Shown here: in pieces, positions 1 through 64,000 of the stretch
Position numbering within the stretch: the stretch's first letter is position 1
Layout of the letters: each line of letters starts with the position of its first letter
DNA from: Escherichia phage vB_EcoM_ASO2A
DNA length: 64,000 nucleotides
Sequence record: MZ726793.1
Direction: 5' to 3' (one strand)
The notes under the pieces: generated by a model
What the model saw: the letters and a program-made list of their open reading frames with translations, nothing else
What the model was told of the DNA's origin: nothing
The model's database searches: none
Position numbers and translations under genes: made by a program

Positions 1-26
1 GGGCGCACCAAGCGCCCTTTCTTTTT
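1..26 (+). terminator. Rho-independent terminator, conserved GGGCGCAC-N-AAGCGCCC hairpin (copy 1 of 3)
   Basis: gggcgcaccaagcgccc followed by tttcttttt; same hairpin recurs at 3984 and 5122. Confidence 0.65.
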
Positions 27-47
27 ACATGTAGAGGATAAACAAAA

Positions 48-233
48 ATGACTTTAAACGAGCTTAAAACAGCCTATAACGCAACATTAAAAATAGCCGT
101 GCGTTACCGTGACGAATACGGTTTTATTGCGCAGGGTGTGATCCTGGGCTTTTCTGACGATGGTTTGATCTATGTTGATGCACATCACAACAAGGTTAAA
201 CCTGAAAACGTCATTAGCATAAAATATCTTTAA
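48..233 (+). CDS. hypothetical protein (61 aa)
   Basis: ATG ORF directly after terminator, purine-rich leader. Confidence 0.55.
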   Translation: MTLNELKTAYNATLKIAVRYRDEYGFIAQGVILGFSDDGLIYVDAHHNKVKPENVISIKYL

Positions 234-239
234 AAACGC

Positions 240-298
240 TTGACACCATAACCAGGTAGGATAAGATGTATCACATAGGGCGGGAATAGTTCCCGACC
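240..298 (+). promoter_or_regulatory. promoter + 5'-terminal GC hairpin cassette, copy 1
   Basis: -35 TTGACA 240-245, -10 TAAGAT 262-267, cacaTAGGGCGGGAAtagTTCCCGaCC from 276. Confidence 0.6.
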
Positions 299-318
299 AC
301 ATAAAAGAGAAAAACATT

Positions 319-531
319 ATGACCACTATCACAACAAAACAAGAAAAAATTATTACAGACATTGCCGCAGTAGCCGCTATTGCTATTATCGGTACCTACT
401 ATGACACCGCGCGTCCTTCCTCCTTGCATGAGATCGCCGCCGTTGCATCAGTTGGCGTGCTGTTTTACGTTGGTAAACGTTATTTATCACCAATGATTAA
501 CAAGCTGACACCGTGGAAAAATAAAGGTTGA
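319..531 (+). CDS. small membrane protein, two hydrophobic segments (70 aa)
   Basis: leader agagaaaaacattATG; AAVAAIAIIG and AAVASVGVLFYVG segments. Confidence 0.6.
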   Translation: MTTITTKQEKIITDIAAVAAIAIIGTYYDTARPSSLHEIAAVASVGVLFYVGKRYLSPMINKLTPWKNKG

Positions 532-587
532 TCCTGTTTTACATTGTGTTATAGTTATCGTGTAGGGCGGCAATGGTGCCGCGCCCC
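528..587 (+). promoter_or_regulatory. promoter + 5' hairpin cassette, copy 2
   Basis: -35 TTGATC 528-533, -10 TATAGT 550-555, gtgTAGGGCGGCAatggTGCCGCgCCC from 563. Confidence 0.5.
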
Positions 588-602
588 TTTGAGGATGCAA
601 TC

Positions 603-887
603 ATGAGTAAAGCTAACACCGTGCTAATGTTTTCCCTGATTAATGATCCCGCTTACTTGTCCAACATGACGCAGGAGGGTAACACATTAACGGCAACATT
701 CACCAATAAGCTTGACCGAGTGATCATCATCTCACTGAAAACAGTTAGTAAAGGCTTTTACTCGTTAGCTTATCATTGGATCACTGATACCGACGAGACA
801 AGCCAGGACTATAGCGCCCCTTTCCCTGAATCAATGGCACGGGAGATCATCGCCGCCGTTGTAAATGATGGTTTGTTTACTGCATAA
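603..887 (+). CDS. hypothetical protein (94 aa)
   Basis: start moved to ATG 603 (leader ...gcaatcATG, downstream of hairpin); track start 573 lies inside the hairpin. Confidence 0.55.
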   Translation: MSKANTVLMFSLINDPAYLSNMTQEGNTLTATFTNKLDRVIIISLKTVSKGFYSLAYHWITDTDETSQDYSAPFPESMAREIIAAVVNDGLFTA

Positions 888-904
888 ATAATTTAGAAAA
901 AGGC

Positions 905-961
905 TTGCAATCATTTTGAGATAGTGTATATTTAATTCATAGGGCGGCGGGAATAGTTCCC
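905..961 (+). promoter_or_regulatory. promoter + 5' hairpin cassette, copy 3
   Basis: -35 TTGCAA 905-910, -10 TATATT 927-932, tcaTAGGGCGGCGGGAAtagTTCCC from 940. Confidence 0.5.
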
Positions 962-984
962 AAAGCAAACGAGAGGATTACACG

Positions 985-1104
985 ATGAGCAAGTACACAG
1001 TAGAATACACGGTAGAGAATCCGGTAGTATCCGAAGGTAAAAAGATGACATTTGCCATCAGTATAATCGCTTTCGTTGTCACTATCTTATCAATCATCTT
1101 ATAA
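985..1104 (+). CDS. 39-aa peptide with C-terminal transmembrane segment
   Basis: not in track (<60 aa); gagaggattacacgATG; MSKYTVEYTVENPVVSEGKKMTFAISIIAFVVTILSIIL. Confidence 0.45.
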   Translation: MSKYTVEYTVENPVVSEGKKMTFAISIIAFVVTILSIIL

Positions 1105-1114
1105 GGTGCACACC

Positions 1115-1276
1115 ATGAAAATAACAGACATTATCAAAGAGATCGCCCTTGCCGCTGGCGTTGAAGTCGAGGAAGTGATCGCGCTCAATCTTACAGAAAA
1201 CGATCTGCGCAACTATGAAGCGGAAAGCGTGAAAGCAAGCGGCGCGGTCCTGGCATATAATCCGGCTAACAAATAG
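1115..1276 (+). CDS. hypothetical protein (53 aa)
   Basis: taaggtgcacaccATG; track ORF 1076 trimmed to this ATG. Confidence 0.5.
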   Translation: MKITDIIKEIALAAGVEVEEVIALNLTENDLRNYEAESVKASGAVLAYNPANK

Positions 1277-1277
1277 T

Positions 1278-1332
1278 TTGACAAGCTGAATCAACCTGAT
1301 AAGATGTATCACATAGGGGCGACAAGCGCCCC
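1278..1332 (+). promoter_or_regulatory. promoter + 5' hairpin cassette, copy 4
   Basis: -35 TTGACA 1278-1283, -10 TAAGAT 1300-1305, cacaTAGGGGCGacaaGCGCCCC from 1314. Confidence 0.6.
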
Positions 1333-1356
1333 GCCTAACAGAAGAGAGAAAAAATC

Positions 1357-1635
1357 ATGACCATCGTTAAATTAACAACCGAAGAAATGAAAACAATGTT
1401 AACCACTAATTTACAAAATTGGAAAATTGGTGTTGACGTTGAAACAGTGTGCAAGTTGAACGACAAACTAACACCGGACGACATTGAAACGATCATCCGT
1501 GCAGATTTCTATGATGCTTTATACGATGATTCCACAGTCCTTGAAACGATGTTGGATAACGCTTGGATCAATCCCGATTTGGCGGCTTATGGTCATCTTG
1601 CCTTTGAAGCCATCCATAATGTTTATAATCGTTAA
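1357..1635 (+). CDS. hypothetical protein (92 aa)
   Basis: leader agaagagagaaaaaatcATG. Confidence 0.6.
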   Translation: MTIVKLTTEEMKTMLTTNLQNWKIGVDVETVCKLNDKLTPDDIETIIRADFYDALYDDSTVLETMLDNAWINPDLAAYGHLAFEAIHNVYNR

Positions 1636-1645
1636 GGGGGATAAC

Positions 1646-1756
1646 ATGAATCCGAAAGATATGCAAGCATGGAAAGGGTACGACGATCTAAGCGCCTTGC
1701 GCAATAAGTCAAGCCGTAACTTTAGACGGTTGGAAGCAAAGAAAAAGAAAAAATAG
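1646..1756 (+). CDS. hypothetical basic peptide (36 aa)
   Basis: taagggggataacATG; ends in KKKKK. Confidence 0.4.
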   Translation: MNPKDMQAWKGYDDLSALRNKSSRNFRRLEAKKKKK

Positions 1757-1757
1757 T

Positions 1758-1813
1758 TTGACAAGTCCGCGTAGTCTGGTAATATGTATCTTGTAGGGCG
1801 GCAATGGTGCCGC
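1758..1813 (+). promoter_or_regulatory. promoter + 5' hairpin cassette, copy 5
   Basis: -35 TTGACA 1758-1763, -10 TAATAT 1780-1785, cttgTAGGGCGGCAatggTGCCGC from 1794. Confidence 0.6.
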
Positions 1814-1834
1814 TCACAAGAAGAGAGAAAAATC

Positions 1835-2119
1835 ATGAAAATTACAAAAAGCCTAACTAATTATGCAGCACGTCGCGGATTATGCTTAACCGTTGAAAAC
1901 TTAGGGAAAGAAGACTTTTTGTGTTTTTGGGAGCTTGAGAATGATTGCGAGTGGATGTTTTCTTATTCTATCTGCGAAGATCAAAACGGTTGTTTGTTAA
2001 CCTGGCGCGGTAATATCTATTTACCGGAAGAAATTAAAGAAGAGTTACCAGGTACGATCATGACAGAGAGACAGCTTAAAGAAGTGATCAATTTTGTAGG
2101 GCAAAACATTAAAAAATAA
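1835..2119 (+). CDS. hypothetical protein (94 aa)
   Basis: leader agaagagagaaaaatcATG; track start 1784 overlaps promoter/hairpin. Confidence 0.6.
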   Translation: MKITKSLTNYAARRGLCLTVENLGKEDFLCFWELENDCEWMFSYSICEDQNGCLLTWRGNIYLPEEIKEELPGTIMTERQLKEVINFVGQNIKK

Positions 2120-2120
2120 T

Positions 2121-2183
2121 TTGACAGTAGGCAAACAACGTAGTAAAGTTTATTACATAGAGCGGCGGAATGGTCCACCGCTC
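2121..2183 (+). promoter_or_regulatory. promoter + 5' hairpin cassette, copy 6
   Basis: -35 TTGACA 2121-2126, -10 TAAAGT 2144-2149, tacaTAGAGCGGcGGAatggTCCaCCGCTC from 2158. Confidence 0.55.
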
Positions 2184-2204
2184 ACAACAGAAGAGAAACA
2201 AATC

Positions 2205-2375
2205 ATGATCCCGACTATGTTTTATGTATCGCGCAAAGGTCACAATATTTTTTGGTCTGAAGATTTAAATGAAGCTATGACGTTTGCCCATGATCGTGTT
2301 GCTATCGGTGGCGTTAACATCACTGTAACCGATGAAAACGGCATTGAATACTATAACGGCGACGATGAAGAATAA
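2205..2375 (+). CDS. hypothetical protein (56 aa)
   Basis: leader agaagagaaacaaatcATG. Confidence 0.5.
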   Translation: MIPTMFYVSRKGHNIFWSEDLNEAMTFAHDRVAIGGVNITVTDENGIEYYNGDDEE

Positions 2376-2382
2376 TTAATGA

Positions 2383-2405
2383 GGCGGGGGGAGTATTCCC
2401 CGCCG
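2383..2405 (+). promoter_or_regulatory. GC hairpin of the same type but without an upstream promoter
   Basis: GGCGGGGggagtattCCCCGCC, no U tract, followed by aaagaggtaaatcATG. Confidence 0.4.
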
Positions 2406-2423
2406 TCAATAAAGAGGTAAATC

Positions 2424-2693
2424 ATGAAAATATCATTAGACGTTGCAATCAAGGCCATCGAATCCGGTTACATCCTGGTAAAAGATGATAAGGCTAAAAC
2501 CGTGCACCACGTTAACAAGGAAACAGGCGAAAGCATGATCACATATAAAGCCGCCTACTTTCTCCAATCAGTAGCAGATCCGCGCGTACAACGCCAGGTT
2601 ACAGCGGCTATTGCTAAAAAATTATGTGCTTTACAGGGCACAAGTTTTAACGAGATCGCCCCGTGTTTTGACTGGTCGAGCTTGAAAAAATAA
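2424..2693 (+). CDS. hypothetical protein (89 aa)
   Basis: ATG ORF with purine-rich leader. Confidence 0.6.
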   Translation: MKISLDVAIKAIESGYILVKDDKAKTVHHVNKETGESMITYKAAYFLQSVADPRVQRQVTAAIAKKLCALQGTSFNEIAPCFDWSSLKK

Positions 2694-2694
2694 T

Positions 2695-2756
2695 TTGACA
2701 ACAATTATAAATCGGGTAGAATGTATTTCGTAGGGCGGGGCAATAAGGCAACGCCC
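2695..2756 (+). promoter_or_regulatory. promoter + 5' hairpin cassette, copy 7
   Basis: -35 TTGACA 2695-2700, -10 TAGAAT 2717-2722, ttcgTAGGGCGgggcaataaggcaaCGCCC from 2731. Confidence 0.55.
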
Positions 2757-2774
2757 ATTAATGAGGGTAGAATC

Positions 2775-2879
2775 ATGTTAGAGAAAATTTTCACGGTCGT
2801 AGTAGTGGGCCTGGCGTTATCGGTTGGAGTGGTTGCAACTATGGCTAACATGATCCTATCTTCCCACGGTATTGGATAA
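2775..2879 (+). CDS. 34-aa hydrophobic (transmembrane) peptide
   Basis: not in track; gagggtagaatcATG; MLEKIFTVVVVGLALSVGVVATMANMILSSHGIG. Confidence 0.4.
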   Translation: MLEKIFTVVVVGLALSVGVVATMANMILSSHGIG

Positions 2880-2889
2880 GGTGAATCAA

Positions 2890-3105
2890 ATGATCACGAA
2901 TAAGACAGGTAAAACAGAATTTTTACGCGCCTTGCAGATCGGCAAGCCTGAGATCTGGCATTGCACTAAATCCGCGCATAATGAAATGAAAGATTTTACC
3001 GCTACTTTACAACGTGTTAAAATATCTATCACACAGAAAAAAGCCTTGTTAGTAGTAGAAAACGAGATCCCGCAAACTATTATTATTGTCGAGCGTACAG
3101 CATGA
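2890..3105 (+). CDS. hypothetical protein (71 aa)
   Basis: aaggtgaatcaaATG; track start 2872 is TTG. Confidence 0.5.
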   Translation: MITNKTGKTEFLRALQIGKPEIWHCTKSAHNEMKDFTATLQRVKISITQKKALLVVENEIPQTIIIVERTA

Positions 3106-3488
3106 AAACAGAAATCATTATTGAAATCATCAACGGTTATAAAGAAGCCTTTATTTTTGCTGAATCAGCAAGGGATCATGAAGGTAATTTTATTGATAAC
3201 TTAGACGATTATGATTTTTCTCCTAGCGCGGACGAACGGATCGCCCAGGATGTAACAGCCTTTATTAATGCTAATCTTGCCGCTATCTCTGAGGCAATGA
3301 GCGACGGCGCAACAGCCAACCAGATCGGGAATGATTTACATTTTACCCGTAACGGTCACGGCGCAGGCTTTTGGGATCGCCCTGAAATATACACCACTAA
3401 CACGGCGAACCGCCTAACCAATGCAGCTAAGTTTATGCCGAACGTGTCGGCTTACATTGGTGAAGATAATTTGATTTATATTGAATAA
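3102..3488 (+). CDS. hypothetical protein (128 aa) with TRNGHGAGFWD motif
   Basis: ATGA overlap with upstream stop; I recognise the motif but no function. Confidence 0.6.
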   Translation: MKTEIIIEIINGYKEAFIFAESARDHEGNFIDNLDDYDFSPSADERIAQDVTAFINANLAAISEAMSDGATANQIGNDLHFTRNGHGAGFWDRPEIYTTNTANRLTNAAKFMPNVSAYIGEDNLIYIE

Positions 3489-3494
3489 AAAGTA

Positions 3495-3552
3495 TTGACA
3501 CCGATCCCCAATATGGTACTATTTACCACGTAGGCGGGAAATGGTTTCCCGC
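3495..3552 (+). promoter_or_regulatory. promoter + 5' hairpin cassette, copy 8
   Basis: -35 TTGACA 3495-3500, -10 TACTAT 3517-3522, cacgTAGGCGGGAAAtggTTTCCCGCC from 3531. Confidence 0.6.
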
Positions 3553-3576
3553 CAGGTAATCAAAAAGGTAAATACT

Positions 3577-3966
3577 ATGCGCAACCTGGTTTCTGTTTCT
3601 AACGTTGAAAAATTTCAATCTTTACAGGGTATCGTTAACAACGTAGCGCCTTTTTTAGTCAACGGCTTGATTGCAAAGATGAAAAATAAACATCATGCGG
3701 CATGGTCTGCTTACTGCTTTGATAATGATGAAAAAGCGGCTGAAATGATGCTAAATATGCTGTTAGACAGTGTAGAATCATCTTTACCGGAAAACATCGC
3801 AGAAGAGATCACCTATCGTTATAATATGGCGATCACTTACCAGGAGGTTGCGCAATTTAATATGATGGACGATGACGAACAACAGGATCAGGAAATGTTT
3901 TGGGAGTATGCTGATCGTCAATCGGCTTTTGATGAAAAATTAGCGATGTATTATAACGAATATTAA
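3577..3966 (+). CDS. hypothetical protein (129 aa)
   Basis: aaaaggtaaatactATG; track start 3541 lies inside the hairpin. Confidence 0.6.
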   Translation: MRNLVSVSNVEKFQSLQGIVNNVAPFLVNGLIAKMKNKHHAAWSAYCFDNDEKAAEMMLNMLLDSVESSLPENIAEEITYRYNMAITYQEVAQFNMMDDDEQQDQEMFWEYADRQSAFDEKLAMYYNEY

Positions 3967-3983
3967 TACACGGTAAAAGAAAG

Positions 3984-4006
3984 GGGCGCACTAAGCGCCC
4001 TTTTTT
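3984..4006 (+). terminator. Rho-independent terminator, conserved hairpin copy 2
   Basis: GGGCGCACTAAGCGCCC + tttttt. Confidence 0.75.
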
Positions 4007-4071
4007 GTATTCTTTTTTCACGATGGAAACAACACGTAAAGAATAGGCGTAAAGGTGGCGTAAAACCATCT

Positions 4072-4164
4072 AAAACCGACTGTAACCGCTTAAACAAGGT
4101 AGGAATGATTAATCACCTTACCAGGATGAAAAAGCCGTTATAAAGCTATCTAGAGCGTTTAAAG
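4072..4164 (+). repeat. post-terminator non-coding module, copy 1 (related to 5180-5296)
   Basis: shares aaaaccgac ... taccagg..gccgtta.a.agc.at.tagagcg.ttaaa with copy 2, roughly 60-70 percent identical by eye. Confidence 0.45.
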
Positions 4165-4351
4165 CACATAGGAAATAATTTGCTTTTTATCTTGCCTTTT
4201 ACCCTGCTTTTGATTATTATTATGGAACGGGCGGCACCTGGAAGCAGGGGAAGATAATCACCGGAAGACCCCGCTATATATTGATAGCTAACATCTATCA
4301 AACAACAAAACATCAAAGAGATAAACTATCAAATCTTTACAATCCTACCTA

Positions 4352-4410
4352 TTGACACCGGATCACGCTTACATTATCATTTATCACGTAGGGCGGGAAT
4401 GTTTCCCGCC
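4352..4410 (+). promoter_or_regulatory. promoter + 5' hairpin cassette, copy 9
   Basis: -35 TTGACA 4352-4357, -10 TATCAT 4375-4380, cacgTAGGGCGGGAAtgTTTCCCGCC from 4389. Confidence 0.6.
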
Positions 4411-4428
4411 TGATTTAGGAGTCATATC

Positions 4429-4662
4429 ATGATCGAACAAATTAAAAGCACTAAACCAAATGTTAACGGTAATGTTTCTCACTTTATCGGGGATAATGAA
4501 AGAGGTACACCGTACGCCGCCGTAACCGTTCAACCGAACGGGGATTATTGGTTTACCGTGTACGGATCTTACTCTTTTGGACGTTCGGCACATGATAAGA
4601 TCTTGCAAGTGGTTAAGCCTACTGGGAAGAATATCACAGCAGAAAAATTTTATAAAAAATAA
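4429..4662 (+). CDS. hypothetical protein (77 aa)
   Basis: ttaggagtcatatcATG. Confidence 0.6.
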   Translation: MIEQIKSTKPNVNGNVSHFIGDNERGTPYAAVTVQPNGDYWFTVYGSYSFGRSAHDKILQVVKPTGKNITAEKFYKK

Positions 4663-4663
4663 C

Positions 4664-4723
4664 TTGCTTTATAGCTCCTGTTAACTTATAGTTATTGCGT
4701 AGGGCGAGCAATACAGCAAGCCC
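4664..4723 (+). promoter_or_regulatory. promoter + 5' hairpin cassette, copy 10
   Basis: -35 TTGCTT 4664-4669, -10 TATAGT 4687-4692, tgcgTAGGGCgagcaatacagcaaGCCC from 4700. Confidence 0.5.
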
Positions 4724-4741
4724 ACAAAGAGGAAAATAAAA

Positions 4742-5110
4742 ATGAGCAAATCAGCAATTAAAGCACTTGAAAAAGCACAAGAAGTGATCGCAACGTCAAC
4801 CACTGGCGCAAAGGTTAATCTTGTTGGTTATCTGACAGATGAAACTATCCGTAAAAATTGGCGTAATGCTGATTTACTGGCTTGCTTATTGATTAATAGT
4901 GTCGCTAATGCTTTCCAGTGCGAAACAGCCGAGAGCCTGGAGGAAAACTTGTTTGATAATATGGATCAAGCCATTGAAACCTATATACAATCAAACATGG
5001 ATAGCTGGAACAGTAAAACATGGCCCGACAATTTACGCGATACAACTGATCAACTGATCCGCCTTGCCCTGATGGTTGAACGCGATAACGTTCACAACCG
5101 CACAAAGTAA
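4742..5110 (+). CDS. hypothetical protein (122 aa)
   Basis: aaagaggaaaataaaaATG. Confidence 0.6.
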   Translation: MSKSAIKALEKAQEVIATSTTGAKVNLVGYLTDETIRKNWRNADLLACLLINSVANAFQCETAESLEENLFDNMDQAIETYIQSNMDSWNSKTWPDNLRDTTDQLIRLALMVERDNVHNRTK

Positions 5111-5121
5111 GATTATACAAG

Positions 5122-5147
5122 GGGCGCACTAAGCGCCCTTTCTTTTT
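5122..5147 (+). terminator. Rho-independent terminator, conserved hairpin copy 3
   Basis: GGGCGCACTAAGCGCCC + tttcttttt. Confidence 0.75.
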
Positions 5148-6659
5148 GCCTAAATAATGTTGATAGATTCCGCCTATGGAAAACCGACACAGAACAAAAC
5201 TGAATAAATAGCGGTATCGAGCTAATCAACCATTAAACGAATAACCATACCTCCCAGGGTAACAGGCTGTTAGAGAGCCATTTAGAGCGGTTAAAATCGA
5301 TCAACAACCAACAACAAACCATCAAAAACACCCTTTTACCTCCTTTCTAGTGCAATGATAACCATTATCATCTATCCATGTTTATCTATGCAATATAAGT
5401 GCATAACTATAATGTTGATAATAGTTCGCAACAACTAACTAACCAACAACCTAAAACAATAAGCAAACTAATCATAATCAAAGGAATAATAGCAAGATGA
5501 TTGATAACGACAAACAATCAAACTATGATGAATACTAAGCAAGATAACGATAATACGACAAAACAACCAACTAACGAACAATAACAAACGAAACCATTAA
5601 AATAATAACTATTAGCAAAATAGTGCCTGAATGAAATCATTACAAAACGAATCATTCACAGGATCATCATTAGCACGCTATGCCGGACACATAGCGAGCT
5701 AATAATAAGCCAACTACACCCCAACAATCATAACCATCGGTGATGGTTATTTCTTGTTACTGCGTAGCTTGCAATAATTGCAAGCGTAATACGCTTACAC
5801 TTATTGCGCTGGCTTATTATTAGCATTATATGTAATTACCAAGATCATAACATTAGCGCAATAACAATAATCATTGTGGTAATTACAAGATGAAATCATT
5901 AGCAAGATGAATAATTGCACGTAGCAACATGAGCGAATAGCGACAGGTTGCATAGTGTGCACATAGATGTACACGCAGTGTATAAACATACAAGAAAATA
6001 AAGGCTAATCTTTCGGGGGCGAATACTATCGCGTAGCGATATGTTGAGCATCTTCTCTTAAACGTAAATAAAATCAGAAAATTCTTGATTTATTTTAGTT
6101 TTTATGTTAATAAACGTTTAAATAATAATCATTCTCATATAAATAATAGTCTGCTTGTCATGAGCGGGATCAGTTGACAATGTTCCGTCATATGATGAAG
6201 TTGCCAAACCATTGATAAATAAGTGTTTGTGTGATTTATAATCAAGTGGCCCACCTTGTCGCTATGTTGGCATGAGCCTTGCATAAGTCCTTGAATACGA
6301 ATGATAATTATTCTCATTCTCATGATATTTGGGAATTGTCGCTGCGTGGACCTGACGGCCCGAAAATTCGCGTTAAGCACTTCTTACGTATGCGCCATGA
6401 TTTTTGCCATATGATATTGATTCTATTAGATATTCTTGCCATGATTGCCATGAAACAGGGTGTCCCGAAATAATCTCTCCCCGTAGATATTTTGGGTTAC
6501 TTTTTATACAAGAGTGGGGTGTCAAAAATAATCGGTATATATGGGATAATTGATAGGAATCCCCTATGATAATTCGATTGTAATTCCCTGAGATTGATCG
6601 TATGATGTTGGTGATTGATGATTGCCATGAAAGATGGCTAACGATGAGAGGAGATTATC
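5148..6659. other. 1.5 kb gene-free, repeat- and palindrome-rich region
   Basis: no credible ORF. Plus strand is A+C rich and G poor over about 5280-5720. AGCAAGAT(G/A)A occurs at 5491, 5538, 5901. ATCATTAGCA occurs at 5666, 5895. Palindromes at 5730-5750, 5767-5785, 5782-5796. GATTGCCATGAAA occurs at 6443 and 6620. Confidence 0.6.
5180..5296 (+). repeat. post-terminator non-coding module, copy 2
   Basis: see 4072-4164. Confidence 0.45.
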
Positions 6660-7034
6660 ATGCAAGAGAGTAAAAATGTTCCGTTGAGTAGTGCAACATT
6701 GCTTCGCTTCTATAAAGCATGGATTGCCAACTATCCTGCAATGAATCGCACAACGAGTGGCTTATGTGGTTGTCTGGTGGATTATGTAGATGATTTTGTT
6801 GGTGAGACAACTAGAGAAGAAGATAGAAAATGGCGGGATAGTTTGTTGGACCGTTTGAAATATGAAATGAGGAAACAATTTACATGTGCAGGGCTGGACT
6901 ACAATCTTCCGTTCAATGCAGATTGCATGGATTACCTTTCAGAGTGTATAAACTTGGCGTGTCATACCAACACGTTACGTCTTCAATGGGTGAAAGACAG
7001 AATTGAAGATGCAAATAATGCTTGCATTGAATAA
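6660..7034 (+). CDS. GLC/WVKD paralog family, member 1 (124 aa)
   Basis: SD gagaggag; FYKAW, GLCGC, EMRKQF, LPFN, RLQWVKDR. Confidence 0.7.
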   Translation: MQESKNVPLSSATLLRFYKAWIANYPAMNRTTSGLCGCLVDYVDDFVGETTREEDRKWRDSLLDRLKYEMRKQFTCAGLDYNLPFNADCMDYLSECINLACHTNTLRLQWVKDRIEDANNACIE

Positions 7035-7093
7035 AGATGTTTGTATAATGGTTTGCATACCGCGCATAACAGATAGCCAATGAGGAGATTGAA

Positions 7094-7303
7094 ATGTCAA
7101 ATATGAAAACTGTATCCTTGTATTTAGCTAACACTGATCGTGTGCACACCCTTGCTAACGCAAGTCGTGTACTCGTGCAGTTTCGAAACTTCGCACCGTC
7201 CGTTGTGACAGGTAGTGAAACGTGTGTTATCGATTTCATTAACGAATACTTCCGAGGGAATCCGGTTGGTCGTTATTTCATTAAGGGTCTGAAGGATGCA
7301 TAA
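7094..7303 (+). CDS. hypothetical protein (69 aa)
   Basis: SD tgaggag. Confidence 0.6.
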   Translation: MSNMKTVSLYLANTDRVHTLANASRVLVQFRNFAPSVVTGSETCVIDFINEYFRGNPVGRYFIKGLKDA

Positions 7304-7304
7304 T

Positions 7305-7526
7305 ATGAAACGCATGAAAATTCGTATTGAGAATGATGGTGGTTATAAAGGATTGGCACATGCAAAATTTCCACTTGTGCTGGAAGCTACGGTGGAATAC
7401 AGTGGGCTTGCTCATGTGCGATTCTCGAAGATGATGGAAGTGCAGGAATGGTTTTGGGACGAGATAGATGCACGAGAAGGAGAAGATTATGTTTTCTTTC
7501 CTCACGAATATGAAATTGTCTATTAA
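7305..7526 (+). CDS. MKIR/DYVFF small-protein family, copy 1
   Basis: paralog of 11243-11464 (MKIR., FP.V.EA, DYVFF); start ambiguous between 7296, 7305 and 7314. Confidence 0.55.
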   Translation: MKRMKIRIENDGGYKGLAHAKFPLVLEATVEYSGLAHVRFSKMMEVQEWFWDEIDAREGEDYVFFPHEYEIVY

Positions 7527-7538
7527 AGGTTGTGTGCA

Positions 7539-7778
7539 ATGATCACACCACAGCAAAACGAAGCAGCAATGGATCTTCTTGATAGTTTGTATTTCGATAA
7601 TTGGTATTCTGAATGTGAATGGATGAATATGCAAACTCTGAAAGAGAAGACAAAAGCGTTGATTACAGTAGATCAATTTCTTGCAGAGACGGAAAGAATG
7701 AATTATGATATGGCATCTCGCGCACGACGCGTTTCCATTTTCAATAAAATGTTAGCATTATGGGGAGGTAGAAAATGA
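7539..7778 (+). CDS. hypothetical protein (79 aa)
   Basis: ATG after taaagg; track start 7530 is TTG. Confidence 0.5.
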   Translation: MITPQQNEAAMDLLDSLYFDNWYSECEWMNMQTLKEKTKALITVDQFLAETERMNYDMASRARRVSIFNKMLALWGGRK

Positions 7779-8236
7779 GACAATTCACTATACTGGCAGC
7801 TTATGTGCAATGTGTTCACGATTATGTTAGTGCTCATACAGGTTTGCTGGAAGTTAATAGTAAAATTGAAGGCAATATGGGTACTGTCTATGTGCAACAT
7901 ACTTTATCCAATGTGCCGTTTAAAGTGTTCACTGTTGTAGCTGCCGATTACAATCGTGTAGATGTACGTTTCTTGGATCATAATTTTCGTAACGCACTAG
8001 ATAATATCGAAGATTATCTTCCCGTGAAACCTTTGTCATTTCCACCAAGTCGTGCAAATAATGTAGTGACAAACCTTAATGAAAGGAATGTGGCTATGCA
8101 CAAAAAAGTCCGTCAACTGAAAACGCTGATGGAAATGCAAGAAGAGATTGAAAAAGAACTAAAAGAAGATTTTGGTATGCTTCCAAAAGACGCTTTGAAA
8201 TGGTATGATGAACTAAGAGGAGAAAGTTATGAATAA
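7775..8236 (+). CDS. hypothetical protein (153 aa)
   Basis: SD ggggagg, ATGA overlap. Confidence 0.6.
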   Translation: MRQFTILAAYVQCVHDYVSAHTGLLEVNSKIEGNMGTVYVQHTLSNVPFKVFTVVAADYNRVDVRFLDHNFRNALDNIEDYLPVKPLSFPPSRANNVVTNLNERNVAMHKKVRQLKTLMEMQEEIEKELKEDFGMLPKDALKWYDELRGESYE

Positions 8237-8423
8237 AGGAACTACTGTATATTTAGTAACAAAGAATACCCCAGGCTGGAGCCAATGCAGCACTGTCCCT
8301 TACAAGATCTGTGCAACATTAGAACTAGCACAACGTGCAGAAGCAGAAGTGGATGCCATGCAATACAGCTATGGTGAGATCATTCCTTTTACTCTTGAAC
8401 AAGAAGGAGCATACAATGTTTAA
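8229..8423 (+). CDS. hypothetical protein (64 aa)
   Basis: SD agaggag. Confidence 0.55.
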   Translation: MNKGTTVYLVTKNTPGWSQCSTVPYKICATLELAQRAEAEVDAMQYSYGEIIPFTLEQEGAYNV

Positions 8424-8871
8424 AGTAGGGATTACTTATAAATTCAAAAGCGTTGCTGACCAAGGAGATATGGCAACACATGACAAAGCAAATATTGCTG
8501 TTTGCCAAGCGATTGGAAACGAAGTTTTCAAAGTTATGAATACAGATGATAAGTATGGTCATGTTCTTGAGTTTTATATCAATGGTACCCTCTATACAGC
8601 AGGTGTTACCCCAGGGTTTAATTCGTATACTTATTTGATTGATAACGAAGAATTTAAATATTTTGAAGAAGTAAAGGAGGAAACAATGGGTAAAGCAGAA
8701 CCACAATGGCATGTTGTGATCGTAGGATCAGAGTGTGTAGATGTTTGTTCTAGTTTTGAAAAAGCTTCTGAAGTAGCTACAAAAGCTAAGAAGGATTATC
8801 CGTCGAAGACGGTTGAGATTTACGCTCGTGTTGCAGTAGCAAACGCCACAATCACTATTGATAAGGAGTAA
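8416..8871 (+). CDS. MFK tandem paralog 1 (151 aa)
   Basis: SD aaggag then ATG 8416 (MFKVGITYKF); the C-terminal half (WHVVIVG..FEKA.E.A....P...VEIYARV) resembles the next gene. Confidence 0.6.
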   Translation: MFKVGITYKFKSVADQGDMATHDKANIAVCQAIGNEVFKVMNTDDKYGHVLEFYINGTLYTAGVTPGFNSYTYLIDNEEFKYFEEVKEETMGKAEPQWHVVIVGSECVDVCSSFEKASEVATKAKKDYPSKTVEIYARVAVANATITIDKE

Positions 8872-8876
8872 AGCCA

Positions 8877-9332
8877 ATGTTCAAAGAAGGTCATGTCTAC
8901 CGTTTCCAGGATGAAGATTATATGCGACTATATTCTACCTTTGATAACAGTATTGCGGCTATCATCGGAGAGAATTTTTTCGAGGTGTTGAGCACTGATG
9001 CAAATGGTAATATCTTGTCAATTGTTGTGATAGGGAGAGACGGTATTATCACTGCTAGTGATGGGGATCGTTACATAATCAATTCTGCTCATATAGATTA
9101 TTTTGTTGACGGTGGTATTCGTGGTGGTCGTGGAAAACCCCAAGAAGAACCTGTTGATACAACAAAAGAAGAGTGGTATGTTGTAATGACTGATGACACC
9201 TGTATTTCTGGGTTTGAAAGTTATGAAGAAGCTTTGAAAGAGGCAGCAGAGCATAAAATGTCTAATCCTACAGAAGAGGTTGAAGTTTATAAACGTTTGG
9301 TTGTTGCTACCATCGGCGTATCTTTTGTTTAA
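8877..9332 (+). CDS. MFK tandem paralog 2 (151 aa)
   Basis: SD taaggag; MFKEGHVYRF; WYVVMTD..YEEA.KEA...P..EVEVYKRL. Confidence 0.6.
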   Translation: MFKEGHVYRFQDEDYMRLYSTFDNSIAAIIGENFFEVLSTDANGNILSIVVIGRDGIITASDGDRYIINSAHIDYFVDGGIRGGRGKPQEEPVDTTKEEWYVVMTDDTCISGFESYEEALKEAAEHKMSNPTEEVEVYKRLVVATIGVSFV

Positions 9333-9344
9333 AAGGGGAATGTT

Positions 9345-9782
9345 ATGTTTAAAGTTAATGCTGTTTATTGTTTCAAAAGTAAAGCTGCCTGTGAAGCTTT
9401 CTCTATGATCTCTGATGAAAATTTCAAAATGGCAGCTTTGATTGAAGGGTCTTGTTTCCGCGTCGAGGATGTTAGTGAATCAGGGTCTGTTTGCTCATTG
9501 ATTTTATTGGACAGCGGGGATATTATTGAAGCTGGACAGTATCCGTTCAGAAGTTGGGAGATATTGTTAGCTCGCGGAGAGCGTAACTTTTTTATGTGCG
9601 TGTCTGCGGGGGAAGTTGTGAAAGAAACTAAGGATGTTTCTGTTTACAATTCTGAATTTATAAGTTATAGTGAGTATCAACATCTGGAAGGCATTGTTGG
9701 TCACTTGTTATCTCTGATTGACATTGAATGTGACCTGCCTGAATCATTGAAAGAAGAGTTGAAAGCATTAGATTTGTTATAA
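9345..9782 (+). CDS. MFK tandem paralog 3 (145 aa)
   Basis: MFKVNAVYCFKS N-terminus as in the two preceding genes. Confidence 0.6.
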   Translation: MFKVNAVYCFKSKAACEAFSMISDENFKMAALIEGSCFRVEDVSESGSVCSLILLDSGDIIEAGQYPFRSWEILLARGERNFFMCVSAGEVVKETKDVSVYNSEFISYSEYQHLEGIVGHLLSLIDIECDLPESLKEELKALDLL

Positions 9783-9809
9783 TGTTTCGCACAACGAAAG
9801 GAGAATAAG

Positions 9810-10109
9810 ATGAATCTGACCGAACAGTTACGCCGTATTGCAAAAGAAGCTTCCTTCAACTTCCCTGTTGAAGAAGTGATCGAGACATGTTTTGCTGAAG
9901 CACGAGCGGGGAATTCTTCAAGAAATTTCACACCATCTGATTTTGGTCTGGATAATTCCCCTACCCACCCAGGGGCGATCTACAATCAGGTGAAGTGGAT
10001 GGATGAAGCAGTAGCAATTCTTCGTGAGCGTGGGCTTATTGTTTATAAAGAAATGGATCTGAACGGGGCATACGAGTGGATCACTATTGATTGGTCCGAG
10101 GTGAAATGA
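9810..10109 (+). CDS. hypothetical protein (99 aa)
   Basis: SD aaaggag; C-terminal ..LRERG......I.W resembles 17732-18004. Confidence 0.6.
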   Translation: MNLTEQLRRIAKEASFNFPVEEVIETCFAEARAGNSSRNFTPSDFGLDNSPTHPGAIYNQVKWMDEAVAILRERGLIVYKEMDLNGAYEWITIDWSEVK

Positions 10110-10342
10110 TGAAAGGTAACAAGATGAAAGTTAATCAAGTGCCGAGCGCATACACTTTGTGGCTTGCGCGAGCGTTACACCAGACGATCAAAGACCCTAA
10201 GAAGCCAATGAAGAGTGGGAAGAAGTTTATGTCTAAGGGCAAAACAACCTTTGGCTTCACTCGTATGTCTGTTAAGATGAAAAGGCTGGGGTACAAGCCA
10301 AACTACGCTCGTTACCCTTCTGAATACAACTGGTTTGACTAA
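10106..10342 (+). CDS. hypothetical basic protein (78 aa)
   Basis: ATGA overlap with upstream stop. Confidence 0.5.
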   Translation: MMKGNKMKVNQVPSAYTLWLARALHQTIKDPKKPMKSGKKFMSKGKTTFGFTRMSVKMKRLGYKPNYARYPSEYNWFD

Positions 10343-10355
10343 AAGGAGAAAGACT

Positions 10356-10532
10356 ATGGCTACTTTTCAACAACTGAAAGATGTTTCACGTTTAGTAAGA
10401 AAAATCCGAGAAGCAGACGCTGCTGTGCGGAATGCATTAACGCCAGCAGAGCGTGAAGATCTTGAAGAGGAGGTGAAAACAGCCGAGAATGCTTTTGCTG
10501 TGTATCTTTCAACACTGTATACAGGAGGTTAA
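10356..10532 (+). CDS. hypothetical protein (58 aa)
   Basis: SD aaaggag then ATG 10356. Confidence 0.5.
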   Translation: MATFQQLKDVSRLVRKIREADAAVRNALTPAEREDLEEEVKTAENAFAVYLSTLYTGG

Positions 10533-10847
10533 ATGTCAGAAGAACTTAAAGAATTTTATCAAGCATATCATAACTGGCTGTTAGCTGGTGCTCCTGATAA
10601 TAATCCTTTCTGGCATGATAAAGGATTATGTAGTTGCCTCTACCTTTGGACTGGAGGTTATGATGATCTAAATTATGAAATGCAAATGCAATTCCGTGAG
10701 GCAGGATTGTCTGAAGAATACCCGTTTGATGACGGAGACTGGTTTAAATATGATTTTGCACAAAGAAACGGGCTGCTACATTTGAATGCTGCCCGTATAA
10801 AATGGGTAAAAGATCATGCTACACAGGAGGATGTGCAATGCCAATAG
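10533..10847 (+). CDS. GLC/WVKD paralog family, member 2 (104 aa)
   Basis: SD caggagg; FYQAYHNWL, GAP, GLCSC, EMQMQF, YPF, RIKWVKDH. Confidence 0.7.
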   Translation: MSEELKEFYQAYHNWLLAGAPDNNPFWHDKGLCSCLYLWTGGYDDLNYEMQMQFREAGLSEEYPFDDGDWFKYDFAQRNGLLHLNAARIKWVKDHATQEDVQCQ

Positions 10848-11038
10848 TGTTTAGTTTCTTGGTGATTGTTATGGTTGTTCTTTTCGCGGCATGGCTTTGG
10901 GATTTTGACCCAGGAGCAGCGCAGCAAAGAGCTACAGACTGGAAAGAACAATGTATTGTGCTCAAACATGAACGAAATGCGGAGAAATTTCTTGACCTGG
11001 AGTGTGATCGCCTTGTAAGATACAAGCAAGATAAATAA
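10838..11038 (+). CDS. small membrane protein (66 aa)
   Basis: SD caggagg; MPIVFSFLVIVMVVLFAAWLW. Confidence 0.55.
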   Translation: MPIVFSFLVIVMVVLFAAWLWDFDPGAAQQRATDWKEQCIVLKHERNAEKFLDLECDRLVRYKQDK

Positions 11039-11052
11039 CCTTGAGGTGCAAA

Positions 11053-11241
11053 ATGGTAATTGAGATTAAACTTGAATATGCTGGGGCTGTTGCCCTGATC
11101 GCACAAATGTTGGGAGCAAAGATTGAAGAAGTGTGTATCAATGCCTGGAGTGTAGAGATTAATGTTCCTATGGATAACATTGCTAATCGCTTGCTGGTAG
11201 CAGAGTGTGAACGCACCAACATAATCTACAAAGGAGCATAA
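11053..11241 (+). CDS. hypothetical protein (62 aa)
   Basis: SD gaggtg. Confidence 0.5.
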   Translation: MVIEIKLEYAGAVALIAQMLGAKIEEVCINAWSVEINVPMDNIANRLLVAECERTNIIYKGA

Positions 11242-11242
11242 T

Positions 11243-11464
11243 ATGAAAATTAGAGTTTGTGATGTATTGGGTTATGTTGGTTTTGAGAATGTTCAGATTC
11301 CTTTTGTTGTTGAAGCACATCTTGTTAGCGATGACATGACAACATTCTTTGTTACGATAGAAGAAATGTCCAAAGTTGAGGGATGGGAGTGGTTTGAAGA
11401 AGATGTTTGGGAAGGTTGTGATTACGTATTTTTCTCTGACGAAGTGAATATTCTTGCGGAGTAG
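11243..11464 (+). CDS. MKIR/DYVFF small-protein family, copy 2
   Basis: SD aaaggag; paralog of 7305-7526. Confidence 0.6.
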   Translation: MKIRVCDVLGYVGFENVQIPFVVEAHLVSDDMTTFFVTIEEMSKVEGWEWFEEDVWEGCDYVFFSDEVNILAE

Positions 11465-11466
11465 GT

Positions 11467-11673
11467 ATGTCTTGTTTTACAAAAGCAGTGTCCATATGTA
11501 AGAAACAATATGAAAGTGATTACGGAATATTTAATATTCCAGTAGATCATACAGAGTATTGTTCATGTGGTGGCAGAATGAAGAAAACAGTGATTTATGC
11601 GGATAATGGAGATGAACTTGTTCCGGTTGTGGTTTGCAAAGCTTGTCATTCTGTTAAAACATTAAAAGCGTAA
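11467..11673 (+). CDS. small cysteine-rich (zinc-ribbon-like) protein (68 aa)
   Basis: CSCGG ... CKACH. Confidence 0.5.
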   Translation: MSCFTKAVSICKKQYESDYGIFNIPVDHTEYCSCGGRMKKTVIYADNGDELVPVVVCKACHSVKTLKA

Positions 11674-11768
11674 GGAGTCGGGACACCCGACGATTGGAGC
11701 TAAAAATTTTGCGTACAACCCTTTCCGCCCAACAGGGGCGCGTCGGGTAAGTAAAGAGGAGAGTTTAT

Positions 11769-12167
11769 ATGAAAAAGATCATCGTAGGTTTCTTGTTACT
11801 CATTGCATCACTTGGAACAGCAAATGCGTCTCAAGTTTATGAGTGTGTGTCAGATGTGGTTGTTAAAAATCTGAAAGGTGAAGTGATTTCTGGTCCTAAG
11901 AAAATGGCTTCTGTTGTCATTAATAAAGATAACTCCTTTATCCTTAAAAATTCAGGTGGTGCTTTGATGAGTGGCATTCTGCAATACACAGGAGAAAAAA
12001 GTAAAGATGGTAGTGCTATGTATGGTTCACAACAGTTTATTGGCACTACTGAAGTTGTGATGATGCGCACAGAGTATCGAGACACTTTAGCTTGGTTTGC
12101 ATTTCTAAAAAATGATAAAACAATAACGAATGTTCTTACTCTAGAAGCTGATTGTACGCAACGATAA
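11769..12167 (+). CDS. secreted protein with N-terminal signal peptide (132 aa)
   Basis: SD agaggag; MKKIIVGFLLLIASLGTANA-SQ. Confidence 0.65.
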   Translation: MKKIIVGFLLLIASLGTANASQVYECVSDVVVKNLKGEVISGPKKMASVVINKDNSFILKNSGGALMSGILQYTGEKSKDGSAMYGSQQFIGTTEVVMMRTEYRDTLAWFAFLKNDKTITNVLTLEADCTQR

Positions 12168-12177
12168 GGGGGGATTT

Positions 12178-12633
12178 ATGACTAAAATGAGACATTACGC
12201 TGTAAACTGCAACGATGCTTGGCGTTTGTGTCCTGATGATCCGACAGAAGGCACATTTGTAAGATATGAGGATTATAAAGAGTTATCGGATGCTGTAATC
12301 GCATTGTTAACTGATATCCGTTCACGTTATCCAGGACAAGATTTCACTTGCCCTCACATCAAACTTCTTGCTTGCCTGGTAGAAGGTGAGAAAGAAGTGG
12401 AAGATGGCTTCAAGCGTGTAGAGTATCAAGGTGAAACTTTAGATGTTCCTGAATTTGTTAATTATATTGCAACAGATTCAAGTGGCGAGCGTTATGGTTA
12501 CACTCATAAACCGGAGATTCCAGATTTCGCTTATGCGTGGCGTATTCCTTATGAAGTTTTTAATGTTGCAGATTGCTGGTATTTAGGAGAAGGAAACAAC
12601 CTTAATTGGCGTGATTCCTTGTTTCAGGTTTAA
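12178..12633 (+). CDS. hypothetical protein (151 aa)
   Basis: SD aagggggg. Confidence 0.6.
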   Translation: MTKMRHYAVNCNDAWRLCPDDPTEGTFVRYEDYKELSDAVIALLTDIRSRYPGQDFTCPHIKLLACLVEGEKEVEDGFKRVEYQGETLDVPEFVNYIATDSSGERYGYTHKPEIPDFAYAWRIPYEVFNVADCWYLGEGNNLNWRDSLFQV

Positions 12634-12637
12634 CAAT

Positions 12638-12901
12638 ATGAAAGAGACATTGCCAGCAGCATACCGTTTGAATGATGAACGTATTTGGGAGTGGACCGAC
12701 GTTTCTTGTTTTTACCCTGAAATAGTTCAATATTGGCGAGCAAAAGGGTGTGTTGTAGTTATCAACCCATGTGGACCAGTCGATGAAGATTGCTTGTATC
12801 TCGATGGAAAGTGGCACAGTTATTGTCGCTGGCCTTTTGAGTGGATGTGTAAAGAAGATCTCCCAGAGGGTTGGGAGTATCCAAAAGCAAATAGGAGATA
12901 A
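12638..12901 (+). CDS. hypothetical protein (87 aa)
   Basis: ATG 12638; weak SD. Confidence 0.45.
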   Translation: MKETLPAAYRLNDERIWEWTDVSCFYPEIVQYWRAKGCVVVINPCGPVDEDCLYLDGKWHSYCRWPFEWMCKEDLPEGWEYPKANRR

Positions 12902-12902
12902 T

Positions 12903-13265
12903 ATGTCTAAAGATTTTGTTGAAATGTTTGTCAAAGATGAAGAAACTGGTTTAGGCACAGGTTTCATTTGTGAAGAAACCTTTAAACGTGAACAAGAAAA
13001 AGCTATTCTTATGCGAAACTATGATCACGCATTAGAACAATGGAAAAATGCAGAACAAAAATGCAAAAACCTTTATGCAGAAAATAGAAAACTACAAGAT
13101 CAAATGGAGTTGTTAGCTATCAGTTTACGATCTCTCATTTTGGCTGTAGAAGATGGTTTTAAAAATCCAGATGGTTTTCCTGTGAGCGATATTGAACATG
13201 ATTTGTATCTTGCTCGTGGTGCTTACTTCTATGTTAAACAGAAGTCTGTAGAAGGAGAGAAGTGA
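12903..13265 (+). CDS. hypothetical coiled-coil protein (120 aa)
   Basis: SD taggag; track ORF 12771 trimmed. Confidence 0.55.
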   Translation: MSKDFVEMFVKDEETGLGTGFICEETFKREQEKAILMRNYDHALEQWKNAEQKCKNLYAENRKLQDQMELLAISLRSLILAVEDGFKNPDGFPVSDIEHDLYLARGAYFYVKQKSVEGEK

Positions 13266-13462
13266 TGGAAGAAAAACTGGAACGTATTATCGAGTTAGCC
13301 ATGTCTATTGGCTACGACGATTGTTTTCTCCAAACTATTGGAGAAACAGAGAACGATTACGACTCTTGGGTGAAAGAGTTGGAAGAACTTAAAACTTCCT
13401 TGATTGCTGACTTTGCTAAAGCAGAGGATAAAGCAGATCGTTACAACTATCTGTGTCGATAA
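13265..13462 (+). CDS. hypothetical protein (65 aa)
   Basis: SD ggagag. Confidence 0.5.
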   Translation: MEEKLERIIELAMSIGYDDCFLQTIGETENDYDSWVKELEELKTSLIADFAKAEDKADRYNYLCR

Positions 13463-13465
13463 ACC

Positions 13466-13493
13466 TTGACATTTATTTTATGTATGGTATACA
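13466..13493 (+). promoter_or_regulatory. sigma70-type promoter
   Basis: TTGACA 13466-13471, TATACA 13488-13493, overlaps palindrome ATGTATggTATACATACAT. Confidence 0.45.
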
Positions 13494-13524
13494 TACATTA
13501 TCAACGTGAGCAAGGTGGTGTAAT

Positions 13525-13797
13525 ATGAATAAAGATCGGTTTCTTTCTTTAGTCGCGGAAGCTCCTTTTGATGTTCTTGGGGTGAGATTATGGAAAGACA
13601 GAAACTATGGGTTAGATGTTCAAACATACTCTCTTTGGTTGGTTGGGGAGCACAGCTTAGATGAAAGCTTGTGCATGGGTAGGGATTCTCGTTCCCTCTG
13701 TTTAAAGTTCAGAAGCTTAGAACGCGCAAACAAAGAGCAAGAAAAACTAACGAGGTGGCTAAATGAAAACAAGCGCAAGGTTGATGGAGTTTTATAA
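13525..13797 (+). CDS. hypothetical protein (90 aa)
   Basis: SD aaggtgg. Confidence 0.55.
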   Translation: MNKDRFLSLVAEAPFDVLGVRLWKDRNYGLDVQTYSLWLVGEHSLDESLCMGRDSRSLCLKFRSLERANKEQEKLTRWLNENKRKVDGVL

Positions 13798-14089
13798 AAT
13801 TTATCTAGCATGGATTGATGTTGGTGCTCCTGATGGTAAACCTTTTCGGCGGGATTGCGGTTTGTGTGCCAACTTATTCGACTATGTGCACGCGGATGGC
13901 TACAATCCCCTTATAACAACCTTGTCAGATGAAATGCACGCACAGTTTTACCACAAAGGGTTAAGTCAAGAATTACCCTTCAATGAGAACTACGATGCAT
14001 ATGTCTTAGAATCAGATGCAGAGGTATGTCACCTGAATGTGGACAGGATTAATTGGGTAAGAGATCGTATTGCAGAGGAGGATGAATAA
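13763..14089 (+). CDS. GLC/WVKD paralog family, member 3 (108 aa)
   Basis: SD gaggtgg; FYKIYLAWI, GAP, GLCAN, EMHAQF, LPFN, CHLNVDRINWVRDR. Confidence 0.7.
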   Translation: MKTSARLMEFYKIYLAWIDVGAPDGKPFRRDCGLCANLFDYVHADGYNPLITTLSDEMHAQFYHKGLSQELPFNENYDAYVLESDAEVCHLNVDRINWVRDRIAEEDE

Positions 14090-14316
14090 TGTCGGATTAT
14101 AACTGGTATGAACTTGAGGCTGTTTGTCAGTTTTATGACTCAATAGTTCTGCGTGATCCAATCTGTCAAGAATTGAGTCGCCGTGCAAGTGCATTGGCAA
14201 TCCGTGTTAAAATAAACGGTTGGAACGCAGATTTGGAAAAAGAGTTGGAATTTCTCTTAGAAAACACGCGGGTCTTCCGCAAAGTGTTCCCTGAATGGTT
14301 TGAGATGGAAGAATGA
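14089..14316 (+). CDS. hypothetical protein (75 aa)
   Basis: SD gaggagg. Confidence 0.55.
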   Translation: MSDYNWYELEAVCQFYDSIVLRDPICQELSRRASALAIRVKINGWNADLEKELEFLLENTRVFRKVFPEWFEMEE

Positions 14317-14531
14317 TCATGTGGATTGTGCGTCTTAAGTATGATGGCAAGTTTCCGTGGGAGAAAGATGTTTGTGCTTGTGATTCGGCAGCACATGCCA
14401 AAGCAGCGGGTCAGGCAGTAGTTGACATGTATAACAACACTTCCGTTGATCCAGAAATGGCAGGTGTTACAATGAGCATGTTCACTTACTATTCTTTTGA
14501 GGTTTACTATCATGAAGGAGAGTGGAAATGA
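14313..14531 (+). CDS. hypothetical protein (72 aa)
   Basis: ATGA overlap. Confidence 0.5.
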   Translation: MIMWIVRLKYDGKFPWEKDVCACDSAAHAKAAGQAVVDMYNNTSVDPEMAGVTMSMFTYYSFEVYYHEGEWK

Positions 14532-14848
14532 GCGAAGAACTATTAACATTTTACCGCACGTATTTGGCATGGTTGGAAGCTGGTGCTCCTGAAGGCGAAC
14601 CGTTCACCCGTTGCACAGGTTTGTGCTCGAACCTCTATGATTTTTACGATATGGGTGAAAGCGAACGATACGAACCCGTACTGGATGAAATGCATGAGCA
14701 GTTCTACCGCAAAGGTTTGGTTATGGTGTTGCCTTTCAACAGTAATTTTGGAAAGTACACCTTAGAAGCGGAAAAAAGCCGCTGTCACTTGAATGTGGAT
14801 CGTGTGAACTGGGTAAAAGAACGTGTAGCAGAAGAAATAATTGGTTGA
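14528..14848 (+). CDS. GLC/WVKD paralog family, member 4 (106 aa)
   Basis: SD aaggagag; MSEELLTFYRTYLAWL, GAP, GLCSN, EMHEQF, LPFN, CHLNVDRVNWVKER. Confidence 0.7.
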   Translation: MSEELLTFYRTYLAWLEAGAPEGEPFTRCTGLCSNLYDFYDMGESERYEPVLDEMHEQFYRKGLVMVLPFNSNFGKYTLEAEKSRCHLNVDRVNWVKERVAEEIIG

Positions 14849-14873
14849 CAGAGGGATCTATCTTTGTCATAAT
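14845..14873 (+). promoter_or_regulatory. sigma70-type promoter
   Basis: TTGACA 14845-14850, 17 nt, CATAAT 14868-14873. Confidence 0.5.
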
Positions 14874-14902
14874 CATCTCATCGAAACAGAGAGGAGAGAA
14901 TC

Positions 14903-15316
14903 ATGAAAAAGTTTATTTGCACCCGTTCCACTAACAGTGATATCCTTGTAGGTAAGGTTATCAAAGGAGAACTCTTCCATGCAAACGGTAAGAAATATAT
15001 TCTGCTGAAAGATTCTTTCAACGGGGAATATCCGCGCTGCACTTTCTTCAATTACAACACTCCATTTGCTTTAGAAGGAGATGCTTGGGATTGGGCTGAA
15101 CTCAATCCTTGTTGTGAGGAAGAAGAATCTATGTTCTTAGGTTTAAACGTTTACCGTGTAGATTACACCATGTGCGGAGCGGAACATTCTGTTCGCGTAG
15201 AAGCCGAATCCAAGCTACAAGCACCTTTCAAGGCGGGATTGACTTTGGGTCATTGTTTGGCAAACATTGAAGATGTTGTGATCCAAAGAGTTGTTTTAGA
15301 GAAAGAGGCTATTTGA
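14903..15316 (+). CDS. hypothetical protein (137 aa)
   Basis: SD agaggagag. Confidence 0.6.
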   Translation: MKKFICTRSTNSDILVGKVIKGELFHANGKKYILLKDSFNGEYPRCTFFNYNTPFALEGDAWDWAELNPCCEEEESMFLGLNVYRVDYTMCGAEHSVRVEAESKLQAPFKAGLTLGHCLANIEDVVIQRVVLEKEAI

Positions 15317-15341
15317 CAGAAAACGGTGCAATATTTAAAAT
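15313..15341 (+). promoter_or_regulatory. sigma70-type promoter
   Basis: TTGACA 15313-15318, 17 nt, TAAAAT 15336-15341. Confidence 0.5.
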
Positions 15342-15369
15342 ATAAAGATTAACCACAAAAGGAGAGAAA

Positions 15370-15669
15370 ATGCAAGTTGAAGACCTGATCCAGATTCTAA
15401 ATAAAGCCAAAGAGAAGGGTGCTATCAAAGACTGGAAACGTGAAACGAGTGAAGACCTATCTCACTGTTGCCGAGAATTTTACATCGAAGGTATTGCTGA
15501 CGATCATTATATTATCGAATGGTATATCAACTTAATGACTCTTAAGCACGGTTCGTTTGAGGTTTGGTTTGATGACATTGATGTAAATGGTTTTCATCCT
15601 GGCTATAAAATCGCTATGCAGTTATCTTATCGTAGAGAAGTTGTAGCACATTTGGGTTTACATAACTAA
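15370..15669 (+). CDS. hypothetical protein (99 aa)
   Basis: SD aaaggagag. Confidence 0.6.
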   Translation: MQVEDLIQILNKAKEKGAIKDWKRETSEDLSHCCREFYIEGIADDHYIIEWYINLMTLKHGSFEVWFDDIDVNGFHPGYKIAMQLSYRREVVAHLGLHN

Positions 15670-15679
15670 GGAGAAAAGA

Positions 15680-16003
15680 ATGCAAGCAGTTGTTAACGAA
15701 GCTATTATGAACTTATCCTTCTTGTTAGCTGGTTTAGGAGGTGTTCTCATAGGTTTGGCTCTTATCTGGTGTATTCGTCGATTAGTCGGGTACCGACAAA
15801 AAGGTGTTTCATGTTTTGTATCTTACAATTTTACAACTGCTTACAGCAATGAGGTTGGATCTGGCAATGCTCAAGCATTTTTACCAACATATCCTCCTAC
15901 GGTGGAAGATATTCGAAACTTGGAAGTAGAACTTATGGGACTAAGTGATAACTATACATCTCTAGTTATTCAAAATATTTTTCGACTAAAACAGGGGGCG
16001 TGA
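15680..16003 (+). CDS. membrane-anchored protein (107 aa)
   Basis: SD taaggag; LSFLLAGLGGVLIGLALIWCI segment. Confidence 0.6.
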   Translation: MQAVVNEAIMNLSFLLAGLGGVLIGLALIWCIRRLVGYRQKGVSCFVSYNFTTAYSNEVGSGNAQAFLPTYPPTVEDIRNLEVELMGLSDNYTSLVIQNIFRLKQGA

Positions 16004-16216
16004 ATGAAGGTACATTACCCTCATCCGTTTGATCCTAAAAACAAAGCCGTAATTCTTCGTCAGTGGCAACGGGTTTGTCGTACTAAATGTCCAATCAATA
16101 GCCCACACAATGTAGACAAGGACTATCTTGGGACATTTGTTGAATACACTTACATAGACAAAAACAAGCGTAAACAACATGTCGAGGAATACTGCTTAAG
16201 AGTAGAATGGCTGTAA
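16004..16216 (+). CDS. hypothetical protein (70 aa)
   Basis: SD aggggg. Confidence 0.5.
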   Translation: MKVHYPHPFDPKNKAVILRQWQRVCRTKCPINSPHNVDKDYLGTFVEYTYIDKNKRKQHVEEYCLRVEWL

Positions 16217-16228
16217 ATAATAAATACC

Positions 16229-16257
16229 TTGACAAATGTTTATTCGTTTTGTAAAGT
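16229..16257 (+). promoter_or_regulatory. sigma70-type promoter upstream of the recombinase
   Basis: TTGACA 16229-16234, 17 nt, TAAAGT 16252-16257. Confidence 0.5.
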
Positions 16258-16286
16258 GAGAATACAGCAATGGTTTAGGAGTGGTT

Positions 16287-16958
16287 ATGAAAAAGTTTGT
16301 TGTTTACAGTCGTCTTTCTAAACAGAAAAAAGGTGAGGCACAATATGGTATGGAGAGCCAAGAGAACGATATCCGTTACTTCTTAGACTCTGTACCTGAT
16401 GCGGAAGTTATTGGTCAATTTTCTGAATACTATTCGGGTAAGGGCGATTGGAAGCAACGTAAGGAACTGGTTAAAGCGGTTGAAATGTGTAAAGCTACCG
16501 GAGCAACTTTATTGGTAGCTAAAGTTGACCGCTTGGGTCGTAACAACGCCTCCGTAGCAACTCTTCTAGAAATGATCGATGTTAAGATAGCCATCATGCC
16601 AGACGCAGATAAAATGGTTATACAGCTTCTGTCTGTTCTGGCTGAACAAGAAGTTAGAGGTATTGCTGATCGTATTAAAAAGGGTCTTGCTGTAGCAAAA
16701 AGCAAAGGTGTTTTATTAGGCAGTGCTAATCCTAAAACTGCCGCTGCACGTAGAAAAGGAAAAATGGAATACAACTCTGTTAAAGCAGACGCTTTTGCAG
16801 AGACATTCCGTGAACGTTTGGAGATCCTTAGAGATTTAAATACACCTTACAAAACTATTGCTGAAAAATTCAATAGTAAGAAAATAGCAACAGCACGTGG
16901 TGGTAAATGGGATGCTAAAACTGTTTCTCGTTTGTGTGCCAGACTGAACATTAAATAG
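16287..16958 (+). CDS. small serine recombinase (resolvase/invertase family, 223 aa)
   Basis: SD aggag then ATG 16287. VYSRLSKQ (catalytic Ser region), LLVAKVDRLGRN, EQEVRGIADRIKKGL; C-terminal HTH-like TIAEKFN...GGKWDAKTVSRL. Confidence 0.85.
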   Translation: MKKFVVYSRLSKQKKGEAQYGMESQENDIRYFLDSVPDAEVIGQFSEYYSGKGDWKQRKELVKAVEMCKATGATLLVAKVDRLGRNNASVATLLEMIDVKIAIMPDADKMVIQLLSVLAEQEVRGIADRIKKGLAVAKSKGVLLGSANPKTAAARRKGKMEYNSVKADAFAETFRERLEILRDLNTPYKTIAEKFNSKKIATARGGKWDAKTVSRLCARLNIK

Positions 16959-16966
16959 GAGAGGAT

Positions 16967-17389
16967 ATGAAACAAGAAAATGAATCTGTAGATCACTTAA
17001 TCATGCTGTCAGCCCTTTTTGCCGGATGGGACGTATTTTTTGAAAATTTGTTCAATTCTGCTACAGATGGTTCCGATTTTATGCGCCAGTTTAAACGACG
17101 AACTGTTGAGGACTATGCTTTCTATTCAGGTCGGATTGAAAAAGGTTACGAAGATACAAATACAACACTCACCATTAAAGTTTTAGATGTGATGTTTAGT
17201 GTTATAGATGCTATCGACGAAAGTCTTCCGATCCTAGATAATTGTAATACGAAAGTCTATGTTTACAAAATAGCTCGTGCTTATGTGTCTGCAAACAGTT
17301 GTCTTCTTTCCACCCAGATTGCCGTGAACAATCTTGCCAACTTGTTTGATGAAGGAGAAACTTTTTATGACAATCGATTTGAAGTGTAA
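16967..17389 (+). CDS. hypothetical protein (140 aa)
   Basis: SD taggagagg. Confidence 0.6.
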   Translation: MKQENESVDHLIMLSALFAGWDVFFENLFNSATDGSDFMRQFKRRTVEDYAFYSGRIEKGYEDTNTTLTIKVLDVMFSVIDAIDESLPILDNCNTKVYVYKIARAYVSANSCLLSTQIAVNNLANLFDEGETFYDNRFEV

Positions 17390-17732
17390 GAGGATTCTTT
17401 TAGATTTCTATAATAATTGGTTAGAACACCTCCGGCTCTTTCCAAGAGAAAGTGGTTACGCTGATGTTGGCTTATGCCGAGGTCTACGTATGTATATAAG
17501 TGATGAATTTCGGGCCGAGCATTCTTTAGCATATTCTGTTTATGGTATGCAATTAGCCAGTTTTGAAAACGCTGGCTTAGATACAACTTTCCCATTTAAC
17601 ACAGCAAAATCTTTTGAGCAAGAGTGTAAGGAAAAACGTTGCATGTTTAATGAAAAACGTGTACAGTGGGTTAAGGATCGAGTTAAACAACTGGAACAAG
17701 AGTTGGATTTCTTCTATGATGAGGCAGAATAA
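17367..17732 (+). CDS. GLC/WVKD paralog family, member 5 (121 aa)
   Basis: SD aaggag then ATG 17367; FYNNWL, GLCRG, FPFN, RVQWVKDR. Confidence 0.65.
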   Translation: MTIDLKCKRILLDFYNNWLEHLRLFPRESGYADVGLCRGLRMYISDEFRAEHSLAYSVYGMQLASFENAGLDTTFPFNTAKSFEQECKEKRCMFNEKRVQWVKDRVKQLEQELDFFYDEAE

Positions 17733-18004
17733 TGGATAGACAAACCTTAAAAACAATGGCAGATGCCACTAATTCCCCGTACTTTGAAAAAGTAAGTAAA
17801 TTGGTAGCTCAAGCCGCAGAGGAAGGATATTATAACATAAACATCCACAACCCAAGTCTTATACTAGAAATGCCAAGTGATAAGAAGATACAAGAGAGTA
17901 TCTGTGAAGGTATTGTTAGTTACTGGCGCGAGCGTGGGTGTGGTGCAAACATGGCTTTAGACAGTGCAAACATTGTAAGATATATAAATATTTCTTGGGG
18001 GTGA
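17732..18004 (+). CDS. hypothetical protein (90 aa)
   Basis: TAATG overlap; C-terminal WRERG......I.W as in 9810-10109. Confidence 0.55.
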   Translation: MDRQTLKTMADATNSPYFEKVSKLVAQAAEEGYYNINIHNPSLILEMPSDKKIQESICEGIVSYWRERGCGANMALDSANIVRYINISWG

Positions 18005-18008
18005 TTTT

Positions 18009-18620
18009 ATGATTCAATGCACTCATATCCAAATTACTTGGAGAGATGAACTTTACCATTTGGGACAATTTACTGTAGGGGAAACATACCCTGTCATTAA
18101 ACATAATCCTAACATCGCAAACTTTGATAGGATGGTTCTTGTTGAGGACGATCTGGGTCAAACTTATTCTTTAGATCTAAAATATCCGTTTTCTTACGGC
18201 TACGATTGGATCGTTACTTTTGAAGACGTGGAGGAAAATAAAACAATGAACGAAAAAAATTCTTGGTATTATCGTTGTGAACTGCCGCCAGTAGGTGAAA
18301 AGGTTATCTTTGTTCCTGATTTGGAAAGATATTCTTGGGACAGTTCTTATTCTGTTCCTAAAGAAGGCACCGAAGTTGAAGTTATTGCACATCGCACGAC
18401 TTCGCATGGTAACGATGTAGCAGTTGTTTTCTGGGATGATGAAGGCGCTGCTTGTGCAGGTGGCTTTGTTGCAGGTAACTTTGAACCCCTGCCAGATCCT
18501 TTGAAGGAGGCAATTTTAGGCGTAGCTTCTTTTGGACTCTCTTACACGTCTGCACAGGAGATCGTAGAAGGTATTTTAAACGGTACTGTTCCAAACGAAA
18601 TTTTCAAACAGATTAAGTAA
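18009..18620 (+). CDS. hypothetical protein (203 aa)
   Basis: SD gggggtg. Confidence 0.6.
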   Translation: MIQCTHIQITWRDELYHLGQFTVGETYPVIKHNPNIANFDRMVLVEDDLGQTYSLDLKYPFSYGYDWIVTFEDVEENKTMNEKNSWYYRCELPPVGEKVIFVPDLERYSWDSSYSVPKEGTEVEVIAHRTTSHGNDVAVVFWDDEGAACAGGFVAGNFEPLPDPLKEAILGVASFGLSYTSAQEIVEGILNGTVPNEIFKQIK

Positions 18621-18626
18621 CAGTTG

Positions 18627-18650
18627 CACCCCGTTCTGCGGGGTGTTATT
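18627..18650 (+). terminator. hairpin / weak terminator
   Basis: CACCCCGttctgCGGGGTG + ttatt. Confidence 0.45.
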
Positions 18651-18671
18651 GTATATGTAAAGGAGGCGCTA

Positions 18672-19010
18672 ATGTATTACACTGAAGACTACATATTGTA
18701 TAACTTTTTTAAAGGTTGGTTGAAATGGGCGGAACAAGCTCCTGTCGGAGATTGTGTTTTTCCTTGGGATTCTCGTCAAGGCTTGTGTCGTTGTTTGGAA
18801 GATTGGCTTATAACCACAAACTACAATTCAGAAACTAAGAAATCTACATCAAACAGATTAAAAATGTTGTTTGAAGAAGATGGTTTAGATCCAATTTATC
18901 CTTTCGGTGAGGAAAGTTTCCACAATGGTCTTTTCCTTGGCACTCAACATTATGATAAAGATCGTGTAGATTGGGTAAAAGAAAAGGTAGCACAGTATGA
19001 ATGGGGTTAA
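18672..19010 (+). CDS. GLC/WVKD paralog family, member 6 (112 aa)
   Basis: SD aaaggagg then ATG 18672; FFKGWLKW, GLCRC, YPF, RVDWVKEK. Confidence 0.65.
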   Translation: MYYTEDYILYNFFKGWLKWAEQAPVGDCVFPWDSRQGLCRCLEDWLITTNYNSETKKSTSNRLKMLFEEDGLDPIYPFGEESFHNGLFLGTQHYDKDRVDWVKEKVAQYEWG

Positions 19011-19200
19011 GAATTATCACCGCTGGTTAGAAAGCTATCTTAAGAAATGTGAACTTGGTGTTCCAGGTTATACTTACGACACGGACGAGATTCTTGATGA
19101 AATGGAAGTTTGGTTTAAAGAGCCTCGTGAACTATTGGAAAACATTCTAATGGCTTGGGATGGTACGGCACAAAGCATTGAAGGAGGTAGAAATGAGTAA
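18997..19200 (+). CDS. hypothetical protein (67 aa)
   Basis: ATG ORF overlapping the upstream gene end. Confidence 0.5.
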   Translation: MNGVKNYHRWLESYLKKCELGVPGYTYDTDEILDEMEVWFKEPRELLENILMAWDGTAQSIEGGRNE

Positions 19201-19327
19201 GAAATTGTTTAATATTCGTGAGAACCGTGATGGATCGTTCTCTGTAGTCAATGAGTTTAACGTTTCGGTTGGGACTTTTATTACTAAACGTCAAGCAGAA
19301 CAAGTAAGAGATACTTTAAACAAGTAA
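19193..19327 (+). CDS. hypothetical protein (44 aa)
   Basis: not in track; SD aaggagg; MSKKLFNIRENRDGSFSVVNEF... Confidence 0.45.
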   Translation: MSKKLFNIRENRDGSFSVVNEFNVSVGTFITKRQAEQVRDTLNK

Positions 19328-19345
19328 ATTTTTAAGGGGGGACTT

Positions 19346-19765
19346 ATGTTAGGTAAGATCAAAGCTTTTTTCAAACGTATTGTTGAAGGAAGTCCAACAG
19401 AAGGTGCATTAGGAAGATCTCTAACAGGAGAACCACTTGCCATAATTTCTATCAGTCGGTATGGTGGATATTCAATTAAACAAACACCTTTAGGTATAAA
19501 AGGTAGTATGCTTTCTTGGACAATATCTCAAGTTGGTGATAACAGACTTGCAGCTATAGCATTGCTTCGTGGGGAGTATGACTATTGTTTATCAGCATCT
19601 TGTAAAAAGCACCTCATAGAGCACATTAGAGACAGAGTAGAAAGAGAAGGCGGATACTTCTTCGAAACTAAGAGAAACGAACAAGGAACTCTTGACTTCA
19701 CTAAGGTTTACTGGGACAATCATACTCGTCAAACTGTTGAACAACTTCTGGAGGAAAGATGTTAA
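19346..19765 (+). CDS. hypothetical protein (139 aa)
   Basis: SD aagggggg. Confidence 0.6.
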   Translation: MLGKIKAFFKRIVEGSPTEGALGRSLTGEPLAIISISRYGGYSIKQTPLGIKGSMLSWTISQVGDNRLAAIALLRGEYDYCLSASCKKHLIEHIRDRVEREGGYFFETKRNEQGTLDFTKVYWDNHTRQTVEQLLEERC

Positions 19766-19968
19766 AAGCTTTTGCTGTATACTCTACTGTAGGATTCTTT
19801 TATTGGATTATAGTTGTTGTTGGATGTTGGTTGGGTTCTTCTGTTGTGATGGGAGAATGGTTAACATACAATGTATTTGAATGGGATGTAGTTTGTAGAT
19901 CATTACTTGTTATATGGACTGCTATTGTTTGTTGGATAACTGTTAGTCTAACATTAGATCTATATTGA
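19759..19968 (+). CDS. polytopic small membrane protein (69 aa)
   Basis: SD ggagg; FFYWIIVVVGCWLG and LLVIWTAIVCWITVSL segments. Confidence 0.6.
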   Translation: MLKAFAVYSTVGFFYWIIVVVGCWLGSSVVMGEWLTYNVFEWDVVCRSLLVIWTAIVCWITVSLTLDLY

Positions 19969-20261
19969 TTAATAGATGGTAGATAGATGATCATAGTTTA
20001 TCTACCTTCACTTACGTTTCATACCTCACTATCGTGAGTAACATGAAACATTATTATATAGAAATCTACTACTCGCTATCGCTCGTAAACATATGTTTAG
20101 GGTACCATATTTTTTTGAAAAAGTCAATGTTGATTCACCTATCAATTATCTGTTTAAGATAAATCTTACCTATCAATCTAACTCTTAACTAGTATTGCAC
20201 CTATAGTAAGACTATTCCTATAGTTATTAACCCTCTTCTTCTGTAGAATGTAATTAGATCC

Positions 20262-20291
20262 TTGACAAACTCACAAAGCTTGTGTTACATT
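20262..20291 (+). promoter_or_regulatory. sigma70-type promoter
   Basis: TTGACA 20262-20267, TACATT 20286-20291. Confidence 0.5.
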
Positions 20292-20328
20292 GTGTCTCAC
20301 AAGTGAATAATACCGAACAGGAGGAAGA

Positions 20329-20544
20329 ATGAGTTCCAATTTTCTATACAAAGCAAAAGATTCACGAGATGGAGAGAACCATTGGTGGTTGATCACAGAA
20401 GATGGTGTTATCATCCTACCGTGGGACGGAGAGACGAAAGTTCAAATACTAGAGAAAGTAAAAGGTGTTAGTTTTAATGTTAGTCATGATATAACAACTT
20501 TCAAAGCTTTTGCTATGAATCCTAGTCTTGTTGCTGAATGGTAA
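20329..20544 (+). CDS. hypothetical protein (71 aa), ..VAEW family copy 1
   Basis: SD caggagg; same C-terminus (AEW) as the next gene. Confidence 0.6.
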   Translation: MSSNFLYKAKDSRDGENHWWLITEDGVIILPWDGETKVQILEKVKGVSFNVSHDITTFKAFAMNPSLVAEW

Positions 20545-20557
20545 TCCAGGAGAAGAT

Positions 20558-20776
20558 ATGACTAAAATGTATGCAGCCGTTGATAAGCTGGATGGGTCTG
20601 ATTCTGTTTTTATTTTGAATAAAATGGGTGTCTTAGTTTATGCCCGAACTTCTCAAAACATAGAGCACCAAGTGGAAGCAGCACAAATTTTAGAGCAAAT
20701 AACCCCTCCATACCTATACTCAAATGTTGAGCGTTTTAACGATGCACTTGGTTTGACGTTAATAGCGGAATGGTAA
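20558..20776 (+). CDS. hypothetical protein (72 aa), ..IAEW family copy 2
   Basis: SD aggag then ATG 20558. Confidence 0.55.
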   Translation: MTKMYAAVDKLDGSDSVFILNKMGVLVYARTSQNIEHQVEAAQILEQITPPYLYSNVERFNDALGLTLIAEW

Positions 20777-20778
20777 TA

Positions 20779-20976
20779 ATGGCGAAAATGTTGAAAATTG
20801 ATAATGTCGTAACAATCACTACGTCCATACCTTGTCCTCCTATGCCTTGCCCCTATTGTGGTGGTGCAGGATATGTTATGGCGGATGTAGGTCAAATTTA
20901 CGAGTGTAACCCGTGCAAAACCACAGGTTATATCCAAATAGAATCAGAGGAGAAACACTATGAGCCAAAACGCTAA
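20779..20976 (+). CDS. stand-alone DnaJ-type zinc-finger mini-protein (65 aa)
   Basis: CPYCGGAG ... CNPCKTTG (CxxCxGxG twice). Confidence 0.55.
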   Translation: MAKMLKIDNVVTITTSIPCPPMPCPYCGGAGYVMADVGQIYECNPCKTTGYIQIESEEKHYEPKR

Positions 20977-21409
20977 AGAAAAAGAAGTAATCACGGTAAT
21001 CCGTCAGATGGAAGGTGCCGAAAACAATGCTTTTGTTACTAAGATTCTTCTTAATATTTTTGAAGATGTTATTTTAAACAATCCTGGTCATAAAGATTAT
21101 CAGTATGATGTTATGATGGGTGCTTTGCTTGAGATTAACAAAAACACTTTTGCTGAATATGAGCAACACATGCTTTTACCAGAGGAAGATCAGGATTATT
21201 TGTTATCTGGTGCTTTAAGTGCACAAGAAAATTTCTACCACGTTCTTAATATGGCTTATGCAGATGAACTTGCTGTCTCCCTTGAAGAGCGGATTCAAAT
21301 GGTTCGTGACGTAATGAATGAACAAATCCAAGAAGTTGAAGATCTGGTAGCAGAGCCTTTAGCAGAAATTCGTGCAGCTATTGAAAAACAAAAAGGAACT
21401 CAATCATGA
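20960..21409 (+). CDS. hypothetical protein (149 aa)
   Basis: SD agaggag. Confidence 0.6.
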   Translation: MSQNAKEKEVITVIRQMEGAENNAFVTKILLNIFEDVILNNPGHKDYQYDVMMGALLEINKNTFAEYEQHMLLPEEDQDYLLSGALSAQENFYHVLNMAYADELAVSLEERIQMVRDVMNEQIQEVEDLVAEPLAEIRAAIEKQKGTQS

Positions 21410-21573
21410 TGCAAGTAGGTGATGTGGTTTGTCTTAAAGGTGCAAACAAACAAATGACAGTAATAGAAAGTTATGGTGAATCTTGTAAAGTAACTTGGTT
21501 TGATGAAAACGGGGATTTGCAACACGCTATATTCGATCAAAAAGCTTTGAGGAAGGTTGAAGAAAAAGAATGA
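21406..21573 (+). CDS. small protein resembling the YodC/DUF2158 pattern (55 aa)
   Basis: not in track; MMQVGDVVCLKGANKQMTVIE...CKVTWFDENG. Confidence 0.45.
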   Translation: MMQVGDVVCLKGANKQMTVIESYGESCKVTWFDENGDLQHAIFDQKALRKVEEKE

Positions 21574-21833
21574 GCCATCCGTCAATATTTTTCTGTTTTG
21601 TAGATCTTGAAAACGAGTCTTTAATCGTTGATAGTGAGGGTTACTTCACTTATTGGGAATCCGAGCACGAAACTATAAGTGTAGTGAAAGAAATTATGCA
21701 AACCAATCCAAACCTACCAGCGCATAAGTACGGTATTGCAAAAGTGTTTGTTACTAAAACAGAGTACACAAAAGAGCGAAGCACTTTGTACCATAATATT
21801 GAAGTGATTCACTATTTCAAAGATGTTATTTAG
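21570..21833 (+). CDS. hypothetical protein (87 aa)
   Basis: ATGA overlap. Confidence 0.55.
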   Translation: MSHPSIFFCFVDLENESLIVDSEGYFTYWESEHETISVVKEIMQTNPNLPAHKYGIAKVFVTKTEYTKERSTLYHNIEVIHYFKDVI

Positions 21834-21841
21834 GAGGTTAT

Positions 21842-22450
21842 ATGGAAGAGAAGATTTGGGATGGTAAAGATCCTTTAGAAGTTGGACACGTAGCACGTGT
21901 CAAAAAATCTACTACAGGTCCTGGTTTTTCTGGTTTGTATCATATACCAGAAGAAGGTCAGCACGTTACAATTTTGGCTCGTGACAAACAAAACGGAGCA
22001 ACGCCTGTGTGGATTGTTCGTTGGTATGACAAAGATCTTAACATTTGCTTGTCACCTATTATGGCTCATTTGCTGGAAGCCCCTTGCTCTGAAGAAGCTC
22101 TAATTTTTGTTTCGGCTTTTCAGAAAGCCACAGGTTTAACATTAGATGCAAAAGATGTGCAAAAAGCATTTGACATTATTCAGGAAGACAACGATACTAC
22201 ATCTAACGACGAACTGGTTGAAGTTACAATCTTATCTTCAGCAGATATCCGAGAGATTGATAATTGTGATTTTCCAATCACATTTAAAATGTCGCAGAAA
22301 GACATGCAGTCATCTGGAAGTTGTTTTGGTATACCTCGTTGGTTTTTTGATTCTATCAAAAATTCTACTACAGAGGGATCAGACTATGATCAAGATGACA
22401 TGCTTTGGTTCTTAAAAAACCGAGAGATTGTTCTCTCACCACTTAAATAA
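21842..22450 (+). CDS. hypothetical protein (202 aa)
   Basis: SD taggagg. Confidence 0.65.
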   Translation: MEEKIWDGKDPLEVGHVARVKKSTTGPGFSGLYHIPEEGQHVTILARDKQNGATPVWIVRWYDKDLNICLSPIMAHLLEAPCSEEALIFVSAFQKATGLTLDAKDVQKAFDIIQEDNDTTSNDELVEVTILSSADIREIDNCDFPITFKMSQKDMQSSGSCFGIPRWFFDSIKNSTTEGSDYDQDDMLWFLKNREIVLSPLK

Positions 22451-22459
22451 GGAGAAATA

Positions 22460-22561
22460 ATGGTTTCATTTATCGTAGGTGTAGTTGTAGGCTATCTTAT
22501 TAACAAATATCAAGACGTTATCACGGCAAAAGTAAAAGACATTTTAGACTCATCTAAATAA
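22460..22561 (+). CDS. 33-aa membrane peptide
   Basis: not in track; SD taaggag; MVSFIVGVVVGYLINKY... Confidence 0.4.
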   Translation: MVSFIVGVVVGYLINKYQDVITAKVKDILDSSK

Positions 22562-22613
22562 TCTATCAAAGCTGCATCTTCAATAGGTGCAGCCTTTTAA
22601 AAGGAGATATGGC

Positions 22614-22784
22614 ATGACTAAACGCACTGATTTTAAATGTATGCATTGTGGGAAATCTTTTGGGGATCATCAAGCTCGCACATTCAACTGTCCACGTAAA
22701 GGTCGCGGAAATTTTAAAGGTTTTAATCCCGCACATGTTTATTCTCCAGATTACGATAAGCCAGAAGAAAAATTTGTTATTTAA
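22614..22784 (+). CDS. small cysteine/histidine-containing protein (56 aa)
   Basis: SD aaaggag; CMHCG ... H ... C. Confidence 0.5.
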   Translation: MTKRTDFKCMHCGKSFGDHQARTFNCPRKGRGNFKGFNPAHVYSPDYDKPEEKFVI

Positions 22785-22796
22785 TAAGGAGGTCAT

Positions 22797-23078
22797 ATGG
22801 AACTCGTTCAAGAATTGTATAATGCTTTAGGAGCAAAAGGAAAAGATTGGCCCGAACATGCGCTTATTGCTATAAGAGACTCCGATGGTGAGATTAAGTT
22901 TTCAAGCGTAAGTAAAGAGCACATCGTAGAAACAAAACTGGGTATTTACATGCGTGGAACTTATTGCTTATTCAACACTAGAATGGTAGAAGCCCCTGTT
23001 ATCGAGGATGGAACAAAAGGTTGCCCCACAATCGTAACAAAATCTGAATATGAGAAGTTTTTCTACGCTAAGGCTTGA
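22797..23078 (+). CDS. hypothetical protein (93 aa)
   Basis: SD taaggagg. Confidence 0.6.
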   Translation: MELVQELYNALGAKGKDWPEHALIAIRDSDGEIKFSSVSKEHIVETKLGIYMRGTYCLFNTRMVEAPVIEDGTKGCPTIVTKSEYEKFFYAKA

Positions 23079-23123
23079 CACAGAAACAATACTATAGGAT
23101 AGTGATCCTATCGTAGCAATAGA

Positions 23124-23145
23124 ACCCGCTTCGGCGGGTTTTTTC
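23124..23145 (+). terminator. Rho-independent terminator
   Basis: ACCCGCttcgGCGGGT + tttttt. Confidence 0.75.
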
Positions 23146-23169
23146 ATATCTGTAGCAATAGGAGGTCGT

Positions 23170-23400
23170 GTGTTAAATAAAATCGAAGAAGGTTGTATGG
23201 CATTTTTGGTAGATAACCCGTTTCCCTTTATGGTTAAGGTCCATGTAGGAGAGTATTTAGGTTATGACGAATGGGATTGTAGTATCAATAGTGAAATGCA
23301 CCACTACCAACCAACAATACTTAAGACGGATCAAATGGCGCGTATTACAGTAGAGGATGAATTGATCATCGAGTTATACGAGAGAGCACTGCACAAGTAA
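23170..23400 (+). CDS. hypothetical protein (76 aa)
   Basis: SD aggagg then GTG. Confidence 0.5.
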   Translation: MLNKIEEGCMAFLVDNPFPFMVKVHVGEYLGYDEWDCSINSEMHHYQPTILKTDQMARITVEDELIIELYERALHK

Positions 23401-23442
23401 GCTAGAACCCACCTAAATCGAACAGAGACGCTCTAAAATAGA

Positions 23443-23470
23443 AAAGGCACCCACTTGGGTGCCTTTGTTT
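23443..23470. terminator. bidirectional terminator at the convergence of the plus and minus blocks
   Basis: aaaAGGCACCCacttGGGTGCCTttgtttt. Confidence 0.7.
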
Positions 23471-23742
23471 TATTCTTCGTTAGATTGCGTCTCAGACGCG
23501 TTAAATTCGGTTTCAGTACAACTTGCTAGGTAACTTATATTTTGCATCACTACAACTACAGGTGTTTGAAGTTTATCTTCTAGCCCCGCAGCCACTTGAG
23601 CCAAGGCATTATCAATATTTGATTTCCTAACGCCTGTTCCATGTCCTGTTGCCAAGTAAAGATTACCTTCCCCTTTTTGTGTAGCATTAGCAAAGTAGTA
23701 AACGTAATGTGCAAGGTAGTAATCACGGATTTCTTCAGTCAT
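23470..23742 (-). CDS. hypothetical protein (90 aa)
   Basis: SD aggag. Confidence 0.6.
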   Translation of the reverse strand: MTEEIRDYYLAHYVYYFANATQKGEGNLYLATGHGTGVRKSNIDNALAQVAAGLEDKLQTPVVVVMQNISYLASCTETEFNASETQSNEE

Positions 23743-23751
23743 TTTATTCTC

Positions 23752-23778
23752 CTAATAAGAAAGGGGCCGAAGCCCCTT
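23752..23778 (-). terminator. hairpin terminator (GGGGCttcgGCCCC type)
   Basis: minus strand aaGGGGCttcgGCCCCtttcttatt. Confidence 0.6.
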
Positions 23779-23785
23779 GAGTGGT

Positions 23786-24586
23786 TTATTTGTTTAAGTG
23801 GTCTTCGACCATTTTAATGAAACCTTCATTGCTGAAGGCTGTTGCAGCTTTTTCTCGGTAAACAAAAACTCCACGATCTTCATAGAGAAGTGTTTCTTCG
23901 TAATTAACTCCAGGGTTAACTACAACCATTTTTGTCCCGATATTAAGAGCAGGAAAAAGCTCCCAGTTAAAATTGATAACTTGATTAGAGCAACCCACTA
24001 CAATCACCATATCTTGAGCCGTCAAGCCGTCTAAGATGTGGTACATATCGTTATACAATGGGGCAGTCTCCCCAAAGAACACTACATTGGGCTTCACATA
24101 CTTGTAATCATCCACATCGATAGCAGCATAGCCAACATCTTTGATGATTCTATTGTCTACGATCACTTCAGGCAGGAAGCCGTGAACATGTAGAACATCT
24201 TCATGAACAACACCCGCTTGTTCCAGAAGATCATCTACGTTTGTCGTGATGTTGATAACACGATCACAGCCGTACTCTTGAAACCATTCCGCGATCTGGT
24301 AATGCGCAGCGTTAGGAGACACACTATCCATCTCTACGCGACGTTTATTGTAGAAGTCATGAGTTTTACGGTAGAGGTTGTATCCCTCTGCATCTAATCC
24401 ACCAACAGCGCCAGGAACACACTGTTCTTGCTGGTAGCCAGCACGGAAATTGAAAATGTCACACACTTCAGAAAGGTCGTATTCATCCCACAAAGCTTTA
24501 CCACTTTCTGTGTCAGTGCGGAAAGTACGAATACCGCTATCGGCGCTTAAGCCAGCGCCGCTAATCACTATTAATCGTCTTGGCAT
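23786..24586 (-). CDS. SIR2-family NAD-dependent protein (deacetylase/NADase-like), no zinc ribbon (266 aa)
   Basis: SD gaggagg. ISGAGLSADSGIRTFR, TTNVDDL, LHVHG, KPNVVFFGE. No CxxC pairs between the HG and FGE motifs. Confidence 0.8.
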   Translation of the reverse strand: MPRRLIVISGAGLSADSGIRTFRTDTESGKALWDEYDLSEVCDIFNFRAGYQQEQCVPGAVGGLDAEGYNLYRKTHDFYNKRRVEMDSVSPNAAHYQIAEWFQEYGCDRVINITTNVDDLLEQAGVVHEDVLHVHGFLPEVIVDNRIIKDVGYAAIDVDDYKYVKPNVVFFGETAPLYNDMYHILDGLTAQDMVIVVGCSNQVINFNWELFPALNIGTKMVVVNPGVNYEETLLYEDRGVFVYREKAATAFSNEGFIKMVEDHLNK

Positions 24587-25056
24587 TCTTCCTCCTCAAA
24601 TGGATCATAAGAATCGTACTCGTAAGTATCATCTTCTGAAAATTCTACTTCGAAATAAATATCAAACTCTGCAAACAGACGTAGGATGTTAGACATGCTG
24701 TAATAATTATCGTAGGCAGATTCAGCTTCATAGTAAACATAAAGCAAATGGTTAGCCTTATCATCTTCCAAATATTTCCCGTCTGCATACGCATAGTCTG
24801 CATATGCTTTACCTGCATCTTCCACAAGAGAACGATCAAGCAGAGTAGGAAATGGTTTCTCTTTTTCTTTTAGTTTGCTCACCAACCAATGTGCAATATC
24901 ATTCCATTCTGCATCCATACCACTAAAGCAACTTGCTTCTTCTCCAAAAGAAGCTTCTCCTAAATCGCCACTAATACGAACAACATTAGATGAACTATAG
25001 CCACACGTTTCACAATCAGAGTAACTATTATGCACATTGACATTTACTTGAAACAT
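24571..25056 (-). CDS. hypothetical acidic protein (161 aa)
   Basis: SD taggaggg. Confidence 0.6.
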   Translation of the reverse strand: MFQVNVNVHNSYSDCETCGYSSSNVVRISGDLGEASFGEEASCFSGMDAEWNDIAHWLVSKLKEKEKPFPTLLDRSLVEDAGKAYADYAYADGKYLEDDKANHLLYVYYEAESAYDNYYSMSNILRLFAEFDIYFEVEFSEDDTYEYDSYDPFEEEECQDD

Positions 25057-25072
25057 ATTCCCTCCTATAAAA

Positions 25073-25097
25073 GAAAAGCCCCCTGAAACAGGAGGCT
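25073..25097 (-). terminator. Rho-independent terminator
   Basis: minus strand AGCCTCCTgtttcAGGGGGCT + tttctttt. Confidence 0.55.
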
Positions 25098-25114
25098 TTG
25101 TTCAGATATCGGCA

Positions 25115-25768
25115 CTATACCAGACTTTGAAGGTATTTGTCAAGTGCTTCTTGATCACCTTGACAAACATAGCAACGGAAGTCTTGAGCAGAAGGTTCTT
25201 TGTCCTCGTCCCAATCCCAATAGACAGTACCTTTATAGCGTGAGCCTGGGAACTCGAAGTATGCCACATGAGTAATATGGTGTGGGCCACCCCAAAACTC
25301 TGTAAAAGTAAATTGAGGATACGCTGCTTTAACTGTATTTTCAAACCAAGTTTTACGATCTAATGCTTCGTTTATAAAATAAGCATGGCGTTCCATTTCA
25401 TCCCACGTTTTCCAGACACTTCTCTCATCAGGAGAAAAGACAAGCCATTCTGGAAGGTAGAGAGTGTCATAGTAATCATCATATTCGATCTCGGAGACGC
25501 ACGAAGCTGACTCCTCCAGTTTTGAGTAATCAAAAGCAGAATATACCCACCAACCATCTTCCAGTAACGCTTTGATAGGGACGAAGCCTTTATCAGCATA
25601 TTGATCGAATTGTTTGACACGGTGGCTTGTGCAGTCTTCAAACTCACATTCTAAACGATATGCACCTTTTCGACGAGCCTCAAGACCGTGTGCACTGAAA
25701 ATAACAACACTTCCTTCACCATCATTACGATCTACTTGATAAGCAACTACTTGTTTTGAATTTGACAT
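25115..25768 (-). CDS. hypothetical protein (217 aa)
   Basis: SD taaggag, TAATG overlap. Confidence 0.65.
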   Translation of the reverse strand: MSNSKQVVAYQVDRNDGEGSVVIFSAHGLEARRKGAYRLECEFEDCTSHRVKQFDQYADKGFVPIKALLEDGWWVYSAFDYSKLEESASCVSEIEYDDYYDTLYLPEWLVFSPDERSVWKTWDEMERHAYFINEALDRKTWFENTVKAAYPQFTFTEFWGGPHHITHVAYFEFPGSRYKGTVYWDWDEDKEPSAQDFRCYVCQGDQEALDKYLQSLV

Positions 25769-26451
25769 TATTTCTCCTTATCTAGAAGATTGTTAGACAA
25801 AAACACTGCACGAGCAAAACCACGTGCGGTTAAGGATCTAAGTTGTTTTGTTTTTGCACTAGCTCCACCTAAGCTTTTCCAACCCCAGAAGCAGCCTATA
25901 TGATCTACTGGTTTCTTCACTGGTTGAACAAAACCATTGCCGTGCCAAATACAAGTTTTCTTTGTATACCCATCACGGGTAGGCATTTTAGGATGAAAGC
26001 TTCCTTCCTCTTCAAACAAATACCCACCATACTCATAAGGATCAAAGTAAAAATCGGGTTTACGCCATAAGGTTGAAAGTTTACCTACTGGGTTCTCAAT
26101 CATCCAAGGAACATTATATTTGTTACCCAAAGCTTCCACTACACGAATATTAGCTAAAGCTTCATCTAGTTCCTCTGTGCTACGTTCGTGTTTGCTACCA
26201 CTACCTGCTAACATAGTGCAAGGTGGAAATCCAAAAATAATATCGGGTTTAGGTATCCCATGATCTTCAGGGTTGAATGTAGAATCTATCCAGGCATTCA
26301 CATAGGTTATGTTTGGGTGCTCCATCCTAACCTCGTATTTACCGTGATCCCCTTCATCAGCGTTTACACAAAAACACTTGTGACCTGCTTCGGCATAACG
26401 TAACACCATAATCCCAGATCCGTCAAACATAGACAAAACTGTTTTACTCAT
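25768..26451 (-). CDS. cytosine-C5 methyltransferase-like protein (227 aa)
   Basis: SD ggagggg then ATG 26451. SMFDGSG (motif I-like), GFPPCT (PC motif), IENPVG (ENV-like). Shorter than canonical Dcm enzymes. Confidence 0.5.
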   Translation of the reverse strand: MSKTVLSMFDGSGIMVLRYAEAGHKCFCVNADEGDHGKYEVRMEHPNITYVNAWIDSTFNPEDHGIPKPDIIFGFPPCTMLAGSGSKHERSTEELDEALANIRVVEALGNKYNVPWMIENPVGKLSTLWRKPDFYFDPYEYGGYLFEEEGSFHPKMPTRDGYTKKTCIWHGNGFVQPVKKPVDHIGCFWGWKSLGGASAKTKQLRSLTARGFARAVFLSNNLLDKEK

Positions 26452-26839
26452 TACCCCTCCATTCAAGACAAGCCATAACTTTACGCCAATCACTTTCTGT
26501 AAGAAAAATCTCGTTTGCTTTCTTCCACAAATCTAAATCGTGAAGGGTTGGAATACGATATGTTAGTTCACAGAATCTATGCTCTTCTTCTGTAATATAA
26601 CCAAAATGCAGAGCCACATCGTGAAACCAACACCAACCATGCATCTCTCGAACAACATGGTCATGCTGAGACATTGTTTTATGCCGTAAACCTAACCAAC
26701 AAGGAACAGATACTTTAGTAGTCTTTAATCTGTGATCAACAGTATTAGAGTATTCAATAATAGCTGTCAGTTTCAATCGTGCTTTTTCTAAATCCTCATG
26801 GGTCACTTTGAAATAACTTTCTGAAAGATATCCACACAT
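26444..26839 (-). CDS. hypothetical protein (131 aa)
   Basis: SD aaggagg then ATG 26839 (track start is TTG 26857). Confidence 0.6.
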   Translation of the reverse strand: MCGYLSESYFKVTHEDLEKARLKLTAIIEYSNTVDHRLKTTKVSVPCWLGLRHKTMSQHDHVVREMHGWCWFHDVALHFGYITEEEHRFCELTYRIPTLHDLDLWKKANEIFLTESDWRKVMACLEWRGNE

Positions 26840-26840
26840 A

Positions 26841-27782
26841 TTAATAACCTCCTTCAAAAGGCTTAACTACATGTTGATTAGCTTTAAAACGTTCAACATA
26901 GTCGTTTTCGCCCATGTTTTCATATAGCTTAGTAACAACATAAAAGTTTTCCCAAGCATATTCCCTAAACCAACCACTAGTGATGGATGTGCAGACTTTA
27001 GATAAAGCCATTATAAAACTTTGCTTAGGGGTTGGACCTCCGATCTCTTCACCGAAAGGAATTTGTGAACGTTCCAAAGCCAAAACACACGCTTCTTCAT
27101 AAACACCTAACAGGCGCACATGTTTTGGTTGAGCAAAAAACTTTTCTTTGCTGGTCATAACTTCACTTCCATCTTTCATATAAGATTTATATGCTGGAGC
27201 ATCCATTAACGCGATTGCTTCATGGATAGAATCATGATCATAAACATAGGGAACCTCGTCACCTTTAAAGAAGTCTTTACTTTTTACGTTTAAGTTCGGA
27301 TGAGAGTAAGTGTATGTTTCTTTCTCACGTAACTCATAAATACTCTTAAGATTTTCTGGGATCTTTGCGCCCAGTGACCGCATGAAATGAATATCTTTCA
27401 TAGTTTTAAAGAAGTGAGGACTATCCTTTTTAAAACGATGACTCATTTTAAGAAGGTAGAGCACATCTAAAGGAGCAACAACATGTCCAGCGTAAGTTCG
27501 ACGAACATCATCAGAATCTTCACAATAACTAATCAAAGCTTCTGTGCTATCTCCTTGAGAAGCAATATCATATTCCAAATGTGCACCAGCTATCATTTTG
27601 ACGTGGCCTTTGTTCCTTTTACGTTCTACAAGTTCAACAAACTCGTCTTGAGAGAACATTTTTGATAATTCTTCCCACTCTTGTTCTGTACACAGGTAAT
27701 CTAAATCTACACAAGGGCGATACAAGTCTTTTCCCATGTCCATAGCATGAATTTGTAATGCACGGCTACCAATTAACACCAT
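26841..27782 (-). CDS. hypothetical protein (313 aa)
   Basis: SD agaggag; the N-terminal IGSRAL...DLDY faintly resembles a Pol-beta nucleotidyltransferase signature (weak). Confidence 0.65.
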   Translation of the reverse strand: MVLIGSRALQIHAMDMGKDLYRPCVDLDYLCTEQEWEELSKMFSQDEFVELVERKRNKGHVKMIAGAHLEYDIASQGDSTEALISYCEDSDDVRRTYAGHVVAPLDVLYLLKMSHRFKKDSPHFFKTMKDIHFMRSLGAKIPENLKSIYELREKETYTYSHPNLNVKSKDFFKGDEVPYVYDHDSIHEAIALMDAPAYKSYMKDGSEVMTSKEKFFAQPKHVRLLGVYEEACVLALERSQIPFGEEIGGPTPKQSFIMALSKVCTSITSGWFREYAWENFYVVTKLYENMGENDYVERFKANQHVVKPFEGGY

Positions 27783-27812
27783 AATATTTCTCCTCTATTG
27801 GTTGATAGGTTA

Positions 27813-27841
27813 AGTTTATCAAGCTTCCAGATTCCTGTCAA
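27813..27841 (-). promoter_or_regulatory. sigma70-type promoter
   Basis: minus strand TTGACA (27841-27836), 17 nt, TAAACT (27818-27813). Confidence 0.5.
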
Positions 27842-27864
27842 TAAAAAACCCGCCGAAGCGGGTT
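27842..27864 (-). terminator. Rho-independent terminator
   Basis: minus strand ACCCGCttcgGCGGGT + tttttt. Confidence 0.7.
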
Positions 27865-27872
27865 ATTATTTA

Positions 27873-28145
27873 CTAACACATTGAGGAAGAAGAGATCCAA
27901 ACACCTCTTGTGGTTAAACCATTTTCATCCAACTCTACACCATAATCTTCACAAATGAAATCAATATAGTGATCTGCGGCTGGCGTTCCTGTAGGGTAAT
28001 AAGTTTCTCCGTTACCGTAGTCACCTATCCAAGCTTGTTCCTGAAACTGTTCACAGAGTTCTTCAATTTCCTTACGAAACTTTCTTTGTGCTTGTTCCAT
28101 CTCTTTAACTTTCTTTTTTATCAGCAGTTCGCCTTCAGACTCCAC
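27873..28145 (-). CDS. small acidic protein ending ..GVWISSSSMC (W-x-S-S-x-C family, copy 1)
   Basis: SD aaggagag then GTG. Confidence 0.55.
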   Translation of the reverse strand: MESEGELLIKKKVKEMEQAQRKFRKEIEELCEQFQEQAWIGDYGNGETYYPTGTPAADHYIDFICEDYGVELDENGLTTRGVWISSSSMC

Positions 28146-28154
28146 AATCTCTCC

Positions 28155-28373
28155 TTAACAGCTACTACTGTGCCAAACGCCTTGAGAATTAACGACGAAA
28201 CCATCATCACCTTCACCATAACAAGAAGAGGATTGCCAATCTTCAAAACAGATTGCGTCATCTTCTAAGCTAAGACCAAAACCAGCATCTTCGGCTTCTT
28301 TTGTAAGTTCGTCCACTAAAGCCATAATAGCTTGGGCTTTTTCAGTTAATTCTTCAATGTTACGATAACTCAT
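28155..28373 (-). CDS. small acidic protein ending ..GVWHSSSC with internal DWQSSSC (family copy 2)
   Basis: SD agaggag then ATG 28373. Confidence 0.55.
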   Translation of the reverse strand: MSYRNIEELTEKAQAIMALVDELTKEAEDAGFGLSLEDDAICFEDWQSSSCYGEGDDGFVVNSQGVWHSSSC

Positions 28374-28642
28374 TAGTATTTCTCCTCTGGTTGGAAAACG
28401 GAACGACAGGCCCACATAGAAGCTTCTTTCAACTTAGTCTTTGCTATTGAAATTTGGTCAAGGCGGGTGGATATATTGGTAGACTCTTCCAAATCTTCAC
28501 AATCATCCAGTTCAGCCCACAATTCAGACATTAGAGCATCAAAGATTAATCCTAATCGAACTTCAGCATCTTTAATAGCATTCACTTTACCAATTTTGTC
28601 ATCGGTATGCGGTTTATAACCTTTGATATCTTCGATTCCCAC
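28373..28642 (-). CDS. hypothetical protein (89 aa)
   Basis: SD taggagg then GTG 28642. Confidence 0.5.
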   Translation of the reverse strand: MGIEDIKGYKPHTDDKIGKVNAIKDAEVRLGLIFDALMSELWAELDDCEDLEESTNISTRLDQISIAKTKLKEASMWACRSVFQPEEKY

Positions 28643-28653
28643 TTTACCTCCTA

Positions 28654-28851
28654 TTAACAACTTAAAGAAGATGGATGCCAATTTGTTCCAGTATTCTCAT
28701 TTTCATCTTCTGGATCATAATAACCACCCATCCCATATTCAGGAGAGAAACTGAAACCTTCACCAGTCTCGTCTGCTAACTGTTCTGCTTCCGCTAAAGC
28801 CTCATAAGCTGCTTTTACGGCTTCTTCTACTGTTTTAAACTTGGTCGTCAT
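28654..28851 (-). CDS. small acidic protein ending ..NWHPSSLSC (family copy 3)
   Basis: SD agaggag. Confidence 0.55.
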   Translation of the reverse strand: MTTKFKTVEEAVKAAYEALAEAEQLADETGEGFSFSPEYGMGGYYDPEDENENTGTNWHPSSLSC

Positions 28852-29125
28852 AAAATTTCTCCTCTCCTAAAGACATGTTGACATGAAATGCGCGGTATGT
28901 AAATTCGTTGTCCGTTGTGTTAGAATAAAACTCAAATTGAACAACACCGTCTTGAGAAGACAAATACATGCCAATTTGAACTGTTCCTTCTGGTACCAGG
29001 TAAGCATACTCTGGACGTAGTGTTACATTGTAAAAATAAAGTTCCCCAACACCCATTTCATCCCAAGCTTCCCAAGCGGTAACGAAGTTACTTTCAAAAC
29101 TTGTTACTGATCCGAACTCTGCCAT
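28835..29125 (-). CDS. hypothetical protein (96 aa)
   Basis: SD tgaggagg. Confidence 0.6.
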   Translation of the reverse strand: MAEFGSVTSFESNFVTAWEAWDEMGVGELYFYNVTLRPEYAYLVPEGTVQIGMYLSSQDGVVQFEFYSNTTDNEFTYRAFHVNMSLGEEKFYDDQV

Positions 29126-29616
29126 AAAACCTCCTCAATCTTGTAGTTTGACTCCATCTCCAACACATTTCCACGAACATCTCTCCGAAGAAAGGCATAA
29201 GCTTTATTAGGTATTGTAGACTCATATTTAACCATATCTGGCACAGCAAAAGATACTACTACTCCTGCTGGGCTTCTGTCAAGAGCCTTATTAATATTTC
29301 TAAGGATATCGTTAGCCAAGATTTCTGCCAATTCTCCAAGAACAGTTTCGGTTATATCTTTATATCCCATTAAATATTTGTTGATATCTTTCATCTCTGT
29401 ATTGTTCAGAGTATAGTCTAAAGGATAAAAATTCAAAGAGGAGTCACTTTTATGTGTCCACATGAAATGCACCCGATCCGAGCAGAATCGTAACCCTCTA
29501 CGAAGAATATCTTCTACAACAGGGAGAATTTCTTTTGTCACATCATTAACCATGTTGTAATCTAAGATTTCTGCCAAGTTTGTTCTTTGTTCACCACGTT
29601 TACGTCTAGGAATCAC
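29104..29616 (-). CDS. hypothetical protein (170 aa)
   Basis: GTG start after gaggg; start uncertain. Confidence 0.5.
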   Translation of the reverse strand: MIPRRKRGEQRTNLAEILDYNMVNDVTKEILPVVEDILRRGLRFCSDRVHFMWTHKSDSSLNFYPLDYTLNNTEMKDINKYLMGYKDITETVLGELAEILANDILRNINKALDRSPAGVVVSFAVPDMVKYESTIPNKAYAFLRRDVRGNVLEMESNYKIEEVLWQSSDQ

Positions 29617-30187
29617 TTGTTATTGCCCTCATTACCAAAGGTCGTAGAAAATCGTAAATCTCTTGTTTTGTTTTCCCACGAATGTTTAAACAAGGAACAT
29701 TATTGGCTTTAGCTATCTTCCAAGCCGTAGCTGTTCCACCTTTTGCATCTCCATGTTTATCAGTATTAGTACAAGCCAACAAGAAACATGATGGAGCAGG
29801 ATTCTCCAAATCTCTGCCTAACACTTGATGCACATTACGTTGGTGCAATTTTCTAGCACCCTGCTTAAGCTTTTCATAAGCTGGGTGAACATCTTTGATC
29901 CATTGCACAGAGATAGCATAGTTCATTGTATCTGGTTTTGCAAGAACAATAACATCACCTGGAATCTGATTACCTTTGAAATTTTCCCAAGGAACATAAA
30001 TTTCCTTGTTAGTAGGATTTTCAGACTCTTGGACACCTGTTTCAAAAGCAGAATCACTACCCTCTGCCTTACCAGACCGTAATTTAAACCCAAGGTTTGA
30101 AAGCCATTTCCCTATGCCTACCATCAAAGCCCACTCTTCTTCAGATATGTCCCTACTTCCAACTCCCGTATAGAACAGTTCTGCCAT
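29606..30187 (-). CDS. Rossmann-fold SLOG/DprA-like nucleotide-binding protein (193 aa)
   Basis: SD gaggtg then ATG 30187; FYTGVGSR ... SGKAEGSDSAF pattern. Confidence 0.4.
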   Translation of the reverse strand: MAELFYTGVGSRDISEEEWALMVGIGKWLSNLGFKLRSGKAEGSDSAFETGVQESENPTNKEIYVPWENFKGNQIPGDVIVLAKPDTMNYAISVQWIKDVHPAYEKLKQGARKLHQRNVHQVLGRDLENPAPSCFLLACTNTDKHGDAKGGTATAWKIAKANNVPCLNIRGKTKQEIYDFLRPLVMRAITSDS

Positions 30188-30194
30188 AATCACC

Positions 30195-30503
30195 TCAACA
30201 AGTAATTTCAAAAGGTGTATAGGGTTCCGTATTTCTCATAATCCAAGGACTGCTAGGATTGCTCGGATCATAAGGACCAAAAGGTTTTATGGTAGGTTGT
30301 GTTTCTTTCTTCTGAATCTCTTCAAAAATACGACGAAGTTCAGAATATTCTTGATCCACCATAAGATTCGGTGCATCTGATTCTACAGTTTGCAGGTTAT
30401 CTTCCTTAAGAACAATCTCACGAACAAGATTAACATCTTCTGTTTCTAAGATAACTTCTTTACGGATATTACCTACACTTTGAATAATTGTAATTTTATA
30501 CAT
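30195..30503 (-). CDS. hypothetical protein (102 aa)
   Basis: SD tgaggagg, TAATG overlap. Confidence 0.6.
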   Translation of the reverse strand: MYKITIIQSVGNIRKEVILETEDVNLVREIVLKEDNLQTVESDAPNLMVDQEYSELRRIFEEIQKKETQPTIKPFGPYDPSNPSSPWIMRNTEPYTPFEITC

Positions 30504-31246
30504 TAATCCTCCTCAAGAGTTGAATAAAATTGAAGACCACCATCCATATCGAAATAAGCAAATGTTAAGTTATTATTGAACACAGATCCAGTATCCATAT
30601 AAACACGATTCGCATTGATAATAGGTGTTTTTACATAAGAGTGTCCATGAAACACATAATCCACACCCATCACAACAGGAAGTTTCATTCCCTCTTTAGC
30701 ACAGTCTACCATATCTCTGTCCCACATAAGTGCTTCAGCAAAACGGTTTTCCTGTGTTTTTGTCATCTTCGAAATGTATTCTGGAAGATCTGTTACAGGG
30801 AGATATTCCAAAGAAGATGGATACCCACCATGAATAAACGCAAGTTTCATGCCTCTGTAGTTAACAATGAGAACAACAGGTAAATCTTCTGTCATCATTG
30901 CTAAGGCTGTAGCTCCTTCTTCACCACATTCTTCAAATACCGTATATCCTCCATTTTGATACCAACACTCGTAGTAGCTACGATCTCCTTCCAGCATACC
31001 TTTAATCATCATGTCTTCATGATTGCCACGAATAGCGTAGCGATTGTGTTTACGAGTAAATTCTAAAACACAACGAAAGTTTTGCTTTCCACGATCAGTA
31101 AGATCTCCTAAAGATACAACTACATCTGTATCTCGGATACCTAACTTTGCCTTTCCTTTTTCATACAGATTATAACAACCATGTAGATCTCCAATTATAA
31201 AAAGGTCTTGATCGCTTTTAACAGTAATTTCTCTATGTATGATCAC
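30503..31246 (-). CDS. Ser/Thr protein phosphatase (lambda PPase-type metallophosphoesterase)
   Basis: GDLHGC, GDLTDRG, RGNHE, HGG, GH motifs; SD gaggagg then GTG. Confidence 0.9.
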   Translation of the reverse strand: MIIHREITVKSDQDLFIIGDLHGCYNLYEKGKAKLGIRDTDVVVSLGDLTDRGKQNFRCVLEFTRKHNRYAIRGNHEDMMIKGMLEGDRSYYECWYQNGGYTVFEECGEEGATALAMMTEDLPVVLIVNYRGMKLAFIHGGYPSSLEYLPVTDLPEYISKMTKTQENRFAEALMWDRDMVDCAKEGMKLPVVMGVDYVFHGHSYVKTPIINANRVYMDTGSVFNNNLTFAYFDMDGGLQFYSTLEED

Positions 31247-31572
31247 TTATCCTCCTCAAAATCTAAGAAAATAAAAATATTCACCTTTCCTTCAATCTCT
31301 TGTTCTAAAACAAGATCGGCAAATTCTGCATAAGCTTTCTCTTCAACTTTTTCAATATGCTCTGCGGCATCTTTAAAAGGCGTATCCCCATCCACCTTTA
31401 CTAATAAGAAAAGAGATCGCATTTCTACGCTTTTACTGTTACGAGGAAGGAAATCTACAGCTTCAACAATTCTCCAACCCAAATAGCCAGGGGTTTTATG
31501 AATCTCTCCTAAATACTTTTCTAAGATTTTACGACCCTCGTCGATAAGGGCTTGTTCTGTAGTAATTTCCAT
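31243..31572 (-). CDS. hypothetical protein (109 aa)
   Basis: SD tgaggagg. Confidence 0.6.
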   Translation of the reverse strand: MEITTEQALIDEGRKILEKYLGEIHKTPGYLGWRIVEAVDFLPRNSKSVEMRSLFLLVKVDGDTPFKDAAEHIEKVEEKAYAEFADLVLEQEIEGKVNIFIFLDFEEDK

Positions 31573-31582
31573 TCCTTCCTCC

Positions 31583-32155
31583 TCAAATTATTAACGAAAC
31601 CGCATGACTAAATCTTGGTTCAGATATAACCTCTGCTACAGTAACATATGTATCGTGCAGCCAAAAAGATTCTACTCTACAAACACAAATACCGTTGATA
31701 ATGAAATCTACACAGGCTTTATTATTTTCGCACACTTGTTGACTATAAACAACCCCTAAAGAGTCATAAAGTGATCTCACTGTTGCTACCATTTCATCTG
31801 TTTCGTCTTCCTGTGAAACAAAGAAAACGAATACAGACAAGTTATTAGCGAAAGTATTGCTATTCTCTACTTCAACCGACTTACAAGGTAAAAAGGAGTA
31901 ATATTTACCATTAGGTATCAATTTCGCCTCAACCTGGTTAAGTATGCTTTGAGATGGTTTTGTTACATAAAAAAGATTTTCTGTTGGGTTTTCAACATTA
32001 CTCCTTACTATGCAACGAGTGGGGTTCGAAGGATCAAAAACATGATCGAAATCGACACACACAGGTAAGTTAACAACTTTAAACTTTTTGCTAAGAATGC
32101 TTACTGCTGTAAAAATCAAACCAGCATTTATTTTGCCAGTGAAAGTTGAACGCAT
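31583..32155 (-). CDS. hypothetical protein (190 aa)
   Basis: SD gaggag then ATG 32155; alternative ATGA-coupled start at 32173. Confidence 0.55.
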   Translation of the reverse strand: MRSTFTGKINAGLIFTAVSILSKKFKVVNLPVCVDFDHVFDPSNPTRCIVRSNVENPTENLFYVTKPSQSILNQVEAKLIPNGKYYSFLPCKSVEVENSNTFANNLSVFVFFVSQEDETDEMVATVRSLYDSLGVVYSQQVCENNKACVDFIINGICVCRVESFWLHDTYVTVAEVISEPRFSHAVSLII

Positions 32156-32169
32156 AACTACTCCTCGGA

Positions 32170-32364
32170 TCATTCTACCAAAGAGAATTCCGCCTCTTCC
32201 AGGTAGATTACAGACCTTGTTGCATGATATTTAACGCTCCAGAAATTACCTTCGCGCCGTAAAAGTATCTCATTCACATCAAGATTGCTTAGAAAAACCA
32301 TATAACTTAAAGCTTGTTGACGCGTTGAGAATTGTTTCTCTAAAAGTTCTTCTCCGCTCTGCAT
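32170..32364 (-). CDS. hypothetical protein (64 aa)
   Basis: SD taaggaggg. Confidence 0.55.
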   Translation of the reverse strand: MQSGEELLEKQFSTRQQALSYMVFLSNLDVNEILLRREGNFWSVKYHATRSVIYLEEAEFSLVE

Positions 32365-32375
32365 AATCCCTCCTT

Positions 32376-32402
32376 AAAATACTCCCTCCGAAAAGGGAGT
32401 AT
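32376..32402 (-). terminator. hairpin terminator
   Basis: minus strand TACTCCCTtttcggAGGGAGTA + tttt. Confidence 0.5.
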
Positions 32403-32409
32403 AAGTATA

Positions 32410-32613
32410 TCACGTAGTTGTTATGTTGTCTTCTTGGATTCTAGAATCCACTTCTGCAAACATATCTTCTGCACTGTAATTATTTCCAGTCCAGCGTGAT
32501 AAAAGGATAGCACCAATCTCTTTTGCATGAGATTCGGACTCCGCATAAACGTTAGTCCCAGTGTCACCTTTTTTCTTTTCATGTGCATAAATGCAGTAAT
32601 AATTGTAAGCCAT
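32410..32613 (-). CDS. hypothetical protein (67 aa)
   Basis: TAATG overlap. Confidence 0.5.
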   Translation of the reverse strand: MAYNYYCIYAHEKKKGDTGTNVYAESESHAKEIGAILLSRWTGNNYSAEDMFAEVDSRIQEDNITTT

Positions 32614-32849
32614 TAGTCTTCCCAGTCATTGCCCTCGGTAGAGTGAACCAAAGCTCGCACGATACCGCCGTAATCTACTGCCTGATTTGCAGCATGTTCG
32701 GCATAAACTTCAATGGCTTTTTTGAAGAAAAGAGCAGTAGCTGCTTCAATATTATCCATTTCGCCATCTACGTCAGTAGAAAGTGAAAGGTTGAGGCTTT
32801 CATCTACTTCATCAAAATCAATAGCCACTGTCATAATTAGTTTACCCAT
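32613..32849 (-). CDS. hypothetical acidic protein (78 aa)
   Basis: SD taaggag. Confidence 0.55.
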   Translation of the reverse strand: MGKLIMTVAIDFDEVDESLNLSLSTDVDGEMDNIEAATALFFKKAIEVYAEHAANQAVDYGGIVRALVHSTEGNDWED

Positions 32850-32861
32850 AGTTCACACTCC

Positions 32862-33371
32862 TTAAACAAAATAAAATGGTTGAGAGAGGCCCAAACGATT
32901 CTTTGGGTCGTATACATACCAAGCGTATGCTGTCTTATCTGTTCCACCTGCAACAAACGAAGGCCGTTCTGAAAGGACTATAAGGTTTGTTGGTGGATTC
33001 TTTTGATGGAACTCTCGTCGTTTCTTTGACTCCAAGAAGCCCAACCGAAGAAGATAAATACAAACATCCGCCTCTTTTAAGCTCTTTTCCAAGAACTCCA
33101 TTGCTAACTTAAATGGAGGATTTGTGATTATAATATCGGGACGATTTTCCCATTTATGACTAAAATAATCTTTACCTTCTTCAAGTTCGCAATATTCTGA
33201 ACCTTCAGGAAAATGGCGATAAATCGCTTCAGCTTCACCTCTACAAGGTTCTGCAAAAACCCAACCTTCTTCCTTTAGATTTTTGAAATCTATAACACTA
33301 AACAAACTATTGATTGCTTTTTGCGGTGTCGGATAATAATCGCTCGTTGGGCGATCATAATCTAATGCCAT
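32862..33371 (-). CDS. small DNA N6-adenine (or N4-cytosine) methyltransferase (169 aa)
   Basis: DYYPTP, EPCRG (SAM pocket-like), IITNPPF catalytic motif. Confidence 0.65.
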   Translation of the reverse strand: MALDYDRPTSDYYPTPQKAINSLFSVIDFKNLKEEGWVFAEPCRGEAEAIYRHFPEGSEYCELEEGKDYFSHKWENRPDIIITNPPFKLAMEFLEKSLKEADVCIYLLRLGFLESKKRREFHQKNPPTNLIVLSERPSFVAGGTDKTAYAWYVYDPKNRLGLSQPFYFV

Positions 33372-33789
33372 CTAAAATCTCCTCTTTTGTAATATTATCC
33401 AACTCTTTAAAGGATGAAATCTCGTTTAATAATCCTATTTGATCAGCCTCTAGAGGATAAGTGTTTTTATCTGTTTTTCTAGACAGAATATCTTCAACAA
33501 ACTTATCAATAGCCAAAGAAGAATCATAAAATTTTAAAAGTTGGTAATCCATAGGAGATATTTTGTCATCTCTTAGAAATATTTCTAACATGTTTTCAGT
33601 AGTATCGTGGTTTAGTGTATGTTCACCAAAAATATTAACTTCGTAAACATCTTTGCCAAACCAACGTTTCTTCTTTTCAACAGTATAGGTTTTTGCCACC
33701 AGACCATCTAAACAGTTTCTTGCCCTCTTACATGTTTGACGGTAAGAGTGGATAGCGCCTTCAACAAACTTAGCAGGAACTTGTAACAT
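33355..33789 (-). CDS. hypothetical protein (144 aa)
   Basis: SD taggag. Confidence 0.6.
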   Translation of the reverse strand: MLQVPAKFVEGAIHSYRQTCKRARNCLDGLVAKTYTVEKKKRWFGKDVYEVNIFGEHTLNHDTTENMLEIFLRDDKISPMDYQLLKFYDSSLAIDKFVEDILSRKTDKNTYPLEADQIGLLNEISSFKELDNITKEEILDGIRL

Positions 33790-33815
33790 TATTAATCTCC
33801 TATGTTTAAGAAATG

Positions 33816-33833
33816 CCCCCGAAGGGGCAGTTT
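33816..33833 (-). terminator. hairpin terminator
   Basis: minus strand TGCCCCttcgGGGGCA + tttctt. Confidence 0.55.
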
Positions 33834-33834
33834 G

Positions 33835-34527
33835 TTAAATAGCGGTTCCTTCGAAATCCGCCACATTTACGAGATTAATATTTTCAGATTTAGAAGTCAA
33901 GTTGTTTTCTGCAACAGATTTTTCTTCAGTATCCGCCTCGTTACCTGCCACGTTACGAGGTTCTTCTTCACCGTAGGGATTACCGAATTTCAAAAGATTG
34001 ATCAATTCTTCTTTGGAGAAGTTTTCTAAATCATCGTCTGTTAATTCAATAATCTCGTCTTGTTCTTCAATAAATGTTTCACCACCAGAAAAAGCATCTC
34101 GCTTTTTAGCTACTTCCATAGCTTGTTCTGGTGTTGCCCCTGCGTCAAGAGCAGCTAAAGCAAAGTCTGACCCACTTCCTACTGCATAATATTCTTCATC
34201 AATCGGATATGCACGTGTTGGGTTGTTACCTTCGTGCAAGAAAATACGTCCGTCTGGATGAACAACAAGTGCAATAAACTCTTCATCTTCTTTATCTGGA
34301 TCAGAGTGAATCATCAAACCAGGGACAGCATCACGTGCTGCTTCGCACTGTAGATTTTGTTCAAACCATTGAAAGAAAGAAAGCACGGAGGTCAGACGAC
34401 CAGCACCACCTACAAGGTAATCTCCAATTTTTCGGACCTTTTTGAAATTAATAGAATCTACACGTCCACCAAAAGTTACCTTACCGTCACTCAAAATCTT
34501 ATTTTTGGTTGCAATAATTGTCGTCAC
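33835..34527 (-). CDS. HslV-like / proteasome beta-type Ntn-hydrolase peptidase with acidic C-terminal extension (230 aa)
   Basis: N-terminus M-TTIIATKN (Thr nucleophile after Met removal, cf. HslV MTTIVSV), KVRKIGDYLVGGAG, YAVGSGSDFALAALDAG; SD gaggagg then GTG. Confidence 0.65.
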   Translation of the reverse strand: MTTIIATKNKILSDGKVTFGGRVDSINFKKVRKIGDYLVGGAGRLTSVLSFFQWFEQNLQCEAARDAVPGLMIHSDPDKEDEEFIALVVHPDGRIFLHEGNNPTRAYPIDEEYYAVGSGSDFALAALDAGATPEQAMEVAKKRDAFSGGETFIEEQDEIIELTDDDLENFSKEELINLLKFGNPYGEEEPRNVAGNEADTEEKSVAENNLTSKSENINLVNVADFEGTAI

Positions 34528-35027
34528 TATTCTTCCTCCTCTGTTAATGTTTTAAGAACCGCTTTCCCGCCATTCACATATTTGCAGATGTATTCTATCG
34601 CACGTAGTGTCTCTTTGTCAACAAAAATTTGATCAGACGTTGCGAGCGGGTTATTAAGAAGATCACTGCAATCACGAACAAGCAGTGCTTTCTTATTAAA
34701 CAAATTACTTAAGAACAGTAACTTCGCCTCTTCTTCTGTTATGTGCAGAAGGCTAGGATCGGAGCCAGCTATTCCTATTATACAATCAAACAAGCTTTCT
34801 TTACTATCAGAAAGTTCTTGAAAATGGTTTAAAAGCCAATCTTCTCCTAGACACCAACATTTAAACATTTCCAGTTTATCTCGGAGGGTCATATTCTCTA
34901 AAGTAAGAGCAATCTCTTTTTCAATATGGTTTACACAAATTTGACGAAATTCGTTAGGTTTTACGAGTCCCGTTTGATAGCACTCATCTATACCGCTTCT
35001 TCCGATAGCTATTGTTGCTACACCCAT
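34527..35027 (-). CDS. hypothetical protein (166 aa)
   Basis: SD aaggagg. Confidence 0.6.
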   Translation of the reverse strand: MGVATIAIGRSGIDECYQTGLVKPNEFRQICVNHIEKEIALTLENMTLRDKLEMFKCWCLGEDWLLNHFQELSDSKESLFDCIIGIAGSDPSLLHITEEEAKLLFLSNLFNKKALLVRDCSDLLNNPLATSDQIFVDKETLRAIEYICKYVNGGKAVLKTLTEEEE

Positions 35028-35062
35028 CAATCCTCCTTATAAATGGCTTCCCTGCCATGTCA

Positions 35063-35821
35063 TTAAATAAACACTTCAGTAATCAGTTTAGACAAACGTC
35101 CACGTTTATTATCGTCCGTTGTCAGTTCAACGTATCCAATAAAATCTACAATTGGCTCACGAACACCTTCTTCATTTTCTGGATATAAAAGTTCCAAAAT
35201 TTGATGCAGACCATTGCTACGTTTTTTAATTGCATATGTCTGGCGAACATCGCCTAATACAATAACATGCGTATTAATACCTGCACGTTCAATAAGAAGT
35301 TTAAGTGTTTCTGTTGACATAAGTTGTGCTTCGTCAATAATGACGATTGTATTATCCAGGGTGGCCCCCAACAAATAGTTAGGAATATTCAATTCGATCT
35401 TACCTGATCCAATATCGTTTTCCAATTTGTTGGCTGTCATGAATTGCTGGAAAATACGTTTTGTAGATTCATAGTGTGCTGCTAGTTTATCTGTTTTATC
35501 TCCAGACAAGAAACCAATCTGGTCATCTCCGACTTCAGTAGGGTTCTTGATAAAAAGTAGTTTACGGAAGTCTCCTGAACGAAGCATCTGCAAAGCTTTC
35601 CATAAAGCAACAGAGGTTTTACCAGTCCCTGCCGGAGCATTTACAACAGTCAGATCATTCCAAATCATGCTTTGAACAATCTTATTTTGGTCCCCTTCAG
35701 GCATAAATTCATCTAAACGGTAATCGTCATTACCTACCGCTTTTGCTGCATAACGGCTTTCAATCTTTGCTGAATTAGCCAGTTTCTGCCGTTGTGTTTT
35801 AGCTGCGGTTTTATTTCCCAT
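35063..35821 (-). CDS. phoH: PhoH-like ATPase
   Basis: SD aaggag then ATG 35821. NAPAGTGKTSVAL (Walker A), VIIDEAQ (Walker B). The track start 35872 would run through a hairpin. Confidence 0.9.
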   Translation of the reverse strand: MGNKTAAKTQRQKLANSAKIESRYAAKAVGNDDYRLDEFMPEGDQNKIVQSMIWNDLTVVNAPAGTGKTSVALWKALQMLRSGDFRKLLFIKNPTEVGDDQIGFLSGDKTDKLAAHYESTKRIFQQFMTANKLENDIGSGKIELNIPNYLLGATLDNTIVIIDEAQLMSTETLKLLIERAGINTHVIVLGDVRQTYAIKKRSNGLHQILELLYPENEEGVREPIVDFIGYVELTTDDNKRGRLSKLITEVFI

Positions 35822-35858
35822 AGTAGCACTCCTTTTAGAAGGGGCCGAAGCCCCTTTA

Positions 35859-36359
35859 TTAGTTGTAAGCATCTAAAGTTCCAGAAGTCAGAACTTTAAT
35901 TACTCGTTCAGCACGGTTTGGCGTCTGGCTATACCATCGGCTTTTACGCATGTTTTTACCTGCTTGAGTATAATATGCATTGCTGATTAAAGTCAAGCTA
36001 TTTTGAAACCCTTCAGCACCTTTTAACCCCAACTGGAAAACCATGTTGATTATTCCCAATTTACGAGTATCACTAACCTTATCATAGATTGGTGATAAGA
36101 TAGCACTGTTTTTTATGTCTCTCTTCACTTTTGCAACATCGTCAGCAAAGATTTGACGGGCTTCTTTTTCTGTGATAACTCCATTAGTCTTACGACCAAG
36201 AAGATTATCTAAGATTTGAATAGCCTTTGCTTTATCTTTTATTTTAGTCAGAAGGTGTCCTATGCCGACTGTCCAATAACCAAGATGGTCTTGATAAACA
36301 GTAAGCTTCAGTCCTTCATCGACTCGTAGCATATCAAACTCATCTACTACTTTAGCCAT
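35859..36359 (-). CDS. T4-type lysozyme (GH24 endolysin)
   Basis: FDMLRVDEGLKLTVYQDHLGYWTVGIGHLLTK ... SRWYSQTPNRAERV aligns by eye with T4 gp e. Confidence 0.95.
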   Translation of the reverse strand: MAKVVDEFDMLRVDEGLKLTVYQDHLGYWTVGIGHLLTKIKDKAKAIQILDNLLGRKTNGVITEKEARQIFADDVAKVKRDIKNSAILSPIYDKVSDTRKLGIINMVFQLGLKGAEGFQNSLTLISNAYYTQAGKNMRKSRWYSQTPNRAERVIKVLTSGTLDAYN

Positions 36360-36366
36360 TTACTTC

Positions 36367-36516
36367 CTATTCGTCGTCTCCTACTCCGTGATCCAACTCG
36401 TTAAACAACAGATGTTCTGGAGAAGTTTCACGTTTTGGTTTCGTTTTCTTTATGTTGGACTTCAGCTCATTTGCCAAAGCACGAGAAAAGATCTTACGTT
36501 TCTGTTTACTTTTCAT
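36367..36516 (-). CDS. 49-aa basic peptide
   Basis: not in track; SD ggag 8 nt upstream; MKSKQKRKIFSRALANELKSNIKKTKPKRE... Confidence 0.4.
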   Translation of the reverse strand: MKSKQKRKIFSRALANELKSNIKKTKPKRETSPEHLLFNELDHGVGDDE

Positions 36517-36521
36517 AATTG

Positions 36522-36782
36522 TTACTCCGCAATTTGAGCCATGAGATCACGCAGTTCGGTAAAACCGCCTACGTATGTTACCTCCCCGTTCACTTCGGAC
36601 AGAATTTGTGGAAATGTGCGTGGAGGAACTCCGGTAAGATCAACAACTGTTTTAGTCATTGATTCTAAATCATAGTCTTGATCAAGACTTAAATATTCAA
36701 ACTGTTTATTGCGCATGGTTAATAGTTGTTTTGACATTTCACAAAATTGACAGTTAGGTTTACCAAAAATTACAAATTCCAT
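36522..36782 (-). CDS. glutaredoxin / NrdC-like thiol-disulfide oxidoreductase (86 aa)
   Basis: FGKPNCQFCEMSKQLL (CxxC), ..TFPQI..., GGF..L; TAATG coupling to rmlD. Confidence 0.8.
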   Translation of the reverse strand: MEFVIFGKPNCQFCEMSKQLLTMRNKQFEYLSLDQDYDLESMTKTVVDLTGVPPRTFPQILSEVNGEVTYVGGFTELRDLMAQIAE

Positions 36783-37624
36783 TACCTCTCCTTATTAAGT
36801 AATACTGCTAAAGACTGTTCAATACCTTTATTTAAATCTGATTTTGTAAGATAGTGACTGGTTACTAGTTGTGACTTCACCGGACGTGCTGCTGGAGCAT
36901 TATAGGTTGAAGCTGATACCGCCGATATCTTAACAGGTTCTGGCATCTGTGTCAAGATCTTTTCCGCAAACTCCGCCCAAGAAATAAGATGGCTTCCTGC
37001 AAAATGGTAAGTCTTAACAGACCTTGACCAACCTGTTTTTAATACTTCAAAAATAGCTTCTGCTAAATCTGGAGCATATGTTGGACAAGAGAACTGATCA
37101 GCAACAATAATAAAATCACGTTGTCCATCATTATAGCGAGACAACATGGTTTTTAGAAAGTTATTTCCAAATTCGCTATATACCGAGGCTGTTCGAATAA
37201 TATATGCATTTGGGTTAACTCCTCGCACCATTTTTTCACCAAGTTCTTTCGTATACCCATAATTGTTTATTGGGTTAGGTGTAGTATCTTCAAAAATAGG
37301 ATGAGAATAATTAAAAATATAGTCTGTAGAAATATGCACAAAATCAATTTTAAGTTTGCTGCACACTGCCGCAATATTTGCAGGTCCATACGCATTAACA
37401 GCCAAAGCAGTAGCAAAATCATGTTCTGCTTTATCTACAGCCGTATAAGCGGCGCAATTAATAACACCATCTACATAATCTTCAATAATAGCGTTTCGCA
37501 CAGCTTCAAAATTTGTAATATCTACACGTTCTTTAGGATAAATTAAAGATACATTTGAAGGAGCCACTTTACGTAAAGCTTGTCCCAGTTGTCCATTACC
37601 GCCCAATACCAGATATGTTAGCAT
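36782..37624 (-). CDS. rmlD: dTDP-4-dehydrorhamnose reductase
   Basis: LVLGGNGQLGQAL Rossmann N-terminus, 280 aa, position after rmlC, overlapping start. Confidence 0.9.
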   Translation of the reverse strand: MLTYLVLGGNGQLGQALRKVAPSNVSLIYPKERVDITNFEAVRNAIIEDYVDGVINCAAYTAVDKAEHDFATALAVNAYGPANIAAVCSKLKIDFVHISTDYIFNYSHPIFEDTTPNPINNYGYTKELGEKMVRGVNPNAYIIRTASVYSEFGNNFLKTMLSRYNDGQRDFIIVADQFSCPTYAPDLAEAIFEVLKTGWSRSVKTYHFAGSHLISWAEFAEKILTQMPEPVKISAVSASTYNAPAARPVKSQLVTSHYLTKSDLNKGIEQSLAVLLNKER

Positions 37625-38184
37625 ACACCCTCGCTACGTAACTGTTGAAAAGATTTAGCCATTGCATCTTTTGTTGATAGAATAGGTTTAAAACCTTCGT
37701 CAAAAATCATATCGAAGCCCCAATCGATCCCTATATCAGGATCATCCCAACGTAAACTTTGTTCACTAGAAGGGTCGTATGGAGTTGTGCATTTGTATTC
37801 AAAGATAGCATCCATACTCAAAACTATAAAACCATGAGCCAAACCAGGCGGAAGCCAAAACTGCGTATGGTGTCGTGCACGAAGAACAACACCGTCCCAA
37901 GCACCGTAAGTTGGACTATCTTTACGTAAATCTACAGCGAAATCCAATACTTCCCCACTTACACAACGAACTAGCTTACCTTGCGGGTTATTTGTTTGAA
38001 AGTGCATTCCTCGCAAAACACCGAAGTTTGATTTAGACATGTTATCTTGAACGAAAGTTTGTCTACCAATAATATCTTCGTATTTTTGTTCATTATATGT
38101 TTCTAGAAAGAAACCACGATCATCTTTATAAACGTCTGGTTTGATAATTACCGCACCTTCAATTTTTGTTTTTTCTACTTTCAT
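37618..38184 (-). CDS. rmlC: dTDP-4-dehydrorhamnose 3,5-epimerase
   Basis: start ATG 38184 (ATGA overlap with the rmlA stop); [50 protein letters not shown]. Confidence 0.9.
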
Positions 38185-39059
38185 TTTCTCTCCGCTAATT
38201 TGAGTAGGTATTGCCCGTACTCTGTTTTCTTCAGTGAGTTTCCATGATACACCAAAGTCTCTAAAGAAATCCACCCTTTTTTGAAAGCAATTTCTTCCAG
38301 GCACGCAATCTTCAATCCTTGACAGTTCTCAATAGTCTGCACGAATTGACCAGCTTCCATCAGACTGGCGTGTGTTCCTGTGTCAAGCCAAGTAAATCCT
38401 CGTCCGAGAACTTCCACTTGTAACTTCCTGTCTTCTAGGTAGCTGCGATTGATATCAGTGATCTCCAGTTCTCCACGCGCGGAAGGGGTTACTTCTAATG
38501 CACGTTGAATAACAGAGTTATCATAGAAATACAAACCTGTGACAGCATAATCTGATTTAGGATTTTCAGGTTTCTCTTCAATAGAAATAGCTTGACGATT
38601 ACTCCCAAATTCAACCACACCGAATCGTTCAGGATCTTTCACCAAATACCCGAAAATACAAGCTCCGCCCCAAACATCTACCATCTCACTGGCGTTAATC
38701 AGTAGTTTACCAAAGCTTTGTCCGAAGAATAGGTTGTCACCTAAAATAAGAGCAACAGAGTCTTCTCCGATAAAATCTTTACCTATGATGAAAGCTTCCG
38801 CAAGACCTCGTGGCTCGGATTGGATTGCGTAAGTGAGTTTTATCCCAAACATAGACCCATCTCCGAGAAGATACTCAAAGTCTTCCTGATCACCTGGTGT
38901 GGTGATGATTAAAATATCCTTAATGTCAGCCAACATCAATACCGATAAAGGGTAGTAGATCATGGGTTTGTCATACACAGGGAGCAATTGCTTGCTCACA
39001 CTGCGTGTTACCGGATGAAGGCGGGTTCCGCTTCCTCCCGCCAAAATAATACCTTTCAT
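38181..39059 (-). CDS. rmlA: glucose-1-phosphate thymidylyltransferase
   Basis: [37 protein letters not shown]. Confidence 0.95.
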
Positions 39060-39067
39060 AACCCTCC

Positions 39068-40060
39068 TTAAATTTTCTCACTCCACCATTGAGGGTTGTT
39101 TAAGTACCATTCAATCGTTGAGTAGAGATCTTGTTCAAATGTAGAGTTTGCACTCCAGCCCAGTTCAGACTCTATCTTAGAAGGATTGATTTCATAACGC
39201 AAGTCATGTCCTTTACGATCTTCAACAAAAGTTATCAAGTTGGAAGAAGGGTAGGTTACTGCTTCTGGATGTACAGTATCCATATAGTCACAAACCATAT
39301 AGATGATCTCCATATTGGTTTTGGGATTACGTGTTCCAACATTATACGTTTGACCTGGTTCTCCACCTGTTGCCACTTGAAGAATAGCTCGCGCATGATC
39401 CTCAACAAAAAGCCAGTCTCGCACCTGGTCGCCTTTACCATACACCGGAATCTCTTTATTCGTCAAGATACTTGTGATGATTTTTGGGATCAGCTTTTCT
39501 GGATGTTGATAAGGCCCAAAGTTATTGGAGCAGTTGGTTATCACAACAGGCAAATCGTAGGTGCGGTGCCAAGCTTTCACAAGATGGTCAGATGCCGCCT
39601 TAGACGCACTGTATGGGCTTGAAGGGGCATAAGCTGTCTCTTCGGTAAAAGGAACGCCAGAGTCTGCCATATCGCCGTACACTTCGTCTGTGGAGACGTG
39701 TACGAACATCTTCAGTTTATTTTTTGGGAGGAGCCTTGCAGCTTCCAATAAATTGTATGTACCAATAATATTGGAGTCAATGAAAACTCGTGGATTCTTG
39801 ATAGAATTATCCACATGACTCTCTGCCGCTAAGTGAATGATGAAATCGGGATTGCACTCTACTACTAAACTTTTGACCTGGGTTTCGTTTGCCAAATCTG
39901 TCATGCTTAGTTTAATGTGAGTGATATCGCCTACATTCTCAATATCTGCTGCATAGCCCATCTTATCAACGACAAAAACTTCGTTATTAGGATCTTGACA
40001 AAGAGAGCGCACCACGGCACTCCCAATAAAACCAAGACCACCTGTTACCAGATAGCGCAT
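39068..40060 (-). CDS. rmlB: dTDP-glucose 4,6-dehydratase
   Basis: [30 protein letters not shown]. Confidence 0.95.
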
Positions 40061-40069
40061 CAGTTCTCC

Positions 40070-40396
40070 TTACCAGACATGTTGAGAAATAATAGTTTCC
40101 GTTTTAATGTTATATTTTTCAAGTAGTTTTGCATAGGCTTCTTTTGCATTCTCATTCAATTGCTCAAGATCTACAGCTATGCTTCCCTCTCCGCCTTCTA
40201 AATCAAGGCCATATATGCAATAAGACTCATCCGCATCGTAGAAAGGAGAGATGCGGCTTAAGTCCAGACCTTCTTGTAAGAACCAGTTAAAATCTCCATC
40301 AAATTCTTCTTCAATTCTAGGATCTTCTCCTACAGCCTCTTCCCATTTATTAAAAGGTGCACCCTGTAACATACGCCATGCAATATCAACTCCCAC
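40070..40396 (-). CDS. hypothetical acidic protein (108 aa)
   Basis: GTG start; overlaps the end of the upstream mini-ORF. Confidence 0.5.
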   Translation of the reverse strand: MGVDIAWRMLQGAPFNKWEEAVGEDPRIEEEFDGDFNWFLQEGLDLSRISPFYDADESYCIYGLDLEGGEGSIAVDLEQLNENAKEAYAKLLEKYNIKTETIISQHVW

Positions 40397-40532
40397 TATC
40401 TTCCTCCTCTTCTTTTTCTTCTGTATGAACGAAACCTAAGCCGTTACAATTCCAACAAGGAATAAATTGTTCCATACTAACAATAAAATTCCCAGTGCCG
40501 CCGCAGATAGGACAAATACTTACATCATCCAT
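40386..40532 (-). CDS. stand-alone DnaJ-type zinc-finger mini-protein (48 aa)
   Basis: not in track; SD gaggag; MDDVSICPICGGTGNFIV...CWNCNGLGFV. Confidence 0.5.
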   Translation of the reverse strand: MDDVSICPICGGTGNFIVSMEQFIPCWNCNGLGFVHTEEKEEEEDSGS

Positions 40533-40534
40533 TA

Positions 40535-40717
40535 TTAAAGCTCCTCAATCTTTTCTAACATCTGTTTTAACTCATTCTCTGTTAACAGAATTTCTGTGAT
40601 ACCATCATAAGTTTCTACCATCAGAGTAAAACATTTTTCCCCATCTGAACACACAAAAGCGCCACCTTCATCTTCTGTTAAGTCAGAATTAATATCTACA
40701 TCACCAAAATCAATCAT
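40535..40717 (-). CDS. hypothetical acidic protein (60 aa)
   Basis: SD aaggag then ATG 40717. Confidence 0.5.
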   Translation of the reverse strand: MIDFGDVDINSDLTEDEGGAFVCSDGEKCFTLMVETYDGITEILLTENELKQMLEKIEEL

Positions 40718-40928
40718 CTTTTTCTCCTTTGATAATTTCAAACTTGGCTACACCATTAACTATAATGTGACCACAAGACATAACTCCTAGCCAAGGATCG
40801 CCGTTTTTCTTCAGGCGTTTACCGAATACATCACAAAAACCATTCTTCATTTCGGAGGCTTCATAAGAAGCCCCTTTATCAAAAACGTCTTTGAATGTGT
40901 CGATTATACCAACACATCTCAAAATCAT
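40710..40928 (-). CDS. hypothetical protein (72 aa)
   Basis: TAATG overlap with the nrdB stop. Confidence 0.5.
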   Translation of the reverse strand: MILRCVGIIDTFKDVFDKGASYEASEMKNGFCDVFGKRLKKNGDPWLGVMSCGHIIVNGVAKFEIIKGEKDD

Positions 40929-42013
40929 TAGAAGTCAAGCTCCTCATCATCAGAGAGATCTTTGTTAGCTGAATTCAATTTGTAATTAGTTAACTGAATC
41001 TCTTGGGCTGCTGACTGAATCAAATCAGGATTCAACCATTTTTCCATCCAAGCTAAAGGACTATGTTTAGGTGCTTTAAACTTGGCTTTCATTTTCAATC
41101 GACGATAAATAGGAGCAGCATTGAAATAAACCCACTGTTTAGACAATTCGGCGTTAAGACCTACAATAAAACGACCTTCACTAAACAGGTAGTCACACCA
41201 CTGTTCCTCTTGTTCAACAACAGTGTCGAGGATCAAAGTCAACTCTTCAATATTGTCTTCGTAAATTTTACGCCAAATTGGGTCATGCATCAATGCATCA
41301 ATTACAGCATAATCCATCTTAACATGCAAGATTTCATCTAGCATAATTTTCTGGATCAGTTTACAAGCCCCAACAAACAGTTGTTGTTCTGCCATAGCAA
41401 AAGTAGCAGAGAAGGAAGATATAAACTGAATACCTTCTAATCCAATCAGGGCTACCATCCCTTTAAGAATCAGCAGTCGAAGTTCATCGTTAGCTTCAAT
41501 CAATCCTAGAGCATACTTATGACCAGCTTCTTCCAACTGACCCATGATATCAGCAATGATACCCATACGATTGAAAATTTTATCATTAATCATAATCTGA
41601 TTGATGACTTCAATTGGATCTGGAGTACATTGACGGATTATTTCAGAATACGTTAACGCATGGAGAACTTCCATTTCACTCTGCTTCATCATCATAGCAC
41701 AGGCTTCATTGTTACTCAAGAATGGAGAGAACAAAGTGATGATTGATTTTGCAAGAGAATCATTTTCCCATTGGAACGATAAGTTTTTAATCATAACATC
41801 ATAGTTGTTTTTAGAACAAGCTACGAAATCTTTACGTGTCTGATCCAGATTAACTTCGTTTTCATCCCAATCTTGTGCTTTTTGAAGTTTGTAGAGTTTG
41901 TGCATTTCAGGGTAAGTCACGTTGATAGAATCAAAAATCCCCAACTGTTCCCCCATGAAAACTGGATATTTACCTGTTTTGTAAGTCTCGTTATGTAAAT
42001 TAATTGCTGCCAT
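40928..42013 (-). CDS. nrdB: ribonucleotide reductase class Ia beta subunit
   Basis: 361 aa; EVLHALTYSEII, EGIQFISSFSATFA, DEILHV iron-site helices; acidic C-terminal tail. Confidence 0.95.
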   Translation of the reverse strand: MAAINLHNETYKTGKYPVFMGEQLGIFDSINVTYPEMHKLYKLQKAQDWDENEVNLDQTRKDFVACSKNNYDVMIKNLSFQWENDSLAKSIITLFSPFLSNNEACAMMMKQSEMEVLHALTYSEIIRQCTPDPIEVINQIMINDKIFNRMGIIADIMGQLEEAGHKYALGLIEANDELRLLILKGMVALIGLEGIQFISSFSATFAMAEQQLFVGACKLIQKIMLDEILHVKMDYAVIDALMHDPIWRKIYEDNIEELTLILDTVVEQEEQWCDYLFSEGRFIVGLNAELSKQWVYFNAAPIYRRLKMKAKFKAPKHSPLAWMEKWLNPDLIQSAAQEIQLTNYKLNSANKDLSDDEELDF

Positions 42014-42338
42014 TTAAATCCTCCACTATTTCACAAAAACCTCTTAAGCTTAAAATATCTTCTTCCTCAAAATCATTGCTCCGGTAGAAAGCTTCCAGTG
42101 CTTCCCATACGCTTCTACCAAGTATAACAGTCACTGTTTCTTCACTTCTTGCCCTTGTTATTGCGTAAGCCGTGGCTTCTGGATAAAAAGATTCCCAAAT
42201 CTGCATGTTAGCTATTTCAAGACCGCCAAGATAATGGTGACACCAAGTAGGGGTAAAATCTTCAGGGCGAATCAACAGAGGCTTAAACCCAGGTCGGTAG
42301 ATTGGGGTTACTCCAGGTAAAACTATAATTGTGCTCAT
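42000..42338 (-). CDS. hypothetical protein between nrdA and nrdB (112 aa)
   Basis: SD gaggagg then ATG 42338. Confidence 0.55.
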   Translation of the reverse strand: MSTIIVLPGVTPIYRPGFKPLLIRPEDFTPTWCHHYLGGLEIANMQIWESFYPEATAYAITRARSEETVTVILGRSVWEALEAFYRSNDFEEEDILSLRGFCEIVEDLNGSN

Positions 42339-42349
42339 AATCCTCCTCA

Positions 42350-42371
42350 ATAAAAAGGGGCTGAAGCCCCT
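42350..42371 (-). terminator. hairpin / attenuator after nrdA
   Basis: minus strand AGGGGCttcaGCCCCT + tttta. Confidence 0.5.
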
Positions 42372-42378
42372 AGTTTCA

Positions 42379-44619
42379 TCACATTTTGCAAGCTTCACAA
42401 CCACCATCAGAATCTTCTTGTGCTAAAGAGTCTGCTGATTTTGTTCTACTGTTAAGGTAATACAATGACTTGCCACCCAGTCTAGCAAAATTCAGAATAA
42501 ACTGCATCTCAGCTTTCACTGATAAACGTCCACCTACCAATTTAGAATAATCTAGCCAAGAATCACAAGAAATTCCTTGGTCCGTAAACTTGGTAAAGAT
42601 ACCATACATTTCTGCAAGATCTTTAGCCGGAGTGTCCCAGGCAGACTGGTAGAACATTTTCAGTTTTTCATAGTCTGGAACAATAAATAATACACTACCT
42701 TTCTGACTTTGTTTATACATAATAGTATCACGAACAGGATACAGAGAGTTAGTAGTATTGCTTACCAAACTGCTGGACTCATTAGGTGCAATAGCAGCCA
42801 AGACACTGTTACGGATACCACCTTGTTCAATGATTTCAGCACGTAAGCCTTCCCAGTCCATTTTAAGATCAAAATTACCGATACTATCTACTGTTTTAGC
42901 ATAAGTGTCAATTGGTAGCCAACCTTGAGGCCATTTGGTCTTATCGATCCATTCTGCATTACCTTTTTCCTTAGCCAGACGCAGAGAGGCTTTTGCCAAC
43001 CAAAAGTAATGACGTTCTGCAAGTTCATGCATTAATTTTTTAGCATAAGCGTCTGAATAATTTACAAAATTACTTGCCAAATAATGCGCTAAGTTTGTAA
43101 TGCCTACACCAATAGATCTACGTGCTTTAGCAGTTATTTCGTTATGTTTAAATGGATAATCCATTGTTTCAATAACGTTGTCAATTGTCAATACAGTGTA
43201 GTATGCAACATCCTCATATTCTTCAGGTAAGACACGACCAGCAACAATAGAAGATAAGAAGCATAAAGCCAATTCTTGATTTTCTGTATTCTCACCAGTA
43301 AAGAGATCCGGCATACTGTGGAAAGCTTTAGTTGGTAAGAAGATCTCTTGACACAGGTTTGATTGATACACCGTATCCAGGAAAGGTGTATGGTTGTTAA
43401 CGTTGTCAGCAAAGAACATGTAAATACGTCCTGTTTCTGCACGTTGAACAATAATCTCTGTCAGAAGATCACGAGCCTTAACAAATTTTTTCTTAATGCG
43501 ACGACGGCTTACTTTGTCATAAACTGCATCAAACTCTTCTTCACTTTTATACAAAGCTTCATAAAGTTCAGGAGCATCATCACAACTAACTAACATCCAA
43601 TCTTCGTTTTTTGCTGCTCGACGCAAGAACGAACGGTTAACAACAATAGAATAATCCAGTTTGTCTACTCGTTTATCTATAGGTGTTGTTGGATTCTTCA
43701 GTCGAATCAGATCGTCGAAGTCTGGTTCAAGTATGGTAAAGGTAACTGTAGCACTACCTCCACGGCTTGCTTGCTTCGAAGCTCCAACACTATCTTCCAT
43801 CCATTTCAGATACGGAAGAAGACCACCATGAATAATACGATTATTCTTAACACCTTGACCTGTGGCACGAGTTTGAAGATTAACACCAATACCTGCGTTA
43901 TTCAACGTATACTCATGAGCTAAGTAATTAGCAATGGCTAAAGACTCTGCCGTATCGTCTGCACGGAACAAACAACAAGACGCACTTCCTTTGATTGGAG
44001 TTCGTAGAGTTGTCAGATACGGCGATGGCAGATTAATCTTAAGATCGCTAACATAAGTATAAAGTTTTTTAATATCTTCTATACGGCGTTCTTTTGGTTG
44101 GATCTCCATAACCTTCATTGCGATACCAATGAAAAGAAACTGTGGAGACTCATGCACCACATCGTTTACTGCATCTCGAATAAGATATTTATCTACCATC
44201 TGACGTAAAACAGAATAACCATAAGTTAGATTTTTATTATGCTTTACAATCTTACCGATTTCTTTGATCTCTTCATCAGTATAATCCATTTTAGCCCAAT
44301 GTCCACGTTCTACCATATCATGATAAAAGGTATTCAGTGAAGGGATACTGTGGTATCCCCCATGAGCCTGTTTGTAAATCATACCCAGAAGAAGTCTTCC
44401 TGCCATATCACTGTAAGCTTGTGTTTTCTTGTCAATACACGCTGCAATCATTGCTTTATGCAGATCACGTGTAGACACACCGTCATAACACCGCTTCACA
44501 GCTTCTAATTCAATTTCAGACCAGTTTAGTTTACCTGCTGCAAATTCAGACCACTTGCGAAGTTTTTCTGGATTAAACTCCTCTGTCTTACCGTTAGATT
44601 TAGTTACAAAACGAATCAA
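42379..44619 (-). CDS. nrdA: ribonucleotide reductase class Ia alpha subunit
   Basis: 746 aa; N-terminal ATP-cone-like VTKSNGKTEEFNPEKL, ..SCCL.., NLCQEI, C-terminal CEAC pair; TTG start after gggaggag. Confidence 0.95.
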   Translation of the reverse strand: MIRFVTKSNGKTEEFNPEKLRKWSEFAAGKLNWSEIELEAVKRCYDGVSTRDLHKAMIAACIDKKTQAYSDMAGRLLLGMIYKQAHGGYHSIPSLNTFYHDMVERGHWAKMDYTDEEIKEIGKIVKHNKNLTYGYSVLRQMVDKYLIRDAVNDVVHESPQFLFIGIAMKVMEIQPKERRIEDIKKLYTYVSDLKINLPSPYLTTLRTPIKGSASCCLFRADDTAESLAIANYLAHEYTLNNAGIGVNLQTRATGQGVKNNRIIHGGLLPYLKWMEDSVGASKQASRGGSATVTFTILEPDFDDLIRLKNPTTPIDKRVDKLDYSIVVNRSFLRRAAKNEDWMLVSCDDAPELYEALYKSEEEFDAVYDKVSRRRIKKKFVKARDLLTEIIVQRAETGRIYMFFADNVNNHTPFLDTVYQSNLCQEIFLPTKAFHSMPDLFTGENTENQELALCFLSSIVAGRVLPEEYEDVAYYTVLTIDNVIETMDYPFKHNEITAKARRSIGVGITNLAHYLASNFVNYSDAYAKKLMHELAERHYFWLAKASLRLAKEKGNAEWIDKTKWPQGWLPIDTYAKTVDSIGNFDLKMDWEGLRAEIIEQGGIRNSVLAAIAPNESSSLVSNTTNSLYPVRDTIMYKQSQKGSVLFIVPDYEKLKMFYQSAWDTPAKDLAEMYGIFTKFTDQGISCDSWLDYSKLVGGRLSVKAEMQFILNFARLGGKSLYYLNSRTKSADSLAQEDSDGGCEACKM

Positions 44620-44635
44620 CTTCTCCTCCCTATTA

Positions 44636-44878
44636 TTAATGCATATTCAAAACATCTACATCATAACCGAACTTCATTTCATTAAAAAGTCCATTAGCAT
44701 ATAGAAAACCTTCAAAATGAGTTATGTCATCAAACCCTTTTGCTTTTGCTCGACGGTCTGCTTCTTGTCTTTTAGGAGATAAACGTTTTGAAGTGTCTAG
44801 AATTACAGTTACATTACAACCAACAGTTTCATCAAAATAGACTTCGATTTCACAGCCTTCATATTTATTATCAGTCAT
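44636..44878 (-). CDS. hypothetical protein (80 aa)
   Basis: ATG 44878 after gagaggg; alternative start at 44890. Confidence 0.5.
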   Translation of the reverse strand: MTDNKYEGCEIEVYFDETVGCNVTVILDTSKRLSPKRQEADRRAKAKGFDDITHFEGFLYANGLFNEMKFGYDVDVLNMH

Positions 44879-44886
44879 TGTCCCTC

Positions 44887-45297
44887 TCATTGATTAGTAT
44901 CATCTGCTTTCGCAGGATCATAAGAGTTACCGAAATCATCCATCTTAATATGTGACGCACCCCAACCTGTAAATTCTTCATCACCAAAATGAAAAATATC
45001 ATTTTCTTGATAGATTCGTTTAAAACCACAATTAGGTGAAACAGGGAAAGTGAAAAGCGTTGTATTTGAAAACACTACTCGCTTATCGTTATTGCTTCGG
45101 ATATTCACATTACGCTCAACAGAATAGTGTGAATCTTCAGCCATACCCAGCATTACAAGCGACGCTCTAATAACAGCATTTTGTTTCTCGTGTGGGATAT
45201 TGCCATTGTGTTTATTTGATTCTAGTTTCCAGATAGGGGTAGACATTACAGTAGACATGCTTACGGTAGCCCAAGTTGTAGTATTTACTAATGACAT
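44887..45297 (-). CDS. hypothetical protein (136 aa)
   Basis: SD aaggag then ATG 45297. Confidence 0.55.
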   Translation of the reverse strand: MSLVNTTTWATVSMSTVMSTPIWKLESNKHNGNIPHEKQNAVIRASLVMLGMAEDSHYSVERNVNIRSNNDKRVVFSNTTLFTFPVSPNCGFKRIYQENDIFHFGDEEFTGWGASHIKMDDFGNSYDPAKADDTNQ

Positions 45298-45351
45298 ATT
45301 TTCTCCTTCATTTTGAATGGGAGGACTCACCTCCTCCCAGTATTGTGCTAT

Positions 45352-45379
45352 ATTATACTAAAACTAATACTAAAGTCAA
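45352..45379 (-). promoter_or_regulatory. sigma70-type promoter followed by a GGAGG-containing leader hairpin
   Basis: minus strand TTGACT (45379-45374), TATAAT (45357-45352); leader hairpin GGGAGGAggtgagTCCTCCC at 45338-45319. Confidence 0.6.
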
Positions 45380-45395
45380 TAACTATTTAAACAGA

Positions 45396-46394
45396 TCACC
45401 ATTTAGTATGATTTGTTAAAAGTTGACGATGTTGAATCCAGCCTTTGAAATTGCCAGACCAAAACTTACCATTACGATCTACATGGGTAATACCTGGTTC
45501 CCAAGAGTTAAAATCCCAAGGAGCATTGATAAACAAATCTTCAAAACAGTTCTCTCCATATTGTTCGCATGTTTCTTGAATTGGAGTGGCTTGATGTTCA
45601 AACGGAGAAGCATGAACCTTGCGCCCAGTCAGCAAACGACCATAGATATCTAAAGCTTTATCTTTAGTTGCATTTAAACGACGATAGCTAACCTGTGCAC
45701 AACATGAAGCTGAAATAGCTTTGGCTTCTTCCAAGGTAAGCACAACAACTTCTCCAGATTCATCTTGAACGTAGTATCCACCAAAAACAAAATGATCGTC
45801 ACCTTCTGTGCCAATATTATCGTAGAAATGGTCTACATAAGGTGTGTGCCATTGCCCTGGTTTCAGCACTTCTGGTGTAGATCCTTCATACTCTTTGTGC
45901 ATCTCTTTAGCCAAAGCTTCGATAGTAGGATCGGCTTCTTTGTCATCACGTAGCCACCAGAAATTTTCATATTCTGTTGCTGTCAGAACTGTTTTAATTC
46001 GTTGGAAAGGTTCCAGAAGACGGTTTGCAACTTGTTTGTGGTACCCTGCCAAAGAGAATTCTTCTGCAAAACGTGCTGCACTAAGCGCGGCAAGATCCCA
46101 CCACTCTTGAGCAGTATAACCTGCATCAATAAGAGCGTCATGATCAACACCTTTATCCTGCATACCAGGTTGGTTAGCCCCAAAACGATAAGGACGAGCA
46201 GGTTGATTTCGCACCATTTCAATCAGTGTTTTAACAGGTATAGCACGGCTAGAAGCAGCATTACGACTGAACAGGCGGTGAGTCATCAATTCTGAATGAA
46301 TAATACGTGGATATTCTAGTTCAAAAGTTACAATCTCTTTTCCGTCTTCAGTGATGGAATGCGCAATAATACTAGCCGAAATCTGTTTTGTCAT
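45396..46394 (-). CDS. thyX: flavin-dependent thymidylate synthase
   Basis: THRLFSRNAASSRA matches the ThyX RHRxxSxxxxSxR motif; SD taaggag; 332 aa, longer than typical. Confidence 0.85.
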   Translation of the reverse strand: MTKQISASIIAHSITEDGKEIVTFELEYPRIIHSELMTHRLFSRNAASSRAIPVKTLIEMVRNQPARPYRFGANQPGMQDKGVDHDALIDAGYTAQEWWDLAALSAARFAEEFSLAGYHKQVANRLLEPFQRIKTVLTATEYENFWWLRDDKEADPTIEALAKEMHKEYEGSTPEVLKPGQWHTPYVDHFYDNIGTEGDDHFVFGGYYVQDESGEVVVLTLEEAKAISASCCAQVSYRRLNATKDKALDIYGRLLTGRKVHASPFEHQATPIQETCEQYGENCFEDLFINAPWDFNSWEPGITHVDRNGKFWSGNFKGWIQHRQLLTNHTKW

Positions 46395-46403
46395 TTTTTC
46401 TCC

Positions 46404-47012
46404 TTAGTTTTTAAAATTGTTCAAAGTGTTAAAAACATCCAAACATGTTAGCCACTGATCTTCTAAACCTGTGATCACAACATTTGGTTTTTTCTTTAGT
46501 TCTTCTAGATGGTTATCTTTATAAGGCGTATTAAAATATATTTTAACCACTTCATCTGGAAAATATAGTAGGTTATCAGCCCTGTCATCTATTGCTATAT
46601 CACAAGGCAATAAGTATTTTTCTTTCGTAGCAAAAAAGCCGTTACCAGATCCTTTGCTAAAATCAATCGTATCTAACGTTCTTAAAACATGCTTATGTTT
46701 AGAACTTAAGTGACCACCTTTTGTCACACTTGCGATCAAAAGATTGCTACCTTTCCTTGAAACATACTTTAAGAAATCTGGCATACCTGGAACAAAACCC
46801 ATTGTATCATAGAGATGAGGATTATCCAGAAATCCGTAAGGATCTATATTGAACTCCTCCCTGAAACCAGGAAAGTAGTTGGTAAGATCATAGTCTGCAT
46901 TTTTTGTGAATGTGTCTATCTTAACACCAAGTCCACTAATCTTATTCAACCATTCTAACCAAGCAACATCTAATGGAGCCACAACTAAATCCCAATCACA
47001 TACTATCTGCAT
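46404..47012 (-). CDS. HAD-superfamily phosphatase, 5'(3')-deoxyribonucleotidase-like
   Basis: VCDWDLVV (DxDxV motif I), LLIASV, SKHKH, IAIDDRADN. Confidence 0.55.
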   Translation of the reverse strand: MQIVCDWDLVVAPLDVAWLEWLNKISGLGVKIDTFTKNADYDLTNYFPGFREEFNIDPYGFLDNPHLYDTMGFVPGMPDFLKYVSRKGSNLLIASVTKGGHLSSKHKHVLRTLDTIDFSKGSGNGFFATKEKYLLPCDIAIDDRADNLLYFPDEVVKIYFNTPYKDNHLEELKKKPNVVITGLEDQWLTCLDVFNTLNNFKN

Positions 47013-47030
47013 AAAACCTCCTCTCTCTTT

Positions 47031-47059
47031 TAGTATAGTTATCTTATACTAACTTTCAA
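47031..47059 (-). promoter_or_regulatory. possible promoter
   Basis: minus strand TTGCAG (47059-47054), 17 nt, TAAGAT (47036-47031). Confidence 0.35.
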
Positions 47060-47624
47060 TTTCCTGCAATAGGATTTTGACTATTTGTTTGCGGCGTTTC
47101 GCTACTGTGCTTTCAGGTTCTATTTTACGCTTCTTCAACCAAGCTTTATCTTTCTTAGCTCTACACAAAGCTATTGCTTCTTTTTCAGCTTTCGCTTCTT
47201 CAAAAGATATACCTTGTTTATCTGCATAAGCAAGAATAGAGTTGCACAATTTACAAACCATTCGCAAATCTTCTTCTTTCACATAGATCAAACGGAAAAC
47301 AAAAAGGGGAATATCCTCAAAACATTGAAGTTGTTTTGCTGCGTGAATATGATCCACTTGGAAGTCTTTCATTCCTCCTCTGTGTCCACATATTTCGCAC
47401 TCACAATTCCAAACTTGTTTTGGTTTTCCAGTTTTCTTGTCTATCATCACATTGCCGTCTTTATCTACACGATCAACTTTAAAACGCCTTGCATTGATAA
47501 CCTTAATTTTATTAGGGTGTCTCATCCATGCTTTTCTAAAACATCCCCTAAGATAAGTATAAAATTCAGCTTGTGTTTTCCAGGGTGTTCCTTCACCCCA
47601 CATTATTTTTGGTTCACCTGCCAA
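47049..47624 (-). CDS. HNH-type homing endonuclease-like protein (191 aa)
   Basis: CECEICGH...FQVDHIH...CKLCNS (CxxC..DH..H..CxxCN); TTG start after aaggtgag. Confidence 0.6.
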   Translation of the reverse strand: MAGEPKIMWGEGTPWKTQAEFYTYLRGCFRKAWMRHPNKIKVINARRFKVDRVDKDGNVMIDKKTGKPKQVWNCECEICGHRGGMKDFQVDHIHAAKQLQCFEDIPLFVFRLIYVKEEDLRMVCKLCNSILAYADKQGISFEEAKAEKEAIALCRAKKDKAWLKKRKIEPESTVAKRRKQIVKILLQEIES

Positions 47625-47808
47625 TATTGCTCACCTTTTTAGCTGTATATTCCCCTGGTGGGATATTGTGTTTAAAAAACAAAAGGCGGTCTAACCCCGC
47701 CTTGCACATTGTTTCTGGAATAGTCAAAGTTAGTAAAAGTTTATCACCTTTTCGGTTGAATATTTTATAAACTTCTCCTGCTCCATATTGTTTAGTATTG
47801 CTCGCCAC
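47614..47808 (-). CDS. small protein, possibly AbrB/SpoVT-like fold (64 aa)
   Basis: GTG 47808 after aaggaa; KGDKLLLTLTIPETMCKAGL; start uncertain. Confidence 0.35.
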   Translation of the reverse strand: MASNTKQYGAGEVYKIFNRKGDKLLLTLTIPETMCKAGLDRLLFFKHNIPPGEYTAKKVSNIGR

Positions 47809-48193
47809 TAATACGTTCCTTAAGTTGTTTAATAGCTTCGATTGCATCTAAATAAGAAGAGTTATACATGTGTTTCAGTGCTACTCGTACTAAAGGATCT
47901 TTTGTGAAGAAATCAATAAGAAGCATAGCTTGATCATGTTTAGCTGCATTTGTCATAGATGGATAATTTTCACGAACCATATACGTGCTATTTTGCATAA
48001 GGGTTCTTTCTAGTTCAATACAATGAATAGCTTTATCTAGGTTAATCTGACGTTCACCTTTAATACGTGTTGCGTATTTTGCCAATTTGCAAAAACAAGG
48101 TGTGCCACCAACCAAATAAGCTAGTTCAATAGGTTGCATTGCCATTTTTGTGTAGTGATCACCGTCAACCTGATTATCAAAAGCATTAGACAT
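47792..48193 (-). CDS. DUF3310-type protein (T7 gp1.7 nucleotide-kinase-like family)
   Basis: QVDGDHYTKMAMQPIELAY...FCKLAKYATR.KGE...DLDKAIHC pattern. Confidence 0.55.
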   Translation of the reverse strand: MSNAFDNQVDGDHYTKMAMQPIELAYLVGGTPCFCKLAKYATRIKGERQINLDKAIHCIELERTLMQNSTYMVRENYPSMTNAAKHDQAMLLIDFFTKDPLVRVALKHMYNSSYLDAIEAIKQLKERISGEQY

Positions 48194-48413
48194 AATTTTC
48201 CTCCTGAATTCCTACTGCACCTTCTTCTGGGTAGTCTGCATAATAAGCTACCCTACCTTGATAGATAACATCACCATCATTATTGTAGATTGCTGTATCT
48301 TCTTGAATTGTTATTTCAACATCAAGTAAATCTGGGTCTTTCTCGATGGTATAGTTCAAACCTAACATTTCAAACAGTTCGAAAATTTCGTTACCTGTTA
48401 ATGTAATGCTCAT
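48186..48413 (-). CDS. hypothetical protein (75 aa)
   Basis: SD aaaggagg then ATG 48413. Confidence 0.55.
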   Translation of the reverse strand: MSITLTGNEIFELFEMLGLNYTIEKDPDLLDVEITIQEDTAIYNNDGDVIYQGRVAYYADYPEEGAVGIQEENYV

Positions 48414-48440
48414 ATTTCCTCCTTTTATTGTGGTTAGCAG

Positions 48441-48469
48441 AGTATACACTAATATAAAATTTTTGTCAA
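48441..48469 (-). promoter_or_regulatory. sigma70-type promoter
   Basis: minus strand TTGACA (48469-48464), 17 nt, TATACT (48446-48441). Confidence 0.6.
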
Positions 48470-48472
48470 TAA

Positions 48473-48495
48473 AAAAGGGAGCAATAAGCTCCCTG
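48473..48495 (-). terminator. Rho-independent terminator
   Basis: minus strand GGGAGCttattGCTCCC + tttttt. Confidence 0.65.
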
Positions 48496-48499
48496 ATTA

Positions 48500-49459
48500 T
48501 TAGATTCCAATAATAGTTGCTGCTCGTTTATCCTTGGATCTGGTGTTTGCTCTACTACGTGACAAACCGCCGCAAGATTCACAACGAATGATATCGAAAG
48601 AACTTACCGCAGTGTGGTATTGTTTACCAGTAACAACGTGAACGTGATCACTGCCACAACGAGAACAACGGACCTTCTCATCTGGGTAATAAGCGGATAA
48701 GTTAGGATGCTGTGGAATCCACGGAAGGATTTTCATATACAAATCACGGAGTGAAACAACATCACCATCATTGTAAATCTGCATACGTTCAAAAGCATCA
48801 CGATCACCTTCACAACATGCTTTCCATAAAGGGAATCCCTCGTTATCCAGTTTTTCACTTTCTGTTTCGAAATATGCTCCCATTTCTTTAAGGGAGTTGG
48901 AAGGAAGTGCAAATTGTTTCTTAGCTGCCTTCAATGTATCAACAACTACATAATTAGAAGGAGGAGCCATATCGTGATATGCAAATCGTTGGTTAATGTA
49001 TGCACGGTCAAACTTATACCCGTTGTGTGCCACAACTACATCTGCCTCATTCAGAAGGTTCCAAAGATCTTGGCAAAGCTCCCAATCATCTGTATGATCA
49101 ATATCAAAAAGAGGATAAGAAGACAAGTTCTTACCTTCCACTTCACCAGTATACAGGTCAGCAGAAGAGTAAGATAACAAATAACCCCTACGAATTACTT
49201 GATCTGGAGAAATGAAGGCTTTGAATCGACGGAAAGTATATGCAATCTCTGGTGCAGTTTCAACATCAATAATTTTAATAACGGGTTGTTTCTTTTTAAC
49301 TGGCTCTTGTTTACTTGCTCCAAATCGTGCAAGGAAATCGTTCACTGTGCTTTTTCTTGTTGGACTACCTAAAACAATTGCTGCAATATTACGAGAAGAC
49401 ATACCCTCTGCACTCATACTAAGGATATCTGCTTTCTGCTCTTCTGTTAATCTGCTCAC
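48500..49459 (-). CDS. DEDDy-type 3'-5' exonuclease (RNase H-like fold) with N-terminal HTH and C-terminal zinc ribbon
   Basis: IIDVETAP (Exo I), VVAHNGYKFD (Exo II), YNDGDV (Exo III), CSRCGS...CESCGG. Confidence 0.65.
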   Translation of the reverse strand: MSRLTEEQKADILSMSAEGMSSRNIAAIVLGSPTRKSTVNDFLARFGASKQEPVKKKQPVIKIIDVETAPEIAYTFRRFKAFISPDQVIRRGYLLSYSSADLYTGEVEGKNLSSYPLFDIDHTDDWELCQDLWNLLNEADVVVAHNGYKFDRAYINQRFAYHDMAPPSNYVVVDTLKAAKKQFALPSNSLKEMGAYFETESEKLDNEGFPLWKACCEGDRDAFERMQIYNDGDVVSLRDLYMKILPWIPQHPNLSAYYPDEKVRCSRCGSDHVHVVTGKQYHTAVSSFDIIRCESCGGLSRSRANTRSKDKRAATIIGI

Positions 49460-50574
49460 TCTGCCTCCTGTTGTGAGATGTATGACTGAAGCATACTCTC
49501 AAATGTTGTATCGTCATTATCCCAGCGTTTCATGTATACCAACTGGAAAATTGTTTCTATCCATTCATCTGTTGTCATATGGACTTCTTCTCCATCCCAA
49601 GAAGTAAAATTAACACCATCTGGGAACCATGAGTAGTAAGTATCTTTAACTGTTTGGAAAAGTTCTGCTTGAGTTTTACAAGCTGAAAGAAGATTAAAAC
49701 AAGTAATATCTCCGAACTTAATATCAAAATCTTGATAAGGTCGGATACTATCTGTTTTATCTCCCATTAGCATCTGATATGCTAACCAGTAACTGCCCCA
49801 ACCTTTAACTTCTTTCTTTTTACCTTTATCTACGATCCATATATCGCCAATAGACTCGTCAATAAGAATTATATCTGGATTTTTAAATACTCCATCCTCT
49901 TTGTAGAAATTAAAAAGGATACTAGGAGTATGTAAACTATCTTTATCTATAGATACTACGATATAAGAAAATTTACCCGTCCTTTTATAATCTTTATAAC
50001 CTTGGAAACCATACTTCTCTAACTCATCATCAGCTTCTATTACAGTAACAACATCACCATTGTGGAACTCCACAAGATAATCTTTGGTTTCTGAAAGCTG
50101 AAGTGGTTTGATATCTAATCGTTCAGATTTATATTCTACAGGCATTTTGAAGGCGTGTCTGAAAGTTTTTCCTACGCCAATAACTCCGCAATATTTTTCT
50201 AAACGTAGATGTTTTAGAATACCTAAGACTTTTGTTTTAGCTGCTTGGAAGGTGTGTCCGATATCTTCTGGCGGGTATTGCTTATCAATGATTTCGAACT
50301 CTTCCTTTGTGAAGGGACGTTTGTTTTTGGAGGATCTTTCTGCATTTGTATCTCCTAGCCAACCTCCAATTTTAGTCTTGCTTTTACCCCAAAACTCTGT
50401 CTTATTTTTAAATTCCTTTTGAGCACCTGAAGGGATGTGCTTCGCAATGATTGTTCTTTTCTCTAATGCAGACGCTGCTTGGAAAGCGATCTGATCATAA
50501 TCAATTGCAGCTATTGTTTCTTCATTGACATATAAATGAAGATCTTCAGGTTTAATTAAAATATAACCGCTAAT
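49456..50574 (-). CDS. T7 gp6-like 5'-3' exonuclease (FEN family); no canonical start codon, AUU 50574 proposed
   Basis: The frame is open from 50586 to 49456. The N-terminal AIDYDQIAFQAASA resembles T7 gp6 VMDGDWLVFQAMSA. SIDKD and LMGDKTDSI motifs are present. The first ATG/GTG/TTG is codon 148 (50145). Confidence 0.6.
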   Translation of the reverse strand: MSGYILIKPEDLHLYVNEETIAAIDYDQIAFQAASALEKRTIIAKHIPSGAQKEFKNKTEFWGKSKTKIGGWLGDTNAERSSKNKRPFTKEEFEIIDKQYPPEDIGHTFQAAKTKVLGILKHLRLEKYCGVIGVGKTFRHAFKMPVEYKSERLDIKPLQLSETKDYLVEFHNGDVVTVIEADDELEKYGFQGYKDYKRTGKFSYIVVSIDKDSLHTPSILFNFYKEDGVFKNPDIILIDESIGDIWIVDKGKKKEVKGWGSYWLAYQMLMGDKTDSIRPYQDFDIKFGDITCFNLLSACKTQAELFQTVKDTYYSWFPDGVNFTSWDGEEVHMTTDEWIETIFQLVYMKRWDNDDTTFESMLQSYISQQEAE

Positions 50575-50586
50575 ATTTCCCCCTAG

Positions 50587-50796
50587 TTATTCATCGTCAT
50601 CCTCTGTTGAGAATGTTTTAGTATACGGACATTGACGACTTTTCGGGATTGCTATAACTTCATCTTGGTTAGCGTTAGAATAGTAGCAATATTTTGTATT
50701 GCCATTAACTTCAGAATCAGACAAGATTAAAGTAATTTGACCTGCTGCTACTGTGAAACTAAAAGCTAAAAGAACGACTGTCAGAATCTTTTTCAT
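50587..50796 (-). CDS. small secreted protein with signal peptide (69 aa)
   Basis: SD taggagg; MKKILTVVLLAFSFTVAAG-Q; two Cys. Confidence 0.6.
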   Translation of the reverse strand: MKKILTVVLLAFSFTVAAGQITLILSDSEVNGNTKYCYYSNANQDEVIAIPKSRQCPYTKTFSTEDDDE

Positions 50797-50805
50797 AACG
50801 CCTCC

Positions 50806-50831
50806 TAAAAAGCCTACCTCATTAAGTAGGT
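50806..50831 (-). terminator. Rho-independent terminator
   Basis: minus strand GCCTACCTacttaatgAGGTAGGC + ttttt. Confidence 0.65.
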
Positions 50832-50868
50832 AGGCATAATATCATAACTAATCCCGCAAGTCAAGAAC

Positions 50869-51747
50869 TTATTTAAGGATTGTTGCTTTGGTTAAATCTT
50901 CCATCAGACCTCGAATCTCATTGAAGCACAGAAGGACTGAAGCTTCAATACTGCCTTCTTCGTCTGCAAAATATTTCGGAAAACGTAGTTTAGAAAGTTT
51001 AAACTCTTTATCCACTACGAAATCTACAACACCGTCATATTCAAGACCGATTGCAACAACATCTTTACCATCTTCTTTTAGTTCGACAGCTTTAGACTCG
51101 TATAGGGATTCTTTACTCCAAACAACAACGCCCTCGCTATCCTCCATTTTGATATAATTTCCGAGAGTAATACGATCTGCTTCGTGATTCTCCAGCAATT
51201 CACCAAAACCTTTTACAATAGCTTCTTCATGCACACTAAAACCTACCGAAGGGAAAGTCCCCAGAACGGAACGGAGGAAAGAAGTAATCTCTTCTGCAAC
51301 CTTTTTACTTCCATTAAGAACATAAAGAAGATTCGTAGTTTTATCCAAGACAACATAGTTAAAGAAATCTTCAGGTTCTGTTTCAGGCAATAGTGCAAAT
51401 TCAATATCTTCCTTCATTGCTTTTACTACTTCTTTATCGACATAAAACTCTTTACCTTCGCTCTCCATGTCCTGACGCATTTCTTCTAGACGTTCATTCA
51501 GAATACGTTTAACTTTCTTTTTATCTACCTTCTTCACAGATTGACCTACATTAAGCAGTTCAAGATCTGAAAACTCTTTTACAAATTTAGAGTCATCTTC
51601 GAAACGAACAAGACCGATAGTGTGTGACTGGGAGCCTTCTGCTGTTACAAATTCCAGAGGAATATCTGTAATGTTGTTAAGGGATGCTACAGAAGCATTG
51701 TCACCAACAACCATAGGCAGAGCGGATTTAAAAGATTTTACAAACAT
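50869..51747 (-). CDS. RdgC-like recombination-associated protein (292 aa)
   Basis: size and MF.K N-terminus; VLDKTTNLLYVLNGSKKVAEEITSFLRSVLGTFPSV resembles RdgC [36 protein letters not shown]. Confidence 0.45.
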   Translation of the reverse strand: MFVKSFKSALPMVVGDNASVASLNNITDIPLEFVTAEGSQSHTIGLVRFEDDSKFVKEFSDLELLNVGQSVKKVDKKKVKRILNERLEEMRQDMESEGKEFYVDKEVVKAMKEDIEFALLPETEPEDFFNYVVLDKTTNLLYVLNGSKKVAEEITSFLRSVLGTFPSVGFSVHEEAIVKGFGELLENHEADRITLGNYIKMEDSEGVVVWSKESLYESKAVELKEDGKDVVAIGLEYDGVVDFVVDKEFKLSKLRFPKYFADEEGSIEASVLLCFNEIRGLMEDLTKATILK

Positions 51748-51803
51748 GTTTCCTCCTATTTAATACATCTCACATTACCGCCCGTAAAGGGCGGCTTACA
51801 ACA

Positions 51804-52529
51804 TTACTTGTTAATAATACCTGCAATATTAGGTTTGACAAAGGTCGATGGTTTCATGATCTTACCTTTATCATCAAAGAACACATACACTTTCTGTTTT
51901 TCATTATAAACAGCATGAACACCAGTGTATGCCCCTTCTGGACGATTGGCATTTCGTTCTTCAATTGCAGCGCATTCTTGTGCAATGGCTGAATCGATAT
52001 CCGAAGTTTTCCAAGTTTTCAGCAACTGTTGTTTAGTTGGATACTTGGAATCATTACTTTTCAATACCTCTTTAATAACTTTCTTTTCTGGATATTTTGA
52101 ACGGATTAGAGTGTCACGAGACATACGCATAATACCAGCAGCCATTAGTGCCATTTGAACTGGCTCTGTAAATGTTTGTTCCAAAGCATCAAAATCAGTA
52201 TACACAGTTGGAGTAAAAACATCGCCTACAGCATAGTCCAAGAAATTCATCGTATGTTCTTCACCAAAGAACATGTAAGTCAGATAACTGGATACTACAA
52301 AAATATCCGCTGCTGCATCCAAGAGTTCTACATGATCGTTTACTTTCGCGGCTGTTTCATACTCTTTAAGCTCTTCACGAACGAACCCGATTTGGGACAT
52401 AAATAACTCTTGAGTGAATTCAGGTTGTTCACCACCTCGTGCTTTGGCATTCCAATCAATTACGTGCTTTGCTGCATTTTTGAAAAATTCAGTATCGAAT
52501 TTAATATCTTTAAAAAAATTCTCGATCAT
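51804..52529 (-). CDS. MazG-like all-alpha NTP pyrophosphohydrolase (241 aa)
   Basis: REELKEYETAAKVNDHVELLDAAADI fits an ExxE...ExxD signature. Confidence 0.45.
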   Translation of the reverse strand: MIENFFKDIKFDTEFFKNAAKHVIDWNAKARGGEQPEFTQELFMSQIGFVREELKEYETAAKVNDHVELLDAAADIFVVSSYLTYMFFGEEHTMNFLDYAVGDVFTPTVYTDFDALEQTFTEPVQMALMAAGIMRMSRDTLIRSKYPEKKVIKEVLKSNDSKYPTKQQLLKTWKTSDIDSAIAQECAAIEERNANRPEGAYTGVHAVYNEKQKVYVFFDDKGKIMKPSTFVKPNIAGIINK

Positions 52530-52538
52530 TATAACTCC

Positions 52539-52721
52539 TTATTTAAAATAGCTTTCTAGAAAGTTGCTAATATTTACTACAGACTCACCCATGTAAATCC
52601 CTGCGAAACCGAAAACAAGCATACGTGGAATATTGAAATACCATTTATCTGCCGGAAAAGATGCCAGAATTACAATAGCAATTGCTATCAACATCATAAG
52701 AATTGTTGCTAAAATTATCAT
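52539..52721 (-). CDS. small membrane protein (60 aa)
   Basis: SD tggagg; two hydrophobic helices. Confidence 0.55.
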   Translation of the reverse strand: MIILATILMMLIAIAIVILASFPADKWYFNIPRMLVFGFAGIYMGESVVNISNFLESYFK

Positions 52722-52774
52722 AAAAATGCCTCCAGGTATTTTTCACAATGATAAGCTAAGAACATTTTTCCTCC

Positions 52775-53890
52775 TTATTCTGCTGGTTCCCAAGTGCCTG
52801 GGATCATTTCTCGAATACGAACACCAACAGGTTTTGTTGGAATACCTTCATCTGAAAATTCTTCATACTCTATTTCAACGAACTGATTAATCAAGGTAGA
52901 AGCATTCTCTGCTTTACGATAATTGATAGTCTCATGAGCATCTTTACGCATTAAGAATTCGACTACTTTACCATTTTCCATCTCGCCTGTCAACACTCCA
53001 TCACCATTTTTATCACTTTTTGAATTTATTACTTTAACTTCAAGCGTATGACGAGGCTTACGTTTAATAACATCATAAGAACGTTTATCAAATTCGTAAA
53101 CTCCGTGAGCATTACGATATACTACACCTTCAGCTTTCTCAAGTAAAGCTTTTTCATAGAAAGCATCAAACTGTTCTTGGTTTTCAATATACTCTGTATG
53201 AACTACACAAATAAGCTCATCAAGACCATAATCCTCCACTACTGCCTTAAGAGCAGTAAGAACATCAACACGTTTTTCAAACGGTAGATCTGGAACTGGA
53301 ATATCGTATACGTAATAGTTCAGCAAAGGTGTATTTGCATTATGCTTCTTCCAGGCACTGTTAATTTGTTGTAGACTAAGGACACCTAACCCAGCAAACA
53401 CTTCACCATCAAGAGGATGACCAACAACTTCACTAATAAAGTTTGGAATACCTTTCCAATGAGGTGGCAGGTTATACACTTCCCCAGCTTTTGATAAACA
53501 CTCCCCTTTCATGTTAATCATAGAACGTAACCCGTTCAGTTTGTATTGTGCATAACCAGGGAACACAACCCTTTCAGGATAATCTTTATAATCCTGGCAT
53601 TTCATTGGTGTGGAAGGAACATGGTTTTCAGCTTCTTCTTTTGTTTTATAATAGCCATTCTTTAACTGTTTTGTCCATTTGGCAAAAGCTTCAAGTTCAG
53701 CTTGTTCTTCCGGTGTTGTTTCATTGGAACGACCAATGTTTTTTGCTTCTGCTGTATAAGATTTTTCTGTGATTTTTCCACCTACCCTTCCATGAGCTAC
53801 AGTAACAACTGCACCATCTGTATACACTGTCCACTGTTTAAGTTTTCCTTTTGAATCTTTACCATACAGCGTTTGATTTGTTTGTTGCAT
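52775..53890 (-). CDS. ATP-dependent DNA ligase (371 aa)
   Basis: start ATG 53890 (TAATG overlap, GGAGGA upstream). QYKLNGLR (motif I with N for D), LDGEVF (III), YYVYD, AEGVVYR (IV), VIKRKP (V). Confidence 0.8.
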   Translation of the reverse strand: MQQTNQTLYGKDSKGKLKQWTVYTDGAVVTVAHGRVGGKITEKSYTAEAKNIGRSNETTPEEQAELEAFAKWTKQLKNGYYKTKEEAENHVPSTPMKCQDYKDYPERVVFPGYAQYKLNGLRSMINMKGECLSKAGEVYNLPPHWKGIPNFISEVVGHPLDGEVFAGLGVLSLQQINSAWKKHNANTPLLNYYVYDIPVPDLPFEKRVDVLTALKAVVEDYGLDELICVVHTEYIENQEQFDAFYEKALLEKAEGVVYRNAHGVYEFDKRSYDVIKRKPRHTLEVKVINSKSDKNGDGVLTGEMENGKVVEFLMRKDAHETINYRKAENASTLINQFVEIEYEEFSDEGIPTKPVGVRIREMIPGTWEPAE

Positions 53891-54111
53891 TAGTCCTCCC
53901 ATTTAAAAACTGAAATTTTCAATCTGTTACACACTTCATCCAAATCTGCGTCGAGTAACGTTGTAGATGTTGCCAACATATAATCAATGCTTGTGAAACC
54001 TTGCCCTTTGGCATAGTCAAACATATCTTCATACATATCTTCAAGATCACCGTCATCAAAAGTAGCTAGAAAATCCTCGTCCCCACTACGAACATAAAAT
54101 GCAGTACTCAT
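53890..54111 (-). CDS. hypothetical acidic protein (73 aa)
   Basis: ATGA overlap. Confidence 0.5.
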   Translation of the reverse strand: MSTAFYVRSGDEDFLATFDDGDLEDMYEDMFDYAKGQGFTSIDYMLATSTTLLDADLDEVCNRLKISVFKWED

Positions 54112-54296
54112 TCATCTTCATCCCAAGATTCAAAAACGCAGCAATCATCGGTTTCTATAATACCAACACGTCCGCAGGTATTGCAAGTGATTTTATCACC
54201 GTAGAATAAATAATTTTTATCACCCTCTGTGTTTACAGAGATTTCATGACTGCCACAAGGACAAGTCAGCCAATCAACAACGATATCTTTTTTCAT
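54108..54296 (-). CDS. zinc-ribbon protein (62 aa)
   Basis: SD taaggaggg; CPCG ... CNTCG. Confidence 0.55.
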   Translation of the reverse strand: MKKDIVVDWLTCPCGSHEISVNTEGDKNYLFYGDKITCNTCGRVGIIETDDCCVFESWDEDE

Positions 54297-54305
54297 AATC
54301 CCTCC

Positions 54306-54632
54306 TTAAGCGTTCAGTTCGTTGTTGAGTTCGTAAATCTCTTCTTGAAGAGCATCAATCTCTTCCTCCAAACGGGAGATCTCTTCTTTTAGATATACCA
54401 TTTCTGATTCTTTCTCTTCTAACTCATTTTCAAATTTTACTTTATTCGCCTCATTTTCATAATGGAGTTCAGCGTAATCATCGCGCATTTGTTCAATAAG
54501 ATGAATCAGAGACAAGATGTAATTATCTCCCGTTTCATCACGCCATTCTTCACCGTGGCGGAGAACGGTAATTCGTCCAGTATCTTCATCTAAAATTGTC
54601 TCATATTTACGATCATCTGTATAAATCTGCAT
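54306..54632 (-). CDS. hypothetical coiled-coil protein (108 aa)
   Basis: SD taaggag. Confidence 0.55.
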   Translation of the reverse strand: MQIYTDDRKYETILDEDTGRITVLRHGEEWRDETGDNYILSLIHLIEQMRDDYAELHYENEANKVKFENELEEKESEMVYLKEEISRLEEEIDALQEEIYELNNELNA

Positions 54633-54641
54633 TATTACTCC

Positions 54642-55046
54642 TTATTGAAGTTTAAGTGAACCACGAAGACGTTTCTCTTGCTGATCACGAATATATTGTG
54701 GAACCTCGTGAATTGAATCATTACCGTGCCTATTTTCAACAACTAAAGAGATAACTTGATAACCAAACTCTTCAGCAAGAGTTAGATAAGGTTTAAGTTC
54801 TTTCTCTGTGGTTGAAGTGTTAGAAACAATAATCTTGTTAAGATTAGATGCCATAGCATCACGAACAATACTCTGACACCATGCGTGTGCTTTACCTACG
54901 TTTTCTGGCTTCCAATCGTAAACACCACTTTCTGTGTAATGATATTGATCTGCCTCACAGATAGGCCAATAACCTTCAGAAATAATTTCTGCTACTGTAG
55001 ATTTACCAGCACCTGAAACGCCACGTAAAATGATAAGTTGTTTCAT
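54642..55046 (-). CDS. P-loop polynucleotide 5'-kinase-like protein (T4 Pnk kinase-domain-like, 134 aa)
   Basis: LILRGVSGAGKST, EADQYH, IIVSNTSTTEKELKPYLTLAEEFGYQV parallels T4 Pnk [45 protein letters not shown]. Confidence 0.6.
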   Translation of the reverse strand: MKQLIILRGVSGAGKSTVAEIISEGYWPICEADQYHYTESGVYDWKPENVGKAHAWCQSIVRDAMASNLNKIIVSNTSTTEKELKPYLTLAEEFGYQVISLVVENRHGNDSIHEVPQYIRDQQEKRLRGSLKLQ

Positions 55047-55979
55047 TTATCCTCCAAAGAAGTTTTCGATTTTTTCACGTCGCTCCTGCTGATTTAAAGC
55101 AGCCCATTGAGTCTTCGTAAAATTATTTCGAATCCATTCTAACAAAGCGTAATATTCTTCGTCAACAATTTGTTTGGCATTTTTTGGATTATCCCAAATC
55201 AGATCCCACTTTTTATCTCCACCACGCATAAGAAACTTCTTAGTAAGATAGTGTGGTGATTTAATTTTTAAAAGTAAGTTGAACGGATAGTTTGTTTCAC
55301 GAACTACAAATCCTTCGTGTTTACAATGTTTAGACATTTCAACAACATCTGAAAACTTAACCATTGGATGAACTTCAGGACGCTTAAATTTGGTGACAGA
55401 AGCAATTCCATCAAGAGCACCTTCAGGTAACATAAAACTTGTCCCATCAGGATTTTGAATTCTGGCACCAATTAAGTATGCACCTGGTTCTTCTTCGACA
55501 ATATGCGGATCAGAAGGATCACAGATTTCAAAAAGGAAAGTTGCTTTTGCACTCTCTATCCATTTGATGAAATGTTCTATGTCATCACACTCTGAAATAA
55601 TATGATTCTTTGCAATACTTGCAAAATCTGATTCAAGGCTTCCTGTTGTCGATACAATAAGTTGACCTTTATATACACCTACAGAGGCCATAAAACCATT
55701 TACTTTACGAACCACATCTACAAATTCATCCGCTGGTAGATCTGTGCCATTCTCAAAACGATTAAAAATCTTAGTGAAAGGCCAAATAACAACATTGTCA
55801 TCATCGTCAACAACGATTCCGCGACATTCTAGAAGACGAGAATCAATGTTCCACAGGTTATCCCAGAAAACTTTGTTCTTATACTTAAGAACAGATAGAC
55901 CAGAATACTCTCCTTCTTTATATGTTTTCTTATGAACTAAACCTTTTTCAACCAAATCGTCGCAATTAAATTTAGCCAC
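55047..55979 (-). CDS. Rnl1-type RNA ligase (310 aa)
   Basis: LECRGIVV and PFTKIFNRFE parallel T4 Rnl1 LECRGIMF/PMEKFFNLNE; RKVNGFM as the nucleotidyl-lysine motif; GTG start after aaggagag. Confidence 0.7.
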   Translation of the reverse strand: MAKFNCDDLVEKGLVHKKTYKEGEYSGLSVLKYKNKVFWDNLWNIDSRLLECRGIVVDDDDNVVIWPFTKIFNRFENGTDLPADEFVDVVRKVNGFMASVGVYKGQLIVSTTGSLESDFASIAKNHIISECDDIEHFIKWIESAKATFLFEICDPSDPHIVEEEPGAYLIGARIQNPDGTSFMLPEGALDGIASVTKFKRPEVHPMVKFSDVVEMSKHCKHEGFVVRETNYPFNLLLKIKSPHYLTKKFLMRGGDKKWDLIWDNPKNAKQIVDEEYYALLEWIRNNFTKTQWAALNQQERREKIENFFGG

Positions 55980-55980
55980 A

Positions 55981-56532
55981 TTACTCTCCTTTGATTATTT
56001 TGTGATGGTCTACAGTTACGATATCTCGTTTACTCATCATAGAAATTATCTCATCAAAATGTAAGATTTTTCCGTGTGCATCCCAACCCACATCTAACAT
56101 TTTACCATAAGCTTCATCAGGGAAAGATCCGTGGGAATGCCCGTGTAGCATGATTGATCCACGACCTTGCTTATTCCAGGAGGCCATAGGGTAATGGCTT
56201 AAGACGAAGAACAGCTTCTGATATTTCACTTCGTCATAATACACCACTTCTCCATACTCTGCAAGCACTTCTCGGTGTTTGCTGTAATCATGGTTCCCAA
56301 CACAATAAGTGATATCCCCTTGGAGGCGGGAAGCAATCTTACGGGTATCTTCTTCAGTCCCGAAACAGAAGTCACCCAAATGCCACATCTTGACACCTGG
56401 ACTCGTAGCGCATTTATTCCATGCTTCGATCAGTGCTTCTGTCATGTGGTCCATATCTTCCCACGGTCGATATTCAGGAGCAAACTCTCGTATACGTTTG
56501 TGCATAAAATGCAAATCACTTGTAATAAACAT
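55981..56532 (-). CDS. calcineurin-type metallophosphoesterase (183 aa)
   Basis: SDLHFMH, LGDF, VGNHD, LHGHSHG. Confidence 0.8.
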   Translation of the reverse strand: MFITSDLHFMHKRIREFAPEYRPWEDMDHMTEALIEAWNKCATSPGVKMWHLGDFCFGTEEDTRKIASRLQGDITYCVGNHDYSKHREVLAEYGEVVYYDEVKYQKLFFVLSHYPMASWNKQGRGSIMLHGHSHGSFPDEAYGKMLDVGWDAHGKILHFDEIISMMSKRDIVTVDHHKIIKGE

Positions 56533-56888
56533 TAGTATAATCCCTCGCTAAATAGGTCACGATCATGACCATTACGTTCGTAGTCAATCTGGTCTGCGTG
56601 TTTTGCAATAATGTATGCATCTTCACGACTCCACCAATTGTAGTATTGATCAATAAAACCTTGATTGTTTGGAAGACAATGCACTTTATCAAGCACACCT
56701 GCTTCTTTCAATACATTCAATTGTGCTGATAATATAGGATTTGCATGTCGAACACAAGGAATAATTAACTCTTCACCATTTTTCAGAATATATTTATTCG
56801 CAGCACAGACGATAACACGTTGCGCATAATGACCCTCACCAATCCAGGTAAGAGGTTGGTAACAAATATTGTTTTCAATACCACTCAT
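56532..56888 (-). CDS. hypothetical protein (118 aa)
   Basis: coupled to the downstream gene (TAATG). Confidence 0.55.
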   Translation of the reverse strand: MSGIENNICYQPLTWIGEGHYAQRVIVCAANKYILKNGEELIIPCVRHANPILSAQLNVLKEAGVLDKVHCLPNNQGFIDQYYNWWSREDAYIIAKHADQIDYERNGHDRDLFSEGLY

Positions 56889-56894
56889 TGTTTC

Positions 56895-57038
56895 CTAATC
56901 CTCCTCTCTTAAGTTATCCTCGATAAAACTAGTATCTGGAAGTAAAAGATCATTACTTGTGTCGGGCCAATCCTCTTCTTCTCGGTAGATAAAATAACCT
57001 TCGTCCTCTTCTTGTTCCGACCAAACCGAATGATGCAT
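56895..57038 (-). CDS. 47-aa acidic peptide
   Basis: not in track; SD aaggagag; MHHSVWSEQEEDEGYFIYREEEDW... Confidence 0.4.
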   Translation of the reverse strand: MHHSVWSEQEEDEGYFIYREEEDWPDTSNDLLLPDTSFIEDNLREED

Positions 57039-57047
57039 GTTCTCTCC

Positions 57048-57404
57048 TTAATAGTGCACACGAATCATTTTAATACCATAACGCAGCATGGATTCTTTTG
57101 CAAGCATGAATTTATCCCCAGCGGCTGGATTAGAAGTATGCACGAAAATGGTAGGTGAACCAAAGCAAGGTTTACCAAACGCCAGAAGTTCTTCCAGGCA
57201 CAGGAAAACATCATACCCATCTTGGTCAGAATCTTCACCCAAATCGTTGTCAAAATGCCACTCGTCTACAAAACGATAACCCTTCTGCACCTCATTCATG
57301 TAGCGAGAGGCAAGAAGTTCCTGTGATGTTTTAAACCAGATTGCATCTGGACAACCATAATCTTTTGGATCACGTAAATCATCAAGCCAAATAATAGTAC
57401 CCAT
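57048..57404 (-). CDS. receiver-like domain protein, possibly the cyclic-phosphate-processing REC family seen in RNA-repair loci (118 aa)
   Basis: IIWLDDLRDP, WHFDNDLGE, VHTSNPAAG; assignment from memory of the motif pattern only. Confidence 0.3.
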   Translation of the reverse strand: MGTIIWLDDLRDPKDYGCPDAIWFKTSQELLASRYMNEVQKGYRFVDEWHFDNDLGEDSDQDGYDVFLCLEELLAFGKPCFGSPTIFVHTSNPAAGDKFMLAKESMLRYGIKMIRVHY

Positions 57405-57414
57405 ATAACCTCCT

Positions 57415-57885
57415 CTAAGCTGGCATGATTAAAAAAGAACTCTCCACTTCAAAATGCCAATCATCTACAAGCCCTGATTCCCAATCCTTCTCTTCATGGA
57501 AAGAGCAAATCCAACGGTACATACCTGGCGGTGTATTCTCAACATCTTCTGGCAACCCGTAATCCAAAGCTGTCAAACCGTTCTCTGTAAAACTAGAATG
57601 GAGATTAGGAGCTTTCAATACAGAAACCCTGCCTCCAACATCTACAGCCACAATCCACTCTGTCATGTATGGGCTGTCATATTGAGGCTCATCAGAACCT
57701 ACCTCAACAGCCTCTGTGCGTAAGATGATAAGAGGCTGCTCTGTGATTGGGGCTTTGACAATATACCCGTGATCCTCAAAAAGATCGATAACCTCGAACT
57801 CATCGCCGTTTTCGACACCATAACTCTTATTCAAAGAGATAAACTTCGGGTTATCATCGTAAGCTTTAGTTACTTTAATTCTCAT
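57415..57885 (-). CDS. hypothetical protein (156 aa)
   Basis: SD gaaggagg. Confidence 0.6.
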   Translation of the reverse strand: MRIKVTKAYDDNPKFISLNKSYGVENGDEFEVIDLFEDHGYIVKAPITEQPLIILRTEAVEVGSDEPQYDSPYMTEWIVAVDVGGRVSVLKAPNLHSSFTENGLTALDYGLPEDVENTPPGMYRWICSFHEEKDWESGLVDDWHFEVESSFLIMPA

Positions 57886-58088
57886 TTTTCCTCCTTCACT
57901 TTAACCTCAAATTCTACAGGCTTACCCTCAATGTAAAAACACTGATACTCTGCCTTATCATCCTCATCACGAGGCCAAGTTACCAAGGAGTTATAGCAAT
58001 CTTCTGGTGTTTTGAAGATGTTTTTAGTCTCCACAGTAACATTCCCATTAAGTGTTGCCAATACCACCCACCCAGCTACAGGGATCAT
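57882..58088 (-). CDS. hypothetical protein (68 aa)
   Basis: ATGA overlap, ggagg upstream. Confidence 0.5.
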   Translation of the reverse strand: MIPVAGWVVLATLNGNVTVETKNIFKTPEDCYNSLVTWPRDEDDKAEYQCFYIEGKPVEFEVKVKEEK

Positions 58089-58267
58089 AGTGCCTCCACT
58101 TTCCACGTTTTACCCTTATCAACCAAGGTCTTTGCTACAGCATACTCCTTCCCATTAACAAGGAAATAATAAACGATAAAAGATTTCCCGATTGTTACTG
58201 TCTTAGTAACCTCTACACGTTTAACACCTTGCATGTATTTTGCCTTACCGGAATAGAGTAAAATCAT
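58085..58267 (-). CDS. hypothetical protein (60 aa)
   Basis: ATGA overlap. Confidence 0.5.
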   Translation of the reverse strand: MILLYSGKAKYMQGVKRVEVTKTVTIGKSFIVYYFLVNGKEYAVAKTLVDKGKTWKVEAL

Positions 58268-58545
58268 TTTGCATTCCTCTTGTTGTTGATAACATCCATA
58301 GCAGTATATGGTTTATTAGTGCCATGATACTCCAGAATCATTGGAGAGCCTTCTTGCACTACTTCAAAGATACCATAAACAGAACTTTCAGCAAATACCA
58401 TTTGCTTCGTGCCTTCATCGTTTACAACGAGAGAAAACTTCTTGCCTGTCCCGTTGAGGATCTCGTATTTCTTGCCAGCAGTGAATAATCCAGAGTACCA
58501 CTCATTATCTGTTGCTTTTACACACTTCAGGAAAGTCTTGATCAT
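58264..58545 (-). CDS. hypothetical protein (93 aa)
   Basis: ATGA overlap. Confidence 0.55.
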   Translation of the reverse strand: MIKTFLKCVKATDNEWYSGLFTAGKKYEILNGTGKKFSLVVNDEGTKQMVFAESSVYGIFEVVQEGSPMILEYHGTNKPYTAMDVINNKRNAK

Positions 58546-58895
58546 TTCTTTTTGCTCCTCTTTTTAGATTTCTCATACAAACCTAACACAGCCGCTTCTT
58601 TTGCACAAGTAGGAACTGAAGTCATCCCTCTTCTTTTTGCTTCTGGTAGTTGCAAAGTCCATATTCCCCACCAATAAATTTGGTCTGCCGTGAGTGGTTC
58701 AGCCATTGGATCTGCCTCCTGCTCCTCAAGACGTTGCAACGCTTCTTCAATCTTCTCGATTGGTGTGTCAAAGACGAATGCCTCCGTATCAAATTTATCT
58801 TTCTTAGGAACTGATTTGGCTACTTTGAGAACCTCGTTTTTCGGTTTCTTAGTAACGTTCTTTGGCTTTGATAACTTCTTCGGTGTTTTCGCCAC
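58542..58895 (-). CDS. lysine-rich basic protein (117 aa)
   Basis: SD ggagg then GTG; MAKTPKKLSKPKNVTKKPKN... Confidence 0.55.
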   Translation of the reverse strand: MAKTPKKLSKPKNVTKKPKNEVLKVAKSVPKKDKFDTEAFVFDTPIEKIEEALQRLEEQEADPMAEPLTADQIYWWGIWTLQLPEAKRRGMTSVPTCAKEAAVLGLYEKSKKRSKKK

Positions 58896-59088
58896 TTACT
58901 ACCTCCATACGATCTAAAAAGTCATTCACAAATCTCCAGTAACGTTGACCTGTTCTAAGATCTTCATAGATAACCACAGGATCAAACACTTTAGATATTC
59001 CGGCAGGTTTTGGAAATTCCACTACTGTATATAAACCACCTTTTGCTACACAAGAATAGGTTACGCCTGTAATTGGATAGTTGCTCAT
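58849..59088 (-). CDS. hypothetical protein (79 aa)
   Basis: ATGA overlap; 47-nt overlap with the next gene. Confidence 0.5.
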   Translation of the reverse strand: MSNYPITGVTYSCVAKGGLYTVVEFPKPAGISKVFDPVVIYEDLRTGQRYWRFVNDFLDRMEVVSGENTEEVIKAKERY

Positions 59089-59279
59089 TTCTTTACGTAC
59101 TCCATGATTGGGGTATGGTCGCCAGTAAGCGTAACACGGCTGTAGGACACATCTTGTGTCTTCAACGTATCAATCCACTCTAAGAAGTGTTCTTTAGCTT
59201 CTGTGTAGTTCTGTGTGCCTTTAACAACGTGTATACCATCTAGCGTTACACGGAATACCATTTGAATAACGTCTTTCAT
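59085..59279 (-). CDS. hypothetical protein (64 aa)
   Basis: SD aaaggagg. Confidence 0.55.
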   Translation of the reverse strand: MKDVIQMVFRVTLDGIHVVKGTQNYTEAKEHFLEWIDTLKTQDVSYSRVTLTGDHTPIMEYVKK

Positions 59280-59391
59280 TTCTTACCTCCTTTGTTGTCA
59301 AAGTAGCTTACCAGAACATCGTGAACCACACACATGGCAAAAATCAGAACAATTGTTGCCAGGATTGGGTTCTCACTAATTAGTGCTATCA
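59275..59391 (-). CDS. 38-aa membrane peptide
   Basis: not in track; SD ggaggtgg; MIALISENPILATIVLIFAMCVVHDVLV... Confidence 0.45.
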
Positions 59392-59699
59392 TCTTTAACC
59401 ACCTCCAATTGCCTTTCTAGTTTGACTCTGTTTGAGAACTGATAATGACACAACTTACATTGCATGTCAACAATCTGATCGTGATTTAACCCTACAATTT
59501 TAACTTCCTTTGCACCATCCCACTCCAAATACTCAAAGCCATCCAAATGATTACTCTTGTACAACAGGAATGCTATCTGCTTCCATTCAATCTGAATATC
59601 ATTTAAATGATATGCTGCACAGAAGATATCCTCATAGTAAAAGACGATCATTGTCATTGCTTCGTCAAGTACAACTACCTCTTGTCTTGTAAATCTCAT
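59376..59699 (-). CDS. hypothetical protein (107 aa), first gene of the minus-strand block
   Basis: SD taggagg; leader hairpin GCGTCagaGACGC. Confidence 0.6.
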   Translation of the reverse strand: MRFTRQEVVVLDEAMTMIVFYYEDIFCAAYHLNDIQIEWKQIAFLLYKSNHLDGFEYLEWDGAKEVKIVGLNHDQIVDMQCKLCHYQFSNRVKLERQLEVVKDDSTN

Positions 59700-60178
59700 T
59701 CTAGCCTCCTAAACGCGTCTCTGACGCACTTTTATATATAAGATGATAAATCACCTTACCTAGTAAGTAAACTTGCTCTACAGCCTCTTATGAAGCTTAT
59801 GTTATAGGCTATACTATTGCTACCTGTTTAAGCAAGGTTTTTGCACACAGAAAATAATTTTTAATAAAACTCTTGACTTTTGTGTTCGAAGTATGCTACC
59901 CTAGAAATCTATTAACGAGCGCAGCGAGTTAAGGTTTTAGGTTGGTGATGTAGTACTCTGTACTCAAGTACTGTACTCCGTACTAGATTAATAATTATTA
60001 AATATTAATAATAAATAATTATTAGATCTAACAAACAGGTACAGTGTATCAGAACTGGTACGTACAGATCAACTTCTATCAATTAAAAATAAAATAATAA
60101 ATTATTATAAATAATACTTGATCTATAGATTAGTATGAAGTACAGTACGAAACATCTTAACAAGAATGGAGGTGTGCA
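59700..60178. other. divergent intergenic region with a GTAC(T) array and two pure A/T tracts
   Basis: GTACT at 59953, 59960, 59968, 59973, 59980. GTAC at 60039, 60058, 60062, 60140, 60145. A/T-only runs at 59987-60024 and 60081-60116. Three GATC sites. Confidence 0.6.
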
Positions 60179-60364
60179 ATGATTAGTGAGAATCCGTGCA
60201 AATGGCATCATGTGCCTATTAAAGATTGTATGTCTTGTAATCCACGTTCTATTTATAACATTGCATCTTATGATGATGACAATGTGTTAGACGATGATGA
60301 AGGCTGGGAGGATTTAGATTGGACTGGTTATGAAACCAAAAAGGATAAAATTATTCCTAGTTGA
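60179..60364 (+). CDS. hypothetical acidic protein (61 aa)
   Basis: SD ggaggtg. Confidence 0.55.
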   Translation: MISENPCKWHHVPIKDCMSCNPRSIYNIASYDDDNVLDDDEGWEDLDWTGYETKKDKIIPS

Positions 60365-60389
60365 CTTAAGATATCCTTCGTGCTAAACT
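60361..60389 (+). promoter_or_regulatory. extended -10 promoter
   Basis: TTGACT 60361-60366, 17 nt, TGcTAAACT ending at 60389. Confidence 0.5.
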
Positions 60390-60401
60390 AGAAGTGAGGA
60401 G

Positions 60402-60653
60402 ATGCCGATCACTCCCCATTTGGGGTTCGAAGGATATATGCAAAATAGCTTTTATTTTAGGTGCCGTGCTTGTAATAGGCATTTGACAAACCACTCCAGA
60501 CGTGATAAAAATGGAGTCATCAAGGAATCAGACCTCTGTTCTATTTGCACAGGTTTGGCTTTTGATGATAGTCCCGAAAGGGTTTATCAGCATCAATGTA
60601 TAACAGACGTTCTCGTGTCAAACTTGGTAGAGGACGAACAACTAACAGATTAG
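60402..60653 (+). CDS. zinc-ribbon protein (83 aa)
   Basis: CRACNRH ... CSIC; start may instead be ATG 60438. Confidence 0.5.
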   Translation: MPITPHLGFEGYMQNSFYFRCRACNRHLTNHSRRDKNGVIKESDLCSICTGLAFDDSPERVYQHQCITDVLVSNLVEDEQLTD

Positions 60654-60661
60654 GAGGAACA

Positions 60662-60910
60662 ATGTCTCTATTAGAAAAACACGTGTTTGAAGATGGTAAC
60701 GGCAATGCAGTTTTTCTTTTCCATCCAGAAAAATACACATCTGAAAACAATGGTACAACTTCTATTGTAATCACTAAAGATGTTAAAGTTATTGATTTCT
60801 TGGCTCTGATGCGAGAGATGGATCTTGAAATTAATACTTTTAACGCAGAAGCTTTGGTTGTTGCTCTTCTGGAAAAGAAAGATAGTGAAGAAGTAGCAGA
60901 ATATGCTTAA
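60662..60910 (+). CDS. hypothetical protein (82 aa)
   Basis: SD taggagg then ATG 60662. Confidence 0.6.
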   Translation: MSLLEKHVFEDGNGNAVFLFHPEKYTSENNGTTSIVITKDVKVIDFLALMREMDLEINTFNAEALVVALLEKKDSEEVAEYA

Positions 60911-60917
60911 ATAACTA

Positions 60918-60947
60918 TTGACAAACGTATCCTTCATATGTTAGGAT
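60918..60947 (+). promoter_or_regulatory. tRNA-operon promoter P1 (CTATTGACAA type, extended -10)
   Basis: TTGACA 60918-60923, 18 nt, TGtTAGGAT ending at 60947; 9-bp inverted repeat ACGTATCCT/AGGATACGT at 60925-60951. Confidence 0.6.
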
Positions 60948-60960
60948 ACGTTCATCAAGT

Positions 60961-61150
60961 GTGGTAACAGGGTCGTTGACTTTTGTTAAGAGGGGCTTGC
61001 ACTGCGGTAGTGTTAGAGACTACTTCTTCAGAGGTTAGCTACCAAAGAGGAAAAGGAATAGTCTCGGCTCAAGAACTTTTACGCTGAAAGTTGGGCTTGG
61101 TCTTAGAGAATGTAGCGGTTCTCTACAATCGTCAGCGTCTCTGTTACCAC
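60961..61150 (+). ncRNA. about 190-nt structured non-tRNA RNA, first transcript element of the tRNA operon
   Basis: 10-bp closing stem GTGGTAACAG (60961-60970) / CTGTTACCAC (61141-61150), extendable by cgttgac/gtcagcg; no ORF; ends 6 nt before tRNA-Met. Confidence 0.4.
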
Positions 61151-61156
61151 ATTTAT

Positions 61157-61231
61157 GGCCCTGTAGCTCAATGGGAGAGCTGTCGGCTCATAACCGATAG
61201 GTAGCTGGATCGAAACCAGCCAGGGCCACCA
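61157..61231 (+). tRNA. tRNA-Met (CAT), CCA encoded
   Basis: acceptor GGCCCTG/CAGGGCC, anticodon loop CTCATAA, T arm GCTGG-ATCGAAA-CCAGC. Confidence 0.85.
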
Positions 61232-61233
61232 AC

Positions 61234-61308
61234 GTCTTTATGGTGTAATGGATAGCACAGGAGTCTTCTAAACTCTTAGTCAAGGTTCGATTCCTTGTAA
61301 AGACACCA
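61234..61308 (+). tRNA. tRNA-Arg (TCT), CCA encoded
   Basis: acceptor GTCTTTA/TAAAGAC, loop CTTCTAA, T arm CAAGG-TTCGATT-CCTTG. Confidence 0.85.
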
Positions 61309-61309
61309 G

Positions 61310-61492
61310 AACATTTTAACATGAATTAGCTCAAGTGATTTGAACCCACTACTGATCATGGTGGCAGAGAATGAGGCAAGTATGTCAGACATTATAAACA
61401 AAGGCCACGGTTATATTAGAAGACATAAATGCTCGAAGAGCACCGTTCGTGGAGAACGGGGTTGGTGGAGTCACCATTCATGGTAAAATGTT
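61310..61492 (+). ncRNA. about 180-nt structured non-tRNA RNA
   Basis: 17-nt closing stem AACATTTTAACATGAAT (61310-61326) / ATTCATGGTAAAATGTT (61476-61492), 16 of 17 paired; internal hairpin CCGTTCgtggaGAACGG. Confidence 0.45.
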
Positions 61493-61503
61493 TTAAAAAA
61501 CTA

Positions 61504-61533
61504 TTGACAACTAACATTATTTTATGTTAGATT
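61504..61533 (+). promoter_or_regulatory. tRNA-operon promoter P2
   Basis: aaaaCTATTGACAA, 18 nt, TGtTAGATT; inverted repeat CTAACAT/ATGTTAG at 61511-61530. Confidence 0.6.
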
Positions 61534-61541
61534 ATAAGTAT

Positions 61542-61632
61542 GGAAGGGCAAATCGACGTGGCGACGAAAACGGTCTTGAAAACCGCCGAGCTTGAAAGAG
61601 CCTTGGGAGTTCGACTCTCCCTCCTTCCGCCA
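61542..61632 (+). tRNA. tRNA-Ser (TGA), type II
   Basis: acceptor GGAAGGG/TCCTTCC, G73, loop CTTGAAA, long variable arm GCTTgaaaGAGC, T arm GGGAG-TTCGACT-CTCCC; D arm atypical in my hand fold. Confidence 0.75.
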
Positions 61633-61637
61633 GATTA

Positions 61638-61723
61638 GGTAGATTGGTGAAATGGTAGCCACGACAGTTTGCTAAACTGTAGTCGGAAACGGCGTGTAGG
61701 TTCGAGTCCTACATCTACCGCCA
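61638..61723 (+). tRNA. tRNA-Ser (GCT), type II
   Basis: acceptor GGTAGAT/ATCTACC, G73, loop TTGCTAA, variable arm GTCGgaaaCGGC. Confidence 0.85.
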
Positions 61724-61853
61724 AGTTCTTTTTAATATAGCTTACTTTAGCAGAGTAAATCTTCGGCAAGTGGCGGTAACCACTTTACCGATAACTCATA
61801 GTTAGTGGTGTGAACACTGGCTATTTTAAAAAGAATTTAAATATTAGTATTTA

Positions 61854-61941
61854 GGTGAGTTAATTCCGTAGGGGTAGCGGGGCAGACTGTAAATCTGTTA
61901 TCATTGCGATTCGGGTGGTTCGACTCCATCACTCACCACCA
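61854..61941 (+). tRNA. tRNA-Tyr (GTA), type II
   Basis: acceptor GGTGAGT/ACTCACC, A73, GCAGA-CTGTAAA-TCTGT as in E. coli tRNA-Tyr; D-arm junction atypical. Confidence 0.8.
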
Positions 61942-61947
61942 AATTAA

Positions 61948-62033
61948 GATGAGTTGGCTGAATGGTTTAAGCGGCGGACTGTTAATCCGTGTTCGAAAGA
62001 ACGATATAGGTTCAAATCCTATACTCATCGCCA
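61948..62033 (+). tRNA. type II (long variable arm) tRNA with GTT (Asn) anticodon and G73
   Basis: acceptor GATGAGT/ACTCATC, D stem GCT/AGC, GCGGA-CTGTTAA-TCCGT, variable arm GTTCgaaaGAAC+gat, T arm ATAGG-TTCAAAT-CCTAT. Confidence 0.6.
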
Positions 62034-62040
62034 GAATTAT

Positions 62041-62117
62041 GGACTTGTAGAGTTAAGGTAAACCCCCAGTCGCCAAGAGGCTTCTGGAATTGCAGGTATC
62101 GAATCCTGCCGAGTCCC
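62041..62117 (+). ncRNA. tRNA-like element without an anticodon loop
   Basis: acceptor GGACTTG/CGAGTCC, D arm with GG, T arm GCAGG..CCTGC (8-nt loop). The anticodon arm is replaced by CCAGtcGCCaagaGGCttCTGG. No CCA. Confidence 0.35.
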
Positions 62118-62123
62118 AGCTTT

Positions 62124-62198
62124 GCTCCTATAGTATAATGGCTATTACAACGGTTTTGTAATCCGTGGATCTCTGTTCGATTCAGAGTGGGAGCACCA
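62124..62198 (+). tRNA. tRNA-Thr (TGT)
   Basis: acceptor GCTCCTA/TGGGAGC, loop TTTGTAA, T arm CTCTG-TTCGATT-CAGAG. Confidence 0.8.
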
Positions 62199-62473
62199 AC
62201 ACAACATTAAGGGCACTGTGATTGATCGTCGTATCCTGTGCACAAGGTCTGTTCGAAAGACAGTGTTCTTAGTATTGTGTTGATCACACAAAAAGAGTTA
62301 CCTGAAACTTGACCGGAGTAGGGTTGGATGGGGCAAAAGAAGAAGCGGCTCTCCCATCGACAGCAACGAAGAATAATATTTGACTTTGGTTTTGTATTAT
62401 TTTAAGTTAGCTTACCGAACGTAGGGCTAGTCACCCAACGGGATACTCGTCACTGTCCCACTCAATAAAACTA

Positions 62474-62503
62474 TTGACAACCAATAGTAAAATGTAGTAT
62501 AGT
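62474..62503 (+). promoter_or_regulatory. tRNA-operon promoter P3
   Basis: aaaaCTATTGACAA, 18 nt, TATAGT 62498-62503. Confidence 0.6.
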
Positions 62504-62524
62504 AAAGATGTAGGGCGTTCTTGG

Positions 62525-62598
62525 TGTAGCGGTAGCATTCCGTCCTTCCAAGTCGGCGGCACGAGTTCGATCCTCGTAGAACGCTCCAAATTATTTAA
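62525..62598 (+). tRNA. tRNA-Gly (TCC)
   Basis: acceptor GCGTTCT/AGAACGC, loop CTTCCAA, T arm ACGAG-TTCGATC-CTCGT. Confidence 0.8.
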
Positions 62599-62678
62599 TA
62601 AAGGGTTGCCAGAAAACTTTCTCTTTTACTCATGGTTTTCTCCTTCTCTCACACCTCTTCTGGTTGCCCTTCATTAAA
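62594..62678 (+). ncRNA. long hairpin RNA with a 43-nt pyrimidine-rich loop
   Basis: arms TTTAATAAAGGGTTGCCAGAA / TTCTGGTTGCCCTTCATTAAA (about 18 of 21 paired); the loop contains TCTCCTTCTCTCACACCTC. Confidence 0.45.
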
Positions 62679-62686
62679 TGATTTAT

Positions 62687-62762
62687 TGGTTTGTAGTGTA
62701 GTCCGGTAGCACACGACACTTTGACTGTCGTAGGTTTGGTTCAAATCCAGACAGACCAGCCA
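62687..62762 (+). tRNA. tRNA-Gln (TTG)
   Basis: U1-A72 acceptor TGGTTTG/CAGACCA, G73, loop CTTTGAC. Confidence 0.8.
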
Positions 62763-62855
62763 TATAACAAAGGTGAGTCACTACCTCAAGTGTGAAGTTA
62801 AAAACGAGGAGCCGCCGAACACTTTCTTTTGCGGTGTACCTTTAGAATGTTATGA

Positions 62856-62932
62856 CGGAATTTAGCTCAGTTTGGTAGAGTGTACGCTTTGGGAGCGTAT
62901 TGTCGCAGGTTCGAATCCTGCAATTCCGACCA
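62856..62932 (+). tRNA. tRNA-Pro (TGG)
   Basis: acceptor CGGAATT/AATTCCG, loop TTTGGGA, T arm GCAGG-TTCGAAT-CCTGC. Confidence 0.85.
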
Positions 62933-62938
62933 ATTAAA

Positions 62939-63012
62939 TGTTTCGTAGTTCAATGGTAGAACCCACGACTGATAATCGTGAGATACAAGTTCGATTCTTG
63001 TCGAAACAACCA
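62939..63012 (+). tRNA. tRNA-Ile (GAT)
   Basis: acceptor TGTTTCG/CGAAACA, loop CTGATAA, T arm ACAAG-TTCGATT-CTTGT. Confidence 0.8.
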
Positions 63013-63014
63013 GT

Positions 63015-63084
63015 TTCCCGTTAGACTTACAGGATAAGAGTTCCACAATTTATTGTGACGCTGGTTCGAATCCAGCACGGGATA
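63015..63084 (+). ncRNA. tRNA-like element without an anticodon loop
   Basis: acceptor tTCCCGT/ACGGGAt and T arm GCTGG-TTCGAAT-CCAGC are intact. The anticodon arm is CACAA-ttta-TTGTG (4-nt loop). No CCA. Confidence 0.35.
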
Positions 63085-63090
63085 CATAAT

Positions 63091-63169
63091 AGCGGGATAG
63101 AGGAGTCTGGTCGTCCTCGCCAGTTTCATATGCTGGAGATCATTGGTTCAAATCCAATTCCCGCCTCCA
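63091..63169 (+). tRNA. tRNA with CAT anticodon (Met, or Ile2 if lysidine-modified), 1:72 mismatch
   Basis: acceptor aGCGGGA/TCCCGCc, loop TTCATAT, T arm ATTGG-TTCAAAT-CCAAT, CCA encoded. Confidence 0.75.
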
Positions 63170-63284
63170 AATATCGCTTGCCAGCGGTATCTTTGAAGAC
63201 CTTGCCTGGTTCCTTCTAAGATGGAGGGGTGCGACTCCTTAACGCACAATTATAATAAAGCATTTCAAATTAACAGTATTTATT

Positions 63285-63307
63285 AGCCTCCTTATTGGAG
63301 GCTTTTT
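63285..63307 (+). terminator. Rho-independent terminator closing the tRNA operon
   Basis: AGCCTCCttatTGGAGGCT + ttttt. Confidence 0.75.
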
Positions 63308-63326
63308 GCTATCTATTGAATAAAAC

Positions 63327-63355
63327 TTGACTTATTATTTTTTATATGTTAAGAT
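63327..63355 (+). promoter_or_regulatory. extended -10 promoter
   Basis: TTGACT 63327-63332, 17 nt, TGtTAAGAT ending at 63355. Confidence 0.55.
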
Positions 63356-63376
63356 AAAGTTTAGGAGGATTTTATT

Positions 63377-63673
63377 ATGCCTAAACTAAAACGTGGTCGT
63401 GGAAGACCAACAGCCGAAATGCAACAGATTTACGCAATGGATGCGGCGCAAGCAAGTGTAAAAGAATTATTTGCAGAGCATTATTTAGAAGCTATGCGGT
63501 ATATTGTTGAACTTGTTAATGATAAGGATGCAGCAAAACCTCTCCGCTTCCAAGCAGCTAAAGCTATTAAAGAGCAAGTAGAAGAATGGTTAGAAGAACA
63601 TTATGAAGCTATGGAAGAAGAAACCCCTGCCGTGCAGAATACAGATGACGTTCCTAAAAAGATCGTAATCTAA
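63377..63673 (+). CDS. small protein with N-terminal AT-hook-like motif (98 aa)
   Basis: SD taggagg; KRGRGRPT; acidic C-terminus. Confidence 0.6.
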   Translation: MPKLKRGRGRPTAEMQQIYAMDAAQASVKELFAEHYLEAMRYIVELVNDKDAAKPLRFQAAKAIKEQVEEWLEEHYEAMEEETPAVQNTDDVPKKIVI

Positions 63674-63722
63674 TCCCTCTCCTCTCTTGGGGCTTTGCCC
63701 CTCCTCCTTGTTATTTTTAACA

Positions 63723-63752
63723 CCCCTCTCCGAAAGGTTAGGGGCTTTTTTA
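63723..63752 (+). terminator. Rho-independent terminator
   Basis: CCCCTctCCgaaaGGttAGGGG + ctttttta. Confidence 0.55.
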
Positions 63753-63762
63753 TTTTTAATGC

Positions 63763-63792
63763 TTGCAATTATATATCATTTTGTGATAAGAT
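63763..63792 (+). promoter_or_regulatory. extended -10 promoter
   Basis: TTGCAA 63763-63768, 18 nt, TGaTAAGAT ending at 63792. Confidence 0.5.
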
Positions 63793-63813
63793 CAGATATG
63801 AGGAGGATAAAAT

Positions 63814-63984
63814 ATGCGCAATTTTGTAGTTAAAAATGATTTTAACCGTTCTTCTTATCATAAAGATAAAAAGAATGATTACACACGGGCTTGGAACTTG
63901 GAGGAAGAACTTTATGATGACAGAGAAGACTTGGGAAGAGATCCTAGCGGAGGCTCAACCAATGGAAGTGAAGAAGATAGTTAA
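63814..63984 (+). CDS. hypothetical protein (56 aa)
   Basis: not in track; SD gaggagg; MRNFVVKNDFNRSSYHKDKKNDYTRAW... Confidence 0.5.
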   Translation: MRNFVVKNDFNRSSYHKDKKNDYTRAWNLEEELYDDREDLGRDPSGGSTNGSEEDS

Positions 63985-64000
63985 CAACGCCCCTTCTCTT

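Follow-up and report, generated by a model that had tools for sequence, protein, structure and literature searches.

The tRNA bank of Escherichia phage vB_EcoM_ASO2A adds conserved, folded RNAs to an unexplained class that has long been known in phages T4 and T5. The stretch of ASO2A DNA that we analysed, hereafter the window (64,000 nucleotides of sequence record MZ726793.1), is that of a Phapecoctavirus, a phAPEC8-like E. coli phage, and its positions 60918-63308 (+ strand) hold a single tRNA bank, which has three promoters of the sigma70 type, nearly identical to one another, and one terminator, and which encodes 12 tRNAs along with two tRNA-like RNAs that lack a normal anticodon loop. We consider it probable that this bank is expressed early and that its tRNAs alternate with independently folding RNA modules, whose ends are paired and which would be set free as the tRNAs are matured by cleavage.

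An initial annotation made from the sequence had described a bank driven by three nearly identical promoters, and an exact motif search of the 64-kb window confirmed this, finding CTATTGACAA with zero mismatches only at 60915, 61501 and 62471. All three promoters have TTGACA and an 18-nt spacer, followed by TAGGAT in P1, TAGATT in P2 and TATAGT in P3; a TG precedes the -10 element in P1 and P2 but not in P3, and the 5' flank of P1 is ATAA rather than AAAA. Host sigma70 RNA polymerase would initiate at three strong promoters and stop at one terminator:

60918..60947, + strand: promoter P1, TTGACA, 18 nt, TGtTAGGAT; predicted start at about 60954; kept in phiWec179 and PsgM04F
61504..61533, + strand: promoter P2, TTGACA, 18 nt, TGtTAGATT; transcription predicted to begin about 2 nt 5' of the next tRNA
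62474..62503, + strand: promoter P3, TTGACA, 18 nt, TATAGT
63285..63308, + strand: intrinsic terminator of the bank, hairpin 63285-63303 plus a T run

The inverted repeats that had been noted at P1 and P2, and tentatively read as operators, are both present. In favour of operators, through which a phage repressor would shut the bank off later in infection, the repeats (9 bp long at P1, 7 bp at P2) overlap the -10 elements, and two double changes in phiWec179 leave the symmetry of the P1 repeat intact. We regard this as improbable, however, since the two repeats share no sequence, P3 has no repeat, and the changes in relatives, phiWec179 among them, include G-T wobbles, for which an RNA hairpin in read-through transcripts is the better fit. 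The ORFs that neighbour the bank carry no recognised domains, and none was identified as a DNA-binding protein.

By coordinate arithmetic, ORF-poor non-tRNA sequence accounts for about 43-45% of the bank (the seven listed segments total about 1018 nt in a length of about 2350 nt). The initial figure of about 45% without ORFs is borne out, as the listed segments sum to about 43% and the only ORFs in the bank are of 25-59 aa, many of them overlapping tRNAs. The count of 12 tRNAs was likewise reproduced: ARAGORN called 10, Rfam added a tRNA-Tyr (61854-61938, 39 bits), and the twelfth, at 61542-61632, is a class II tRNA of the Ser(UGA) type, whose 37-bit match to the tRNA-Sec model falls short of that model's threshold. 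The region of the tRNA-Ser pair, 61542..61723, has an 85% homolog in PBES02.

61157..61308, + strand: tRNA-Met(CAU) and tRNA-Arg(UCU), by ARAGORN and Rfam
61542-61632, + strand: tRNA-Ser(UGA)-like, sub-threshold, with an odd D arm
61638-61723, + strand: tRNA-Ser(GCU), by ARAGORN and Rfam searches
61854..62033, + strand: tRNA-Tyr(GUA) and tRNA-Asn(GUU), by ARAGORN / Rfam
62041..62117, + strand: TLS1, tRNA-like RNA, 20.3 bits on the tRNA model
62124..62198, + strand: tRNA-Thr(UGU), by ARAGORN and Rfam
62515..62588, + strand: tRNA-Gly(UCC), by ARAGORN and Rfam
62687..62762, + strand: tRNA-Gln(UUG), by ARAGORN and Rfam
62856..63012, + strand: tRNA-Pro(UGG) and tRNA-Ile(GAU), by ARAGORN and Rfam
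63015..63088, + strand: TLS2, tRNA-like RNA, 25.3 bits on the tRNA model; folding z-score -3.9
63091..63169, + strand: tRNA-Met(CAU), by ARAGORN and Rfam

Canonical tRNAs were defined by the RF00005 gathering score of 29 bits and a 7-nt anticodon loop. TLS1 and TLS2 were rejected as such, both scoring below 29 bits, having no 7-nt anticodon loop and being left uncalled by ARAGORN; these two tRNA-like stretches of the initial annotation are not decoding tRNAs. TLS1 combines an acceptor stem and a D-like region with a T arm whose loop is 8 nt long, and its anticodon arm is replaced by a long hairpin with a 4-nt loop, with a 14-nt hairpin where the loop is expected. It aligns with T5 RNA3 and with a copy in phi92, and the stems covary; TLS1 and T5 RNA3 have in common UAGAGUUAAG(G)UAAACC, the 8-nt T loop and the covarying stems, and TLS1, RNA3 and the phi92 copy each lie directly 3' of tRNA-Asn. 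On this alignment, TLS1 is a homolog of T5 'RNA3'. In TLS2 the T and D arms are perfect and an acceptor stem is present, and its 'anticodon' hairpin of 5 bp has a loop of 4, 4 and 3 nt across three lineages.

The structured modules between the tRNAs would comprise seg1, seg2, seg3, seg4a, seg5 and seg6, together with TLS1 and TLS2, which are tRNA-like and have no usable anticodon loop. The non-tRNA segments are the following:

60957..61154, + strand: seg1, multi-hairpin RNA of about 198 nt; z -5.3, covariation
61309..61497, + strand: seg2, structured RNA of about 185 nt; z -4.1, covariation
61724..61842, + strand: seg3, cloverleaf-like RNA of about 119 nt; z -3.9, covariation
62197..62285, + strand: seg4a, long imperfect hairpin of about 27 bp with the inner loop GUUCGAA
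62286..62465, + strand: seg4b, spacer with conserved blocks, folding no better than shuffles
62589..62684, + strand: seg5, paired-termini hairpin of about 24 bp; z -5.7
62763..62855, + strand: seg6, conserved element homologous to the T4-like rIII-30.9 intergenic region
63170..63250, + strand: seg7, element of the 3' trailer with 90% conservation in phi92-like phages; contains CUCCUUA

Folding z-scores were computed against dinucleotide shuffles, and they set seg1 (-5.3), seg2 (-4.1), seg3 (-3.9) and seg5 (-5.7) apart from the shuffles, being unremarkable for seg4 (-1.1), seg6 (-0.1) and seg7 (-1.9). For covariation, the paired fraction and the compensatory double changes were compared with shuffled and slid controls. 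Compensatory changes were found in seg1, seg2, seg3 and seg5 and partly in seg6, and the 5' hairpin of seg4 has covariation support; no covariation was found in the seg7 alignment. These counts are modest because the alignments contain few independent lineages, effectively 2 for seg1 and 2-3 for seg2 and seg5. Of the structured non-tRNA RNAs proposed at the outset, seg1, seg2, seg3, seg5, part of seg6 and the 5' hairpin of seg4 stand on covariation, but seg7 and the 3' half of seg4 are not supported, their sequence being kept while their folding is ordinary, and the T-arm-like motif ascribed to seg7 gained no support from the tRNA model, which gave no match there. The long-range closing stems are real and longer than claimed (22 bp in seg1, 18 in seg3, about 24 in seg5). 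An Rfam scan of the kind the initial annotation had proposed placed the spacers in no family: models for GOLLD, ROOL, YrlA, 6S, tmRNA, riboswitches and ribozymes gave no spacer match at gathering score, and relaxing the search to E = 10 yielded nothing meaningful on the spacers.

Seg1 forms the 5' domain of the P1 transcript, with a 22-bp closing helix (60957-60979 with 61132-61154) and a 3' end 2 nt from tRNA-Met; compensatory double changes between two lineages affect 8 of its 66 pairs, and the helices are 99.6% paired versus about 46% in slid controls. Its homologs are confined to Phapecoctavirus. Seg2, with a closing helix of 10+5 bp and the invariant blocks AUUAGCUCA, ACUGAUCAU, GAGAAUGAG and GGUGGAGUCACCAU, has homologs of about 70% identity sited between tRNAs in Seunavirus, and 15 of its 50 pairs are double-changed (98% paired versus about 42% in slid controls). 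Seg3 is closed by an 18-bp helix around three hairpins, of which the first has a nearly invariant 7-nt loop, UUAGCAG; 6 of its 40 pairs covary, one closing-helix position showing three different Watson-Crick pairs. Its homologs in rV5-like (97%), T5-like (about 80%) and phi92-like phages and in PBES02 almost always lie immediately 5' of tRNA-Tyr; among T5-like phages it occurs in HildyBeyeler, phA11 and E22 and is absent from T5 itself. In phi92-type seg5, about 5 compensatory pair changes keep the stem and the loop sequence is unchanged. The seg6 hairpin GAGGAGCCGC...GCGGUGUACCU has a variable apical insert and 3 compensatory pairs, with an MFE z of only -0.1; seg6 shows 85% identity to IME339 and is also found in T4. 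Seg4a has a homolog of 80-85% downstream of the tRNA cluster in a lambdoid Klebsiella prophage. Seg5, seg6 and seg7 are about 100% identical between lineages in which the identity of the flanking protein genes is only about 75-80%. The seg3 covariance model scored 132 bits on the + strand versus 45 bits on the - strand, and this lower minus-strand score together with the kept G-U pairs indicates that selection acts on the + strand RNA.

The same changes bear on two other ways in which the segments might have been conserved. That they merely travel as DNA, as footprints of recombination or homing endonucleases between co-infecting coliphages whose conservation reflects only recent transfer, would account for the 85% identity of seg6 to T4-like intergenic DNA, for the rIII gene fragment beside seg6 in phi92, for the HNH endonuclease genes that adjoin modules in SSE121 and T5-like phages, and for the mosaic module content among Phapecoctavirus lineages. 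We find this very improbable, as compensatory substitutions and kept G-U pairs mean selection on RNA pairing, and 20-30% divergence with the structure kept is not recent transfer. That the spacers encode small proteins is suggested by the ETEC-TG, PsgM04F and WPEC records, which annotate 'hypothetical proteins' of 34-57 aa in seg1, seg2 and seg4, and the minus strand of seg5, GAAGGAGAAAACC-ATG-AGT-AAA..., could specify a 12-aa peptide behind a perfect Shine-Dalgarno sequence and ATG. To coding we give hardly any credence: the ORFs are short and start mostly with TTG or GTG, and the substitutions between lineages are paired changes in RNA stems, not codon-wise; for the seg5 peptide, a 1-nt length change after the ATG in the phi92 type shifts the frame to give 8 aa instead of 12, and the heavily transcribed + strand bank contains no promoter for the minus strand.

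For the folded RNAs themselves, we propose that each module is closed by a helix of 15-25 bp formed between its two ends. This helix would begin where the CCA of the upstream tRNA ends, or where the transcript starts, and would reach to within 0-13 nt of the following tRNA's 5' end. Cleavage by RNase P would occur at the downstream tRNA, endo- and exonucleases would trim at the upstream one, and the products would be RNAs of 75-200 nt with paired, nuclease-resistant ends. Because the helix ends abut the tRNA ends, the cuts that mature the tRNAs would also release the modules; the edges of the modules match tRNA ends in every phage examined, and judging by this arrangement release by the cuts maturing the neighbouring tRNAs is most likely. 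Co-transcription, the processing route and the stability of the bank RNAs we infer from the sequence.

The same geometry would be expected if the modules acted only in cis, as punctuation: stable helices would prevent adjacent tRNAs from misfolding together, serve as entry sites for RNase III or RNase E and hold RNase P in position, and whatever is released would be a by-product. Each module fills its inter-tRNA gap exactly, with the closing helix joining the two tRNA ends; the helices of 18-25 bp fall within the size range of RNase III substrates; and seg3 is linked with tRNA-Tyr, and TLS1 with tRNA-Asn, across phage families. Nevertheless, we judge a purely cis role, the main alternative to one in trans, somewhat unlikely. 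Many tRNA pairs in these banks are only 2-8 nt apart and module-free, tRNA-Tyr of T5 is present without seg3, and the T4 and T5 counterparts are annotated as stable species. Moreover, the loops and junctions keep an invariant sequence from one phage family to the next and over large evolutionary distances, to an extent that a mere spacer would not need.

A role in trans for the released modules is plausible, if slightly short of probable: they might bind factors of the host or the phage as accessory RNAs, with the tRNA-like modules serving as non-decoding tRNA mimics and seg5 as a paired-termini antisense to translation starts. The conserved, pyrimidine-rich 43-nt loop of seg5 is, at 62625-62644, antisense to AGGAGAAAACCAUGAGUAAA, a consensus translation start, and it contains a perfect 20-nt complement of gapC from the Shine-Dalgarno sequence to codon 3 in 3829 of 5426 E. 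coli genomes, where the control queries seg4b and seg7 had no match. The gapC match is only suggestive, since the 20-mer is a generic strong translation-start sequence that also occurs at 54 loci in unrelated genomes. In synthetic paired-termini antisense RNAs (PTasRNAs) there is a design for comparison: like these, seg5 has a long terminal helix exposing a single-stranded loop antisense to the region from Shine-Dalgarno sequence to start codon; it differs from PTasRNAs and from natural stem-loop antisense RNAs in that its complement is a generic translation-start sequence and its target only putative. That seg3 is so tightly tied to tRNA-Tyr, and TLS1 to tRNA-Asn, is equally compatible with a role in cis.

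Structured non-coding RNAs that often adjoin tRNA genes in phages and prophages include GOLLD and ROOL (PMC5737381). Those RNAs are ornate, 500-800 nt long and found in Firmicutes and other phyla, unlike the ASO2A spacers, and their Rfam models gave no match in the bank at any threshold. TLS1 and TLS2 share acceptor stem, D region and T arm with canonical tRNAs and with the bacterial Y-RNA-like (YrlA) mimics of tRNA; the YrlA model gave only a 21-bit match, located on real tRNAs, and we know of no Ro/Rsr-type protein for the ASO2A phage. The initial annotation had aptly compared the bank with T4, whose species 1 and species 2 RNAs (rnaC, rnaD) are small, stable, located at the end of the tRNA cluster and co-transcribed with the tRNAs, and whose function is still unknown after 50 years (PMC3014915, PMC9697503). 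In our analysis T4 rnaC terminates in a perfect T arm and an acceptor-like strand and has a folding z of -4.6. Neither rnaC nor rnaD shows homology to any module of the ASO2A bank, and seg6, the only T4-related module, matches another T4 locus, the rIII-30.9 intergenic region. T4 has two such RNAs, whereas the ASO2A bank has seven spacer modules and two tRNA-like RNAs; the claim that this number is larger than known, however, overlooks T5, whose record NC_005859 lists, for the tRNA region, eight 'stable RNAs with unknown functions' (RNAI, RNAIII, RNAIV, RNA1, RNA2, RNA2H, RNA3 and RNAX). Like the ASO2A modules, the T5 RNAs lie between same-strand tRNA genes behind multiple strong early promoters; their lengths are 73-172 nt with a single exception of 719 nt, three carry the description tRNA-like, and in most the 5' end pairs with the 3' end on folding. 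Sequence comparison found none of them similar to the modules, with the sole exception of RNA3, the sequence and structure homolog of TLS1 in the equal position after tRNA-Asn. The ASO2A modules are located inside the tRNA cluster, on the tRNA strand and without an ORF, as are the stable RNAs of T4 and T5. Since the T5 record annotates eight stable RNAs and T4 has rnaC and rnaD, RNAs of this kind were already known, and the ASO2A modules, being of the same kind, are therefore new examples of an old puzzle and not a new system.

The tRNA bank of Escherichia phage vB_EcoM_ASO2A (plus strand, 60918-63308) carries three promoters, P1 to P3, 12 tRNAs, seven non-tRNA spacer segments or modules (seg1 to seg7, seg4 being divided into a hairpin, seg4a, and seg4b) and two tRNA-like elements, TLS1 and TLS2. 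The exact 10-mer CTATTGACAA was found at 60915, 61501 and 62471 only, with zero mismatches in the 64-kb window; with one mismatch allowed, further copies of this -35 context occur elsewhere in the window, several of them on the minus strand. P1 and P2 have an extended -10 TG, and all three promoter sites are kept in the diverged relatives phiWec179 and PsgM04F. ARAGORN detected ten tRNAs, Rfam added tRNA-Tyr, and the twelfth is a sub-threshold Ser(UGA)-type tRNA. The seven spacers make up ~43% of the unit and contain short ORFs only. Overall, the initial annotation of this bank as promoter-driven, with 12 tRNAs and ORF-poor folded spacers, was confirmed.

Features of the bank (window coordinates, plus strand)
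60915 (10-mer): promoter P1, TTGACA, 18 nt, then TAGGAT
61501 (10-mer): promoter P2, TTGACA, 18 nt, then TAGATT
62471 (10-mer): promoter P3, TTGACA, 18 nt, then TATAGT
61542-61632: class II Ser(UGA)-type tRNA, 37 bits on the tRNA-Sec model, below threshold; anticodon loop CUUGAAA
62041-62117: TLS1, tRNA-like element
63015-63088: TLS2, tRNA-like element
63285-63303: single intrinsic terminator, at the 3' end of the bank

The 2.4-kb stretch is 100% identical to that of Escherichia phage MRostami-2023b and 97-99% identical to those of phAPEC8, ESCO13 and other Phapecoctavirus (subfamily Stephanstirmvirinae). In the annotated relative ESCO13, the bank sits where two gene blocks switch, with DNA-metabolism genes to its left, including an RNA ligase and a phosphoesterase ~5 kb off, and late genes to its right (Rz-like spanin, terminase, portal). 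The small ORFs flanking the bank, checked as possible RNA-partner proteins, matched only PHROG families of unknown function and no Pfam domain. Comparison of Phapecoctavirus lineages revealed that five tRNAs (Pro, Thr, Tyr, Asn and Ser(UGA)) have been exchanged or have diverged strongly, while the adjoining spacers are nearly identical (window 61854-62198 and 62856-62932 against loci L001 and L005), a cassette-like turnover of tRNAs. In phiWec179, a 42-aa ORF stands in place of tRNA-Asn, and in the bank of Klebsiella phage ZCKP1 (L006 ~1866-2700) a ~700-bp insertion with an XRE/HigA-like antitoxin gene lies between seg4 and tRNA-Gly. Host labels look doubtful for the records named Campylobacter phages B15 and C3, Acinetobacter phage ABPW7, Pseudomonas phage PsgM04F and Dompiswa phage TSP7_1, in which this region shows 80-99% identity to E. 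coli Phapecoctavirus or Justusliebigvirus. The inverted repeats lying over the -10 regions of P1 (60925-60951) and P2 (61511-61530) had been put forward as possible operators, which their position would allow; phiWec179, however, retains both of them by way of compensatory and G-T changes, which suggests RNA hairpins in read-through transcripts and leaves the operator reading poorly supported.

As measured against dinucleotide shuffles, four modules are folding outliers (z of -5.3 for seg1, -4.1 for seg2, -3.9 for seg3 and -5.7 for seg5), and seg4 (-1.1), seg6 (-0.1) and seg7 (-1.9) are unremarkable. In each of the four good folders the 5' and 3' ends pair in a long helix:

seg1, 60957-60979 with 61132-61154, plus strand: closing helix of 22 bp
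seg2, plus strand: closing helix of 10+5 bp
seg3, plus strand: closing helix of 18 bp
seg5, plus strand: closing helix of ~24 bp

The module boundaries lie close to those of the neighbouring elements. seg1 runs from ~3 nt past the predicted P1 start to 2 nt short of tRNA-Met, and the CCA of the upstream tRNA directly precedes seg2, seg3, seg5 and seg6; the gap to the next tRNA is 0-2 nt for seg5 and seg6 and 11 nt for seg3 (tRNA-Tyr), and seg2 is followed by promoter P2 rather than by a tRNA. Homologs of the modules elsewhere have the same boundary geometry. Rfam searches with the whole bank and with single modules, at gathering and at permissive thresholds (up to E = 10), returned tRNAs only and no module match.

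Conservation indicated that the modules are under selection as RNA. When the region is aligned three ways, against phiWec179 and PsgM04F, about every fourth or fifth base differs in the flanking protein genes, and seg5, seg6, seg7, TLS1 and TLS2 are ~93-100% identical. seg1, which diverges by 20% between two lineages, mostly at paired positions, has double changes in 8 of its 66 pairs, and 99.6% of its cells are paired as compared with ~46% when pairing was recomputed after shifting the helix partners. Homologs of seg2, ~70% identical, exactly fill an inter-tRNA gap in the Seunavirus phages PVP-SE1, GAP31, 4MG and SSE121 (Vequintavirinae); here double changes affect 15 of 50 pairs, with 98% of cells paired versus ~42% in the slid control. 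seg3 is 97% identical in the rV5-like phage JES2013 and ~80% identical in the T5-like HildyBeyeler, HZ_ZJUN2, phA11 and E22, in Certrevirus PBES02 and in phi92-like phages. Six of its pairs covary, a single position of the 18-bp closing helix appearing as C-G, A-U and G-C, and its first hairpin, CUUACU-UUAGCAG-AGUAAA, is nearly invariant; a covariance model of seg3 scored 132 bits on the plus strand and 45 bits on the minus strand, and detected no further copy, diverged or otherwise, in the window, T4, T5, PVP-SE1 or GAP31. The loop of this hairpin (61742-61760) reads UUAGCAG, UUAGUAG or UUAAUAG, so that UAG or UAA is present in every version. tRNA-Tyr lies directly 3' of seg3 (Lys-Tyr in phi92-like phages), and in T5-like phages seg3 is placed between a promoter-like TATAAT and tRNA-Tyr. 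Pattern scans of IMG/VR for seg3 and seg2 recovered almost only the same phage groups, the other matches being due to chance. The seg4a long hairpin is also found 3' of a tRNA cluster in a lambdoid Klebsiella prophage, and seg4b has conserved blocks and nothing more. seg7 is 90% conserved in phi92-like phages, a comparison in which no covariation was found; it carries (63170-63250) CUCCUUA, the sequence of the 16S rRNA 3' end, which is predicted to lie in the 9-nt loop of a hairpin and has GGAGGGG a short way 5' of it, and the ORF that follows it in relatives is deleted in the window. That the spacers are small ORFs is a reading left poorly supported by the shortness of the ORFs, by frame-breaking changes and by the location of substitutions in RNA stems.

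The comparisons also point to the way in which modules spread. seg6 shares 85% identity with the rIII-30.9 intergenic region of T4-like phages, and a long form of the element is present in T4 itself, where an unannotated seg6-homologous hairpin occupies the 244-bp rIII-30.9 intergenic region (NC_000866 ~130,541-130,784; L036 2030-2290, minus strand). The hairpin is kept through CCGC/GCGG, CCGU/ACGG and CCAU/AUGG, with an apical insert ranging from 5 to ~65 nt among T4-like, phi92-like and phAPEC8-like phages. The phi92 tRNA bank (L012 3588-3935) contains an entire T4-like rIII-30.9 intergenic piece, and behind it comes a 43-aa ORF in which the 30.9 ribosome-binding site and ATG are fused to the rIII C-terminus; with TTTATTGGAG on either side, this piece looks like a recombination or insertion scar. 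The presence of a T4-like intergenic piece and an rIII C-terminal fragment in a tRNA bank shows that modules move among coliphages by recombination. HNH endonuclease genes adjoin modules in SSE121 and in T5-like phages, and HNH homing endonucleases are a likely vehicle of the spread. In SSE121 (L043 515-770) such a gene comes right after the seg2 homolog; the T5-like cases, directly beside a module, are in loci L031 and L048.

Over their full length the two tRNA-like elements fit the tRNA model, but at scores of only 20.3 bits (TLS1) and 25.3 bits (TLS2), the gathering score being 29, and both have an acceptor stem, D region and T arm. TLS1 has a long hairpin with a 4-nt loop instead of an anticodon arm, and TLS2, with a fold z of -3.9 versus dinucleotide shuffles, has a 5-bp hairpin at the anticodon position (63041-63054); across three lineages the loop of this hairpin reads UUUA, CUUA or CUA. 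Neither element is able to decode; TLS2 was considered as a suppressor tRNA on account of these loops, and this was ruled out as the loop is only 3-4 nt. tRNA-Asn always immediately precedes TLS1. We found that T5 RNA3 shares with TLS1 the sequence UAGAGUUAAG(G)UAAACC, an AUU linker, an unusual 8-nt T loop, (U/C)AUCGAAU, and the place after tRNA-Asn, and that the acceptor, hairpin and T stems covary between them, all of which places TLS1 and T5 RNA3 in one family.

In seg5, phi92-type phages have rebuilt the stem by ~five compensatory pair changes and retained the loop UUUCUCUUUU-CUCAUGGUUUUCUCCUUC, whose reverse complement, GAAGGAGAAAACC-AUG-AGU-AAA, is a textbook translation start. On the opposite strand (62608-62646, minus) there is a perfect Shine-Dalgarno and ATG with a 12-aa ORF, MSKRESFLATLY. 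In the phi92 type, a length change immediately behind the AUG shifts the frame and leaves 8 aa, which excludes a conserved minus-strand ORF as the explanation of the loop; this ORF is probably not coding. No sense copy of the loop target was found in phage genomes, whether in own or competitor mRNA. The 20 nt AGGAGAAAACCAUGAGUAAA correspond to the region from Shine-Dalgarno to codon 3 of E. coli gapC, the type I GAPDH gene adjoining cybB, with a perfect match in 3829 of 5426 complete genomes, and control queries from other spacers (137 and 86 nt, from seg4b and seg7) gave no E. coli antisense match. The best E. coli match outside gapC was discarded: it comes from a single laboratory strain and lies in an engineered reporter cassette, which we read as GFP, adjoining a cat gene. 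A set of 185,579 species genomes also contains the 20-mer at 54 loci, many in unrelated genomes, which lowers the significance of the match: the 20-mer is a generic strong-start sequence, and the seg5-gapC match is only suggestive (p ~0.01 by our own estimate allowing for the number of spacers examined). In presenting an anti-Shine-Dalgarno/anti-AUG loop on a long terminal helix, seg5 resembles the paired-termini antisense RNAs.

Taken together, the data directly support early sigma70 transcription signals, the set of tRNAs, and selection that acts on the modules as RNA. If tRNA maturation follows the pathway established for E. coli and T4, the modules would be set free by RNase P cutting at the tRNA on their 3' side and by 3' trimming of the tRNA on their 5' side; protected by their paired ends, they would then persist as stable small RNAs of the sort known from T4 and T5. 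We favour, at a little short of an even chance, a role as trans-acting accessory RNAs, be it as tRNA mimics, as an anti-translation-start RNA or as binders of host or phage factors, because loop and junction sequences do not vary from family to family and the same banks hold many tRNA pairs that need no spacer. A role solely in cis, in the folding and processing of the precursor, with which the paired ends abutting tRNAs are compatible and which the spacer-free tRNA pairs speak against, seems to us less probable, and what belief is left goes to hitch-hiking DNA or other explanations. Phage tRNA banks are now being reinterpreted as a counter-defence against tRNA-cleaving immunity (PMC10264068). 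A bolder form of the trans-acting reading, which we regard as improbable, is that the bank is an RNA arsenal besides a tRNA supply, in which paired-termini modules, matured free by tRNA processing, would act in trans as anti-host RNAs, seg5, as a natural paired-termini antisense RNA, would mask translation starts (gapC or strong starts generally), and TLS1 and TLS2 would be decoys for tRNA-binding host factors such as tRNA-targeting defence nucleases; if true, it would at last give the T4 and T5 stable RNAs a function.

It is decades since stable small RNAs made along with the tRNAs of T4 and T5 became known; they still lack a function, and reviews continue to give their roles as unknown (PMC3014915, PMC9697503). 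Our comparison shows that such RNAs are not confined to two model phages, conserved covarying modules being common to phAPEC8-, phi92-, rV5-, PVP-SE1-, T5- and T4-like coliphages and a lambdoid prophage. The locus supplies comparative structures and defined boundaries, and its leads, namely the T5 RNA3/TLS1 tRNA-mimic family, the element travelling with tRNA-Tyr and the anti-translation-start loop, make the old question open to experiment. We found no description of these RNAs in the literature on Phapecoctavirus, no homology to T4 rnaC or rnaD among the modules, and with T5 RNAs only that between TLS1 and RNA3. Interspersed with its tRNA genes and promoters, the T5 reference record lists eight "stable RNAs with unknown functions" (RNAIII, RNAI, the tRNA-like RNA1, RNA2H, RNAIV, the tRNA-like RNA2, the putative tRNA-like RNA3, and RNAX), and most of these, when folded, have paired termini as do the bank modules; T4 rnaC and rnaD close its tRNA cluster, rnaC ending in a perfect T arm, and GOLLD and ROOL RNAs likewise often adjoin tRNAs in prophages (PMC5737381). 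The initial interpretation was thus largely right, except that the array is not unprecedented: this kind of element is already known from T5, T4 and GOLLD/ROOL, and what is new are these particular RNA families and their spread over coliphage groups.

Follow-up and report, generated by a model that had tools for sequence, protein, structure and literature searches.

We identified a gene for a tRNA-Asn(GUU) with a long variable arm in the tRNA cluster of Escherichia phage vB_EcoM_ASO2A (MZ726793.1), a phage assigned to Phapecoctavirus, of which a stretch of 64,000 nt (the window) was analysed. The gene is 86 nt long (61948-62033, plus strand, as are all features described here) and carries the discriminator base G73 and an encoded CCA end. 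It probably specifies a functional phage-encoded asparagine elongator tRNA to which an arm has been added, and it is one member of a widespread family on phages and tRNA arrays; a first-pass annotation made from the sequence alone had treated it as a local oddity. In bacteria, long variable arms are classically limited to Ser, Leu, Tyr, and Sec tRNAs, a rule that the first-pass annotation had stated correctly and that this tRNA breaks.

Three approaches agreed on the fold and on a long-variable-arm tRNA with GUU and G73, as originally proposed. ARAGORN called tRNA-Asn(gtt) at 61948-62033 (+) with a length of 86 nt and an acceptor stem of 7 bp. The Rfam tRNA model RF00005 matched over model positions 1-71 with 62.0 bits, where 29 is the gathering score, and assigned 12 inserted nt to the variable region. 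The same five helices appeared when ViennaRNA computed the minimum-energy structure without constraints. The fold drawn by ARAGORN was identical to the earlier hand fold, including the 3-bp D stem and the GUUC-GAAA-GAAC hairpin, and the covariance-model check, suggested as a way to reveal a different anticodon or a pseudogene, came out in favour of the gene. The 5' strand of the acceptor stem (GAUGAGU, 61948-61954) pairs with ACUCAUC (62023-62029) and starts with G1-C72, A2-U71, and U3-A70. The D arm (61957-61972) consists of a 3-bp stem (GCU/AGC) and a 10-nt loop with G18 and G19, and the tRNA-Asn of Proteus phage PM2, which is normal-sized, has an identical D arm. G26 and the anticodon arm GCGGA-CUGUUAA-UCCGU (61973-61990) are an 18-nt stretch identical to E. 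coli tRNA-Asn that includes the cleavage context of the nuclease AriB, U36-A-A-U-C-C41 (cleavage site from PMC12409363); the anticodon GUU (61981-61983) reads AAC and AAU. The 15-nt variable region (61991-62005) is composed of GUUC (61991-61994), the loop GAAA (61995-61998), GAAC (61999-62002), and an unpaired GAU (62003-62005), and is followed by the T arm AUAGG-UUCAAAU-CCUAU (62006-62022). G73, which is shared by 34 of 40 parsed family members, and the CCA end occupy 62030-62033, with the discriminator at 62030. With acceptor and T stems of 7 and 5 bp, no mispair in any stem, and all conserved tertiary nucleotides kept, 61948-62033 is confirmed as a well-formed tRNA with an extra hairpin in the variable region.

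All eleven tRNAs detected by ARAGORN and Rfam in the whole window lie within 61157-63166, and only one of them has a GUU anticodon. A second tRNA-Asn was not found in the tRNA cluster by either program in the 64-kb window, in line with the earlier claim that it holds no conventional tRNA-Asn. Codons AAC and AAU together amount to about 51 per 1000 in the phage, which has a GC content of 39%. A tRNA-Tyr gene is located immediately upstream of the tRNA-Asn gene, both in the window and in phage phi92. Consensus scans, the only evidence for these two elements, revealed a putative sigma-70-like promoter (61504-61533; TTGACA, 18-nt spacer, TAGATT with extended TG) 5' of a block of Ser-like, Ser, Tyr, Asn, tRNA-like, and Thr genes, and, where the cluster ends (63285-63303), a hairpin with a downstream T run that resembles a terminator. 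Other tRNA-like relics are also present in the cluster. Approximately 5 kb upstream of the tRNA-Asn gene, the window contains a cassette that encodes an RNA ligase of the Rnl1 family together with a phosphoesterase and a P-loop kinase, and this points to past tRNA cleavage by hosts.

Comparison with orthologues in related phages, which the first-pass annotation had suggested, placed the gene in a family. It is identical (100%) to the annotated tRNA-Asn gene G377_gt005 of phAPEC8, and conservation across phAPEC8-like phages is 97.7-100% among the matches listed. The nearest sequences that are not identical to it are genes annotated as tRNA-Asn in Stephanstirmvirinae, Vequintavirinae, Demerecviridae, and Straboviridae, and long-arm tRNA-Asn(GUU) is present in four groups of enterobacterial phages. 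In IMG/VR, at least 120 loci or contigs with about 80 distinct long-arm GUU tRNAs were recovered when a match to the anticodon arm was required; their loops are mostly GNRA and UUCG tetraloops. Of 109 Asn tRNAs with this anticodon arm in a sample taken from IMG/VR in arbitrary order, 14 had a long arm; among the 55 located in tRNA clusters, 11 did. By comparison, a long arm was found in about 2% of other normally short-armed isotypes, in none of about 100 tRNA-Lys, and, as a real arm, in two of 48 tRNA-Asp. A variable region was counted as long at ≥14 nt, or by total tRNA length; a threshold of ≥10 nt gave parsing artefacts, e.g. in tRNA-Cys. Among 185,579 species genomes, about 22 real long-arm tRNA-Asn were detected, roughly half of them within dense tRNA arrays or clusters of tRNAs that look phage-like; the others were lone calls on short contigs of metagenome bins. 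A BLAST search with the 86-nt tRNA retrieved no long-arm tRNA-Asn from 5,426 E. coli genomes, with only a spurious match to yobD per genome.

The family was delimited by the GUU anticodon, G73, a variable region of 11-19 nt with a 3-4 bp tetraloop hairpin and 3-4 unpaired nt on its 3' side, and a position within the tRNA cluster of a phage or array. Its modal arm geometry (0, 4 bp, 4, 3) is also that of the window tRNA, which lies in a cluster of eleven tRNAs and scores 93.7 bits on the family covariance model R1; this model is too general in that it matched 714 tRNAs. Because the resulting alignment A4 mixes isotypes, it was left out of the pair counts, for which alignment A2 (18 homologues) and hairpin statistics were used. 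Among the parsed members, pair 2-71 is GC in 19, CG in 10, AU in six, and UA in five, and U1-A72 is found in 17 of 40. Individual relatives depart from the modal type. The normal-sized tRNA-Asn of phage PM2 (76 nt) is 95% identical to the window tRNA over nt 5-46 and resembles long-arm members in its D arm and in much of its acceptor stem; a clean indel of 10 nt separates the long and short forms of PM2 and CHI14, whose tRNAs are otherwise nearly identical. The long-armed tRNA-Asn of Bas34/SelmaRatti carries U32 and a mispair in its acceptor stem.

The extra stem is maintained by compensatory change. Across the 18 diverse homologues, all four of its pairs changed on both sides (GUUC/GAAC, GAAC/GUUC, GAGC/GCUC, AUCC/GGAU, and GUCA/UGAC), none of 500 shuffles reached the observed covariation, and variable-region hairpins were enriched over shuffles in 73 family members. 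These sequence comparisons indicate that the stem is not a chance pairing. Arm geometry is uniform (0-1 nt, 3-4 bp, a stable tetraloop, 3-4 nt) over very different acceptor and D-arm backgrounds. With its 3-4 bp and 3-4 unpaired nt on the 3' side, the family arm has the geometry of phage tRNA-Tyr, whereas phage tRNA-Ser arms have 4-7 bp and mostly 1 nt. The variable region of the window tRNA-Ser(GCU) is also 15 nt long, in the register 1 + 4 bp + 4 + 2 versus 0 + 4 bp + 4 + 3 in the tRNA-Asn, and this equal length means that arm geometry alone is insufficient against cross-recognition by SerRS in this phage. Long arms are lost and gained in other phage tRNAs as well: 64 of 148 phage tRNA-Leu lack one, and occasional gains were seen in Thr, Cys, Trp, His, Met, and Glu tRNAs. 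The frequent loss in tRNA-Leu suggests that the arm is generally labile in phage tRNAs. The window tRNA resembles bacterial class II tRNAs for Tyr, Ser, and Leu in its variable-region stem-loop and 3-bp D stem, but differs from them by its asparagine anticodon and discriminator and by the lack of the A73 of Tyr and Leu and of the G2-C71 of Ser.

The identity elements of the window tRNA are those of asparagine. The AsnRS identity set comprises G34-U35-U36 and G73, and SerRS disregards the anticodon, as the first-pass annotation had held; the AsnRS set can also be transplanted into another tRNA body (PMC9976931). This set is intact in the window tRNA. With the four chromosomal tRNA-Asn(GUU) genes of E. 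coli, whose sequence was confirmed by direct sequence check in 5,425 of 5,426 genomes, it has in common GUU, G73, CCA, and the G26-U43 stretch with its G27-U43 wobble pair. At 76 nt, the host tRNA is the shorter of the two; its variable loop has 5 nt, its first pair is U1-A72, and its D stem has 4 bp. The window tRNA has 86 nt, a 15-nt hairpin region in place of the short (4-5 nt) variable loop of normal short-armed tRNAs, G1-C72, and a 3-bp D stem. U1-A72 is a determinant for GatCAB in hosts with the indirect pathway and lies outside the published E. coli AsnRS identity set (PMC9976931). Under the published identity rules, host AsnRS would charge the window tRNA via G34-U35-U36 and G73, the product would read AAC and AAU, and the extra arm would leave amino-acid identity unaffected. 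Class IIb synthetases reportedly come at the tRNA from its variable-loop side, as in the yeast AspRS complex, so compatibility of the extra arm with AsnRS is assumed here. Of the readings offered by the first-pass annotation, a genuine Asn tRNA with an aberrant body is favoured by the host-identical anticodon arm, by G73, and by a 5' half with 95% identity to a phage tRNA-Asn of normal size.

An ambiguous Ser/Asn decoder, also proposed at first, is improbable. SerRS would have to charge the tRNA through the long arm and G73 and place serine, alone or beside asparagine, at AAC and AAU codons; the long arm, G73, G1-C72, and C11-G24 are indeed present, the variable region is as long as that of the phage's own tRNA-Ser(GCU), and the asparagine anticodon would be no obstacle to an enzyme that disregards it (PMC9976931). 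Against this, conservation of G1-C72 and G2-C71 is described as absolute for most tRNA-Ser of bacteria (PMC9976931), and phage tRNA-Ser keeps G1-C72 and, in 42 of 44 cases, G2-C71, but the window tRNA lacks this second acceptor determinant and has A2-U71 and U3-A70 instead. In the family, pair 2-71 varies freely and includes C2-G71, a published SerRS antideterminant, U1-A72 is common, and the arm has the geometry of phage tRNA-Tyr and differs from most phage tRNA-Ser, although the window tRNA-Ser(GCU) comes close to it with 4 bp and 2 nt. Asn-to-Ser substitution across the proteome by the only tRNA-Asn of the phage would moreover be costly. Nematode nev-tRNAs (PMC3333845) and bacterial allo-tRNAs (PMC5389517) likewise combine a long arm with an anticodon for a normally short-armed amino acid; they have Leu- or Ser-type bodies and are charged according to the body, which results in recoding, and allo-tRNAs have acceptor/T-stem lengths of 8/4 or 9/3 (PMC5389517). 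The window tRNA differs in its 7/5 body and an acceptor stem without Ser determinants, it has neither a serine anticodon (NGA or GCU) nor the A73 and GUA of Tyr, and its identity elements match its anticodon, so no recoding is expected. The Tyr-like arm would find an explanation if the family had descended from a bacterial-type tRNA-Tyr(GUA) by A36-to-U and A73-to-G. The Tyr and Asn identity sets are two substitutions apart and G73 blocks TyrRS (PMC9976931), a tRNA-Tyr lies directly upstream in the window and in phi92, and the acceptor stems of the window Tyr and Asn tRNAs share six of seven pairs. We nevertheless regard such an origin as unlikely, because the anticodon arm is that of host tRNA-Asn, the normal-sized PM2 tRNA-Asn shares its D arm and much of its acceptor stem with long-arm members, and tRNA-Tyr was the nearest same-contig neighbour in six of 84 comparisons versus 3.6 expected, i.e. 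without enrichment. Recruitment from a same-contig tRNA-Tyr or tRNA-Ser was rejected on the same nearest-neighbour analysis of acceptor stem and T arm. Finally, the defects of the Bas34/SelmaRatti relative and the tRNA-like relics in the same cluster could suggest a pseudogene or non-functional relic, but this is very improbable for the window copy, given its stems without mispairs, its Rfam score, its full set of conserved tertiary nucleotides, and its conservation in phAPEC8-like phages.

For the arm itself, two explanations are about equally likely: protection of the tRNA against nucleases that cut the anticodon stem, and a tolerated variant without a special role. AriB, the nuclease of the PARIS defence system, cuts host tRNA-Asn(GUU) between nt 40 and 41 and also reads features beyond the anticodon arm (PMC12409363). 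The arm may alter the shape of the tRNA at the upper end of the anticodon stem, with the 40|41 bond lying 3 nt upstream, and the phage copy might thereby escape cleavage by nucleases such as AriB, or bind the nuclease unproductively, while the anticodon arm needed by AsnRS would be left unchanged. Protection of this kind, which the first-pass annotation had raised as escape from or titration of a host nuclease, is plausible and is our leading reading, held with low confidence. It is weakened by T5, the sole phage whose tRNA-Asn was tested against PARIS. The T5 tRNA-Asn, together with T5 tRNA-Lys and tRNA-Thr, neutralises PARIS (PMC12409363), and it is normal-sized with a mutated anticodon stem. 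Bas34 encodes a tRNA-Asn yet requires that of T5 to escape PARIS (PMC12409363), but this phage is uninformative as a natural test because its own tRNA-Asn may be defective. The alternative, to which we give the same weight, is that AsnRS reads only the anticodon and G73, which would make a hairpin in the variable loop nearly neutral and let it persist in phage lineages as an entrenched structural variant of a tRNA that still serves as an Asn elongator. Its lability in other phage tRNAs, the clean indel between the PM2 and CHI14 forms, and the many virulent Salmonella, Klebsiella, and Erwinia phages with a normal-sized tRNA-Asn that is 88-91% identical to the host over nt 6-62, a range that holds the anticodon arm, all favour neutrality. 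A neutral arm accords less well with its frequency in tRNA-Asn (13-20% versus about 2% overall in short-armed isotypes) and its rarity in Lys and Asp tRNAs, whose synthetases are the closest relatives of AsnRS, or with the uniform geometry and compensatory changes of the stem. Less probable than either is a decoy that keeps the host anticodon arm on an altered body so as to trap or compete for tRNA-directed nucleases and protect host tRNA-Asn. The host-identical nt 26-43, the suggestion that some viral tRNAs may be competitive inhibitors of AriB, and the reading by AriB of features outside the anticodon arm (PMC12409363) are consistent with a decoy, but the AsnRS identity set, CCA, the canonical T loop, and G18 and G19 are retained, and many family members have U1-A72, which together argues for use in translation. 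Two further ideas lost ground in comparison with T5 and other phages: that the PARIS-neutralising T5 tRNA-Asn is itself of the long-arm type was rejected, as it is a normal-sized tRNA of 78 nt with a diverged anticodon stem, and the notion of two alternative escape routes, by a long arm or by a mutated anticodon stem, is weakened by the common occurrence of host-like, normal-sized phage tRNA-Asn.

Returning to protection, a broader and more tentative proposal is that tRNA-Asn with a long arm extends the long-arm set as a phage-specific class that has gone unrecognised, and that its arm might have evolved, possibly several times, as a counter-defence against anticodon-stem nucleases; charging by AsnRS would continue because the anticodon arm is host-identical. 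Anticodon-loop mutation is the only evasion route discussed so far (PMC10264068, PMC12409363). The family offers a natural test of a remodelled tRNA body as another way for phages to evade immunity that cuts tRNAs, and of the tolerance of a class IIb synthetase for an extra arm. It also makes Asn a further abundant long-arm class beyond Ser, Leu, Tyr, and Sec, almost exclusively on phages and mobile tRNA arrays. Our literature search for long-arm tRNA-Asn found no description of the family or its architecture. The genes of phAPEC8 (G377_gt005), phi92 (PHI92_gt008), and relatives already carry the label tRNA-Asn in GenBank, which gives the isotype only and does not note the unusual architecture. 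Isotype-specific models may flag such tRNAs as inconsistent or as pseudogenes.

The window tRNA and T5 tRNA-Asn(GUU) are both phage-encoded, have G73 and CCA, and belong to large tRNA clusters. They differ in that the T5 tRNA combines its normal size with an anticodon arm unlike that of the host (GCAUC-UUGUUAA-GUUGA), whereas the window tRNA combines the host anticodon arm with an extra arm. In both phages, the tRNA-Asn gene is followed by a homologous tRNA-like RNA, which is annotated as 'rna3' in T5.

The gene at 61948-62033 (+) reads GAUGAGUUGGCUGAAUGGUUUAAGCGGCGGACUGUUAAUCCGUGUUCGAAAGAACGAUAUAGGUUCAAAUCCUAUACUCAUCGCCA and was called by ARAGORN as an 86-nt tRNA-Asn(gtt). ARAGORN folds it into stems of 7 bp (acceptor), 3 bp (D) and 5 bp (T), the anticodon arm GCGGA-CUGUUAA-UCCGU and a variable arm GUUC-GAAA-GAAC followed by GAU, with G73 and CCA encoded in the gene. 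The Rfam tRNA model scored it at 62.0 bits (gathering score 29) and placed a 12-nt insertion in the variable region, and its five helices were also recovered by an unconstrained minimum-energy fold. The anatomy described in the first-pass annotation, which had combined an Asn anticodon with a variable arm of the Ser/Leu/Tyr type, was right in every detail. The same holds for its statement that the window has no conventional tRNA-Asn elsewhere: all 11 tRNAs above the Rfam threshold in the whole window lie within 61157-63166, and this is the only one with a GUU anticodon. The long arm is genuine, and almost certainly the gene encodes a functional tRNA-Asn.

Over the tRNA cluster, the window matches Escherichia phage MRostami-2023b at 100% identity and phAPEC8-like phages (Phapecoctavirus, Stephanstirmvirinae) at 97-99.8%. 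An identical 86-nt gene is annotated as tRNA-Asn in phAPEC8, and the label was therefore already public; no remark on its unusual architecture was found in phage records or searchable papers. Nor was a long variable arm in any tRNA-Asn mentioned in the full-text literature covered, in which most subscription journals are not included, so that an earlier description is possible: papers on phage tRNAs and the tRNA-cutting defences PARIS, P2 OLD, retron Eco7 and bacterial Schlafen, the Sf14 computational study, the allo-tRNA paper, a study of tRNA sequence and structure evolution (PMC2474678), and the abstracts of the nev-tRNA paper and of a review on how tRNA modifications bear on viral replication. 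A BLAST search of 50,697 phage records with the 86-nt query matched 293, of which 211 cover at least 80% of it. Fetched representatives derived from Justusliebigvirus (phi92), Vequintavirinae (KpS8, pEa_SNUABM_56), Demerecviridae (S113, PR1, Proteus phage 1) and Straboviridae (CHI14 and vB_Ecl_id4496, the latter placed by its T4-like layout, its record having no lower taxonomy). The representatives share the long-arm architecture, each encoding an 83-86-nt tRNA with GUU, G73, CCA and a variable-region hairpin. The best homologue outside this set is the normal-sized 76-nt tRNA-Asn of Proteus phage PM2, which is 95% identical to the window tRNA over nt 5-46, has the same D arm and is essentially one 10-nt hairpin indel apart from the gene of Serratia phage CHI14.

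Compensatory changes in the extra stem were evident among the representatives (GUUC/GAAC, GAAC/GUUC, GAGC/GCUC, AUCC/GGAU, GUCA/UGAC). In an alignment of 18 sequences, all four extra-stem pairs showed changes on both sides, 97.9% of cells were paired over the whole structure, and its covariation was matched by none of 500 shuffles; pairing fell to 33-46% when partners were slid out of register. A pattern scan of IMG/VR (GGACTGTTAATCC, 16-26 nt, GGTTC) returned at least 120 loci, from which, together with later fetches, ARAGORN called ~80 distinct GUU tRNAs of 79-91 nt. For this long-arm Asn family (GUU, G73 and a variable-region hairpin), 73 distinct variable regions of 11-19 nt (mode 15) were compared with shuffles. 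Hairpins of at least 3 bp form in 86% of them versus 58% of shuffles, and hairpins of at least 4 bp in 45% versus 15%. Loops are mainly GAAA (27), GUAA, GCAA and UUCG, and the modal geometry is that of the window tRNA (0 unpaired nt, 4 bp, 4-nt loop, 3 unpaired nt).

Among 185,579 cellular species (one genome each), the long-arm pattern occurred in 65 places only, ~22 of which are real long-arm tRNA-Asn genes. About half of these lie in phage-like tRNA clusters or dense tRNA arrays, the latter reaching 32-36 tRNAs per 8 kb in Micromonospora and Verrucosispora; the remainder are isolated calls, for the most part on short metagenome-bin contigs. The window tRNA was present in 0 of 5,426 complete E. 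coli genomes, 5,425 of which carry a normal 76-nt tRNA-Asn (median four copies). A second IMG/VR scan, of an arbitrary-order sample, allowed any spacing and required a host-like anticodon arm. Among the matches listed, 14 tRNA-Asn with such an anticodon arm were long and 95 short (13% long), and inside tRNA clusters 11 were long and 44 short (20% long). At the same loci a real long arm was found in ~2% of other normally short-armed isotypes, including Thr(UGU) (3/41) and Asp (2/48), and in none of ~100 tRNA-Lys. The architecture defines a widespread tRNA-Asn family of phages and tRNA arrays, one that travels with phages and mobile elements and is no part of the core genomes of cells.

Asn identity in E. 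coli resides in the three anticodon bases and G73 and can be moved into a tRNA-Lys body (Giegé and Eriani, PMC9976931). The window tRNA has both elements, GUU and G73, and is identical to host tRNA-Asn over nt 26-43. Its acceptor stem contains A2-U71 and U3-A70; the 2-71 pair is unconstrained across the family (GC 19, CG 10, AU 6, UA 5), and U1-A72, a signature of bacterial tRNA-Asn and GatCAB (PMC9976931), occurs in 17 of 40 members. In most bacterial tRNA-Ser, G1-C72 and G2-C71 are described as invariant (PMC9976931); of 44 phage tRNA-Ser genes on the same contigs, 40 carry G1-C72 and 42 carry G2-C71. In its geometry the family's arm (3-4 bp, then 3-4 unpaired nt 3' of the stem) resembles that of phage tRNA-Tyr and differs from that of phage tRNA-Ser (4-7 bp, mostly 1 nt on the 3' side). 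In the window, however, tRNA-Ser(GCU) likewise has a short arm (1 nt, 4 bp, 4-nt loop, 2 nt), equal in total length to that of the tRNA-Asn; geometry by itself is therefore not enough to exclude SerRS in this phage, and the argument against this enzyme rests on the acceptor stem. We conclude that the gene is best read as a tRNA-Asn bearing an extra arm and not as a tRNA-Ser body whose anticodon has changed. Thus, of the three readings in the first-pass annotation, a genuine tRNA-Asn is favoured over a Ser/Asn decoder, against which A2-U71 and the free 2-71 pair argue; the third, nuclease escape or titration, is plausible. The Tyr-like arm could be accounted for by recruitment of a tRNA-Tyr in two steps (A36 to U, A73 to G), but over the acceptor stem and T arm tRNA-Tyr was the nearest neighbour in sequence of long-arm tRNA-Asn 6 times versus 3.6 expected in 84 same-contig comparisons, which is no enrichment.

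A candidate for such escape is the immune system PARIS, whose nuclease AriB cuts host tRNA-Asn between nt 40 and 41. PARIS is jointly neutralised by the tRNA-Lys, tRNA-Thr and tRNA-Asn of phage T5, and recognition by AriB extends past the anticodon arm to features such as the D loop (Belukhina et al. 2025, PMC12409363). The window tRNA retains the cleavage context U36-A-A-U-C-C41, and the extra helix begins at nt 44, three nt downstream on the same strand. Given this position, and since it is in tRNA-Asn that the arm is specifically enriched, our leading inference is that the arm beside the cleavage context would shield the phage tRNA-Asn or make it a non-productive binder, holding the nuclease without product. 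On the minus strand, some 5 kb upstream of the cluster of tRNA genes, three adjoining ORFs encode a P-loop kinase (AAA_33 domain match, 54642-55046), an RNA ligase of the T4 Rnl1 family (PF09511, 57 bits, 55047-55979) and a calcineurin-like metallophosphoesterase (domain match, 55981-56532). By domain content the trio (54642-56532) looks like a cassette for repair of cleaved tRNA, and the presence of this putative cassette suggests that the phage lineage is exposed to tRNA-cutting defences.

The evidence against shielding is substantial, and we therefore consider it about equally likely that the arm is a tolerated structural variant without specific function. The tRNA-Asn of T5 is of normal size with a mutated anticodon stem, and tRNA-Asn genes of normal size that share 88-91% identity with the host's over nt 6-62 (anticodon arm included) are frequent among virulent phages of enterobacteria. 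Moreover, the arm is readily gained and lost, as in the PM2/CHI14 indel, and is missing from 64 of 148 distinct phage tRNA-Leu genes. Phage Bas34 needs the T5 tRNA-Asn to escape PARIS (PMC12409363). This phage (Escherichia phage SelmaRatti, MZ501103; locus L304, 12598-12681) encodes a long-arm tRNA-Asn with U32 and three mispaired acceptor positions, and its record annotates a shifted 77-nt tRNA-Asn gene. A defective tRNA-Asn could explain the need for that of T5, and the mispaired acceptor stem makes Bas34 uninformative as a natural test of the arm. In 73 non-overlapping window ORFs (38.7% GC), AAC and AAU together account for 51 per 1000 codons; usage in E. coli is ~39 per 1000.

Consensus scans placed a sigma-70-like promoter at 61504, upstream of the tRNA-Asn, and a terminator-like hairpin at 63285, downstream. 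The tRNA-Tyr(GUA) 6 nt upstream (61854-61941, +), which combines a long variable arm with an unusual D arm, is annotated in phAPEC8; it scored only 39 bits with Rfam and was missed by ARAGORN. A tRNA-Ser(UGA)-like gene (61542-61631, +), long-armed and ending in G73-CCA but aberrant in its D region, has as its sole evidence a sub-threshold match to Rfam tRNA-Sec (37.4 bits versus 47); it is without annotation in phAPEC8, and its phi92 counterpart is labelled pseudo tRNA-Ser(TGA). Directly 3' of the tRNA-Asn, a tRNA-like RNA (62041-62118, +; fold z-score -3.05) has an acceptor stem and a T-like arm without a canonical anticodon loop. It aligns with T5 'rna3, putative tRNA-like RNA', also directly 3' of the tRNA-Asn, and with the corresponding position in phi92. 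A further unannotated tRNA-like fold (63016-63087, +; z-score -3.14), located between tRNA-Ile and the final tRNA-Met, is closed by a 6-bp stem and has a canonical T arm (GCUGG-UUCGAAU-CCAGC).

The short-armed tRNA-Leu genes (74-77 nt, A73, Leu-type D arm) were found in Salmonella phage S113 (locus L003, 213-289), at many IMG/VR loci and in bacterial arrays (L134, L135); arm loss is almost absent from phage tRNA-Ser (2/107) and tRNA-Tyr (2/64). Verrucosispora and Micromonospora chromosomes (L135, L136, L145, L186) have 23-36 tRNA genes within 8 kb, including 89-90-nt long-arm tRNA-Asn and short-armed tRNA-Leu, and these unusual architectures are common to phages and such arrays. Long variable hairpins occur occasionally on phage contigs in other isoacceptors whose arm is normally short, namely Thr(UGU), Cys(GCA), Trp(CCA), His, Met and Glu tRNAs (IMG/VR examples: L023, L109 and L217 for Thr, L015 and L060-L063 for Cys, L008 for Trp, L287 for His). 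Genes for tRNA-Ile(UAU), 91-96 nt long, carry a 20-28-nt insertion with a recurring CAGAUUAG / CAGAUAAU motif (L027, L030, L032, L034, L066, L209, L220, L261).
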